A DNA stretch of 64,000 nt from positions 35,712,001-35,776,000 of the forward strand of contig OZ024755.1 in the NCBI GenBank assembly GCA_964016885.1. The letters are read 5' to 3'. This document shows, in pieces, positions 1 through 64,000 of this stretch. The notes beneath the pieces were generated by a model. It had not been told where the DNA came from and did no database searches. It was given only the letters and a program-made list of their open reading frames with translations. The number at the start of each line of letters is the position of its first letter. Position 1 is the first letter of the stretch. A program made the position numbers and the translations under genes. This stretch comes from Eledone cirrhosa. Its lineage: Eukaryota.

Positions 1-489
1 TCATCAATGTTTACAAATCTTCTTGGATCTGCCACTACAGACACAGAAGTTACATTGTTTACTGTACAGAACAGCCTGCACCAATTACTGTCATCACCCC
101 CTCATGAACAACACATCAACTGTTTAATACCTTCTTTCCAACAGAATTACTTTACCCACGTCTATCTCACTTATCTTGAAGAGCTTAAAAAGCCACGAGC
201 GCATTACTTTTTACAATAAGGAGAGAAGGCAACATGGCCGTCATACAGCCATCTTGCAATAATTAGATATATTTTTTTATACCTTATCATTAGATCAATT
301 ATTTTTAATGTATATTTAGTCCTTTACCTCTTCTAGAACAGCTGTTAAAACAGCTAAATGTCAAAGACAGTGCTGGACAAGAATACCTCAGAGGACAGAG
401 ACCACCAGCAGCCAGTGGTCAACAGAGAATCAATCCATGATCCGAGACATCATTGTTTTATATATATGGAACCTTAGTTTTGCTTTTTA

Positions 490-840
490 TGGAAGCACAT
501 GGCTTAGTGGTTAGAGCATTGGCCTTGCAATCGAAAGGTTGTGAGTTCAATTCTCAGACCGGGTGATGTGTTGTTTCCTTGAGCAAGACACTTTATTTCA
601 CATTGCTCCAGTTTACTCAGCTGTAGAAATGAGATGATAGGGACTGGGGTCCCTATCATTCCACTGCAAAATGGTCGTGGAGGTGCCAGAGCAAAAAAGC
701 ACCCAGCACTCACTGTAAATGAGGTTGGTGTTAGGAAGGGCATCCAGCTGTAGAAATCAAGCCAGAATCAGTTCCCGTCCCGCCCTTGCAAGCAGGGAAA
801 AGCAGACGTAAAATGAAATGATGATGATGAAATGATGATG
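490..840 (+). mobile_element. tRNA-derived SINE family B, full length
   Basis: A box (tggcttagtgg), B box (gagttcaattc), ccttgagcaagacact core, tail shared with RTE 3' UTR, (GAT)n end; near-identical copies elsewhere. Confidence 0.88.
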
Positions 841-921
841 GTTGGAAAATCACTGACGAATGTCTAATTTTATCATATGTAACCCATGTGCAACCACGCA
901 GTATTCTTCTTTCTTCTCATG

Positions 922-964
<43 letters not shown>

Positions 965-1114
965 AAACCCATGCAAGCGTGGAACATAGACGATAAACGA
1001 TGATGATGATATAATGAAGGAAATGTGGTAAGGAATCAGGTGGACCATAACGCACCAAAGTACTCAATACTTAGGGTAGTAGAGTGGGTAGTAGAGTCCT
1101 ATATATATATAACT

Positions 1115-1489
1115 ATACAGAAAAGAAATGCTGATAGTACACCTCCCTACTTAACTCCCTTCAAGATATCTATACAGAGTGCAGTTCCCAAGTCTGTTTT
1201 GATATAATCTGTTGAGTTGGTGTAAGTTTTTTGTCAAGTCAAGAGTACTCAAACTATACAGTCATATAAAAAGATCAACTCATGGTGTGAGTAGGTTATG
1301 CCTGGAAGGAAGGTTGGCTGGTAAGAGAAGCAGAGGGCGGCAGCCAAAACAATGGCTTGACAATGTCAACTTATGGACTGGACTTGACCTTTGCTCTTTG
1401 AACTCTGCTGTTGGTGATTGAACTTTGTGGAGAGAGATATCACATATTGATGTACAGTCTGCAACTGGCGGAATTTAGCATCACAAGAA

Positions 1490-1490
<1 letters not shown>
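1115..1490. mobile_element. LINE insertion: inverted RT segment (1115-1232, -) joined to RTE-like 3' end (1233-1490, +)
   Basis: Minus strand IDILKGVK*GGVLSAFLF (RT motif); plus strand VKSRVLKLYSHIKR...LEGRLAGKRSRGRQPKQWLDNVNLWTG. Confidence 0.7.
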
Positions 1491-1558
<68 letters not shown>

Positions 1559-1754
1559 TATATATACACATAAATAAATCAAAATTTTCTCACCTCTCAG
1601 TATAGTACGAAATTCATGAAGTGGATGACTTAAAAGTTGTGATAGTAACTTTAAAGTTAAGCAACACTTTATGATGTGTCTTATGATGAATCACAACAAA
1701 TAAAATAATATTAAACATTGAAATATATCTATGATTAAAAAGAAGTGTCAAAGG

Positions 1755-1962
1755 AAAAACACACATACACATACACAGAAGTATATATATATATACAGAA
1801 GTATAGATATATATACAGAAGTATATATATATATACAGAAGTATACATATATATACAGAAGTATACACATACACAGAAGTATATATATATATATATACAG
1901 AAGTATACACATACACAGAAGTATATATATATATATATACAGAAGTATACACATACACAGAA

Positions 1963-2006
<44 letters not shown>

Positions 2007-2594
2007 GTATATATATATACACACAAGTATATACATACATACACAGAAGTATATATATATATATACACATACACAGAAGTATACATACACATACACACAT
2101 CTGTAACATACATACACATACACACATCTGTAGCACACACACACATCTGTAACACACGCACATCTGTAACATACACACACACACAGAAGTATATATACAC
2201 ATACACAAGTATACATACACATACACACATCTGTAACATACACACACACACACATCTGTAACACACACACACACATCTGTAACATATACACACACATACA
2301 CATCTATAACATACACACACGCACATCTGTAACATACACACACACACACACACGCACATATGTAACATATACACACACACATCTGTAACATACACACACA
2401 CACATCTGTAACATACACACACACACACAAGTATATATACACATACACAAGTATACATACACAGAAGTATACATACACACACATCTGTAATATACACACA
2501 CACACATATGTAACATATACACACACACATCTGTAACATACACACACACACATCTGTAACACACAGACACATCTGTAACACACACACATCTGTA

Positions 2595-2634
<40 letters not shown>

Positions 2635-2640
2635 CTGTAT
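1755..2640. repeat. Compound (TA)n/(CA)n microsatellite with cagaag and catctgtaa spacers
   Basis: Direct reading. Confidence 0.93.
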
Positions 2641-3098
2641 CAGATATCAAATTCTCTATCTAGAGTGCTGCTAGTATCCAGCAATATAACTTCCTTTCTG
2701 CCTAATATCCACATAACTATAAAATTATCAATTTCAGATAATCCATTTAGATTAATCCTCATATCGGATAATATATCTAAATTGATATCAACATCACATA
2801 GTATATCTTAACTGCTTTTGATATCAAAGATATGTTAATTATCCATCATGGGTGATGGAATACAGACACTATCTCACCATACAAGGTTGAAATGGAAGCT
2901 AGCTTTCTAGCATTATTTAGTATAGGACATCAAACGTATTCAGAATAAACTAGTTTTCCCTGTTTCTATATGCATATGTGTCAGCAGGTTTGTATATGTA
3001 TGATATATGCGTGTATGATATATGCGTGTATGATATATGCATGTAGATATGAGAAATTTCTAAAAAGTTCTATACACTAGCTGGTAACGTTATAGTCA

Positions 3099-4020
3099 CT
3101 AGCAGAAAAACCATCCTTCAGGTGGTTTTCTGCTAGTATGTCTAGTGTGTATATTGATATTATATGGAAATATATATTCATGTAGATCATCATCATTATC
3201 ATCATCATCATCATCACCGTTTTACGTCCGTTCTTCCACGCTAGCATGGGTTAGACGGGATACGTCTAGTAGATACGTCAAATAAAATCATAATTGACAA
3301 TATACACACAGAAATTGAAGAGAGGCTGTGTTACACTCTCTTCTGTAATCAGTAAAGTAATCCACGATACATTAAAAAAAGATGATATTATATATAAACC
3401 TCATTACAGCGAAATTTTATGAAAACGAAAAAGTAGAAAATTAGTGACAGAAATATAAACGTTATATAATTGTTTCTACTTTAGGCACAAGGCCAACAAT
3501 TACCCAGTGCATTACTGGTACTTTATTTTATCCTTACCCCGTAAGGATGAAAGGCAAAGTCGATGCAAATATATGAATGTTTATATAAGTGATACAATAA
3601 AGCGTCCATTATATAATAACATTGACATTTTAAAATTTAAAAAGAAATGAATCTTAAAATAAGTAATCATTATATATCAGAATATTTATGTTTAATCAAC
3701 AGCTATGAAATTTAGTAGATAAATTATGTAATATTCATTCATTATTGGCAGTATCGGTAGAGGGTCGGACGCCATGCTTTGACGCATAGAGTTACGGCCC
3801 TTGCCATTCTGAGTTCAAATCCCGTTGAGGTTAACTTTGCCTTTCATCCTTACGGAGTCGATAAAATAAAGTACCAGTAATGTACTGGGTAATTGCTGGC
3901 CTTGTGCCAGAAATAGAAAAAATTATTTATTCAAAGTAATCCAACTTATTTTACTAATGGGATAAAAAAATATATTCTCTATGCAGTCCCACACTCCTCA
4001 CTTTATTATATTATATTTGA
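3099..4020 (-). mobile_element. Non-autonomous Helitron-like element with nested SINE fragments
   Basis: Reverse-complement homologue of 4778-5469; ends (minus strand) in a subterminal hairpin plus CTAG. Confidence 0.65.
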
Positions 4021-4363
4021 GATGAGGAATGTAAAGATTATAGAGTATTGCCAGTGAAATTCTCCTCATTATCATCATCCTTTTATGTCTATTTCTCATG
4101 TGTTAGACATGTCTTTACAAGCAGAGCTTCCTTCATCCAAATGCTTTCCTTTGTATACCCAGTTTTTTTATCTCAGCCCATCAATGCTTAGCTTTTCATG
4201 TATATTAAAATCATACATCCATTGGAGCGTGTTTGCCTCATTTCTCTCCAACCACTCTCTCTTTCTCTATATATATATGATATAAAATATATATATATAT
4301 GATATATAACATATATATATGATATATAACATATATATATATATATATTATATATATATATAT

Positions 4364-4410
<47 letters not shown>

Positions 4411-4412
<2 letters not shown>

Positions 4413-4615
4413 CAAAGGAATTGTGGTAAGGAACCAGATGGACCATAACGCACCAGAGTACTCAATACTTAGGGTAGTAGAGTGGGAAATAGGAAAAAGT
4501 ATGACCCCGACGGTAGAGCTCAAGCCGTTTCGACGGCTATTTCTGGCTATTTCGACTGCTATTTCTTAGTCCAGAAACGGCTTGAGCTCTGCCGTCGGGG
4601 TCATACTTTTCCCTA
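4411..4615 (-). mobile_element. Fold-back PLE-like terminal insert (hairpin family), in (TA)n
   Basis: Inverted arms 4490-4531/4574-4615 plus ~80-nt tail; same family at 1012-1100 (tail only), 30859-31018, 33515-33692, 42977-43114. Confidence 0.65.
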
Positions 4616-4777
4616 TATATATATATGCATATAAAACAGGGTCTCCCCACAAAAATGTATACACACTTTGATTATCTGTACAGGTAATATTTATTAGACT
4701 ACCCAGCTTTTACCAAAAATAAAATGATCTACAGACATAATTCAATTGTATGTAAACACCCCAAAATGTTTATATAA

Positions 4778-5469
4778 TCATAATATAATAAAGTAAGGAG
4801 TGTGGGACTGTGTCCTGAATATATTATTTTATCCCGTTCGTAAAATAAGTTGGATTACTTTGAATAAATAATTGTTTCTACTTTTGGCACAAGGCCAGCA
4901 ATTACCTAGTGCATTACTGGTACTTTATTTTATCGACCCCGTAAGGATGAAAGGCAAAGTTAACCTCGGCGCGATTTGAACTCAGAATGGATGAATATTA
5001 ATGAATGAATATTACATAATTTATGAACTAAATTTCGCAACTCTTGATTAAATATAAATAATTTTATTGCTTATTTCAAGATTCACTTCCTTAAAATTTT
5101 CTAGTGTCAACACTTCCGGTTAGCGTCCGTTATATCATAACACTTATTACATCGCTTATATAAACGTTCATATATTTGCATCCTTATGTAACATTTATTT
5201 TTCCGTCGCTAATTTTCTCCTTTTTAGTTTTCATAACATTTCACCGTAATGAGGTTTATATATAATATCATCTTTTTTAATGTATCATGGATTACGTTAC
5301 TGATTACAGAAGACAGTGTAACACAGTCTCTCTTCAATTGCTGTACATATTCTCAATTACGATTTTATTTGACGTATCATATCTACATGCATATATATTT
5401 GCATATAATATCAATATGCACACTACACATGCTAGCAGAAAACCTCCTGAAGGGTCGTTTTTCTGCTAG
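4778..5469 (+). mobile_element. Non-autonomous Helitron-like element
   Basis: A|TC 5' end, 3' palindrome gctagcagaaaa...ttttctgCTAG|T; homologous to 3099-4020. Confidence 0.7.
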
Positions 5470-6599
5470 TTTAAATAATAATTTCTACTTTTCACACAAG
5501 CCCAGCAATTATCTCAATGCATTACTGGTACTTTATTTTATCGGCCCTGTAAGGATGGAAGGCAAAGTTAACCTCGGCGGTATTTGAACTCAGATCGTAA
5601 AGGGCCATAACTCAATGCTGCAAGTTTAAATAATTGTTTCTACTCTAGGCACAAGGCCAGCAATTACCCAGTGCATTACTGGTACTTTATTTTATCGACC
5701 CCGTAAGGATGAAAGGCAAAGTCAACCTCGGCGGGATTTGAACTCAGATCGTAAAGGGACGTAACTATGCTGGAAAGCATGGCGTCTGACCCTCTACCGA
5801 TACTGCCAATCCACATGCATATAAAACAGAATTTATTTGAATGCATTTTGTAAAGGTTTTTTTGTGTATATATGTTTTGAGGACACCCTATATATAGACA
5901 TGTGGGAAAGAACTTTGCTTTTACATGGTTTCAGTTTAATCCTACTATTTGGCACTTTGGACAAGTGCCTTCTACTGTAATTCTCAGGTGGACCAATGCT
6001 TGTAAATTTGATTGATGGAAACTGTGGAAGCCATTTCTGTGTGTGTGTGTGCATGTGTATGTGTGTGCATGTGTATGTGTATAAAAAGAGAGAGAGAGAG
6101 AGAGAGAGGTAGAGGGTGCGAGAGATGAAGATATGGCCATGTACACCAGTGTGAAATAGTCTGAGAAGTGTCATCCCTTTATGACAATAAATAACTTAGC
6201 CATTCAACAAACCGAGACTGAGAAAATAAGAACAAAACTAAAATAATTACTGGGTTCATTATAATGGACTAAAATGGTGGATCAGCAGAATTGATAGAGT
6301 GACAGACACCACGCTTTGCAGCATCGAGTTACAGCCCTTTACAATCTGAGTTCGAATCCCACTGAGGTTAGCTTTGCCTTTCATTCTCACAGGGTCGATA
6401 AAATAAAGTACCAGTAATACACTGGGGTCATTTAATTGACTTTCCCCTACCCCTGCATAAGAAGTTACTTTTAACTTGAAACATCCACACATTTGTTGTA
6501 CCCTGTACCCTGTCCCCTCTTTGACAAAACTAGAAAAAAAGTTAATTTATCAGTTAGTGGATCATTGTTGGTCAGATTCTATGTGTCTCTCTCTCTCTT

Positions 6600-6800
6600 C
6601 TTCACCAAACAAAAGAAGTGCTGATAGTACACCCCCCTGCTTAACTCCCTTCAAGATGTCTATACAGTGTGTAGTTCCCAAGTCTGTGTTGATATATGCT
6701 GTTGAGTTGGTGTAAGTTTCTTTCAGTAGGTTGACTTATTTTTGTTAATCGAGGTCTTGTTTAAGAGTTGACACAAGCTGGCTAGTTTCATGTAGCTTCT
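6600..6800 (-). mobile_element. LINE RT fragment
   Basis: Minus strand TYTNSTAYINTDLGTTHCIDILKGVKQGGVLSALLF; homologous to 1115-1232. Confidence 0.7.
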
Positions 6801-6850
6801 ATGTCTGAATGTTCCTAAATATTTGAGTTAACCCTTTACCATTTACATTA

Positions 6851-7195
6851 GGGAGGCACATGACTTAGTGGTTAGAGCATTGGCCTTGCAATCGAAAGGT
6901 TGTGAGTTCAATTCTCAGACCGGGTGATGTGTTGTTTCCTTGAGCAAGACACTTTATTTCACATTGCTCCAGTTTACTCATCTGTAGAAATGAGATGATA
7001 GGGACTGCAGTCCCTATCATTCCACTGCAAAGTGGTTGTGGAGGTGCCATGGCAAAAAAGTACCCAGCACTCACTGTAAATGAGGTTGGTGTTAGGAAGG
7101 GCATCCAGCTGTAGAAATCAAGCCAGAATCAGTTCCCGTCCCACCCTTGCAAGCAGGGAAAAGCGGACGTAAAATGAAATGAAAATGAAATGAAA
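6851..7195 (+). mobile_element. SINE family B, full length
   Basis: Near-identical to 490-840. Confidence 0.88.
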
Positions 7196-8070
7196 TTACT
7201 CTATATTTACGATTATATTTTTACTGTAAAGGCTTTATCGAATCTCTGAGATTTTGATATTATTTATTTTGAGAACAATACCTTAACGTCAGTATGAGTG
7301 GCCAGTTACAGCTGGTTTGAACAGAAAGATGTGAGAGTATTCTGGACAGATACATCCAGTTTAAATGCTAAAGGGTTAAGTCAAATAGCCTGTCACCCAA
7401 TGATGGGCACACATGAGTATTCCTACCCAACAAATCACCACCTCCATTTCCAATCTGGTAGTTTCTTCTTCTTTGACACCACCACTGTCACTACCACTAC
7501 CACCACCATAGCCACCACCACCACCACCACTATAGCCACCACCACCACCACCACCACCGTCACTACCACTGCCACCACCATAGCCACCACCACCACCACC
7601 ACCACCATCACTACCACCCCACCACCACTACCACCCCACCACCACCACCAAAACCACTACTACCACTACCATAGCCACCACCACTACCACCACCATAGCC
7701 ACCACCACTACCACCATAACCTTCCCACCCCCTCACCACCAATGCAAATATACTGGCAGTGGGGTGAGGGTGGGACAGGTGTAGTTCTTGTTGAAAGATT
7801 AACAATAAGAAAAAAATGAAAGCCTAATAGAAAAGTCACAACAGCAACAACAACAACAACAAATAGGTAAAGACTGAAAAAAGACTGCAATTATTTGAAT
7901 GCAATTATCTGGAACAAGGTGTGTGTGTGTGTGGGGGGATCACCCCCCCTCCCCCCCCACGCGCACACACCAAAAAAAAAGCAACAAAAATGAGAGAATC
8001 TGTTGAAAAAAAAAAAAAAAAAAAAATAGAAGGAAAAAAAATATATAAAAAACAAATATAAAAAAAACAA

Positions 8071-8101
<31 letters not shown>

Positions 8102-8219
8102 AACAACAGCAACAACAGCAGCAGCAGCAACAATAACAATGATAAAATAGTAGAAAAGAAGAAAAAAGGTAATATGTCAGCAATAAAAAGTGTGAATAGA
8201 GTATAAAATTGTAGCTCAC

Positions 8220-8333
8220 CTCGGTTGAGGATATTTTGAAATACACTCTCAGGTGTGGAATCATTGAATGGAGGGACGCCTGTTAGAAACTCAAACGTAC
8301 ATACACCAAGGGCCCACCAATCAACAGCTTCAT
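8220..8333 (-). CDS. MASTL: Internal exon of a Greatwall/MASTL-type AGC Ser/Thr kinase (subdomains IX-X)
   Basis: Minus strand: ttttcAG acceptor at 8335-8334, GTgagc donor at 8219; 114-nt phase 1-1 exon encoding (D)[37 protein letters not shown], which closely matches Greatwall/MASTL ([36 protein letters not shown]). No other exon recognised in the window. Confidence 0.85.
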
Positions 8334-8369
8334 CTGAAAATAAAATAGAACAAACTATTATACATATAT

Positions 8370-9681
8370 AAATTCCAAACATGGAAGCACTAGAGAAGAA
8401 ATTCCAAACATGGAAGCACGGCCTAGAGTCAAAAGGACTTAAAATTAACCTGGCTAAGACCAAAGTACTAGTTTGTAGGAAAGAAAACAAGGCGGCGGTC
8501 CCTTCTGGGAAATGGTCGTGCTCGGTGTGTAGGAAAGGCGTAGGTAGAAACTCCATTTTATGTCCTAAATGCAAAGTATGGGTGCATAAAAGATGTAGTG
8601 GGATCACAGGTAAGCTAACTAAGAACATAGATTTTACATGTGGCCGGTGCTCTGGTGCAATAAGTAGCAGCAAGTGCCCACAAACTACTAGCTCTTTCAA
8701 TTGCGCAGAGGGTTCTATAGAAATAGTGGACAGCTTCCGTTACCTGGGCGATAAAATCAGCAGTGGGGGAGGGTGCTCTGAAAGTACTGTAGCTAGAGTC
8801 AGAACTGGTTGGAAAAAGTTCAGAGAGCTTATACCACTATTAGCTGCTAAAGGGTTCTCACTAAAAATGAAAGGCAGGTTGTACGATGCCTGCATACGAA
8901 CAGCAATGCTGCATGGCAGTGAGACCTGGGCATTGTGTGCAGAGGATATATGCAGACTAGAGAGGAACGAAGCTTGCATGCTCCGCTGGATGTGTAACAG
9001 TAATATACGTGAACGGCAAAGCATAAACGAACTAAGGAAAAAATTAGAGATAAGAGGGATCAGATGTTGTTTACTCGAGAGAAGGCTACGTTGGTATGGA
9101 CACGTGATGCGCATGAAAGTCGATAGCTGTATAACAAAGTGCAGGGCAATAAAGATAGACGGTAGTCACGGAATAGGCAGACCTAGAAAAACCTGGGACG
9201 AGCTGATAAACTCCGACATCACACACTTACACCTCTCCAAGACAATGTCACTGGACCGAGACCTTTGGCGGTACTCAGTAACGGAGAAGACCCGCCTTAC
9301 CTAAATATATAGTAAAACCTACTCCAGCCAGTAGGCATCTCTAACAAAATACACCCCGTCCCACCACCACCACCCCCACCCGATCCACACCACCCCGTTC
9401 TATGTAAAGTTATGTTGGTGCCGCGCCATCGAGGCCGAAACAAATGAGATCGTGTAGGTGTCACGACAAAAAAACACACAGTCCACGCTGTAATGTGGCC
9501 GTGTAGGCAACACGGTAAAAACCTCCCAGACCCACACTGTAAATGTGGTTGGTGTTAGGAAGGGCATCCAACTGTAGAAAACCTGCCAGACAGTCCTATG
9601 CGAGCAAGACAATCACTCTTGCCTCAAGTGGGACTACCCCCATCCAAACCCATGCAAGCGTGGAACACGGACGTTAAACGT

Positions 9682-9712
<31 letters not shown>
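8370..9712 (+). mobile_element. 5'-truncated RTE-clade LINE (RT C-terminal half with PHD finger, 3' UTR, (GAT)n tail)
   Basis: ORF 8381-9304: [56 protein letters not shown]; 3' UTR ends ggacgttaaacgtt(gat)n. Confidence 0.93.
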
Positions 9713-9715
<3 letters not shown>

Positions 9716-9772
9716 CATCATCATCATCATCGTTTAACGTCTATCTTCCACGCTAGCATGGGTTTAGACAGG

Positions 9773-9806
<34 letters not shown>

Positions 9807-10051
9807 GTAGGAGGTGAGTTTTATTGTAGTACAATAAAGCAATACAGATATCGGATAAGAAGCACTCTACAGTTTGTAGGACTGGAGTATACATAATATA
9901 TAAGATCAAAAGATGGTTAAATGAGTTCCATGTATTTTATTATGCGCATTTCAAAAACAAATATCATCATGCAATAACATTTGTGTTTTCATCAGATAAT
10001 TAAAACTGCACTATCCACAAGTGTTTTTTAACCTTCATATCATGTCCTCCT

Positions 10052-10120
10052 ATTTTATCTGATGAAAACACAAATGTTATTGCATGATGATATTTGTTTT
10101 TGAAATGCGCATAATAAAAT
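10052..10120 (+). ncRNA. Type I hammerhead ribozyme (Penelope-like minimal type)
   Basis: Stem I attttat/ataaaat; CTGATGA 10059-10065; stem II aaacacaaatgtt/gatatttgttttt; GAAA 10102-10105; palindromic stem III atgcgcat; AUA cleavage triplet. An inverted copy lies at about 9934-9999 (-). Confidence 0.85.
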
Positions 10121-10151
10121 ACATGGAACTCATTTAACCATCTTTTGATCT

Positions 10152-10189
<38 letters not shown>

Positions 10190-10544
10190 GCATGTGTGTG
10201 TGTGAGTCTGTGTGTGTGTGTGTGTTGCGTGTGCGTGCACGCGTCGGTTTGTATGCGTGCATATATATACACATGCATACTAAAAACATTTTTTTTGAAG
10301 ACCTTCAAATATTTTTTCAGGAAGATAATGGTTTGTCACACGCAAAACGAATAATATTTTTATGTTTAACGTCTATCTTCCACGCTAGCATGGGTTTAGA
10401 CGGGAATTGTCCTACTTGAGGCAAAATTGGTCGGGTGACCGTGTCTCGCTCGTATAGGACTGCCTGGCAGGTTTTCTACGGCTGGATGCCCTTCCTAACA
10501 CCAACCACATTACTGTGTGTGTGTGTGTGTGTTTTTTTTTGTTG

Positions 10545-11868
10545 TGACACCTACACAACCACTTTACAGTGTGGACTGGGTGCTTTTTGTCATGACACCG
10601 CCACTACTACTTTACAGTGTGGACTGGGTGCTTTTTGTCATGACACCTACACGACCACTTTACAGTGTGGACTGTGTGCTTTTTGTCATGACACCTACAC
10701 GACCACTTTACAGTGTGGACTGGGTGGTTTTTGTCATGACACCTACACAACCACTTTACAGTGTGGACTGTGTGCTTTTTGTCATGACACCTACACGACC
10801 ACTTTACAGTGTGGACTGGGTGGTTTTTGTCATGACACCTACACAACCACTTTACAGTGTGGACTGTGTGCTTTTTGTCATGACACCTACACAACCACTT
10901 TACAGTGTGGACTGTGTGCTTTTTGTCATGACACCTACATGACCACTTTACAGTGTGGACTGTGTGCTTTTTGTCATGACACCTACACGACCACTTTACA
11001 GTGTGGACTGTGTGCTTTTTGTCATGACACCTACACGACCACTTTACAGTGTGGACTGTGTGCTTTTTGTCATGACACCTACACGACCACTTTACAGTGT
11101 GGACTGTGTGCTTTTTGCCATGACACCTACACAACCACTTTACAGTGTGGACTGTGTGCTTTTTGTCATGACACCTACACGACCACTTTACAGTGTGGAC
11201 TGTGTGCTTTTTGTCATGACACCTACACGACCACTTTACAGTATGGACTGTGTGCTTTTTGCCATGACACCTACACAACCACTTTACAGTGTGGACTGGG
11301 TGGTTTTTGTCATGACACCTACACGACCACTTTACAGTGTGGACTGTGTGCTTTTTGTCATGACACCTACACGACCACTTTACAGTGTGGACTGTGTGCT
11401 TTTTGTCATGACACCTACACGACCACTTTACAGTGTGGACTGTGTGCTTTTTGCCATGACACCTACACAACCACTTTACAGTGTGGACTGTGTGCTTTTT
11501 GTCATGACACCTACACGACCACTTTACAGTGTGGACTGTGTGCTTTTTGTCATGACACCTACACGACCACTTTACAGTATGGACTGTGTGCTTTTTGCCA
11601 TGACACCTACACAACCACTTTACAGTGTGGACTGTGTGCTTTTTGTCATGACACCTACATGACCACTTTACAGAGTGGACTGGGTGCTTTTTGCCATGAC
11701 ACCTACATGACCACTGTACAGAGTGGACTGGGTGTTTTTTGTCATGACACCTACATGACCACTTTACAGAGTGGACTGGGTGTTTTTTGTCATGACACCT
11801 ACATGACCACTGTACAGAGTGGACTGGGTGTTTTTTGTCATGACACCTACATGACCACTGTACAGAGT
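10545..11868. repeat. 42-bp minisatellite (~31 copies) inside an RTE-tail-related retroposon (10362-11960, -)
   Basis: Unit gtcatgacacctacacgaccactttacagtgtggactgtgtgcttttt-type, period 48 nt in translation units of 16 codons (CHDTYTTTLQCGLCAF), i.e. true period 48 bp, ~27 copies. Confidence 0.9.
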
Positions 11869-12133
11869 TTGAGGCACCAACTTTACAGAGAAAGGGGTGG
11901 TGTTGGTGGGAGTGGGTAGATGGAGTAGGGGTAGTGGGTAGGGACATATATTTGGTTAAGTGGTGCCTACTGACTGCAGGTTTCGCTTTGTACATAGGCA
12001 AGGCGGTTGACATCTCTTATGTGTGTGTGTATATATGTGTGTGTGTATATAGATATGTCTGTGTGCATATATATATGTTTATATATGAGTGCGTATCTAT
12101 ATAAATGTGCATGTGTGTGTGTGTATGTACATA

Positions 12134-12193
<60 letters not shown>

Positions 12194-12428
12194 CCAAGGC
12201 GATAATACAAAAAGATTTACCATCTTTCGGTTGCTCTTATTACTCATTCAATAAGAAAAAGTTTTTATATTAAATACGTGCTGACCATTCTCAGAGTGCT
12301 AACATAGTGTATGTTTCTAACAGAGTTGGTTGCACACTGAATAGTCCCAGACTCATTATTTTTATCTAAAGACATTTTTTCCAATTACACTCCGCCCGTC
12401 CCCTCAATCTATCTTATTTCTCATTCTT

Positions 12429-12464
12429 TCTTCTGATGAAGGACTGGCGTCTGAAACGTTAAGA
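12429..12464 (+). ncRNA. Minimal hammerhead ribozyme in a PLE-like terminal fragment (12355-12560)
   Basis: tctt-CTGATGA-a-ggac(tggc)gtct-GAAA-cgt-T-aaga; the flanking ~200 bp recurs at 45787-45985 with a degenerate core (GAAAAGTT). Confidence 0.65.
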
Positions 12465-12557
12465 CCCTCTTCCTGCTATATCAAGCGTTAATCGGATATA
12501 TCCCTTCCATATACTGTACCGATTGTGTTGTTGTTTCTGTTTACCTTTTACATACAA

Positions 12558-12635
<78 letters not shown>

Positions 12636-12719
12636 TCATCATTATCATCATGATCATCATTTTACGTCCGCTTTTCCCTGCTTGCAAGGGTGGGAGGGGA
12701 ATTGATTTTGGCTTGATTT

Positions 12720-13190
12720 CTACACACTTACACCTCTCCAAGACAATGTCACTGGACCGAGATCTTTGGCGCTACACAGTAATAGAGAAGACCCGCCTTA
12801 CCTAAATACAAAGTAAAACCTACTACAGTCAGTAGGCACCTCTAACAAAATACACCCCCGTCCCACTACCCCCACCCCATCCACACCACCCCTTGCAATG
12901 TAAAGTTATGTTGGTACCACAACATCCAGGCCGAAACAAATGAGGTCGTGTAGGTGTCACGACAAAAAAACACACAGTCCATGCTGTAATGTGGCCGTGT
13001 AGGTAACACGGTAAAAACCTCCCAGCCCCACACTGTAGATGTGGTTGGTGTTAGGAAGGGCATCCAACTGTAGAAAACCTGCCAGACAGTCCTATGCGAG
13101 CAAGACAATCACTCTTGCCTCAAGTGGGACTACCCCCGTCCAAACCCATGCAAGCGTGGAACACGGACGTTAAACGTTGATGATGATGAT
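12720..13190 (+). mobile_element. RTE LINE 3' end (last codons + 3' UTR)
   Basis: Matches 9221-9690 (cacacttacacctctccaagacaatg...ggacgttaaacgttgatgat). Confidence 0.88.
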
Positions 13191-13589
13191 ATGTGCGTCT
13201 GTGTGTATAATGATGGGCACATGCTGCCAGTAATGTTGGCAATAGCGTTGAATGTATTTTAAATTGAGGAATGTTAGCATCTAGCATCTTAGTTGAGTGT
13301 GGAAGTTGTAATAGAATTTAGCTATCAACTAAGAAAATTACACAGAATTGGTATGTTGCAGCATGTCTCCACAGTTCTTTGTGATACAGAGAAAACTATG
13401 TTATATATTACAGTTACATTGACACTTTTTTCCAAGATATTTTTCCAAACTCATTCTTGAGAGATAGCAATGCAAGGAGAGTGGGGTAGGGTGGAGGGGC
13501 CGGGACAAGACAGGAGACTTTTTTTTTTTAACACTAAAAGATAACATCAAGTAAAATGAAATAATTTGCAATAAAAAAGATACAACAAC

Positions 13590-13640
<51 letters not shown>

Positions 13641-14501
13641 CAACAACAATGATAAAAAGAATGACAGAAATTCACTTCGAAAATAATTACTGTTCTTAAA
13701 ACTGTAATTTTAAAGCAGGCATTTTTTGAAATGGAAATGAAATAATCAGTGGCATCACCATCATCACTACCATCATCACCATCATCATTATCACCATCAT
13801 CACCAAAACTACTACTACCACCACCACCACCACCATCAACACTACTACTATCATCATCACCACCACCACCATTCAAAACTACTATCATTATCATCACCAC
13901 CACCACCATTCAAAACTACTGCTACCACCATCACCACCACCACCATCATCAAAACTACCACGACCGCCATCACACCACCACCGAAACTACTACTATCACC
14001 ACCGAACCTACTACTCCCACCACCACCAACACCACCATCCTCTTACAATACTGACAAACCATCAATACCACTAATCATTACATCACAATGGCGGTAGATT
14101 GGCAGTATCAGTAGAGCGTCGGACAGTATGCTTTGCAGCACAGAGTAACGGCTCTTTACCTTCTGAGTTCAAATCCCGCCGAGGTTAGCTTTGTCTTTCA
14201 TCTTTACAGGGCTGATAAAATAAAGTACCAGTAACACACTGGGGTCGATCTAATCGACTTTCTCCTCCCACAATATTGCTGGCCTTGTGCGTAAATCTGA
14301 AATAATTATATCACCAGCAATAAATCAACATTTTGGATTGATACCATTAATCTCAATCAGTTCCACTCAAGTGATACCATTACGGTTAGTTCCACTCATT
14401 GTAAGAGTACAGTGAAATCGTTAGTATCTGCTGTAGCATTGTTGCAGTTGTTCTTTGCTAATAAACTATTTCATTGTAAGGAGATCAGAGAATCACACCA
14501 G

Positions 14502-16437
14502 GTAGAGCTGCCACTACTGTGAACTGAGAGATCATAGTTCTGATACTATGGACATGGGGTTAGAATGTCTCAAGAAAGAATCACTGGTGAGTCACTCCAG
14601 GTAGAGCTGCCACTTCTGTGAACTGAGAGATCATAGTTCTGATTCTATGGACATGGGGTTAGAATCTCTCAAGAAAGAATCACTGGTGAGTCACTCCAGG
14701 TAGAGCTGCCACAACTGTGAACTGAGAGATCATAGTTCTGATACTATGGACATGGGGTTAGAATGTCTCAAGAAAGAATCACTGGTGAGTCACTCCAGGT
14801 AGAGCTGCCACTTCTGTGAACTGAGAGATCATAGTTCTGATACTATGGACATGGGGTTAGAATGTCTCAAGAAAGAATCACTGGAGAGTCACTCCAGGTA
14901 GAGCTGCTACTTCTCCGAATTGAGAGATCAAAGCTCCGATACTATGGACATGTGGTTAGGATGTCTCAGGAAAGAATCACTGGAGAGTCACTCCAGGCAG
15001 AGCTGCTACTTCTCCGAATTGAGAGATCAGAGCTCTGATACTATGGACATGTGGTTAGAATGTCTCAGGAAAGAATCACTGGAGTATCACTCCAGGTAGA
15101 GCTGCCACTTCTGTGAACTGAGAGATCATAGTTCTGATACTATGGACATGTAGTTAGAATCTCTCAAGAAAGAATCACTGGTGAGTCACTCTAGGTAGAG
15201 CTGCTACTTTTCCGAATTGAGAGATCACAGCTCTGATACTATGGACATGTGGTTAGGATGTCTCAGGAAAGAATCACTGGAGAGTCACTCCAGGCAGAGC
15301 TGCTACTTCTCCGAATTGAGAGATCAGAGCTCTGATACTATGGACATGTGGTTAGAATGTCTCAGGAAAGAATCACTGGAGAATCACTCCAGGTAGAGCT
15401 GCTACTTCTCCGAATTGAGAGATCACAGCTCTGATACTAAGGACATGTGGTTAGGATGTCTCAGGAAAGAATCACTGGAGAGTCACTCCAGGTAGAGCTG
15501 CTACTTCTCCGAATTGAGAGATCACAGCTCTGATACTATGGACATGTGTTTAGGATGTCTCAGGAAAGAATCACTGGAGAGTCACTCCAGGTAGAGCTGC
15601 TACTTCTCCGAATTGAGAGATCACAGCTCCGATACTATGGACATGTGGTTAGGATGTCTCAGGAAAGAATCACTGGAGAATCACTCCAGGTAGAGATGCT
15701 ACTTCTGTGAATCGAGAGATCACAGCTCTGATACTATGGACATGGGGTTAGAATGTCTCAGGAAAGAATCACTGGAGAGTCACTCCAGGAAGAGCTGCTA
15801 CTTCTCTGAACTGAGAAATCACAGCTCTGATACTATGGACATGGGGTTAGAATGTCTCAAGAAAGAATCACTGGAGAGGCACTCCAGGTAGAGCTGCTAC
15901 TTCTCCGAATTGAGGATCACAGCTCCGATACTATGGGCATGTGGTTAGAATGTCTCAGGAAAGAGTCACTGGAGAGTCACTCCAGGTAGAGCCTCTACTT
16001 CTCTGAATTGAGAGATCACAGCTCTGATACTATAGACAGGTGGTTAGAATGTCTCAGGGAAGAATCACTGGAGAGTCACTCCAGGTAGAGCTGCTACTTC
16101 ACCGAATTGAGAGATCACAGCTCCGATACTATGGACATGTGGTTAGGATGTCTCAAGAAAGAATCACTGGAGAGTCACTCTAGGTAGAGCTGCTACTTCT
16201 CTGAACTGAGAGATCACAGCCCTGATTTAGAATGTCTCAGGAAAGAGTCACTGGAGAGTCACTCCAGGTAGAGCTGCTACTTCTCCCAATTGAGAGATCA
16301 CAGCTCTGATACTATGGACAGGTGGCTAGAATGTCTCAGGAAAGAATCACTGGAGAGACACTCCAGGTAGAGCTGCTACTTCTCTGAATTGAGAGATCAC
16401 AGCACTGATACTATGGACATGTGGTTAGAATGTCTCA
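14502..16437. repeat. 99-bp minisatellite (~19-20 copies)
   Basis: gtagagctg recurs at 14502, 14601, 14700...; stops in all six frames. Confidence 0.95.
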
Positions 16438-16446
16438 CATACACAT

Positions 16447-16499
<53 letters not shown>

Positions 16500-17197
16500 C
16501 ACACATATATATATACACACAAACATACACATACATACACATATATGCATATACATATAAACGCATGTACACACAAACATACTCATACATATGTACGGTC
16601 ACTCATACAAATACGTACAAACATACACTCATAAATATACACATATATACAGTATAAAGGTGAAGTACGCTCTACATGTGTGTACGTGTGTAAGTGGGCA
16701 TGTGTGTAAATGTGTTTGTCAACACCTGGAACATATATTAAGAGAAACTTCACAATATGGGGGTTCACTCCAACACTTGAATCTGTTGATGGAACCCTTT
16801 CTGCCTTTGTCACACTTATTTCAGCCTTAAAGAACTCTAAAGAATTTCCCTTTTCTTTAAACCATTGAACCCCACCCATCCTGTAGACACCTGTCTTACA
16901 GCCATTGTTAGTCTAAGTGATAAACAAGGGTTGGTATTCCAATTTTGATTGCTTACTGTATTCTTTCTGCCTTTGTTAATTTTATAGCTTTAAAGAATTA
17001 CCTTTTAGTGAACTCCCTTTTCTTTAAATCCTTCAACCAATGACCTCCACCCATCTCAATCCCACCCTCTCCTACCACCAGATAAGGAAAGATATAAACA
17101 CTACCACTTATTTGGACAGCCAGCTTCCTGATGATTTCTCACGAATGAAACAGTTCCAGTCCTGTAGAAGCTCTTCTATATTAAAACTATATATATA

Positions 17198-18661
17198 TCA
17201 TCATCATCAACTTTTAACGTCCGTGTTCCACGCTTGCATGGGTTTGGACGGGGGTTTTCCCACTTGAGGCAAGAGTGATTATCTTGCTCGCATAGGACTA
17301 TCTGGCGGGTTTTCTACAGCTCGATGCCCTTCCTAACACCAACCACATTTACAGTGTGGGGCTGGGAGGTTTTTACCGTGTTCCCTACACGGCCACATTA
17401 CAGCGTGAACTGTGTGTTTTTTTTACGTGATACCTACACGATCTCATTTGTTTCGGCCTGGATGTTGTGGCACCAACATAACTTTACATTGAAAGGGGCG
17501 GTGTGGATGGGGTGGGGGTGGTGGGACGGGGGTGTATTTTGTTAGAGATGCCTACTGACTGTAGTAGGTTTTACTTTGTATTTAAGTAAGGCGGGTCTTC
17601 TCTATTACTGAGTACCGCCAAAGGTCTCGGTCCAGTGACATTGTCTTGGTGAGGTGTAAGTGTGTGAGGTCGGAATTTATCAGCTCGTCCCAGGTTTTTC
17701 TGGGTCTGCCTATTTCGTGGCTACCGTCTATCTTTATTGCCCTGCACTTTGTTATACAGCTATCGCCCTTCATGCGCATCACGTGACCATACCAACGTAG
17801 CCTTCTCTCGAGTAAACAACATCTGATCCCTCTTATTTCTAATTTTTTCCTTAGTTTGTTTATGCTTTGCCGTTCACGTATATTACTATTACACATCCAG
17901 CGGAGCATGCAAGCTTCGTTTCTCTCTAGTCTGCGTATATCCTCTGCACACAATGCCCAGGTCTCACTGCCATGCAACATTGCTGTTCGTATGCAGGCAT
18001 CGTACAACCTGCCTTTCATTTTTAGGAAGAACCCTTTAGCGGCTAATAGTGGTATAAGCTCTCTGAACTTTTTCCATCCAGTTCTGACTCTAGCTACTGT
18101 ACTTTCAGAGCACCCTCCCCCACTGCTGATTTTGTCACCCAGGTAACGGAAGCTGTCCACTATTTCTATAGAACCCTCTGCGCAGTTGAAAGAGCTAGTA
18201 TTTTGTGGGCACTTGCTGCTACTTATTGCACCAGAGCACCGGCCACATGTAAAATCTATGTTCTTAGTTAGCTTACCTGTGATCCCACTACATCTTTTAT
18301 GCACCCATACTTTGCATTTGGGACACAAAATGGAGTTTCTACCTACGCCTTTCCTACACACTGAGCATGGCCACTTCCCGGAAGGGACCACCGCCTTATT
18401 TTCTTTCTTACAAACTAGAACTTTAGTCTTAGCCAGGTTAATTTTAAGGCCTTTTGATTCTAGGCCATGCTTCCATGTTTGGAATATCTTCTCTAGCTCG
18501 GCCATTGATTCAGCTATGAGTGTTAGGTCATCTGCGTATAGGAGTTCCCATGGGCAACCGGTCTTGAACTCCTCTGTTATAGCCTGAAGGGCAATAATAA
18601 ATAGTAGGGGACTGAGAACAGAGCCCTGATGGACGCCAACTTTTACGCTAAAATCTTCCAA
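17198..18661 (-). mobile_element. 5'-truncated RTE-clade LINE, same family as 8370-9712
   Basis: ORF 17582-18661 with GVHQGSVLSPLLF and YADD RT motifs, otherwise nearly identical protein to the 8381 ORF; same 3' UTR and (GAT)n tail. Confidence 0.94.
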
Positions 18662-18782
18662 CGCTAAACTCTTCTTATATATATATATATATATATAACG
18701 GTCCAGGAAAAAAGAGTGCTCTACGTAGGTTACAGAGCTTATTAGTTATGTAATAACTAATGTTTTTATAACACCAGGACTT

Positions 18783-18842
18783 TTTCATTCTGACGACTGA
18801 AAGCAGATTTGTTTGCTTTCAAGAAACCACTGGTAAATGAAA
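18783..18842 (+). ncRNA. Type I hammerhead ribozyme
   Basis: Stem I tttcatt/aatgaaa; CTGACGA 18790-18796; stem II tgaaagca/tgctttca; GAAA 18823-18826; stem III acc-act-ggt; GUA triplet. The stem II closing pair is a non-canonical C.A. Confidence 0.8.
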
Positions 18843-18871
18843 TAATTATCTTATGTTGTTTATTACATAAC

Positions 18872-18925
<54 letters not shown>

Positions 18926-19529
18926 CATGTCTGTGTATATTTTAATTAAAAATAATTTTTAAGTGAACATGATTTTAAAAATATATATTTAAGTGAATGT
19001 GACCCAAAAGGTCACAGGTAGTCTAGTTGAATCTAATTTTTTCCCCCAACTAAATGGAATGGAAGAATATGAAATAAAATGCCTTGCTCAACCTAGAAAT
19101 CAAACGCCCGACTTTACAATTGTCAGCCAAATACCTTTACTACTAAGCCCCCAACTTTCATACACAGACAAACACATAAGAGAGAGATACTTGTTACTGA
19201 ATAAAAATAAACATCTGCAGTATTAGAATGGCAAAGCATTGGTCAATGGGTTTGAATAGCCTCCACCCCTCCTTATTGAAATTACTCAAATTCCTGTTCC
19301 CAAGTACTACATTGTTGCAGAAATCAGGTAAATGGCCACCAGACAAACCAGCAAGATTGACAGACAATCTTTTTGTCAAAAGCAAATGGAAGAAAAATGC
19401 AAAAAAAATATAATATAAAAAAAAACAATCAATAAAATAGTAATACAACAACAATAATAATAAATGACTGAGACTCCAAGAAAATAACTGCGATAACAAT
19501 TGTTTCTACTTTAGATAACAATAATAATA

Positions 19530-20325
19530 ATGATAATATTTCTAATTTTGGCACAAGGCCAGCAATTATCCCAGTACATTACTGGTACTTTATTTTATCG
19601 ACCCCGTAAGGATGAAAGGCAAAGTTAACCTCGGTGGGATTTGAACTCAGATAATAAAGGGCCGTAACTCTATGCTGCAAAGCATGGCGCTCGACACTCT
19701 ACCGATACTGAATAATAATAATTGTTTCTACTTTAGGCACAAGGCCAGCAATTACCCAGTGCATTACTGGTACTTTATTTTATCGACCCCGTAAGGATGA
19801 AAGGCAAAGTCAACCTTGGCGGGATTTGAACTCAGATCGTAAAGGGCCGTAACTCTATGCTGTAAAGCATGGCGTCCGACCCTCTACCGATACTGCCAAT
19901 CCACTGCCCATACTGAATAATAATAATACTGAATAATAATAATGACAATATTTCTAATTTTGGCACAAGGCCAGCAATTACACCAGTGCATTACTGGTTC
20001 TTTATTTTATCGACCCCCGTAAGGATGAAAGGTAAAGTTAACCTCGGCGGGATTTGAACTTAGAACGTAAGGGGCCGTAACTCTATGCTACAATACATGG
20101 CGTCCGACCCTCTACCAATACTGCCAATCCACCCTCATAGGCACAAGGCCAGCAATTTTGGAGGGAGGGGAAAGTTGACTAAACCGACCCCAGTGCGTGA
20201 CTGGTACTATATTTTATCGACCCTGTAAGGATGAAAGGCAAAGTTAACCGCGGCGGGATTTGAACTCAGAAAGTAAAGAGCCATAACTCTATACTGCAAA
20301 GCATGTTGTCCGACACCCTACCATG
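19530..20325 (-). mobile_element. Tandem cluster of four family A SINEs
   Basis: Four successive ggcacaaggccagcaatt...gaccctctacc units, mostly separated by (AAT)n. Confidence 0.85.
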
Positions 20326-20519
20326 ATAAAAAATAAGTTTTTTTTCCCTCTCTTCTTTAGGAAAAGACAAAGGATTTCTAAAAATGGGAGATGAAAGCTA
20401 AAATATGCCCCCCCCCGTTATACTTGGGGGGTGGGGCGGGGTGGGGGGCACAAATAAAAGAAGAAAAAAGACAGAAAAATCTAGCCATTTTTGTTAAAAG
20501 GTGTTAGAAGTGATGTTGG

Positions 20520-21215
20520 GAGGAGTGTGTGTGTGTGTATGTGTGTGTGTGTGTAGAGGAGTGTGATTGTGAGTGTGTGTGTAAAGGAGAATGATTGTGA
20601 GTGTGTGTGTGTGTGTGTGTGTAAAGGAGAATGATTGTGAGTGTGTGTGTGTAAAGGAGAATGATTGTGAGTGTGTGTGTGTGTGTGTGTGTGTAAAGGA
20701 GAATGATTGTGGTTGTGTGTACGTGTGTACAGGAGAGTGATTGTGGGTGTATGTACGTGTGTACAGGAGAGTGTGTGTGAGTGTGTACAGGAGAGTGATT
20801 GTGCGTGTGAGTGTGTACAGGAAAGTGTGTGTGTATGTGTGTGTACAGGAGTGTGTATGTGTGTGTTCAGGAGAGTGTGTGTGTATGTGTGTATGTGTGT
20901 GTACAGGAGAGAGTGTGTATGTGTGTGTACAGGAAAGTGTGTGTGTATGTGTATGTGTACAGGAGAGTGTGTGTGTGTGTGTGTGTGTTCAGGAGAGTGT
21001 GTGTGTACAGGAAAGTGTGTGTGTATGTGTGTTCAGGAGAGTGTGTGTGTGTATGTGTGTGTTCAGGAGAGTGTATGTGTATGTGTGTGTACAGGAGAGT
21101 GTATGTGTATGTGTGTGTGCAGGAGAGTGTGTGTGTGTTCAGGAGAGTGTGTGTGTGTGTTCAGGAGAGTGTGTGTGAGTGTGTACAGGAGAGTGTGTGT
21201 GAGTGTGTACAGGCG
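20520..21215. repeat. Compound (GT)n microsatellite with caggaga spacers
   Basis: Direct reading. Confidence 0.93.
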
Positions 21216-21286
21216 AGTCATTATGAACAACATAACCTTCTGTCTTTAAATCCAGATTTGCTTTTGGCTAAAATCTATTCTATTCT

Positions 21287-24200
21287 GTTGTAATGTTTGT
21301 GTTGTGTTGTTAGTTATTACTTCTGGTTGTAATGTCTGTGTTGTGTTGTTAGTTATTACTACTTCTAGTTGTAATGTTTGTGTTGTGTTGTTAGTTATTA
21401 CTTCTGGTTGTAATGTCTGTGTTGTGTTGTTAGTTATTACTACTTCTAGTTGTAATGTATGTGTTGTGTTGTTAGTTATTACTACTTCTAGTTGTAATGT
21501 CTGTGTTGTGTTGTTAGTTATTACTACTTCTAGTTGTAATGTTTGTGTTGTGTTGTTAGTTATTACTTCTGGTTGTAATGTCTGTGTTATGTTGTTAGTT
21601 ATTACTACTTCTAGTTGTAATGTCTGTGTTGTGTTGTTAGTTATTACTTCTGGTTGTAATGTCTGTGTTGTGTTGTTAGTTAGTTATTACTTCTGGTTGT
21701 AATGTCTGTGTTGTGTTGTTAGTTATTACTTCTGGTTGTAATGTCTGTGTTGTGTTGTTAGTTATTACTTCTGGTTGTAATGTCTGTGTTGTGTTGTTAG
21801 TTAGTTATTACTTCTGGTTGTAATGTCTGTGTTGTGTTGTTAGTTAGTTACTACTTCTGGTTGTAATGTCTGTGTTGTGTTGTTAGTTATTACTACTTCT
21901 AGTTGTAATGTCTGTGTTGTGTTGTTAGTTAGTTACTACTTCTAGTTGTAATGTCTGTGTTGTGTTGTTAGTTATTACTACTTCTAGTTGTAATGTCTGC
22001 GTTGTGTTGTTAGTTAGTTAGTTACTACTTCTAGTTGTACTGTCTGTGTTGTTAGTTATTACTACTTCTGGTTGTAATGTCTGCGTTGTGTTGTTAGTTA
22101 TTACTACTTCTAGTTGTAATGTCTGTGTTGTGTTGTTAGTTATTACTACTTCTAGTTGTAATGTCTGTGTTGTGTTGTTAGTTATTACTACTTCTAGTTG
22201 TAATGTCTGTGTTGTGTTGTTAGTTATTACTACTTCTAGTTGTAATGGCTGTGTTGTGTTGTTAGTTATTACTACTTCTAGTTGTAATGTCTGTGTTGTG
22301 TTGTTAGTTATTACTACTTCTGGTTGTAATGTCTGTGTTGTGTTCTTAGTTATTACTACTTCTGGTTGTAATGTCTGTGTTGTGTTGTTAGTTATTACTA
22401 CTTCTAGTTGTAATGTCTGTGTTGTGTTGTTAGTTATTACTACTTCTAGTTGTAATGTGTGTGTTGTGTTGTTAGTTATTACTACTTCTAGTTGTAATGT
22501 CTGTGTTGTGTTGTTAGTTATTACTACTTCTGGTTGTAATGTCTGTGTTGTGTTCTTAGTTATTACTACTTCTGGTTGTAATGTCTGTGTTGTGTTCTTA
22601 GTTATTACTACTTCTGGTTGTAATGTCTGTGTTGTGTTGTTAGTTATTACTACTTCTAGTTGTAATGTCTGTGTTGTGTTGTTAGTTATTACTACTTCTA
22701 GTTGTAATGTCTGTGTTGTGTTGTTAGTTATTACTACTTCTAGTTGTAATGTGTGTGTTGTGTTGTTAGTTATTACTACTTCTAGTTGTAATGTCTGTGT
22801 TGTGTTGTTAGTTATTACTACTTCTGGTTGTAATGTCTGTGTTGTGTTCTTAGTTATTACTACTTCTGGTTGTAATGTCTGTGTTGTGTTGTTAGTTATT
22901 ACTACTTCTAGTTGTAATGTGTGTGTTGTGTTGTTAGTTATTACTACTTCTAGTTGTAATGTTTGTGTTGTGTTGTTAGTTATTACTACTTCTGGTTGTA
23001 ATGTCTGTGTTGTGTTGTTAGTTATTACTACTTCTAGTTGTAATGTCTGTTTTGTGTTGTTAATTATTACTACTTCTAGTTGTAATGTCTGTGTTGTGTT
23101 GTTAGTTATTACTACTTCTAGTTGTAATGTCTGTTTTGTGTTGTTAGTTATTACTACTTCTGGTTGTAATGTCTGTGTTGTGTTGTTAGTTATTACTACT
23201 TCTAGTTGTAATGTCTGTTTTGTGTTGTTAGTTATTACTACTTCTGGTTGTAATGTCTGTGTTGTGTTGTTAGTTACTACTTCTGGTTGTAATGTCTGTG
23301 TTGTGTTGTTAGTTATTACTTCTAGTTGTAATGTCTGTATTGTGTTGTTAGTTATTACTACTTCTGGTTGTAATGTCTGTGTTGTGTTGTTAGTTATTAC
23401 TACTTCTAGTTGTAATGTCTGTGTTGTGTTGTTAGTTATTACTACTTCTAGTTGTAATGTGTGTGTTGTGTTGTTAGTTATTACTACTTCTAGTTGTAAT
23501 GTCTGTGTTGTGTTGTTAGTTATTACTACATCTGGTTGTAATGTCTGTTTTGTGTTGTTAGTTATTACTACTTCTAGTTGTAATGTCTATTTTGTGTTGT
23601 TAGTTATTACTACTTCTGGTTGTAATGTCTGTGTTGTGTTAGTTATTACTTCTAGTTGTAATGTCTGTATTGTGTTGTTAGTTATTACTACTTCTGGTTG
23701 TAATGTCTGTGTTGTGTTGTTAGTTATTACTACTTCTAGTTTTAATGTCTGTGTTGTGTTGTTAGTTATTACTACTTCTAGTTGTAATGTCTGTGTTGTG
23801 TTGTTAGTTAGTTACTACTTCTAGTTGTAATGTCTGTGTTGTGTTGTTAGTTATTACTACTTCTAGTTGTAATGTCTGTGTTGTGTTGTTAGTTAATACT
23901 ACTTCTGGTTGTAATGTCTGTGTTGTGTTGTTAGTTATTACTACTTCTAGTTGTAATGTCTGTGTTGTGTTGTTAGTTAGTTACTACTTCTAGTTGTAAT
24001 GTCTGTGTTGTGTTGTTAGTTATTACTACTTCTAGTTGTAATGTCTGTGTTGTGTTGTTAGTTATTACTACTTCTAGTTGTAATGGCTGTGTTGTGTTGT
24101 TAGTTATTACTACTTCTAGTTGTAATGTCTGTGTTGTGTTGTTAGTTATTACTTCTAGTTGTAACGTCTGTGTTGTGTTGTTAGTTATTACTACTTCTAG

Positions 24201-27200
24201 TTGTAATGTCTGTGTTGTGTTGTTAGTTATTACTTCTGGTTGTAATGTCTGTGTTGTGTTGTTAGTTAGTTATTACTTCTGGTTGTAATGTCTGTGTTGT
24301 GTTGTTAGTTATTACTTCTGGTTGTAATGTCTGTGTTGTGTTGTTAGTTATTACTTCTGGTTGTAATGTCTGTGTTGTGTTGTTAGTTAGTTATTACTTC
24401 TGGTTGTAATGTCTGTGTTGTGTTGTTAGTTAGTTACTACTTCTGGTTGTAATGTCTGTGTTGTGTTGTTAGTTATTACTACTTCTAGTTGTAATGTCTG
24501 TGTTGTGTTGTTAGTTAGTTACTACTTCTAGTTGTAATGTCTGTGTTGTGTTGTTAGTTATTACTACTTCTAGTTGTAATGTCTGCGTTGTGTTGTTAGT
24601 TAGTTAGTTACTACTTCTAGTCGTACTGTCTGTGTTGTTAGTTATTACTACTTCTGGTTGTAATGTCTGCGTTGTGTTGTTAGTTATTACTACTTCTAGT
24701 TGTAATGTCTGTGTTGTGTTGTTAGTTAGTTACTACTTCTAGTTGTAATGTCTGTGTTGTGTTGTTAGTTATTACTACTTCTAGTTGTAATGTCTGTGTT
24801 GTGTTGTTACTTATTACTACTTCTAGTTGTAATGTCTGTGTTGTGTTGTTAGTTATTACTACTTCTAGTTGTAATGGCTGTGTTGTGTTGTTAGTTATTA
24901 CTACTTATAGTTGTAATGTCTGTGTTGTGTTCTTAGTTATTACTACTTCTGGTTGTAATGTCTGTGTTGTTAGTTATTACTACTTCTAGTTGTAATGTAT
25001 GTGTTGTGTTGTTAGTTATTACTACTTCTAGTTGTAATGTCTGTGTTGTGTTGTTAGTTATTACTACTTCTAGTTGTAATGTGTGTGTTGTGTTGTTAGT
25101 TATTACTACTTCTAGTTGTAATGTCTGTGTTGTGTTGTTAGTTATTACTACTTCTGGTTGTAATGTCTGTGTTGTGTTGTTAGTTATTACTACTTCTAGT
25201 TGTAATGTCTGTTTTGTGTTGTTAATTATTACTACTTCTAGTTGTAATGTCTGTGTTGTGTTGTTAGTTATTACTACTTCTAGTTGTAATGTCTGTTTTG
25301 TGTTGTTAGTTATTACTACTTCTGGTTGTAATGTCTGTGTTGTGTTGTTAGTTATTACTACTTCTAGTTGTAATGTCTGTGTTGTGTTCTTAGTTATTAC
25401 TACTTCTGGTTGTAATGTCTGTGTTGTGTTGTTAGTTATTACTACTTCTAGTTGTAATGTGTGTGTTGTGTTGTTAGTTATTACTACTTCTAGTTGTAAT
25501 GTTTGTGTTGTGTTGTTAGTTATTACTACTTCTGGTTGTAATGTCTGTGTTGTGTTGTTAGTTATTACTACTTCTAGTTGTAATGTCTGTTTTGTGTTGT
25601 TAATTATTACTACTTCTAGTTGTAATGTCTGTGTTGTGTTGTTAGTTATTACTACTTCTAGTTGTAATGTCTGTTTTGTGTTGTTAGTTATTACTACTTC
25701 TGGTTGTAATGTCTGTGTTGTGTTGTTAGTTATTACTACTTCTAGTTGTAATGTCTGTTTTGTGTTGTTAGTTATTACTACTTCTGGTTGTAATGTCTGT
25801 GTTGTGTTGTTAGTTACTACTTCTGGTTGTAATGTCTGTGTTGTGTTGTTAGTTATTACTTCTAGTTGTAATGTCTGTATTGTGTTGTTAGTTATTACTA
25901 CTTCTGGTTGTAATGTCTGTGTTGTGTTGTTAGTTATTACTACTTCTAGTTGTAATGTCTGTGTTGTGTTGTTAGTTATTACTACTTCTAGTTGTAATGT
26001 GTGTGTTGTGTTGTTAGTTATTACTACTTCTAGTTGTAATGTCTGTGTTGTGTTGTTAGTTATTACTACATCTGGTTGTAATGTCTGTTTTGTGTTGTTA
26101 GTTATTACTACTTCTAGTTGTAATGTCTATTTTGTGTTGTTAGTTATTACTACTTCTGGTTGTAATGTCTGTGTTGTGTTAGTTATTACTTCTAGTTGTA
26201 ATGTCTGTATTGTGTTGTTAGTTATTACTACTTCTGGTTGTAATGTCTGTGTTGTGTTGTTAGTTATTACTACTTCTAGTTTTAATGTCTGTGTTGTGTT
26301 GTTAGTTATTACTACTTCTAGTTGTAATGTCTGTGTTGTGTTGTTAGTTAGTTACTACTTCTAGTTGTAATGTCTGTGTTGTGTTGTTAGTTATTACTAC
26401 TTCTAGTTGTAATGTCTGTGTTGTGTTGTTAGTTAATACTACTTCTGGTTGTAATGTCTGTGTTGTGTTGTTAGTTATTACTACTTCTAGTTGTAATGTC
26501 TGTGTTGTGTTGTTAGTTAGTTACTACTTCTAGTTGTAATGTCTGTGTTGTGTTGTTAGTTATTACTACTTCTAGTTGTAATGTCTGTGTTGTGTTGTTA
26601 GTTATTACTACTTCTAGTTGTAATGGCTGTGTTGTGTTGTTAGTTATTACTACTTCTAGTTGTAATGTCTGTGTTGTGTTGTTAGTTATTACTTCTAGTT
26701 GTAACGTCTGTGTTGTGTTGTTAGTTATTACTACTTCTAGTTGTAATGTCTGTGTTGTGTTGTTAGTTATTACTTCTGGTTGTAATGTCTGTGTTGTGTT
26801 GTTAGTTAGTTATTACTTCTGGTTGTAATGTCTGTGTTGTGTTGTTAGTTATTACTTCTGGTTGTAATGTCTGTGTTGTGTTGTTAGTTATTACTTCTGG
26901 TTGTAATGTCTGTGTTGTGTTGTTAGTTAGTTATTACTTCTGGTTGTAATGTCTGTGTTGTGTTGTTAGTTAGTTACTACTTCTGGTTGTAATGTCTGTG
27001 TTGTGTTGTTAGTTATTACTACTTCTAGTTGTAATGTCTGTGTTGTGTTGTTAGTTAGTTACTACTTCTAGTTGTAATGTCTGTGTTGTGTTGTTAGTTA
27101 TTACTACTTCTAGTTGTAATGTCTGCGTTGTGTTGTTAGTTAGTTAGTTACTACTTCTAGTCGTACTGTCTGTGTTGTTAGTTATTACTACTTCTGGTTG

Positions 27201-28596
27201 TAATGTCTGCGTTGTGTTGTTAGTTATTACTACTTCTAGTTGTAATGTCTGTGTTGTGTTGTTAGTTAGTTACTACTTCTAGTTGTAATGTCTGTGTTGT
27301 GTTGTTAGTTATTACTACTTCTAGTTGTAATGTCTGTGTTGTGTTGTTACTTATTACTACTTCTAGTTGTAATGTCTGTGTTGTGTTGTTAGTTATTACT
27401 ACTTCTAGTTGTAATGGCTGTGTTGTGTTGTTAGTTATTACTACTTATAGTTGTAATGTCTGTGTTGTGTTCTTAGTTATTACTACTTCTGGTTGTAATG
27501 TCTGTGTTGTTAGTTATTACTACTTCTAGTTGTAATGTATGTGTTGTGTTGTTAGTTATTACTACTTCTAGTTGTAATGTCTGTGTTGTGTTGTTAGTTA
27601 TTACTACTTCTAGTTGTAATGTGTGTGTTGTGTTGTTAGTTATTACTACTTCTAGTTGTAATGTCTGTGTTGTGTTGTTAGTTATTACTACTTCTGGTTG
27701 TAATGTCTGTGTTGTGTTGTTAGTTATTACTACTTCTAGTTGTAATGTCTGTTTTGTGTTGTTAATTATTACTACTTCTAGTTGTAATGTCTGTGTTGTG
27801 TTGTTAGTTATTACTACTTCTAGTTGTAATGTCTGTTTTGTGTTGTTAGTTATTACTACTTCTGGTTGTAATGTCTGTGTTGTGTTGTTAGTTATTACTA
27901 CTTCTAGTTGTAATGTCTGTTTTGTGTTGTTAGTTATTACTACTTCTGGTTGTAATGTCTGTGTTGTGTTGTTAGTTACTACTTCTGGTTGTAATGTCTG
28001 TGTTGTGTTGTTAGTTATTACTTCTAGTTGTAATGTCTGTATTGTGTTGTTAGTTATTACTACTTCTGGTTGTAATGTCTGTGTTGTGTTGTTAGTTATT
28101 ACTACTTCTAGTTGTAATGTGTGTGTTGTGTTGTTAGTTATTACTACTTCTAGTTGTAATGTCTGTGTTGTGTTGTTAGTTAGTTACTACTTCTAGTTGT
28201 AATGTCTGTGTTGTGTTGTTAGTTATTACTACTTCTAGTTGTAATGTCTGTGTTGTGTTGTTAGTTAATACTACTTCTGGTTGTAATGTCTGTGTTGTGT
28301 TGTTAGTTATTACTACTTCTAGTTGTAATGTCTGTGTTGTGTTGTTAGTTAGTTACTACTTCTAGTTGTAATGTCTGTGTTGTGTTGTTAGTTATTACTA
28401 CTTCTAGTTGTAATGTCTGTGTTGTGTTGTTAGTTATTACTACTTCTAGTTGTAATGGCTGTGTTGTGTTGTTAGTTATTACTACTTCTAGTTGTAATGT
28501 CTGTGTTGTGTTGTTAGTTATTACTTCTAGTTGTAATGTCTGTGTTGTGTTGTTAGTTATTACTACTTCTAGTTGTAATGTCTGTGTTGTGTTGTT
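21287..28596. repeat. ~42-bp satellite array (~7.3 kb) with higher-order structure
   Basis: Unit gttgtaatgtctgtgttgtgttgttagttattactacttcta with 39/43-bp variants; variant pattern repeats with a 2540-bp offset. Confidence 0.97.
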
Positions 28597-28734
28597 TAGC
28601 TGCTTAACATGCTGTTGTTGTTGTTGGTCCATGTTGTTGTTGATGTTGCTGGTCTATGTATGTTGTTGTTGTTGGTCTATGTAATATCTTGTTGTTCTAC
28701 CTATTATATATGTGGTATATTCTGTGTCATGTAC

Positions 28735-29180
28735 ACGTGTGTAATATATATATGTGTCTGTGTGTGATATAATACATGTGTGTGTGTCAGTGTGTGTGTG
28801 TACATGCATGTGTGTGTAATATAATACATGTGTGTATTATAAAATACGTGTGTGTGTGTGTCAGTGTGTGTGTGTGTATATACATGCATGTGTGTCAATG
28901 TGTGTGTGTGTATACATGCATGTCTGTGTCAGTGTGTGTGTGTGTATATACATGCATGTGTGTCAGTGTGTGTGTGTATACATGCATGTCTGTTTCAGTG
29001 TGTGTGTGTGTGTATATACATGCATGTGTATGTCAGTGTGTGTGTGTGTGTATACATGCATGTGTGTGTCAGTGTGTGTGTGTATATACATGCATGTGTG
29101 TGTCAGTGTGTGTGTGTGTATACATGCATGTCTGTGTCAGTGTGTGTGTGTGTGTGTATACATGCATATGTGTGTCAGTG
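28735..29180. repeat. Compound (GT)n microsatellite with atacatgcat/cag spacers
   Basis: Direct reading. Confidence 0.92.
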
Positions 29181-29927
29181 TTTTGCATGTATATAATGCA
29201 AAATAAGTGTTGCACTGAAAAGATTTGTAAAGAACAAAAAATTTGTAAGGAACAAAAAAAAAAAAAAGAAGAGCAAAAGAAACCATAATAGAATCAGCCA
29301 AGAAAATAAATAAAAAAGAATGTGAGATGTGAGGTCATCAGGTGACCATAGTCCAGTTAATGTAGATAATCCCAACCCTAACTAACACACACTAGCTAAC
29401 ATTAAGGCGAAGGAAAGAGACTTTGTTTGAAGACAGACATAGAGATAGTGAAGCATTCAGTCATCCAATTGTATCACTTTTGTCTCTTCCTCACAGGAGA
29501 ATACAACAGGAAAGACAATTTCTATCTGTGTTTATGTGTGGATTATTATTCTGGTATTGTTGTTATGCATTTGCACTCAATTTTATAACACCTCCCCCAC
29601 TGTCCCTGTCTTTGTATTGTCCCCTCTGTGTCGGCCCTTGTGGCCAATAAATGAAATCATTATTATTGTGAATTGGCAGTATCTGTAGAGGGTCGGACGC
29701 CATGCTTTTCAGCATAGTTACGTCCCTTTATGGTCCGAGTTCAAATCCCATCGAGGTTAACTTTGCCTTTCATCCTTACGGGGGTCGATAAAATAAAGTA
29801 CCAGTAATGCACTGGGGTAATTGCTGGCCTTGTGCCTAAAGTAGAAACAATTATTATTTTAGTTGTTGTTGTGGTGGTGGTTGTTGTTTTCTTGGGGATT
29901 TGGCAGTTGATATGAGTTGCTGGAGAC

Positions 29928-29996
<69 letters not shown>

Positions 29997-30691
29997 CCCC
30001 CACCCCAATCTACTCCCTCCCCTACTGGAGAAGGAAGAGAGGAGAAGGAGGAGCAGCAACAGACAGAGAAAAAACACCCAAATAAATAACATTTATCTCG
30101 AGGTTAAATTATTTTTTTTCCCTTTCGCCAATTTCCAGTAAAGCCACCTGCTACCATAGCCAACCACTACCACAACCACCACCACCGTCACCACCACAAC
30201 CACCACCACAACCACAACCACCACCACAACCACCCCCACAACCACAACCACCACCACCACCACTACCACCGCCACAACCACCGCCACAGCCACCACCACA
30301 ACCACCACCATCACAACCACCACCACCACCACCACCACCACAACCACTACCACCACCACTACCACAACCACCACCACCACCACAACCACTACCACAACCA
30401 CTTAGCTGGTTGTGGATTTTTCCCCAACAGCTTAACAACTTTCCTATGTTAGACACAATAACAGTGCAGAATTTCAAGTGTCTTCTGATGCCAACCTAAA
30501 CTCAATTCAATATTTTTTTCTCGCAGTGCACAGAATTGTACATATTTGTATGTGAATGCCTGCCTTTCTTGGCATAGTTTCAACAAGCCTATCTTCCACT
30601 TGTCAAATATAATGCTTTTCTTTGAATATGCCTCTTCTCTTCATATGTTTAATTATATATATGTATACAAATATATATATATATATATATT

Positions 30692-30850
30692 CTAGGGTGG
30701 GTAAAATTCCCGAGATCCATGGACGAGTTCTCTCCAGTGGTCTCTGACCCTCATTATCGCTGCTATGTCCTGCGTCTCCAACAGACCAGTGTCTGTCCTT
30801 AGGGCATCAACATACGTTAACCTTGGTCTTCCTCTTCCAGTGTGTCCATG
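30692..30850 (-). mobile_element. LINE (RTE/RTE-X-like) ORF2 C-terminus
   Basis: Minus strand HGHTGRGRPRLTYVDALRTDTGL...MRVRDHWRELV, ending at a (TA)n tract. Confidence 0.7.
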
Positions 30851-30858
30851 TATATATA

Positions 30859-31018
30859 AAAATGTTTAACCCCGACGGCAGAGCTCAAGCTGTTTCGAAA
30901 CGGCTTGAGCTCTGCCGTCGGGGTTAAACATTTTCCTATTACCCACTCTACTACCCTAAGTATTGAGTACTCTGGTGCATTATGGTCCATCTGGTTCCTT
31001 ACCACACTTCCTTCGTTA
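30859..31018 (+). mobile_element. Fold-back PLE-like terminal insert (hairpin family)
   Basis: 76-bp near-perfect palindrome 30859-30934 centred on tttc|gaaa, then the family tail ending ccttcgtta(TA)n. Confidence 0.65.
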
Positions 31019-31052
<34 letters not shown>

Positions 31053-31174
31053 AACATACATCTATATACACATCATCATTGTTTTTACGTCCATTTTTCC
31101 ATGCTCGTATGGGTTGGATAGGTCCTATTCAGCACAGCATCTCTCCCCTTGTCACATTCCTTTGTCATAACTAT

Positions 31175-31567
31175 CAGTAATAGAGAAGACCCGCCTTACC
31201 TAAATACAAAGTAAAACCTACTACAGCCAGTAGGCATCTCTAACAAAATACCCCCCCCCCCCCACCCCATCCACACCGCCCCTTCAATGTAAAGTTATGT
31301 TGGTGCCACAACATCCAGGCCGAAACAAATGAGATCGTGTAGACACAGTCCACGCTGTAATGTGGTCGTGTAGGCAACACGGTAAAAACCTCCCAGCCCC
31401 ACACTGTAAATGTGGTTGGTGTTAGGAAGGGCATCCAGCTGTAGAAAACCTGCCAGACAGTCCTATGCGAGCAAGACAACCACTCTTGCCTCAAGTGGGA
31501 ATACCCCCGTCCAAACCCATGCAAGTGTGGAACACGGACGTTGATGATGATGATGATGATGATGATG
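31175..31567 (+). mobile_element. RTE LINE 3' end
   Basis: Matches the RTE 3' UTR (gagaagacccgccttacctaa...(gat)n). Confidence 0.87.
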
Positions 31568-31569
31568 AG

Positions 31570-32035
31570 TCTCAGCAATTTGAGATCAGCCGGGGTCCTC
31601 CTTGGTCTAGCTCTACTGTGGCTACCTTCCGCTGGGATTTCCTTGCATTCCTTCACCCTGTGATTATCATCCATGCACATCACGTTGGATTCCTCTTAAA
31701 CCCAGCTCCCTCAGTTCATTGAATCTTTGCCTTTCTCTCACATTGACATTACACATCCAACGAAGCATGATTCTCCATTTCTCTCCAACCTACCCAGGAC
31801 CTCTGCAGCCACTGACCATGTTTCGCTGTCATGCAGCATTGTACTTTGCACACAGGAGTCATACAGCTGCCTTTTTGTATGTAAAGAGAAACCTTTTATT
31901 GCCAACAGTGAGAGTAGCTCTCTAAACTTCTTCCATTCTATCCTGACCTAGCTATTATGCTCTCGGAGCACCCTCTGCTCCTAATTAGGTCACATACATA
32001 GTAGAAGCTATCAGCCACTTCTACTGATCCTTCGT
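31570..32035 (-). mobile_element. Degenerate RTE LINE fragment (older relative)
   Basis: Reverse strand resembles DSFxYLxDLI...GWKKFRELL...RLYDSCVQSTMLHDSETW and RARPRRT, with frameshifts. Confidence 0.75.
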
Positions 32036-33049
32036 GTGGTTTATATCACTGACACTCTTCCCTTCAATTACACGTTTGTATCTTTTACATACAAAGTTTA
32101 CCACTTCCTGTTATATCCATTATCCCACTACATTGCTTGCGCACCTAATGTGTACATTGTATCATCATCATTTCATCATCATTTCATTTTACGTCCGCTT
32201 TTCCCTGCTTGCAAGGGTGGGACGGGAACTGATTCTGGCTTGATTTCTACAGCTGGATGCCCTTCCTAACACCAACCTCATTTACAGTGAGTGCTGGGTG
32301 CTTTTTTGCCGTGGCACCTCCACGACCACTTTACAGTGGAATGATATATATATATATCCTTTTCTACATATTGAGCAGGGCCACTTCCCTGAAGAACTAA
32401 GTTTATTATCAGCCCTTTTGATTCGAAATTCTGTTTATAAATTAGGTCACAATTTTGATCCCTTATACATTTTAGAAATATGATTAATATTAGGCTTTGA
32501 CACCTTAGGTAGCGCATTTGCTCCATGTATGAACAATAAATATAAATATACAGTTGTCCCCCCCCAGTATTTACGGGGATTACGTTCCTAGAGAATTCGC
32601 AAAGAGTGAAAAACCATGAATATTGGACGTGTTCAATAAAAATGCCTATAAACGTCAAAATGCAATGGAAAATATAATTTAAAAAAAAGCGGGAGCGTGT
32701 TATGTGAAGGGACGTCCAGTAGGTCGAAAATTATGGTATATTGTTATTAATAATTTAGTGTTAAAAAAACCCATAAAAAATCACGGAAGATACTTATGGT
32801 ACCGTGAATATGTGGTGGTTTCCCCAAACCATTATTGGCAGTATCGGTAGAGCATCGGATGCTATGCAAAGAATTATGGCCCTTTATGGTCTGAGTTCAA
32901 ATCCCGCTGAGGTTAACTTTGCCTTTCATCCTTACGGGGTTGATAAAATAAAGTACCTGTAATGCACTGGGTCATTGCTGGCCTTGTACCAAAAGTAGAA
33001 ATATTTGTTAGGTTCTAAGGAACATTCCACGAATGCCGGAAGTATACTA

Positions 33050-33505
<456 letters not shown>

Positions 33506-33886
33506 AAGAGAGAGAGTCAAGACCCCGACGGCTGAGCTCCAGCTGCTTCGATAGCTAGATTTGAGTTCGGATCTCTCTGTCGAAGCGGCCGGAGCTCAGC
33601 TGTCGGGGTCCTGACTCTTTTCCTACTACCCTAAGTATCGAGTACTCTGGTGTGTTATGGTCCACCTGGTTCCTTACCACAGCTTCTTTGTTTAAATATA
33701 TATATATATGAATGAATGTCTGAATATGTATCGGTATGTCTCTCGGCTGAAAAGGAGGTCATATAAATGTCCATGCATTAATAAATTGCTCCGAAGAATC
33801 CAAACCTCGGTTTGGAGGAAACAGCTGTAAGCACAATAATGTTTTGAACAGTTCTTTGATTCTTATATTTCATATATATATATATG

Positions 33887-33918
<32 letters not shown>

Positions 33919-34554
33919 GTCCGGCAATAACTAGCAGGAAAAATGGACATTAAGTGATGATCATTACGTATGTGTGAGTGAAAACAACCATATACACGTT
34001 TTAAAAAAAATAAATAAAAGCAACTGATAAAAAATATATTTAAACAAAAAGTAATCATCAAATCAGTGTGACAACATGAAAACAAAAGAAGAGTACGAGA
34101 AAACTTTAATATTTCAAAATTAGAATGCATTTTGACAAGTGAAGAAAGGAAACAATATAACTTGATAGACTGTTTCGAAAAATTAACAGAATATTAAAAT
34201 ATATACACATATACAACCAAAAGTTAAACACACACACATACACACATATATATATATCTATATATATATATATATATATATGAAGAGAAAATAAAACATC
34301 AACCTATATTATATATATTTATTTACATTTGTCTAAATGTACAGGTACTGGTAAATTCTGGTATTGTACATATTTAATAGGCTGTCACAGCCAATCAAAG
34401 TTATTGTTTTTTTTCAAAAGAAAGTTGTAGCCTGAAGACTTTTTGAACAATTTATTTTTATTTGTATTTTCTCCTGATAGACAGTTTATTGAAAAATATT
34501 TGGAAAATCTATCTGCTGTGTTATTTACCATTATTGCCTCTCTGGTACATGGAA

Positions 34555-34818
34555 CACACTCTCTCTCTCTCACACACACACTCTCACACACACACACACA
34601 CACACACTCACATTCTCTCTCTCTCTCACATACACACATTCTCTCTCACACACACATACATACACACTATCTCTCTCACACACACACACATTCTCTCTCT
34701 CTCACACACACACAGACACACTCTCTCTCACACACACACACACGCTCTCTCTCACACACATTCACACATACACACATTCTCTCTCGCCCTTTCTCACACA
34801 CACACTTTCTCTCTCTTT

Positions 34819-34851
<33 letters not shown>

Positions 34852-34872
34852 CTCTCTAACACACACACACAT

Positions 34873-34904
<32 letters not shown>

Positions 34905-35524
34905 TATCTCTCTCTCACACACACACACTCTCTCTCTCTCACACACACCCATTCTCTCTCTCACACACACACACATTCTCTCTCTCTCACACACACACAC
35001 ACATTCTCTCTCTCTCTCTCACCTCTCACACACACATTCTCTCTCTCTCTCTCTCACACACACATTCTCTCTCTCTCACACATTCTCTCTCCCTCACACA
35101 CTCTCTCTCTCTCTCACACACACACATTCTCTCTCTTACACACTCTCTCTTCTCACACACACATTCTCTCTCTCTTTCACACACACATTCTCTCTGTCTC
35201 TCTCACACACACATTCTCTCTCTCTTTCACACACACACACATTCTCTGTCTCTCACACACACACATTCTCTGTCTCACACACACACATTCTCTGTCTCTC
35301 ACACACACATTCTTTCTGTCTCTCTCTCACACACACATTCTCTGTCTCTCACACACACATTCTCTCTCTCTTTCACACACACATTCTCTGTCTCTCACAC
35401 ACACATTCTTTCTGTCTCTCACACACACATTCTCTCTCTCTTTCACACACACATTCTCTCTGTCTCTCACACACACATTCTCTCTCTCTTTCACACACAC
35501 ATTCTCTGTCTCTCTCACACACAT

Positions 35525-35563
<39 letters not shown>

Positions 35564-35977
35564 CACACATTCTCTCTGTCTCTCACACACATTCTCTCTC
35601 TCTTTCACACACACATTCTCTCTGTCTCTCACACACACATTCTCTCTCTCCCACACACATTCTCTGTCTCTCACACACACACATTCTCTTTCTCTCTCTC
35701 ACACACACACACACACTCTCTTACACACACACACACACACATTCTCTCTGTCTCTCTCACACACACACACATTCTCTGTCTCTCACACACACATTCTCTC
35801 TGTCTCTCTCACACACATTCTCTCTGTCTCTCACACACACATTCTCTCTCTCTTTCACACACATTCTCTCTGTCTCTCACACACACATTCTCTCTCTCTT
35901 TCACACACACATTCTCTGTCTCTCACACACACATTCTCTCTGTCTCTCTCACACACATTCTCTGTCTCTCTCACACA

Positions 35978-36029
<52 letters not shown>

Positions 36030-36066
36030 TTCTCTCTGTCTCTCTCACACACACACACACACACAT
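34555..36066. repeat. Compound (CA)n/(CT)n microsatellite, 1.5 kb
   Basis: Direct reading. Confidence 0.95.
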
Positions 36067-36984
36067 ATATTAATGCATTTACATATTAGTATAGATACAG
36101 ATACACTTAAACATGTATACACACATGTACATTGATACATACACATATTGGTAAAGCTGATACACACAGACACACACTGCATTTATATATTACTATAGCC
36201 AATATATTTAAGTAGAGATACACACATACATACAATAGGCTGTGACCAAAAACTAAACAAAATCTAGTCAACTACAGATTTGGGCAGGAGATTCTTTTCT
36301 TTTTCCTTTTCTTTCTATGGGGGATAAGTCATTTGTCCAGCTACGTCAACTCGAAATTTACACTATTTGCTTCCGACACCAAAATCATTAGATTTGCCAA
36401 TTATAAATCCACTATAATGTACAAAAGATTTTTTGCTCTTTGACTGAATAGAAAAATACTTAGTCAACAGAATTGAACTGAAGAAAATGCCAATTTATGA
36501 CAACCACAAGGAAGCAAATCTGCAGAAAATACTGATGAAAGGTTTTTATAAAGTAAACACAAAAGCCACTCCACATTTATCAACATATACTGCAACAAAA
36601 CATCAGACTTCCATCAAAAATGCATCATCAATTCAAGACTCAAGAACTGACAGCAGAATCTTAAGACTGATCTTCCTGCTGTATTCTTTATGACTGGACA
36701 TAGATGCAAAAAAATATCAGCAACAACAACAAATAACTGAAATCACTAGAGAGAATGTAAGTGTTGTCAAAACTAAAAGTGAAGCTGAAACAACTCCACA
36801 AGAGACTTTCTTCCAGACATAATTGCCAAACTTTCAGCTTGGCCAAAGAATTATGTACATTTGTTTGCTTTGGCAGTCAACATTTTTTTTTTCTTCCTTC
36901 CCAATCATTGTCAACAAGAGAATTAGGCTGGTAGAATATAACATCATGAGAAGCAAACAGAAGATAGAAATCTTACTATGTGGT

Positions 36985-39250
36985 AGTACCAGTACCAAGA
37001 TAAAACTAACCCAGTCAACCTTACTATAGTAGTACCAGTACCAAGATAAAACTAACCCAGTCAACCTTACTATAGTAGTACCAGTACCAAGATAAAAATA
37101 ACCCAGTCAACCTTACTATAGTAGTACCAGTACCAAGATAAAAATAACCCAGTCAACCTTACTATAGTAGTACCAGTCTCCTGATAAAAAACACCCAGTC
37201 AACCTTACTATAGTAGTACCAGTACCAAGATAAAAACCACCCAGTCAACCTTACTATAGTAGCACCAGTACCATGAAAAAAAACCACCCAGTCAACCTTA
37301 CTATAGTAGTATCAGTACCAAGATAAAAAACACCCAGTGAACCTTACTATAGTAGCACCAGTACCATGATAAAAAAAACACCCAGTCAACCTTACTATAG
37401 TAGTACCAGTACCAAGATAAAAAACACCCTGTCAACCTTACTATAGTAGTACCAGTACCAAGATAAAAAAACACCCAGTCAACCTTACTATAGTAGTATC
37501 AGTACCAAGATAAAAAACACCCAGTCAACCTTACTATAGTAGTACTAGTACCATAATAAAAATAACCCAGTCAACCTTACTATAGTAGTACCAGTACCAA
37601 GATAAAAACACCCAGTCAACCTTACTATAGTAGTACCAGTACCAAGATAAAAATAACCCAGTCAACCTTACTATAGTAGCACCAGTACCAAGATAAAAAA
37701 ACACCCAGTGAACCTTACTATAGTAGCACCAGTACCATGATAAAAAAAACACCCAGTCAACCTTACTATAGTAGTACCAGTACCAAGGTAAAAAAACACC
37801 CAGTCAACCTTACTATAGTAGTACCAGTATCAAGATAAAAAAACACCCAGTGAACCTTACTATAGTAGCACCAGTACCATGATAAAAAAAACACCCAGTC
37901 AACCTTACTATAGTAGTACCAGTACCAAGGTAAAAAAACACCCAGTCAACCTTACTATAGTAGTACCAGTACCAAGGTAAAAAAAACACCCAGTCAACCT
38001 TACTATAGTAGTACCAGTACCAAGATAAAAAAACACCCAGTGAACCTTACTATAGTAGCACCAGTACCATGATAAAAAAAACACCCAGTCAACCTTACTA
38101 TAGTAGTACCAGTACCAAGATAAAAAACACCCTGTCAACCTTACTACAGTAGCACCAGTACCAAGATAAAAATAACCCAGTCAACCTTACTATAGTAGTA
38201 CTAGTACCATAATAAAAATAACCCAGTCAACCTTACTATAGTAGTACCAGTACCAAGATAAAAACACCCAGTCAACCTTACTATAGTAGTACCAGTACCA
38301 AGATAAAAATAACCCAGTCAACCTTACTATAGTAGTACCAGTACCAAGATAAAAAAACACCCAGTTAACCTTACTATAGTAGTACCAGTACCAAGATAAA
38401 AAACCACCCAGTCAACCTTACTATAGTAGTACCAGTACCAAGATAAAAAACACCCAGTCAACCTTACTATAGTAGTACCAGTACCAAGATAAAAAACACC
38501 CAGTCAACCTTACTATAGTAGTACCAGTACCAAGATAAAAAACACCCAGTCAACCCAGTAAGGTGGGTGGTAGTGCCAGTACCAACAGAAAAAACACCCA
38601 GTCAACCTTACTATAGTAGTACCAGTACCAAGATAAAAAAACACCCAGTCAACCTTACTATAGTAGTACCAGTACCAAGATAAAAAACACCCAGTCAACC
38701 TTACTATAGTAGCAACAGTACCATGAAAAAAAAACACCCAGTCAACCCAGTAAGGTGGGTGGTAGTGCCAGTACCAACAGAAAAAACACCCAGTCAACCT
38801 TACTATAGTAGTACCAGTACCAAGATAAAAAAACACCCAGTCAACCTTACTATAGTAGTACCAGTACCAAGATAAAAAACACCCAGTCAACCTTACTATA
38901 GTAGCAACAGTACCATGAAAAAAAAACACCCAGTCAACCCAGTAAGGTGGGTGGTAGTGCCAGTACCAACAGAAAAAACACCCAGTCAACCTTACTATAG
39001 TAGTACCAGTACCAAGATAAAAAAACACCCAGTCAACCTTACTATAGTAGTACCAGTACCAAGATAAAAAACACCCAGTCAACCTTACTATAGTAGCAAC
39101 AGTACCATGAAAAAAAAACACCCAGTCAACCTTACTATAGTAGTACCAGTACCAAGATAAAAAACACCCAGTCAACCCAGTAAGGTGGGTGGTAGTGCCA
39201 GTACCAACAGAAAAAACACCCAGTCAACCTGGTAAGGTGGTAGTGCTGGT
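36985..39250. repeat. ~46-48-bp minisatellite (~48 copies)
   Basis: Unit cccagtcaaccttactatagtagtaccagtaccaagataaaaaaca; grades into the SINE/RTE tail motif (gtaaagtggttggcattaggaagggcat) at about 39328-39356. Confidence 0.95.
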
Positions 39251-41314
39251 GCCACAATAAAATCCTTCCAATCAACCCAGTACGATGGTAATACAAGTGT
39301 TATGACAAAATGCACCAAGTACACACTGTAAAGTGGTTGGCATTAGGAAGGGCATAATTACGAGGGATTCACTAAAATTATTATTTCATTATTAGGATGA
39401 TATTTGTAACATAACAAAAGACTTTTATATGAAAGATTTTAATTTAAGTAGAAATCCTTTCAAATGGGTAGTTTTGTTTCATAGAACCAGAGCTGCTTTT
39501 GCATAGGTTCTTTCCAAAAGGGTTAAGCATATAGCCATGATTGTTTGGCATAGTGTACGCCAACTGGTGAACCAATAAACTATATAATACTCTGAGAATG
39601 GATCAGTGCGCTCAAAGGAACAATGTGGGGGAATGTGAACCTGTTACCACTTTTGACATCTAATTAAAAAATAATCTAACCACTTCCATCTATTTTAAAC
39701 ATTTATTTCCAATAATGTAGATAGGCTGTTCAATTTCTTTGATAAAGGTAGGCCTAAGGCAAATGACATAGCCCACGCAGACAAATAGCTCTAGAGTATC
39801 TCAAAAGTATTAGTTTATTCAGTGTTGATGGGGAAAAATAGACAAATGATATCATAGGGACGTAACAAATAAGAAAATTGTGATTGAACGTATTATAATG
39901 AGCAAGGTTAGTTAAGACAGCTGATATCTCACATCTCACTCATTTAATATCTGATTATAATGTGGTAAACCAAAAATACCTCAGAGGTTAAAAACATATG
40001 AACTGCTTTCAAATGATGCCCTTTAAGGAATTTTCAATTTTTTTTCTTGCTAAGAATGTGTCAAAAGTAAATAAACTAACAGTTTTCAATAACAGAGCTC
40101 TAATTATAATCAAATCAGCGGCTGTCTTAGATAAATGGAGATTAGATACAAACAAATTTGATCATAGGATATATTATTGTACTATTAAACAAAGAGGTCA
40201 TTTTCCACACTGTTCATTTTCCTGACATTTGTACATTATTCTATGTACTATACATGCACCTTTGATGAGTTGTAGTGCACCTGAGCACTGTACACAATAA
40301 TTTCATTATTATTATTATAAATATTTTCCAGCATAGTTATGTCTCTTTACGATCTGAGTTCAAATCCCGCCGAGGTTAACTTTGCCTTTCATCCTTACGG
40401 GGTCGATAAAATAAAGTACCAGTAATGTACTGGGTAATTGCTGGCCTTGTGCCTAAAGTAGAAACAATTATTATTATAAATCATTGACATCACCATCACC
40501 ATCACGATCACTTAACGTCCATTTTCCCTGCTAGAAAATGGCGAGATGGGTCATCACAGACTTACCCCTTTAACATTTAAACCGACCGTATCTGGCCAGA
40601 ATTCTTTCACCTCTTTCTGTTCAAACCACCTGTAACCAGCCACTCATACTGGTGTTAAGGTATTGTTCTTAAAATAAATAACATCAAAATCTCGTAGATT
40701 CAATATTATGTGAGATAATTATGTGAAGTAAAGCAATCACCACAAAAATACAATATTATATATAGAGTAATGTAAATGCTAAAGGGTTAAACTGGCCATA
40801 TCCGTCCAGAATCCTCTCACCTCTTTCTGCTCTAAAAACGGCTGTAATCGGCCACTCATACTGATGTTAAGGTATTGTTCTCAAAATAAATATCAAAAAC
40901 TCAGATTCAATATTATGTGAGAATTATGTAAGATAAAGCCATTACTGTGAACATTCAATAGTAAATAAAGAGTAATGTAAATGATAAAGGGTTAAATGGA
41001 GGTATTAACATCTCAAATGGGCTGGAAGCCTGTACCTCAGTTACAATTAAAATGTTGGTGAAAATTTAAGATATTCAGCTATAAAGCAACAGCAAAGTCC
41101 TAGATGTAAAAATGCAGCAAGTACAATCTGTAGAGTGTGTGAAAATATATAAGTGAGATGTGGCCTGCTGGCACACCTGAGAAACTCCAAATAAGTACTG
41201 ACTTTGTCTGTGACGACCCATCCAACCTTTGCTAGCAGGGAAAAACGGACATTAGATGATGATGATGGTGGTGGTGGTACTGATGGTTGTGGTGGTGGCA
41301 GCGACAATAATAAA

Positions 41315-41660
41315 GTAAAGTGGTCGTGTAGGAGTCACCACAAAAAGCACCCAGCACACACTGTAAAGTGGTCGTGTAGGAGTCACCACAAAAAGCACCC
41401 AGCACACACTGTAAAGTGGTCGTGTAGGAGTCACCACAAAAAGCACCCAGCACACACTGTAAAGTGGTCGTGTAGGAGTCACCACAAGAAGCACCCAGCA
41501 CACACTGTAAAGTGGTCGTGTAGGTGTCTTCACAAAAAGCACCCAGCACACACTGTAAGGTGGTTGTGTAGGTGTCACGATAAAAAACATCCAGCCCACA
41601 CTGTAAAGTGGTCATGTAGATGTCATTACAAAAAGCACCCAGCACACACTATAAAGTGGT
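41315..41660. repeat. 48-bp minisatellite (~7 copies) within a retroposon 3' region
   Basis: Unit gtaaagtggtcgtgtaggagtcaccacaaaaagcacccagcacacact, followed by the shared tail to 41810. Confidence 0.9.
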
Positions 41661-42619
41661 TAGCGTTAGGAAGGCCATCCAGTTGTAGAAATCTAGCCAG
41701 AAACAGTCTTATATGAACAAGACACGGTCACCTGACCCAACTTGCCACAAATGGGACAACCAGTCTAACCCATGCTAGCATGGAAAGTGGATGTTAAACG
41801 ATGATGATAATGACATATATATATATAAGAAAAGGGAAGTTAGGTTCTATACAAAACAGTGGTTATAGAGAAAGGGTAAAGTTGGAAATAGCACGGAAAA
41901 TATATTTTAGGGTCTGTTTATCTTTTTTTCCTTTCTTTGATTCGTCAAAGTGACATTATTGAAAATATGAGAGGGAGAATTCTTTTAAAAAAGAGTTTTA
42001 TAATGTATATAGAGTATATAAAGTATTACCGGTTTTGATGCATTATTAAAATTCATCTTATCAAATGTTGAGTATTACAATTAAAAAGAATTAATACAAA
42101 TTCAAAACTAAAAATTAAAGATTTAAAATTAAGAGGTAAGTTTTTTTTTCATCTTCCTTGCTGAGAAGGAGACTGGAGAATGAGGCTCTTGTGTATAGAG
42201 AGAGAGGTGTGTAGTCATATATATATATGTATATATGTAAATATGATAATAATGGAGCTGCAGCGTTGCAAATGGGTTACATATGAAAAAGTTTGTCCTT
42301 CATCAGTGGTCTTCCAACCGTCATAGGCATTTCATCGCTTTAAAGACCATATACCTCAGGTTGGTGCGAGCAGCAGCTAAAAAAAGTCGTTGGGACTCGT
42401 AAATAAAGGGGACGCTAGGGTAAACAAACAAAATGGTTTAAGCAACAGAAAGCGATGAACAAATATATATATATATATATATATATAGTAAGCAAAAAAG
42501 TGTTGGTAAAATCCAGTACTTCAGTATGCAGATAGGGAGCACTCAATGAAGATATAGATTCCGAAGTTATAATAGTGACGAAACATAAGTCAATTGTATG
42601 AACTGATAATCTTTTATTT

Positions 42620-42675
42620 ACCGCTAAATATATTTCGATGATAGCCATTGTATGGCTATGACCTCATCAGGCAGT
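42620..42675 (-). ncRNA. Type I hammerhead ribozyme (inverted twin of 42858-42913)
   Basis: Minus strand actgcCTGATGAggtcatagccatacaatggctatcatcGAAAtatattTAgcggt; perfect atagcca/tggctat stem II. Confidence 0.75.
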
Positions 42676-42857
42676 TAGTAAGTTCTTAAATATGCCAGCT
42701 CTGGGCTTTTGGTGTTGATGGTTTTAGAGCCTTGGGACATATGAGCTTGTTAGGGATAATTTAGTATTCTTGTAGATTCCTAACAAGCTCATATGTCCCA
42801 AGGCTCTAAAACCATCAACACCAAAAACCCAGAGCTGGCATATCTAAGAACTTACTA

Positions 42858-42913
42858 ACTGCCTGATGAGGTCATAGACATACAATGGCTATCATCGAAA
42901 TATATATAGCGGT
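42858..42913 (+). ncRNA. Type I hammerhead ribozyme
   Basis: Stem I actgc/gcggt; CTGATGA 42863-42869; stem II ggt-atagaca/tggctat-atc; GAAA 42897-42900; palindromic stem III atatatat; UA site. Confidence 0.78.
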
Positions 42914-43122
42914 AAATAAAGGATTAGGAGTTCATACAATTGACTTATGTTTCGTCACTATATATATATATATATAACGAAGGAAATGTGGTAAGGAACC
43001 AGATGGACCATAACACACCAAAATACTCAATACTTAGGGTAGTAGAGTAGGTAATAGAGGAACGAGTAGGACCCCGATGGCTGAGCTCAGCCGCCGGGGT
43101 CCTACTTGTTCCTATATATATA

Positions 43123-43422
43123 GGAAAGGTTGTGAGTTCAATTCTCAGACCGGGTGATGTGTTGTTTCCTTGAGCAAGACACTTTATTTCACATTGCTCC
43201 AGTTTACTCAGCTGTAGAAATGAGATGATAGGGACTGGGGTCCCTATCATTGCACTGCAAAGTTGTCGTGCAGGTGTCACGGCAAAAAAGCACCCAGCAC
43301 TCACTGTAAATGAGGTTGGTGTTAGGAAGGGCATCCAGCTGTAGAAATGAGCCAGAATCAGTTCCCGTCCCACCCTTAAAAGCAGGGAAAAGCAGACGTA
43401 AAATGAAATGTTGAAATGATGA
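43123..43422 (+). mobile_element. SINE family B, 5'-truncated
   Basis: Starts at gaaaggttgtgagttcaa, then the same body and tail. Confidence 0.85.
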
Positions 43423-44319
43423 TATATATATATATATATATATAAAATATTGAAACGACAATATGCAGTCATGATGGTACACTATTCCAGCATATATTTA
43501 CGAGGTAGTATAGAGTATAATTCAAATAACCTTAGACACCATTACAAAGATCTAGAGAAAGTTTCCAAACATTCACAACAGAGAACCAATGAAAATAAGA
43601 CAATTTCTATCTAAAAATCTTTAAAGAGGATATCAGATGCAGCAGAGAAAGTCTGTTAGTGTTGTTGCTGTTGTTATTGTTATTGTTACAAACTACTGCC
43701 AAGGTGATAGCGTTTTTTGTTCTTTTTCCTTTTTGTTTCAAAAGGTATTCTAGCATTAAAAAATAGACCTGGAAGCAAAATTAGGCAGAAACTCTAACTA
43801 AAAGGGAAATAGAAAGAAAATAAATATAGATATATGTGACAAAGCTTCTGTATTGTTTACATTTAGAAAATTTCACTCACAAAAAATAGATTAAAACATG
43901 GCTACAGTAGAAGACATATGTTTAACCCTTTCGTCTTTAATCCTTTAGCATTTAAACCAGCTGTGTCCAGCCAGAATTCTCTCACCTCTTTCTCTTCAAA
44001 CCAGCCATAACTGACTGCTTATGCTGATGTTAAGGTATTGTTTTCAAAATAAATAGCAAAATCTCATAGATTTGATATTATGTTCCAACTGGCTGTAACT
44101 GGTCGCCCAAACTGATGTTAAGGTATTGTTTTCAAAATAAATAGCAAAATCTCATAGATTTGATATTATGTTCAAACTGGCTGTAACTGGTTGCCCATAC
44201 TGATGTTAAGGTATTGTTTTCAAAATAAATAGCAAAATCTCATAGATTTGATATTATGTTCAAACTGGCTGTAACTGGTCGCCCATACTGATGTTAAGGT
44301 ATTGTTCACCTGTAAATAG

Positions 44320-44605
44320 CTATGATGCGGCCACACTTAGAATTTGCATCACTAGTCTGGAACCCCTATCTTGCTCAGAACATTGACCTCCTGGAAACTG
44401 TTCAGAGACGTGCAACCAAGCGAATACCCTCCATGAGGCATCAACCATACTCTGAACGCCTTGCTTCCCTGGGCATGGATACATTGAAGTTCCGACATCT
44501 GACAATGGATTGGTAAACACCCACAAAATTATTAACCAACTTACCAACAACAACCCTGAGTACCTTTTTGAATTTCATGTGTCTAACACACATGGGCATG
44601 CCCAC
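44320..44605 (+). mobile_element. CR1/L2-type LINE RT C-terminal fragment
   Basis: RPHLEFASLVWNPYLAQNIDLLETVQRRATKRIP...YSERLASLGM, typical CR1-group motif. Confidence 0.85.
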
Positions 44606-45289
44606 AAACCGGCCAGATCTGGCCAGAATTCTCTCACCTCTTTCTGTTCATAACATTCATAACCTACCACTCATACTTATGTTTAGGTATTGTTCTCAAA
44701 ATAAATATCAAAATCTCATAGATTCGATATTATGTGAGATAATTATGCGAGGAAAAGCCTTTACTACAAAAATACAATAGTCTATATAGAGTAATGTAAA
44801 TGCTAAAGGGTTAAACCAGCCATATCCGGTCAGAATTCTCTCACCTCTTCCTCTTCAAACCGGCTGTAACTGGCCACTCATACTGATGTTAAAGTATTGT
44901 TCTCAAAATAACTAATATCAAAATATCATAGATTCGATATTATGTGAGATAACAAGCAACCAACTAGTGACCAATAAATAAACATATAAATAACAACACA
45001 CCCACACCCAGATATAATACATACCCTACCAAGTACACAACCCACAAAAATGGTGTAGGGCAGAACAAAGGAGAGACACAAAAGAACAAATCAGTCATTG
45101 AGGAGGCCACAGAATGTGTGATGAAAGAGCTTTGACAATAGATAAACAACCATGTAATTATTGAACCAACCAACCAACCAGTGCATGTGTTTTTATTGGC
45201 AGCATGACTCTCCCAAAATATAACAGTATCTGTTTCAACACACATTTTCAGATAAGAAATCTTGTGAAACAAATTAAAAAACCAAGTAA

Positions 45290-45632
45290 AAAGGTAAAGA
45301 CCCTTTGGTCACGAATGACCTTGGGATTTTCACCTAGAAAGTTCCCCTCTGAGGCACAAGTCCAGGCAAGGCTGTTTGTGGAAGACCAACAGTCCCCCGC
45401 GTATACCAGTCGTGCCTCTCCACGCCACCGATGTTGTCCAAGGGAAAGGCAATGGCTGATACAGCTTGGCACCAGTGATGTCGCAACTCATTTCCATAGC
45501 TGATTGAACTGGAGCAACGTGAAATAAAGAGTTCTTGCTCAAGGACACAATGCAAAGTCTGGTCTGAGAATCGAACTCATAACCCCACTATTGTAAGCCT
45601 GATGCTCTAACCACTAAGCCATGTGCTTTCAC
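45290..45632 (-). mobile_element. tRNA-derived SINE related to family B (same head, different body/tail)
   Basis: Minus strand aagcacatggcttagtggttagagc...gagttcgattctcagacc...ccttgagcaag, followed by a different 3' half. Confidence 0.7.
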
Positions 45633-45999
45633 ACACATATACACACGCACAAGTATAGCACTTTATACAAAACGTTTTTTTTTTCATTTCAGGTAGACAC
45701 GCTCCATCATCCACTTTTCCAAAAAAATAAATCATACACAAAACGCCAGCATCAAGTTTTCCAAGAGATGTCAACATGAATGGACCTATTATTTTTATCT
45801 AAAGACATTTTTCCCAATTCCACCCAGCCCGTCCCTTCAATCTTATTTCTCATTCTTTCTTCTGATGAAGGACTAGCATCCGAAAAGTTAAGTCTCTCTT
45901 CCTGCTATATCAAGCGTTAACCTAATATATTCCTTCCATATACTGTACCGATTGTGTTGTTATTTCTGTTTACCTTTTACATACATACATATTATCATA

Positions 46000-46320
46000 A
46001 TCATCATCATCATCATTTTACGTCTGCTTTTCCCTGCTTGCAAGGGTGGGACGGGTCCTATTCAGCACAGCATCTCTCCATTCGTTACGGTCCTTTGTCA
46101 TCTCCTCGGTGAGTTTCAGTGATCTGAGGTCTGCTCTCACCACCTCCGCCCATGTTTTTCGTGGTCTTCCTCTACTGGGATTTCTTGGCACTTCTTTACC
46201 CAGCAGTCATCCTCTATGCACATCACATGTCCATACCATCTCAGTCTTCTCTCCTGCACACCACAACTTATCCCTCTTATACCCAGTTTCTCTCTCAACT
46301 CATCTATTAATTACCATTAT
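46000..46320 (-). mobile_element. RTE LINE 3' end (second subfamily)
   Basis: Minus strand ...RGRPRKTWAEVVRADLRSLKLTEEMTKDRNEWRDAVLNRT then ccttgcaagcagggaaaagcagacgtaaaa(tga)n tail. Confidence 0.75.
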
Positions 46321-46757
46321 GCTCAGGATTACTTTAGCATATTGGTAATTATCAGCAACAGTACCTTATGAAAAGCTCTACCACTTTCATGTATCTTAAA
46401 TTCTAAACATCTCGTACCATATTTTCAGGTCATTTTTCCAAAATACAAAACAACAGTACACTATGATTGCATTACATTACAAATTAAAGTTTTTACTTTA
46501 GATTACGGCAAATTTTCACTATGATGCACCTGCCAGTAAAAATACTATAAGTATTGGAATTAACAAACTTGTTTTCAGGTATTTTATGTTAAACCATTAA
46601 CAAGATGTAAAGAATTAAAATGCAAATTTTCTAAATATGAAGATTTATACAAATTGAAATGGTAAAAAGAAGAAAAAAAATTAAAAAGAATTGAAAATTT
46701 CTCTTTCAGGGTAAATGGACATTAATTGATGAATATAGATGATGATGATGATGGTGC

Positions 46758-47132
46758 TGAGGAGGAGGAGGAGGAGGAGGAGACAAAGAAGAAGACAAAG
46801 AAGAAAAAGACAAAGAAGACGAAGACGAAGAAGAAGAAAAAGAAGAAGAAGAAGAAGAAAAAGACGAAGAAGACGAAGAAGAAAAAGAAGAAGACGAAGA
46901 AGACGAAGAAGAAAAAGACGAAGAAGACGAAGAAGAAAAAGAAGAAGAAGACGAAGAAGAAAAAGAAGAAGACGAAGAAGACAAAGAAGAAAAAGAAGAA
47001 GACGAAGAAGACGAAGAAGGAGAAGAAGAAGAAGAAGAAGACAAAGACAAAGAAGAAGAAGAAGAAAACGAAGAAGAAGAAGAAGACGAAGAAGAAGAAG
47101 AAGAAGAAGAAATGACAGAAGAAATGACAGAA
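46758..47132. repeat. (GAA/GAC/GAG)n polypurine trinucleotide tract
   Basis: Direct reading. Confidence 0.95.
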
Positions 47133-47189
47133 GACTAACATTGCACACCCAGCAGACCACGCTCACCTCATTAATTTCCAACCATCACA

Positions 47190-47380
47190 TGGCAGGTTAA
47201 TTGGCAGTATCGGTAGAGGGTCGGACGCCATGCTTTCCAGCATAGTTACGTCCCTTTACGATCTGAGTTCAAATCCCGCCGAGGTTGACTTTGCCTTTCA
47301 TCCTTACGGGGTCGATAAAATAAAGTACCACTAATGCACTGGGTAATTGCTGGCCTTGTGCCTAAAGTAGAAACAATTAA
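47190..47380 (+). mobile_element. tRNA-derived SINE family A (representative of ~17 copies)
   Basis: tggcagtatcggtag A box, gagttcaaatccc B box, gcctttcatccttacggggtcgataaa core, (ATT)n tail. Other copies at about 3465-3565(-), 3746-3925(+), 4868-4990(-), 5480-5812(-, two), 6275-6450(+), 14088-14310(+), 29670-29857(+), 32835-33005(+), 40325-40478(+), 51258-51450(-), 56205-56392(-), 60025-60215(-). Confidence 0.88.
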
Positions 47381-47419
47381 TTTCCAACCATCACAAATCT
47401 CCTAGATTCACTACATAGG

Positions 47420-47690
47420 TAAACTCTCCAAATATCGGTCACTCTCCGACAGGTTTGGGGGTCAAGCCCATAGCAGTGGAGACTTCTGGTGTCCTTGGCT
47501 TTAGGGCCACCTCTCTGCTCACCACAAGTGCCACAGAGTTGGCTCCCCGCAGGTGTCAGCCCTGCGAGCTGGAATGGCTCTCCCAGCGTGTCTCCCTCAC
47601 CATTCTCTGGGGAAACACCTTATCTATTCTGTCCGGTGGGGCTGCAGGGCAGCAGCCAGTCTGTCGGGACCGCGGAGTGTCCATCACGTA
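47420..47690 (+). mobile_element. CRE-like (restriction-like endonuclease) non-LTR retrotransposon C-terminal fragment
   Basis: PIAVETSGVLG...EWLSQRVSLTILWGNTLSI resembles the PxAVETxG...QRxSxxxxxGN C-terminus of CRE-clade elements. Confidence 0.65.
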
Positions 47691-47739
47691 GGCCCCCATT
47701 TACTCATAATAGTGAGAGTTGGGGAGAGATGGAGGCAGA

Positions 47740-48672
47740 GACAGTGGGTGTTTGGTTCCTTTGTGTTCGGACCTGGTGTATATGAGAGATAGAGAGAGCA
47801 GGAGAGACAGAGGCAGTGACAGTGGGTGTTTGGTTCCTTTGTGTTTGGACCTGGTGTATATGAGAGATGGAGAGAGCAGGAGAGACAGAGGCAGTGACAG
47901 TGGGAGATTGGTTCCTTTGTGTTTGGACCTGGTATATATGAGAGATGGAGAGAGCAGGAGAGACGGAGGCAGTGACAGTGGGAGTTTGGTTCCTTTGTGT
48001 TTGGACCTGGTGTATATGAGAGATGGGGAGAGCAGGAGAGACGGAGGCAGAGACAGTGGGTGTTTGGTTCCTTTGTGTTCGGACCTGGTGTATATGAGAG
48101 ATGGAGAGAGCAGGAGAGACAGAGGCAGTGACAGTGGGAGATTGGTTCCTTTGTGTTCGGACCTGGTGTATATGAGATGGGGAGAGTGGGAGAGACGGAG
48201 GTAGTGACAGTGGGTGTTTGGTTCCTTTGTGTTCGGACCTGGTGTATATGTGAGAGATGGGGAGAGCAGGAGAGACAGAGGCAGTGAGAGTTTGGTTCCT
48301 TTGTGTTCGGACCTGGTGTATATGAGAGATGGGGAGAGCAGGAGAGACGGAGGTAGTGACAGTGGGAGATTGGTTCCTTTGTGTTTGGACCTGGTATATA
48401 TGAGAGATGGAGAGAGCAGGAGAGACGGAGGCAGTGACAGTGGGAGTTTGGTTCCTGTGTGTTCGGACCTGGTGTATATGAGAGATGGGGAGAGCAGGAG
48501 AGACGGAGGCAGTGACAGTGGGCGTTTGGTTCCTTTGTGTTCGGACCTGGTGTATATGAGAGATGGGGAGAGCAGGAGAGACGGAGGCAGTGACAGTGGG
48601 AGTTTGGTTCCTTTGTGTTCGGACCTGGTATATATGAGAGATGGGGAGAGCAGGAAAGACGGAGGCAGTGAC
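47740..48672. repeat. 78-bp minisatellite (~12 copies)
   Basis: acagtggg recurs at 47741, 47819...; purine-rich unit. Confidence 0.93.
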
Positions 48673-48907
48673 AATATAGTGAGACCCTTCTTCTAGCTGT
48701 CTTAACCACTTCCAATACATTACCCAATATACAATATAGTTAGACCTTCTTCTAGCTGTCTTAACCACTTCCAATACATTACCCAATATACAATATAGTT
48801 AAACCTTCTTCTAGCTGTCTTAACCACTTCCAATACATTACCCAATATACAATATAGTTAGACCTTCTTCTAGCTGTCTTAACCACTTCCAATACATTAC
48901 CCAATAA
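48671..48907. repeat. 59-bp tandem repeat (4 copies)
   Basis: acaatatagttagaccttcttctagctgtcttaaccacttccaatacattacccaatat. Confidence 0.92.
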
Positions 48908-50949
48908 CCATTTATTGATGAAACCTGTAAAGTAAATCACCAAAATGAAGTGTATGTAATTAAGCCGTGTCTTTAATAGCTTTCCTTAGAATTCTTTAAA
49001 ATTATTCGATCATCCTCATTTTTAACATCCAATAAACTCCTATCTTTTTTCCCTTCTTTTCCTTGTTGTTGTTTTTGTGTATGTGTGTATATATATATGA
49101 CTGTTTGTGTATGGATGTATATGTGTTTGCTTGAATGTGTATGGATATATGTATGTCCAAGTGTGTATGTATGTATGTATGTATGTTTGTGTATGAATGT
49201 ATATGTGTATGCCTGGGTGTGTATGGATGTATGTGTGTATACCTGAATATGTATGGATGTATGTAAGGAAAGGGTTGGGGAAATCTTTGTCCCTTATTTT
49301 TATGTTTTATATTCTCCATTAATGATTCACTCCTTAAGGCTATTTTAAGATCAAATTTCTTGCATGTTTTCATTCAACCCTCAAGTAACTGCTATCATCT
49401 TACCAATGTTCAAAATGATTTCTCTAAAAGTAAATTTAAACCCCCCCCCCCCCCCCCCAAAAAAAATAATACAAAAAATAATGAATAAATAAAAGAAAAA
49501 AGAAAGGAAAAATGGGGGAAATGAAAAAAAAAGAAAAAAAAGAAGAAAAAAAAGAAGAAAAAAAGAAAAGAAAAATGAAATTGGGATCTTATAACATACT
49601 TTTAATTAAACAGTAGTTTAATAGTACATCATAGCTGATATAATAGTACATCATAGCTGAATGGCCCCACAACTTAGTAGTTTGGTTGGCTTATTACATT
49701 CTGTCACCCTTGATGGAGTAGATCATGACATGAAAGTAGCTCATCAAATATATGGAATCATGTCTGGAATTCTTTCTGCAATGTCAGCATCAAATGACCC
49801 TTTAGAATCATCCCCATAATGGGTCATGGACTATTTGTCTGAGGGTTTACATTCTACAAGAATAATTCTTTCCCCTTTGTATTCTTTAATGCTTTCTTTC
49901 TCTATGGCACTGAAGAGGTTAAAAATATTTGAAAATATTTTTAACCTTTTCAGTGCCATAGATGAGATAACTCATCCTAACATGTATGTAATTCCAGTGC
50001 CGTGGACAAGATAACTCGTCCTAACATGTTTGAACTCGATTCCAACAGTTCATAACTTTAAAATTATGAACTATATTATTTATTTTGAAAACAATACCTT
50101 ATTATGAACTATATTATTTATTTTGAGAACAATACCTTAACATCACTATGAGTGGCCAGTTACAGCTGGTGTGAACAGAAAGAGATGTGAGAATTATGGC
50201 CAGTTTGAATGCTAAAGGGTTAAACGATGATGATAATGATGACAGTCTGCAGAGCGCCGAGTGTTGTGTTGTAATTATAAACTAAACAGTGAAACATGAT
50301 ATGATGACCAGATTTAAAGACTTAGATGAACTGAAAATACCCAAGAGACCCATAAATCCATTTTTTCTGATGTACATTTTCCTCATCTAAACACTATGTG
50401 ATGAATTAATAGATCTACAGAATGATATAAGACTCTTGTACAGTTTCAATAAGACTTCATTAGTCATATATAGAACCTATCATCATCATCATCAGCAGCA
50501 TTTTACGTCCGCTTTTCCCTGCTTGCAAGGGTGGGGTGGGTCCTATTCAGCACAACATCTCTCCATTTGTCATGGTCGTAAATGCTAAAGGGTTAATATC
50601 CACTTTCCCTGCTAGCAAGGGTTGAGTGGCTCATCAGCAAATCAAGTTGGTACTCAAAGTGGAGGTTCAAACTCCATAGTGGACCAAGAGCTTGCATCTT
50701 ACTTATGTTCCTGCAACCTGTGTGAGCAGAACATTTGCAATTGGGGAAATAGAGGGATACCTGGAAGATGTGTATGGATGGATGGCTGGAACGTGGTTAA
50801 GCAGCTCTAGTGATTCATTTTAGCCTTTCAGAGTCAAGTGTCTCTTATCTCTTCAAGAACTTCAAGATGAGTGCGGAAGGAATGTGTGAGAGGGAAAGTA
50901 ATACACTGGATAATTGCTGGCCTTGTGCCAAAAATAGAAACACAATTAT

Positions 50950-51245
50950 TTGTATATTCAGATGCTGCTGAAAAGCACATTATTATAATGCTATTTTTGA
51001 AAAATGTAATTTAGCTGATAAAAGAATTTATAATTTCCTTTGTTTTAATAAGATTCATATTGTTTCCTTACAATTCGATAATCATCTCATTTAATTTGTT
51101 TAAGATGTCTGAAATATAAGTGATGTCAATCTTTAGTTTTTCTAGCTCATTGCACATTTTCTTATCAGACAACTTAAAAAATCCCAAAATAGTATCGTAG
51201 AGATCATCACAGACAGAATTTCTGAGAAAGTCATTGAACTTTGAT
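50950..51245 (-). mobile_element. hAT/Charlie (Buster-like) transposase fragment
   Basis: LYDTILGFFK...ELEKLKIDITYISDILNKLNEMIIEL*GNNMNLIKTKEIINSFI; a related plus-strand piece (DMMTRFKDLDELKIP...DELIDLQND) at about 50295-50430. Confidence 0.6.
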
Positions 51246-52465
51246 ATAATAATAATAATTTTTTCTACTTTTGGCATAAGGCCAGCAATTATCCCAGTGC
51301 ATTACTGGTACTTCATTTTATCGACCCCGTAAGGATGAAAGGCAAAGTTAACTTCAGCGAAATTTGAACTCAGAATGGCAAGGGCCGCAACTCTATGTTG
51401 CAAAGGATGGCGTCCGACCCTCTACTGATACTGCCAATCCACCACCTTATAATAATAATAATGAAATTGTGTACAGTGCTCAGGTGCACTACAACTCATC
51501 AAAGGTGCATGTATAGTATATAGAATGATGTTCAAATGTCAGGAAAATGAACAGTGTATGAGTCATATGTAGTAAAAGATATTGAAATTCTTGATCATTT
51601 TCATGGCCAAGTTTCCAGAACATGTGAATATAACAGGAATGAGTTTTTATCTTATTCACTGCGAGATTAACATTGTGTAAAGTTTTATACAATCTAACTA
51701 CTGAGATACTATGTAACAAAGTGTTGCTGATGAATGATATAGTAAAGATGCTTTTTTTTTTACTCTTTATCGCATGGTTGGGTCGGCGGTGACTAAACTG
51801 GCAACCCCGCCAAGGTTACTTGGTGAGGTGGGTGATTTTGGACACCCTGCAGGACAAAACACAAAACCTGACAAAGGGTGGAAGAATTCATAAGAGTCAA
51901 CGGCCATCTAAAAAATAAAAATCCTGCCAAATCAATGGCTGGCAGTAGTTCCAGCTGCACACATCAAAAGACTGGTGTAGTGGTTCTGAGAACAATGTGG
52001 CTTTGCAGATGATCAATGTAAATTGACAATGGAAAGGTGCTCCCGCTCGAGTTAGAAGAGAACTATTGACCTTCAGGAGAAGCAGTGACCCCTGATTGTA
52101 TTCAGCAACCGAAACAAATATGAAGTACACCAAATCCAATGCTCCTAGGGGCGGCCCTGGTTCTTCTTATTTGTGAGTGTAAACTCAACCAGATTAGATT
52201 AGATTAGATTATCATTTAAACTGGCCATATCTGGTCAGAATTCGCTCACCCCTTTCTGTTCAAACCAGCTGTTGCCTGCTCATACTGATGTTAAGGTATT
52301 GTTCTCAAAATAAATAACACCAAAGTTTTATAGATTCGATATTATGTGAGGTAAAGCCTTTACTACAAAAATACAATAGTAAATATAGAGTAATGTAAAT
52401 AGTAGAGGGTTAAATGTGTCATATTTACATGGAGTATAAAACAAACAGCTTTGTCAGGCACCATG

Positions 52466-52683
52466 TTAACCTTTACATTACTCTATATATACTATTGTAT
52501 TTCCATGAAAAAGGCTTTACCTCACACAATCATCTCACATAATATCGAATCTATGAGATTTTGATATTTATTTTGAGAACAATACCTTAACATCAGTATG
52601 AGTGTCTGGTTACGGCCAGATTGAACAGAAAGAGGTGAGAGAATTCTGGCTGTATATGGCCGGTTTAAATGCTAAAGGGTTAA
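52466..52683. mobile_element. piggyBac-like MITE (representative of a multi-copy family)
   Basis: ~215-bp unit bounded by TTAA-CC(C)TTT ... AAAGGG-TTAA; related copies at about 7196-7379, 40562-40996 (tandem), 43935-44310, 44610-44950, 50060-50223, 52210-52413, 55840-55910 plus 56400-56778. Confidence 0.65.
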
Positions 52684-52694
52684 TAAATATAGTG

Positions 52695-52945
52695 GCAGGC
52701 AGGAACCACACCTTGTGATGGGTGAAAAGACAGACGCTTGCATGTTATGGACATGTATCCTGCCACAATAGCTTGTCTAAAGCCATACTTCAGATCACAG
52801 TCGAAAGAGGGTGAAGAAGAGGCAGAGAAAGAAAACCCTTGTCTGACATCAATGACTAGACTGGACACAACACCGAGACCCTTCTATGTATGATGGAGAA
52901 TAGAGACCAGTGGTGATGACTGACTGTGAAAGTATCTAGAGTGGC
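52695..52945 (+). mobile_element. Degenerate RTE LINE 3' end
   Basis: VKRQTLACYGHVSCHNSLSKAILQITVERG*RRGRERK; runs directly into the 41-bp array. Confidence 0.75.
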
Positions 52946-54250
52946 ACCCCAGTGACTGGCTGAGCCAGTAGTACATCTACAGTGGCACCTCTGTGGCTGG
53001 CTGTACCAGTGTCACTTCGAGTGTGACACCTCTATGGCTGGCTGTACCAGTGTCATATGAAGGGTGGCACCCCATTGACTGGCTGTACCAGTGTCATATG
53101 AAGGGTGGCAGCCCATTGACTGGCTGAACCAGTAGTACATCTACAGTGGCACCTCTGTGGCCGGCTGTACCAGTGTCACTTCGAGTGTGACACCTCTATG
53201 GCCAGCTGTACCAGTGTCATATGAAGGGTGGCACCTCTATGGCTGGCTGTACCAGTGTCATATGAAGGGTGGCAGCCCATTGACTGGCTGAACCAGTAGT
53301 ACATCTACAGTGGCACCTCTGTGGCCGGCTGTACCAGTGTCACTTCGAGTGTGACACCTCTGTGGCCGGCTGTACCAGTGTCACATTGAGTGTGGCACCT
53401 CTATGGCTGGCTGTACCAGTGTCATATGAAGGGTGGCACCCCATTGACTGGCTGAACCAGTAGTACATCTACAGTGGCACCTCTGTGGCCGGCTGTACCA
53501 GTGTCACTTCGAGTGTGACACCTCTATGGCTGGCTGTACCAGTGTCACATCGAGTGTGACACCTCTATGGCTGGCTGTACCAGTGTCATATGAAGGGTGG
53601 CACCCCATTGACTGGCTGAACCAGTAGTACATCTACAGTGGCACCTCTGTGGCCGGCTGTACCAGTGTCATATGAAGGGTGGCACCTCTATGGCTGGCTG
53701 TACCAGTGTCATATGAAGGGTGGGACCCCAGTGACTGGCTGAACCAGTAGTACATCTACAGTGGCACCTCTGTGGCCGGCTCACATCTAGGGTGGCACCC
53801 CAGTGACTGGCTGCACCAGTGTCACATCAAGGGTGGCACCCCAGTGACTGGCTGCACCAGTGTCACATCAAGGGTGGCACCCCAGTGACTGGCTGCACCA
53901 GTGTCACATCAAGGGTGGCACCCCAGTGACTGGCTGCACCAGTGTCACATCAAGGGTGGCACCCCAGTGACTGGCTGCACCAGTGTCACATCAAGGGTGG
54001 CACCCCAGTGACTGGCTGCACCAGTGTCACATCAAGGGTGGCACCCCAGTGACTGGCTGCACCAGTGTCACATCAAGGGTGGCACCCCAGTGACTGGCTG
54101 CACCAGTGTCACATCTAGGGTGGCACCCCTGTGACTGGCTGCACCAGTGTCACATCAATGGTGGCACCCCAGTGACTGGCTGCACCAGTGTCACATCAAG
54201 GGTGGCACCCCAGTGACTGGCTGCACCAATGTCACATCAAGGGTGGCACC
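52940..54250. repeat. 41-bp GC-rich minisatellite (~32 copies), two domains
   Basis: Unit gggtggcaccccagtgactggctgcaccagtgtcacatcaa; mixed variants to ~53780, homogeneous after. Confidence 0.93.
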
Positions 54251-54467
54251 GCAGCCTGGTGCACAGATGATGATGATGGTGATGGTGGTGGCGATGGTGA
54301 TGACAATAGAGATTGTGATGATGGTGGCTGTGGTGATGATGATGATGACAACGATGCTGAAGGTAATGCTGACGATGGTGATGATGATAACTAATTCTTT
54401 CTCTAGTTGTCATCTTTATTTCACAATTATCTCATTATTTGTAAATCAGTTTTATAAACCTCAATAT

Positions 54468-54805
54468 ATCATCATCATCATCATCATTCTACGTCTGCTG
54501 TTTCCCTGCCTGCAAGGGTGGGACGGGAACTGATTCTGGCTTGATTTCTACAGCTGGATGCCCTTCCTAACACCAACCTCATTTACAGTGAGTGCTGGGT
54601 GCTTTTTTGCCGTGGCACCTCCACGACCACTTTGCAGTGGAATGATAGGGACCCCAGTCCCTATCATCTCATTTCTACAGCTGAGTAAACTGGAGCAATG
54701 TGAAATAAAGTGTCTTGCTCAAGGAAACAACACATCACCTGGTCTGAGAATTGAACTCACAACCTTTCGATTGCAAGGCCAATGCTCTAACCACTAAGCC
54801 ATGTA
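54468..54805 (-). mobile_element. SINE family B, full length
   Basis: Reverse complement of 490-840. Confidence 0.88.
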
Positions 54806-54899
54806 GCCTACATCATATTTTTTAGCTTCAGCTGGAGGTTTTATTTTAAAATGATCCATCAATCAACTGTGAAACTTTCATTCCCTTATTTAAGAACTT

Positions 54900-55530
54900 C
54901 TTTTTTTAACATAATAAATATATTTCTTTATTTACCATAAAGGCATAAAAAGAAGGGACAAATACAAAGGGGGAGTTTACATAAAATCGAGTAAAAAGGG
55001 TATAAAATGAAAATAATCGAAAACAACCTCAAAAGGGAGGGGATGTAATGGGGGTTGCACACACCCCCAAAAAAGTGTGCAATCCTTTGCCCGGGGAGCA
55101 CATGGAGAAGGTGCTCCCCTCTCCTTCACTTCTTTACCTACAGGATGGTATACAGAGAAGGCCCATTTACACGAGCCATTCTCACCACTATTACCCACCT
55201 TTCATAAAACTGCCTGTGGCCAAGCACCTCTCTCTCCATTCTTATCCTTCTTCCGAAGTGATATCGGAAGAAGTAGACCAGACTATGGCCAGAGAGGAAG
55301 TTGCCTGACCTCAGACCTTTCAATCGTGTCCACCAAACAACCTCTTTCAACATGGCTATTATGCACAGAAAAACTGCCTTTGCTTCCTTTGTGAAGAGGG
55401 GAGGGGGCTTCATTGTCATCACGGACTCGGCGGTCAATCGAATCGGCTTTAACATAATAAATATATTGCTTACTATTAATGAATGGAAAAACCTTATATT
55501 TCAAATATTTACATAAGTATTGACATTCCT
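54900..55530 (-). mobile_element. Tx1/L1-like LINE 3' end
   Basis: ORF 55138-55455 (IIAMLKEVVWWTRLK...RIRMER...FYERW) resembles a Tx1 ORF2 C-terminus; followed by AATAAA and A-rich tail near 54930-54900. Confidence 0.6.
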
Positions 55531-55569
55531 TGTATACTTGTTTTCATGGCTCTAAGCACAATATCAATA

Positions 55570-55809
55570 TCTATATATCTAAAACAGAGAATGTCTGCCT
55601 GTCTGTCTGACTCCCTAAAACTCGAGAACCACCCAACCGATTGTTTTCAAACTTTACACATGTAATACTTATGGTCCTGTGAGATATTTTTGCATACAAC
55701 AAAATATAAACAAACGTATTTATTTCACGTGGCTCGATAAGGATAAATATATATCAAATATATAAGATCCCCAGAGCAATTCCCGAGCAACACCGGGCCA
55801 TTCTGCTAG
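55570..55809 (+). mobile_element. Non-autonomous Helitron
   Basis: A|TCtatatatctaaaa 5' end, (ctgt)n, subterminal hairpin cccgagcaacaccggg and 3' CTAG|T; no TSD. Confidence 0.85.
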
Positions 55810-56452
55810 TTCACATTAAAAAAGTAACTTTCTATCTTAACACTCCCATATTTGGCCAGAATTCTATCACCTTTTTCTGTTCAAACTGGCTGTAACTGGC
55901 CACTCATGGCTCATCATCATCATCATCATTTAACGTCTATCTTCCACGCTAGTATGGGTTAGACGGGAATTGTCCCACTTGAGGCAAGTGTGACTGTGTC
56001 TCATTTGTGTAGGACTGTATCTGGTAGGTTTTCTACGGCTGGATGTCCTTCCTAACATCAACCACATTTACAGTGTGGACTGGGAGCCTTTTTACCGTGT
56101 CTCCTACATGGCCACATTACAGCATGGACTGTGTGCTTTTTTGTCGTAACACTACACAACCTCTTTCGTTTGGACTGGGTCAAAGTATTTTTCTCAAAAT
56201 AAATAATTGTTTCTACTTTAGGCACAAGGCCAGCAATTACCCAGTGCATTACTGGTACTTTATTTTATTGACCCCATAAGGATGAGAGGCAAAGTCAACC
56301 TCGGCGGGATTTGAACTCAGATTGTAAAGGGACGTAACTATGCTGGAAAGCATGGCGTCCGACCCTCTACCGATACTGCCAATCCACCACCCTTTACGTA
56401 AGGTGCTTATTTCTCAAAATAAATAATATCAAAATCTCACTATTATGTGAGA

Positions 56453-56768
56453 TAAAGTCTTTACCGCGAAAATAAAATAGTAAATATAGAATAATGTAAA
56501 TGTGAGGTAAAGTCTTTACCGCGAAAATACAATAGTAAATATAGAGTAATGTAAATGTGAGGTAAAGTCTTTACCGCGAAAATACAATTGTAAATATAGA
56601 GTAATGTAAATGTGAGGTAAAGTATTTACCGTGAAAATACAATAGTAAATATAGAGTAATGTAAATGTGAGGTAAAGTATTTACCGTGAAAATACAATAG
56701 TAATTATAGAGTAATGTAAAGTATTTACCGTGAAAATACAATAGTAAATATAGAGTAATGTAAATGTT
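56453..56768. repeat. 55-bp tandem repeat at the end of a piggyBac-like MITE
   Basis: taaagtctttaccgcgaaaatacaatagtaaatatagagtaatgtaaatgtgagg x5-6. Confidence 0.88.
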
Positions 56769-56969
56769 AACGGGTTAATGAAAGACTGGCATAAAAGAAA
56801 CACTAAATGCTGTAAGAAATAAATTGAAGAATGTTTCTTTTATACAGATTTAAAAATCACAAATTGATTATGTTGATTCTGGGGTGGATCTGAAGGGTGA
56901 AGTTTTGAAATAATGACCTTACGTAAATGGCAATAATTTTAAAATTTATTTTCTTAATTTTTGTTTTTG

Positions 56970-57180
56970 TGACAGATGCGCTGGAGGAGTAAACACTAAG
57001 AGCACATGTGAAATAAATATATTTAGTTGCAAGGAAGGATCTTTAGAAGTTGTTGATAGCTTTTATTTCCTAGGTGACCTAATCAGTAGTGAGGGGGTTG
57101 TTATGAAAGGATGATAGCCAAAATAAGAACTGGTTGGAAAAAATTTAAGGAGATTGTACCTCTACTCAACAAAGGGCATC
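56970..57180 (+). mobile_element. Degenerate RTE LINE fragment
   Basis: CDRCAG...CKEGSLEVVDSFYFLGDLISS...IRTGWKKFKEIVPLL, homologous to the 8381 ORF just after the PHD finger. Confidence 0.75.
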
Positions 57181-57479
57181 TATATTGTCTTTCAACATAC
57201 TAGAAATAGCAGCTGAAAATGATAAAAGTTTGAATGGGAGTAGGAGATGAAATATATATTTATACAGGGACCAAAAGTCACAACACATTGGAAAAATAAT
57301 TACATTTTTAAGTTTCCATAATTATTAAATTGTTTCTTATAAAAAGATAATTATTTTTCCTAAGTATCCCAACTTTTCATCCACCCTGTATATATATTTG
57401 CAGAATCATAAATCTCGCTGTTCACAATGTAGAATACCAAAATAATTGCTGTTGTAATAAGAATCCTTCCTCCACACCT

Positions 57480-57830
57480 GCTATCAAGAACATGTCCAGG
57501 GTTCTCCTCTCTTTAGGGAGGTGCATCCTTGTGAGGTGGAGAGAATATTTGCTGATCTTCTTAACCCAATCACAACAGTGTCTTCAGATGTATGCAAGGG
57601 GCATATGGGAGTGATGACAAATCTCTCAGAGGCTGAGGTTACAAGAGCAGTTAAAGAGCTCAAATGTGGCAAAACCACTGGGGAAGATGAAATCTAACCC
57701 GAGATGTCAAAAGCCTCAAATAAAGAAGGCATTCTCTAGCTGACTTGTGTGTGCTGGGTGGCCTGGATCTCTGGAAAGGCACCTAAGCAATGGCAATCGG
57801 GAGTGATAATCCCAATTTAAAGGGGGGAAA
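57480..57830 (+). mobile_element. RTE LINE RT N-terminal fragment (pseudogenised)
   Basis: LSEAEVTRAVKELKCGKTTGEDEI*PEM...AWISGKAPKQWQSGVIIPI. Confidence 0.8.
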
Positions 57831-58034
57831 AAAAATGCCATGGTGAAGCTTTTTCCAAAGCCCTACTGATCTCAAGAATTAACATGCAGACTGAAATTTT
57901 TTTTATGTTTTGAATTGGAGAGAATACTTAATACCGAACAAAAGACTATACTAGTTTCATTTCTTCTGTTGATCTATATAATACTGTATAATAATTCTAC
58001 TATAAAGGATATATCTTTTTAATATGGTATAGAA

Positions 58035-58770
58035 CAGAGGTTCTCAAAGTGGGTGCTACGCCCCCCAGGAAGGGGGGGGGTCGTTGAGAAGGTCCACAGG
58101 GCACTGGGGCCTAAGGGAGCGGTAGAGATTATATAATAGTATATTAAATATCAAATCATACATATTATATATAAATATAGTAAAATAAAAAATATATAAT
58201 ATTTATTTATATATAGTATATATTCATCATCATCATTTTACGTCCGCTTTTCCCTGCTTGCAAGGGTGGGATGGGAACTGATTCTGGCTTGATTTCTACA
58301 GCTGGATGCCCTTCCTAACACCAACCTCATTTACAGTGAGTGCTGGGTGCTTTTTTTGCCGTGGCACCTCCACGACCACTTTGCAGTGGAATGATATGGA
58401 CTAGGGTCTCATTTCTACAGCTGAGTAAACTGGAGCAATGTGAAATAAAGTGTCTTGCTCAAGGAAACAACACATTACCCGGTCTGAGAATTGAACTCAC
58501 AACCTTTCGATTGCAAGGCCAATGCTATAACCACTATTATATGCCTATTATATTATATTATTTATTATAAAGTACCAGTAATGTACTGGGTTATTGCTGG
58601 CCTTGTGCCTAAAGTAGAAACAATTATTTATTATATATAAATTGATGATTTTATTTATTATATATTATTTACAATTTGCGTGTCAGCAAGTCTGTCTGGA
58701 AATATGTTGGCGGGTTTTATGTTGCCATGAAGAGAGGGTGGAACAAGCCCAATAAGTTTGAGAACCTCTG
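58035..58770. mobile_element. hAT (Charlie-like) MITE
   Basis: TIRs cagaggttctcaaa / tttgagaacctctg; 8-bp TSD gtatagaa/gtttagaa (1 mismatch). Confidence 0.85.
58224..58537 (-). mobile_element. SINE family B nested in hAT MITE
   Basis: Reverse complement of 490-840, inside the TIRs at 58035/58770. Confidence 0.85.
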
Positions 58771-59917
58771 GTTTAGAAAAAACATCTGAGTTCTATAATA
58801 GTGTTGCTGTTAAAAAAAAATGTCCAACATATATCAATACAGACAATCATCTAAGTGGGACCAATATATTTCTCCTTGACTGCTAGTTATTCAAATTAAT
58901 AGATTTCTATGACATTATCATGATTGATATTATTCATTATCAACATGAAATTCAACAGAATAATTATTCAATTGAAAAAACCATTCACTTTCTCTCTGCC
59001 AATTCTTAAGGTATGTCAATTATGGTATAAACTTTTCAATGACATTTATACCAGCTATTATAAAATTACTGATCATTCATATTAATTTTCTTGAGAAAGA
59101 TTATTTACTTTTATGTTATGGCTGCTTTAACCCTTTTCTGAGCACATTTCAAAAGAAATGTGGTCGCCATATGTTTCAATTAATATTTGAAATTGAGAAT
59201 TTGGAGGAGTTTAGTAACATAAATAGCTTCTCTATTATTAAACAGGTGTTTGGAACATAACTTAAAGAAAGGCTATTTATTACACAATCATCATCATCAT
59301 TTAATGTCTATCTTCCACGCTAGCATGGGTTAGAGGGGAATTGTCCCACTTGATATAAGATTGATCAGGTGACTGTGTCTCGCTCGTATAGGACTGCATC
59401 TGGCAGGTTTTCTACAGCTGGATGCCCTTCCTAACACCAACCACATTTACAGTGTGGACTGGGTGCCTTTTTACCATGTCTCCTACAGAACCACTTTACA
59501 GTGTGGACTAGGAGCCTTTTTACTGTGTCTCCTACACAACACTTTACAACGTGGACTGGGTGCTTTTTTGTCATGACACCTACACAACCTCTTTAGTTTG
59601 GACTGGATGTTCTGTGGTACCAACATAACTTTACAGAGAAAGGGTGGTGTTAGTGAAGATTTATATTTAAATATGGACATTTTAAAATAGATTCATATGA
59701 GAGTCAGCTGAAAAGTCCATAGGCTGACTAAGATACTCTCATGGAATGACCACATAAGGTTTACTTTTCAACATAGTCCCAGGAAAGAACCAATGCAGTG
59801 ATAGCCAATACAACAACTCCAGAATTGCTATTCGTGTTATTCCAGCAAAGACATCTTAAGTCTTATAAAGTCTTATAAAGTGGTTAATGCTAGATAATGA
59901 TCTACATTTTGTAGATA

Positions 59918-60305
59918 ATACAAGGGTCAGCTGAATAGTTCATAGGCTGACCATGATACTCTCATGGAATGACCACATAACTTTATTTTCAACAATGCAG
60001 TTATTAATAAGAAGTTGAAATTAATTGTGTCTACTTTTGGCACAAGGCCAGCAATTACCCCAGTGTATTACTGGTACTTTATTTTATCGGCCCCGTAAGG
60101 ATGAAAGGCAAAGTTAACCTCGGTGGGATTTGAACTCAGACCATAAAGGGTCATAACTCTATGCTGTTAAGCATGGCGTCCGACCCTCTACCAATACTGC
60201 CAATCCGCCACCCTATAAGAAGTTAAAATTAATGCGTGCAAAATTTCACAGATCTAGCATCACTCCTTCATAGCCGGCTAAAGAACTTTTCTGCCGACCC
60301 TTCTA
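59918..60305. mobile_element. mariner-like MITE with nested SINE
   Basis: TA-flanked imperfect TIRs tacaagggtcagctgaatagttcataggc / ggctaaagaacttttctgccgacccttcta; a second left-end copy at about 59696-59780. Confidence 0.6.
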
Positions 60306-60649
60306 CAATAGAATCAGAGGTTGTTGTACGTGTGTTCATTGCAAAAGTGTTAAGCAATTCATTATCAACTACTTCGTTTATCATGGCATTCATTTTACCA
60401 CAAGGTTAAAACCAGTATAAAATAGACTGTGGTCAATTAAATTTTAATCTTAATATTTAATTAGTCTTAGTTTCAGTTAGTTCTTCCATTGAAAATGTTA
60501 TTAATATAAAACTTTGATAAGAATGTGCCACTTTCATTTTGTCAAACTGTAGCTCATAGATTGTTTGGTAGCTGTAGAAGAATTACTTTTGTTGACATTC
60601 TGCAGCAGACAGCTTGTCACTGGGGATATTTTTTGGTGCATGAGTTGTT

Positions 60650-63425
60650 GTTTGACACAAACACATACACCCAACTTAAACAGCAATGCATAAAATGTTT
60701 GACACAATCACATACACCCAACTTAAACAATACATAAAATGTTTGACACAATCACATACACCCAACTTAAACAGCAATGCATAAAATGTTTGACATAATC
60801 ACATACACCCAACTTAAACAACAATGCATAAAATGTTTGACACAATCACATACACCCAACTTAAACAACAATGCATAAAATGTTTGACACAATCACATAC
60901 ACCCAACTTAAACAACAATACATAAAATGTTTGACACAATCACATACACCCAACTTAAACAACAATGCATAAAATGTTTGACACAATCACATACACCCAA
61001 CTTAAACAGCAATGCATAAAATGTTTGACACAATCACATACACCCAACTTAAACAGCAATGCATAAAATGTTTGACACAATCACATACACCCAACTTAAA
61101 CAGCAATGCATAAAATGTTTGACACAATCACATACACCCAACTTAAACAACAATGCATAAAATGTTTGACACAATCACATACACCCAACTTAAACAACAA
61201 TGCATAAAATGTTTGACACAATCACATACACCCAACTTAAACAGCAATGCATAAAATGTTTGACACAATCACATACACCCAACTTAAACAACAATGCATA
61301 AAATGTTTGACACAATCACATACACCCAACTTAAACAACAATGCATAAAATGTTTGACACAATCACATACACCCAACTTAAACAACAATGCATAAAATGT
61401 TTGACACAATCACATACACCCAACTTAAACAACAATGCATAAAATGTTTGACACAATCACATACACCCAACTTAAACAACAATACATAAAATGTTTGACA
61501 CAATCACATACACCCAACTTAAACAACAATGCATAAAATGTTTGACACAATCACGTACACCCAACTTAAACAACAATACATGAAATGTTTGACACAATCA
61601 CATACACCCAACTTAAACAACAATACATAAAATGTTTGACACAATCACATACAGCCAACTTAAACAACAATACATAAAATGTTTGACACAATCACATACA
61701 CCCAACTTAAACAGCAATACATAAAATGTTTGACACAATCACATACACCCAACTTAAACAACAATGCATAAAATGTTTGACACAATCACATACACCCAAC
61801 TTAAACAACAATACATAAAATGTTTGACACAATCACATACACCCAACTTAAACAGCAATGCATAAAATGTTTGACACAATCACATACACCCAACTTAAAC
61901 AACAATGCATAAAATGTTTGACACAATCACATACACCCAACTTAAACAACAATACATAAAATGTTTGACACAATCACATACACCCAACTTAAACAACAAT
62001 ACATAAAATGTTTGACACAATCACATACACCCAACTTAAACAACAATACATAAAATGTTTGACACAATCACATACACCCAACTTAAACAACAATACATAA
62101 AATGTTTGACACAATCACATACACCCAACTTAAACAACAATGCATAAAATGTTTGACACAATCACATACACCCAACTTAAACAACAATGCATAAAATGTT
62201 TGACACAATGGCATACACCCAACTTAAACAACAATACATATAATGTTTGACACAATCACATACACCCAACTTAAACAACAATACATAAAATGTTTGACAC
62301 AATCACATACACCCAACTTAAACAACAATACATAAAATGTTTGACACAATCACATACACCCAACTTAAACAACAATACATAAAATGTTTGACACAATCAC
62401 ATACACCCAACTTAAACAACAATACATAAAATGTTTGACACAATCACATACACCCAACTTAAACAACAATACATAAAATGTTTGACACAATCACATACAC
62501 CCAACTTAAACAACAATGCATAAAATGTTTGACACAATCACATACACCCAACTTAAACAACAATGCATAAAATGTTTGACACAATGGCATACACCCAACT
62601 TAAACAACAATACATATAATGTTTGACACAATCACATACACCCAACTTAAACAACAATACATAAAATGTTTGACACAATCACATACACCCAACTTAAACA
62701 ACAATACATAAAATGTTTGACACAATCACATACACCCAACTTAAACAACAATGCATAAAATGTTTGACACAATCACATACACCCAACTTAAACAACAATG
62801 CATAAAATGTTTGACACAATGGCATACACCCAACTTAAACAACAATGCATAAAATGTTTGACACAATCACATACACCCAACTTAAACAACAATACATAAA
62901 ATGTTTGACACAATCACATACACCCAACTTAAACAACAATGCATAAAATGTTTGACACAATGGCATACACCCAACTTAAACAACAATGCATAAAATGTTT
63001 GACACAATCACATACACCCAACTTAAACAACAATGCATAAAATGTTTGACACAATGGCATACACCCAACTTAAACAACAATGCATAAAATGTTTGACACA
63101 ATCACATACACCCAACTTAAACAACAATGCATAAAATGTTTGACACAATGGCATACACCCAACTTAAACAACAATGCATAAAATGTTTGACACAATCACA
63201 TACACCCAACTTAAACAACAATACATAAAATGTTTGACACAATCACATACACCCAACTTAAACAACAATGCATAAAATGTTTGACACAATGGCATACACC
63301 CAACTTAAACAACAATGCATAAAATGTTTGACACAATCACATACACCCAACTTAAACAACAATACATAAAATGTTTGACACAATCACATACACCCAACTT
63401 AAACAACAATGCATAAAATGTTTAA
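60650..63425. repeat. 47-bp minisatellite (~59 copies)
   Basis: Unit aaatgtttgacacaatcacatacacccaacttaaacaacaatgcata, highly homogeneous. Confidence 0.97.
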
Positions 63426-63479
63426 CAGCAAAAAAAAAATGACACTAGAAACGGAAGCTTTAATTTAAGTAGCACCAGA

Positions 63480-63700
63480 GGAGACACAAGATTGACGAAT
63501 CAAGTGTGACAAAAAAGTATCCATGACTTGGCTCTCCGCAGGATTTCCTCGTTTCGCACTCAGACATGCCAGGACACACGAAGGATCCCTCGCAGGCACC
63601 ACTGGTGGAATGTGTTCAGCCGTCTCTCTATCTTTGCCATGCTCTTTGCACACATAGAGCACTGTCTCATAAAGAACATTTGCCACCAGGTGATCCTGTC
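63480..63700 (-). mobile_element. RTE LINE fragment
   Basis: Minus strand KIERRLNTFHQWCLRGILRVSWHV*VRNEEILRRA. Confidence 0.75.
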
Positions 63701-63793
63701 AATGAACTTTCCAAAAAGACTATGCTGCAACGCATGGCACCTGACACTCTACTGATGCTGCCAATCCACCACCATAGATAGACAGATAGAAAT

Positions 63794-63838
<45 letters not shown>

Positions 63839-64000
63839 CAGATACATAAATCCATCTAGTCACTTTCTTCTCGTATGAACTGGACATAAAAATAGTTGGG
63901 AAATACACTGAATTTCCTAATTTAAAACCTATAAAAACTATGACCATCACAGTGACTATCAAAGCAAAGACCAATTCTAATGCTACAGCCAGCAGAAATA

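What the first reader, a model, noticed from the sequence alone, without database searches (positions are those of the whole stretch)
9807..10161. Fold-back insert carrying two inverted hammerhead ribozymes
Seen: ~105-bp perfect inverted arms (9893-9999 / 10055-10161) around a 55-bp spacer, flanked by (TA)n, with an ~85-nt extension on the left only. Each arm has a full hammerhead core (CTGATGA, stem II, GAAA, palindromic ATGCGCAT stem III, AUA). Known: Penelope-like elements (PLEs) carry minimal type I hammerheads with palindromic stem III that cleave as dimers, and often have inverted terminal copies. Inference: whichever strand is transcribed, the RNA contains a hammerhead plus its antisense copy, so the host pre-mRNA could either self-cleave or sequester the ribozyme in a long hairpin, 1.6 kb upstream of the MASTL exon.
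Basis: partly seen in the sequence, partly recalled or inferred. Interest (0 to 1): 0.75.

Follow-up and report, generated by a model that had tools for sequence, protein, structure and literature searches.

The report
Head-to-head Penelope retroelement stubs with hammerheads
The mirror-image pair is two short end-pieces of an abundant Penelope-type jumping gene sitting back-to-back in a TA repeat inside a long intron, an already described kind of insertion whose predicted self-cutting RNA is likely switched off here, though the family's thousands of copies hint at how these elements copy themselves.

Summary
The sequence is as described: 107-bp perfect arms, each with a hammerhead core. It is not a stand-alone fold-back. 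Both arms are 5'-truncated ends of a young Hydra-clade Penelope-like element (800-aa telomerase-like RT plus GIY-YIG; 17,157 exact 18-mer matches in the genome). The 'spacer' is extra 5' sequence of the right arm, and the left extension is the element's tail. Head-to-head copies with a one-sided tail and hammerheads on opposite strands are published. The strand of the MASTL-like gene carries the left copy, which keeps only 4 bp of stem I and is preceded by its antisense copy, so host self-cleavage is unlikely.

The family is more informative than the locus. In 43 of 43 sampled pairs one arm has the tail and one lacks it (one exception found separately). About half of the ends stop at one site, often with an extra G (likely the RNA cap). 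Almost none stop at the ribozyme cut. Copies that crossed the ORF never stop there (0 of 30). This scan has noted the two-arm and extra-G patterns on other DNA. Cleavage and expression are untested.

The parts
9796..9806 (.). left remnant of the (TA)n target, next to (CA)n
   Evidence: sequence
9807..9892 (-). 86-nt tail: sequence that in full copies links the pLTR to the ORF leader; outer end is the distal RT start site (inferred)
   Evidence: 1 difference from the copy in L036; tail runs on into the ORF in L069, L071, L076
9893..9999 (-). left arm: 5'-truncated pLTR with hammerhead core (CUGAUGA 9995-9989, GAAA 9952-9949, predicted cut 9941|9940) but only 4 bp of stem I
10000..10054 (+). apparent spacer: extra 5' part of the right arm, starting 10 nt inside the family's common 5' end; holds the 5' strand of distal stem I
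   Evidence: 100% identical in 43 best genomic matches
10041..10125 (+). complete type I hammerhead motif: stem I 10051-58/10114-21 plus 10041-44/10122-25, core 10059-65, stem II 10066-10101, GAAA 10102-05, palindrome 10105-12, predicted cut 10113|10114
10055..10161 (+). right arm: pLTR without tail; outer end is the proximal RT start site (inferred)
10160..10188 (.). right remnant of the (TA)n target
8220..8333 (-). Greatwall/MASTL-like kinase exon; the insert lies in the roughly 181-kb stretch between it and the only genomic match to the preceding kinase motif

Best explanation
The insert is two 5'-truncated end copies of a Hydra-clade Penelope-like retrotransposon joined head-to-head in a (TA)n tract, likely made in one event by the element's RT-endonuclease nicking both strands and priming two cDNAs at two fixed sites 86 nt apart on an uncleaved RNA. 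Shown: identity to the parent's pLTR and tail, the parent ORF, the one-tail/one-short rule and the end statistics. Inferred: one cDNA per strand, started at the tail end and at the pLTR end; both stopped early here (10 nt and 65 nt short of the RNA's likely capped start) and were joined bluntly at 9999|10000. The hammerhead is inherited cargo. In any read-through RNA the antisense arm comes first and a 107-bp duplex is predicted to bury it, so the locus is predicted to be catalytically silent and at most a source of intronic dsRNA.
For: 161 nt of the right arm match 43 other places or self at 100% among 40 scored candidates, many as opposed pairs. Longer copies continue upstream into an ORF; intact frames of 808-821 aa exist. 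The model's best folds are telomerase RTs (E 5e-8); the C-terminal domain's seven best rows are Hpy188I, I-TevI and T4 EndoII (weak, E 0.1-0.3; GIY-YIG label recalled). Hydra motifs of PMC8557442 section 11 are present. In the first 100 exact matches on C1 plus 24 near matches, 43 of 43 opposed pairs have one tail and one short end; 23 of 23 classifiable pairs in other loci agree. Frangieh 2024 (PMC11167929, parts 1-2 of 4) shows in vitro cutting and extension of both strands, two internal start sites bounding the tail, and uncleaved RNA as main template. Only 4% of copies are lost across the cut site (17,157 vs 16,436).
Against: No phylogeny was built; clade placement rests on motifs and a by-eye comparison with Hydra-1_Obim. 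One tail/tail pair was found (L169) and 3 pairs were non-standard. Some arms have no detectable partner. Pfam gave no RT or GIY-YIG hit. The junction of this copy was not confirmed by reads.
Confidence: 0.9

Rival explanations
1. A host-used ribozyme switch: the MASTL-like pre-mRNA either self-cleaves or hides the hammerhead in the hairpin.
For: Intronic position on the gene's strand is likely; the left core is intact.
Against: Left copy has 4 bp of stem I, pair probability 0.003 alone; antisense arm is transcribed first; stem III needs a second ribozyme in the same orientation (monomer pair probability 0.001). The copy is nearly unmutated (1 difference in 354 nt from L036), hence recent, and one of thousands.
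Confidence: 0.02
2. One cDNA folds back and copies itself (self-priming), which makes the second arm; proposed for head-to-head palindromes in PMC3846280 (passages read).
For: Arms are identical; many junctions are palindromes at CATATG; the arms of a pair never mix 'stops at the start site' with 'passes it' (0 of 43, 11.3 expected); within-pair differences are lower than between insertions (1.2 vs 1.9 per 91 nt).
Against: A fold-back from the tail-primed cDNA makes the tail arm the longer one. Here the tail arm is the shorter (111 vs 166 nt), as in 7 of 7 pairs where a truncated arm faces a full-run arm and in 10 insertions whose inverted partner is only a fragment. A short-primed cDNA cannot supply the tail. 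Some junctions have an extra G on both arms (L182). Later resection could rescue this model.
Confidence: 0.06
3. A non-autonomous palindromic element (MITE-like or retrozyme) that moves as a unit.
For: Many short copies have similar size and begin at one site.
Against: Junctions and arm lengths differ from copy to copy; arms are nested truncations of one ORF-bearing element; no tandem short units at this locus. A short RNA from the pLTR promoter acting as template is not excluded.
Confidence: 0.02

Closest known systems
Hydra clade of C-terminal EN+ Penelope-like elements (Craig et al. 2021, PMC8557442; section 11, section 15, passages and supplement rows read), e.g. Hydra-1_Obim
   Same: RT then GIY-YIG, DKT, CxCx5C linker, CxxC and CxH motifs, no CCHH, hammerhead in the pLTR, (TA)n target, inverted 5'-truncated copy, tail on one side only
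   Different: Different family: its hammerhead sequence is unlike that listed for Hydra-1_Obim; unit about 3,657 bp against under 3 kb in general; tail 86 nt against 30-40; RWK reads RWT or RWI
[quoted passage not shown]
   Same: Type I topology, long helix II, palindromic positions around loop 3, predicted dimer; that paper already reports pairs 100-700 bp apart on opposite strands and low activity in vitro
   Different: Not the minimal form: it keeps an 8-nt palindromic helix III, closer to the Drosophila virilis variant; helix II is 15 bp and starts with A-U, not the conserved G10.1-C11.1
PAc (Poseidon of Anolis carolinensis) in vitro mechanism (Frangieh et al. 2024, PMC11167929; parts 1-2 of 4 read)
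   Same: Two RT start sites bounding the tail, AT-rich target, both strands used, uncleaved RNA as template, no ends at the ribozyme cut
   Different: Other clade; there the start sites lie inside the ORF and showed no strand difference in vitro, whereas here they lie upstream of the ORF and each pair uses one of each
Extra 5' G of full-length LINE-1 copies (mentioned in PMC2831318; one passage read)
   Same: Frequent G just before the common 5' end, read as a copied cap
   Different: Here the G marks short stubs inside the pLTR, not full-length copies
Animal non-LTR retrozymes (bioRxiv 10.64898/2026.07.22.740005; part 1 of 5 read)
   Same: Type I hammerhead derived from PLE pLTRs, non-coding
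   Different: Retrozymes are head-to-tail tandem units; this is one head-to-head pair of truncated ends

Membership tests
Penelope-like element | Telomerase-like RT in a single ORF | tested here: met
   800-aa ORF in L069; best Foldseek rows are TERT; YRDDG motif; no Pfam hit
Penelope-like element | pLTR partial tandems, inverted 5'-truncated copy, one-sided tail | tested here: met
Hydra clade | C-terminal GIY-YIG endonuclease | tested here: met
   IYECKV..YFGST, R, E, N conserved; seven best fold rows are Hpy188I, I-TevI, T4 EndoII, all weak
Hydra clade | DKT motif; CxCx5C linker; CxxC and CxH around E and N; no CCHH | tested here: met
   HSDKTNN, CNCRIKNKC, CNLC, CLH in L068/L069; C5, C7, C13, C105, C108, C133, H135 invariant in 9 sequences
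Hydra clade | RWK motif | tested here: inconclusive
   RLRWT or RLRWI here; RMRWK in most relatives at the same columns
Hydra clade | (TA)n insertion preference and a hammerhead in the pLTR | tested here: met
   outer ends of the 124 sampled arms run into TA or CA/TA repeats apart from one that continues into the ORF
Hydra clade | Generally shorter than 3 kb (typical, not strict) | tested here: not met
   tandem period about 3,657 bp on C6
Hydra clade | Placement in an RT phylogeny | not tested
   only a by-eye comparison with supplement sequences
Type I hammerhead ribozyme | Core CUGANGA, GAA, A15.1-U16.1, H17 with stems I and II | tested here: met
   core columns 97-100% conserved in 103 distinct variants except N7
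Type I hammerhead ribozyme | G10.1-C11.1 pair | tested here: not met
   A-U closes stem II
Type I hammerhead ribozyme | Stem III: stable in the monomer, or palindromic for a dimer | tested here: met
   monomer pair probability 0.001; 8-nt palindrome duplex -10.5 kcal/mol
Type I hammerhead ribozyme | Covariation in stems | tested here: inconclusive
   47 of 103 variants aligned: 98.6% of cells paired, changes mostly one-sided, score not above shuffles (172 of 500)
Type I hammerhead ribozyme | Match to an Rfam hammerhead model | tested here: not met
   none among 36 matches at E<=5
Type I hammerhead ribozyme | Self-cleavage | not testable with these tools
   needs in vitro transcription or RNA end mapping
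Non-LTR retrozyme | Head-to-tail tandem units each with a hammerhead | tested here: not met

The most novel reading that the evidence does not exclude
The family's copies record a two-template life cycle. One RT-endonuclease dimer primes two cDNAs on the same RNA, one per target strand, always one at each start site. Capped, uncleaved linear RNA yields only short dead-end palindromes that run off at the cap. ORF-containing copies come from an RNA with no end at that site, most simply a circle made by hammerhead cleavage and ligation. The ribozyme would then decide which RNAs can make full-length progeny.
Probability: 0.25. Interest if true: 0.7.

Novelty: new member of a known kind. Interest (0 to 1): 0.3.

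Why it matters
The locus itself is an ordinary dead insertion and probably has no effect on the host gene beyond a 107-bp intronic duplex. The family is useful because PLE papers name two open questions: how tandem/inverted structures form and what the hammerhead is for (PMC8557442 section 15). A young family with intact ORFs, a simple (TA)n target and sharp end statistics gives concrete predictions for an in vitro system: one start site per strand, run-off at a capped start with an added base, and long products only from circular or multimeric RNA.

Tried and rejected
Rfam scan: no hammerhead model; the miRNA matches are far below gathering scores and reflect a generic hairpin. Pfam and a PDB profile search did not recognise the ORF. 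Sequencing runs: no RNA holder listed; contigs of two runs of unknown kind cover the family but no listed piece settles the junction of this copy. Pile-up of 5' ends at the ribozyme cut: not found (4% loss over 4 nt; two copies start within 1 nt of it, L072 and L074). Full-length copies starting at the common 5' end: expected under a simple single-mRNA model, not found (0 of 30 loci out of 97 matches; a whole-genome count was not obtained). Within-family covariation: not above shuffles. Literature searches for a cap signature or a strict one-tail rule in PLEs listed no paper on it; most subscription papers and Repbase are outside the library, and bioRxiv supplements are closed. MITE, miRNA precursor and retrozyme readings were rejected on structure.

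Full report
Observation. The stretch contains exact 107-nt inverted arms (9893-9999, 10055-10161), 55 nt between them, an 86-nt left-only extension and (TA)n on both sides. Each arm has the hammerhead core. On the + strand the motif folds with an 8-bp stem I (pair probabilities 0.8-0.93), a further 4-bp distal helix, a 15-bp bulged stem II and a stem III that does not form in the monomer (0.001) but is an 8-nt palindrome able to pair between two copies (-10.5 kcal/mol). Rfam has no hammerhead model among 36 matches at E<=5, so the assignment rests on the core, the stems and family conservation.

What it is. A search of the 3.0-Gb own genome with 10000-10160 returned 43 full-length 100% matches among 40 scored candidates of 771, many in opposed pairs. 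Exact counts give 1,391 copies of a 31-mer of this subfamily and 17,157 of an 18-mer shared by subfamilies. Longer copies run upstream through a 3' UTR of about 0.9 kb into an ORF, and intact frames of 808-821 aa exist. The predicted structure (pLDDT 78) matches telomerase RTs best; the C-terminal domain weakly matches Hpy188I, I-TevI and T4 EndoII. The DKT, CxCx5C, CxxC and CxH motifs, the lack of CCHH and the (TA)n target fit the Hydra clade as defined in PMC8557442 section 11. By eye the protein resembles Hydra-1_Obim but the hammerhead differs, so it is another family. I did not determine the host; 'octopus-like' is a recalled impression and appears in earlier scan notes.

Anatomy. With 0 set at window 10166, the right arm covers -166 to -6 and ends in (TA)n without a tail. 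The left arm, on the minus strand, covers -111 to the end and continues through the tail. The spacer is therefore just the longer 5' reach of the right arm, and the join at 9999|10000 is blunt. In full copies the tail continues into the ORF leader, as in PAc, where the tail is the stretch between two RT start sites (PMC11167929). The insert differs from the copy in L036 at 1 of 354 positions, so it is recent.

Host context. The exon at 8220-8333 (minus) matches Greatwall kinase, and the preceding kinase motif occurs once in the genome, 181 kb upstream on the same strand. The insert is thus likely intronic. The gene's strand reads the antisense of the right arm first and then the left hammerhead, which has 4 bp of stem I (pair probability 0.003 even alone). 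The whole insert folds into a -184 kcal/mol hairpin on either strand with hammerhead pairs at about 1e-18. This holds for any head-to-head pair, so the arrangement is predicted to silence its own ribozyme.

Family statistics. I took the first 100 exact matches listed on C1 and the 24 near matches in the same loci (124 arms). All 43 opposed pairs have one tail end and one short end; 23 of 23 classifiable pairs in further loci agree, 3 were non-standard, and one tail/tail pair (L169) turned up among unpaired arms. Of 124 arms, 42 stop at -174 to -181, 48 pass that site and 34 stop earlier. Genome-wide, 11,147 copies hold the motif starting at -176 and 4,226 hold it with its six upstream bases. 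Six of 30 pass-through copies have changes in those six bases, so the share that stops is about half rather than 62%. The base before -176 is G in 2,111 copies and A in 570, where the element has C; in the sample it is G in 12 of 22 arms against 5 of 33 prematurely truncated arms. Of 30 G junctions inspected, 5 can be read as templated by the other arm, about 6 as microhomology and about 3 as duplication; the rest have no template. A copied cap is the likely source, as argued for LINE-1 (PMC2831318); terminal transferase activity at an uncapped end is not excluded. By contrast only 4% of copies are lost across the predicted cut, so cleaved 3' products are not a main template, in line with PAc.

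Two further results bear on mechanism. No pair combines an arm that stops at -176 with one that passes it (0 of 43; 11.3 expected; 0 of 100,000 permutations), which suggests both arms copy the same RNA or RNA class. And pLTRs that lead into the ORF, i.e. reached by an RT that crossed the whole unit, pass -176 in 30 of 30 loci read out of 97 matches (L248 was flagged by the script but reads as a diverged pass-through). This counts against a simple model in which one mRNA starting at -176 makes all copies. It fits a second template without that end: the circle proposed in PMC4209133, or long transcripts from tandem arrays such as the five units 3,657 bp apart on C6. Some of the 30 may be duplications made in the genome rather than by RT.

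Ribozyme status. In 103 distinct variants the core is 97-100% conserved except at N7, and the common stem changes keep pairing (A-U to G-U, G-U to A-U, U-G to C-G). On 47 of these variants 98.6% of cells pair but covariation does not exceed shuffles; the family is too young for that test. Other families in the fetched loci show the same plan with different stems and palindromes (TATATA, TGATCA, CTAG). The A-U pair at the base of stem II departs from the conserved G-C. Activity is untested and no RNA run was listed.

Comparison and verdict. Inverted 5'-truncated copies, a tail at one end, (TA)n targeting and hammerhead pairs on opposite strands are all in print (PMC8557442, PMC3846280 passages, PMC4209133). 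The locus is a new member of a known kind and not a host switch. The strict one-tail rule, the extra G and the contrast between short and ORF-crossing copies were not found in my paper searches, but this scan's unchecked notes report two-armed insertions in this genome and extra-G stubs in other genomes. I had the tail rule and the G counts before opening those notes; the same-RNA test was run after. Interest 0.3.

Noticed in passing
window 42488-42960: A second head-to-head hammerhead pair from an unrelated family (cores at 42670 minus and 42863 plus, palindrome TATATA), with a left-only extension and (TA)n on both sides; arms slightly diverged.
   Followed up: partly
G000:C6:38070964-38085865: At least five head-to-tail units of this element 3,657 bp apart, a candidate source of multimeric RNA.
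   Followed up: no
window 10052, 10070, 10092 (family variants): Three common A-to-G subfamily variants lie in hammerhead stems and keep pairing as G-U; they could be neutral changes or fixed A-to-I edits.
   Followed up: no
L014, L023, L028, L033, L043, L063, L064, L069, L095: At least six other hammerhead families with palindromic stem III occur in the fetched flanks, several as opposed pairs.
   Followed up: no
window 8372-9304 (+), 17582-18745 (-), 9443-9770, 10364-10530, 12640-13190: Fragments of another RT-encoding repeat (RTE-like, label recalled) and its inverted end copies surround the insert; one copy expands into a 48-bp array at 10536-11865.
   Followed up: no
L025, L026, L098, L101, L160, L191: Junctions at the common 5' end often hold short repeated pieces of the first bases (ATATG units), as if the RT or a repair polymerase re-primed several times.
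   Followed up: partly
L069 ORF residues 581-656: A low-confidence N/S/T-rich insert of about 75 aa between RT thumb and linker, like the N-rich inserts described in rotifer Penelopes.
   Followed up: no
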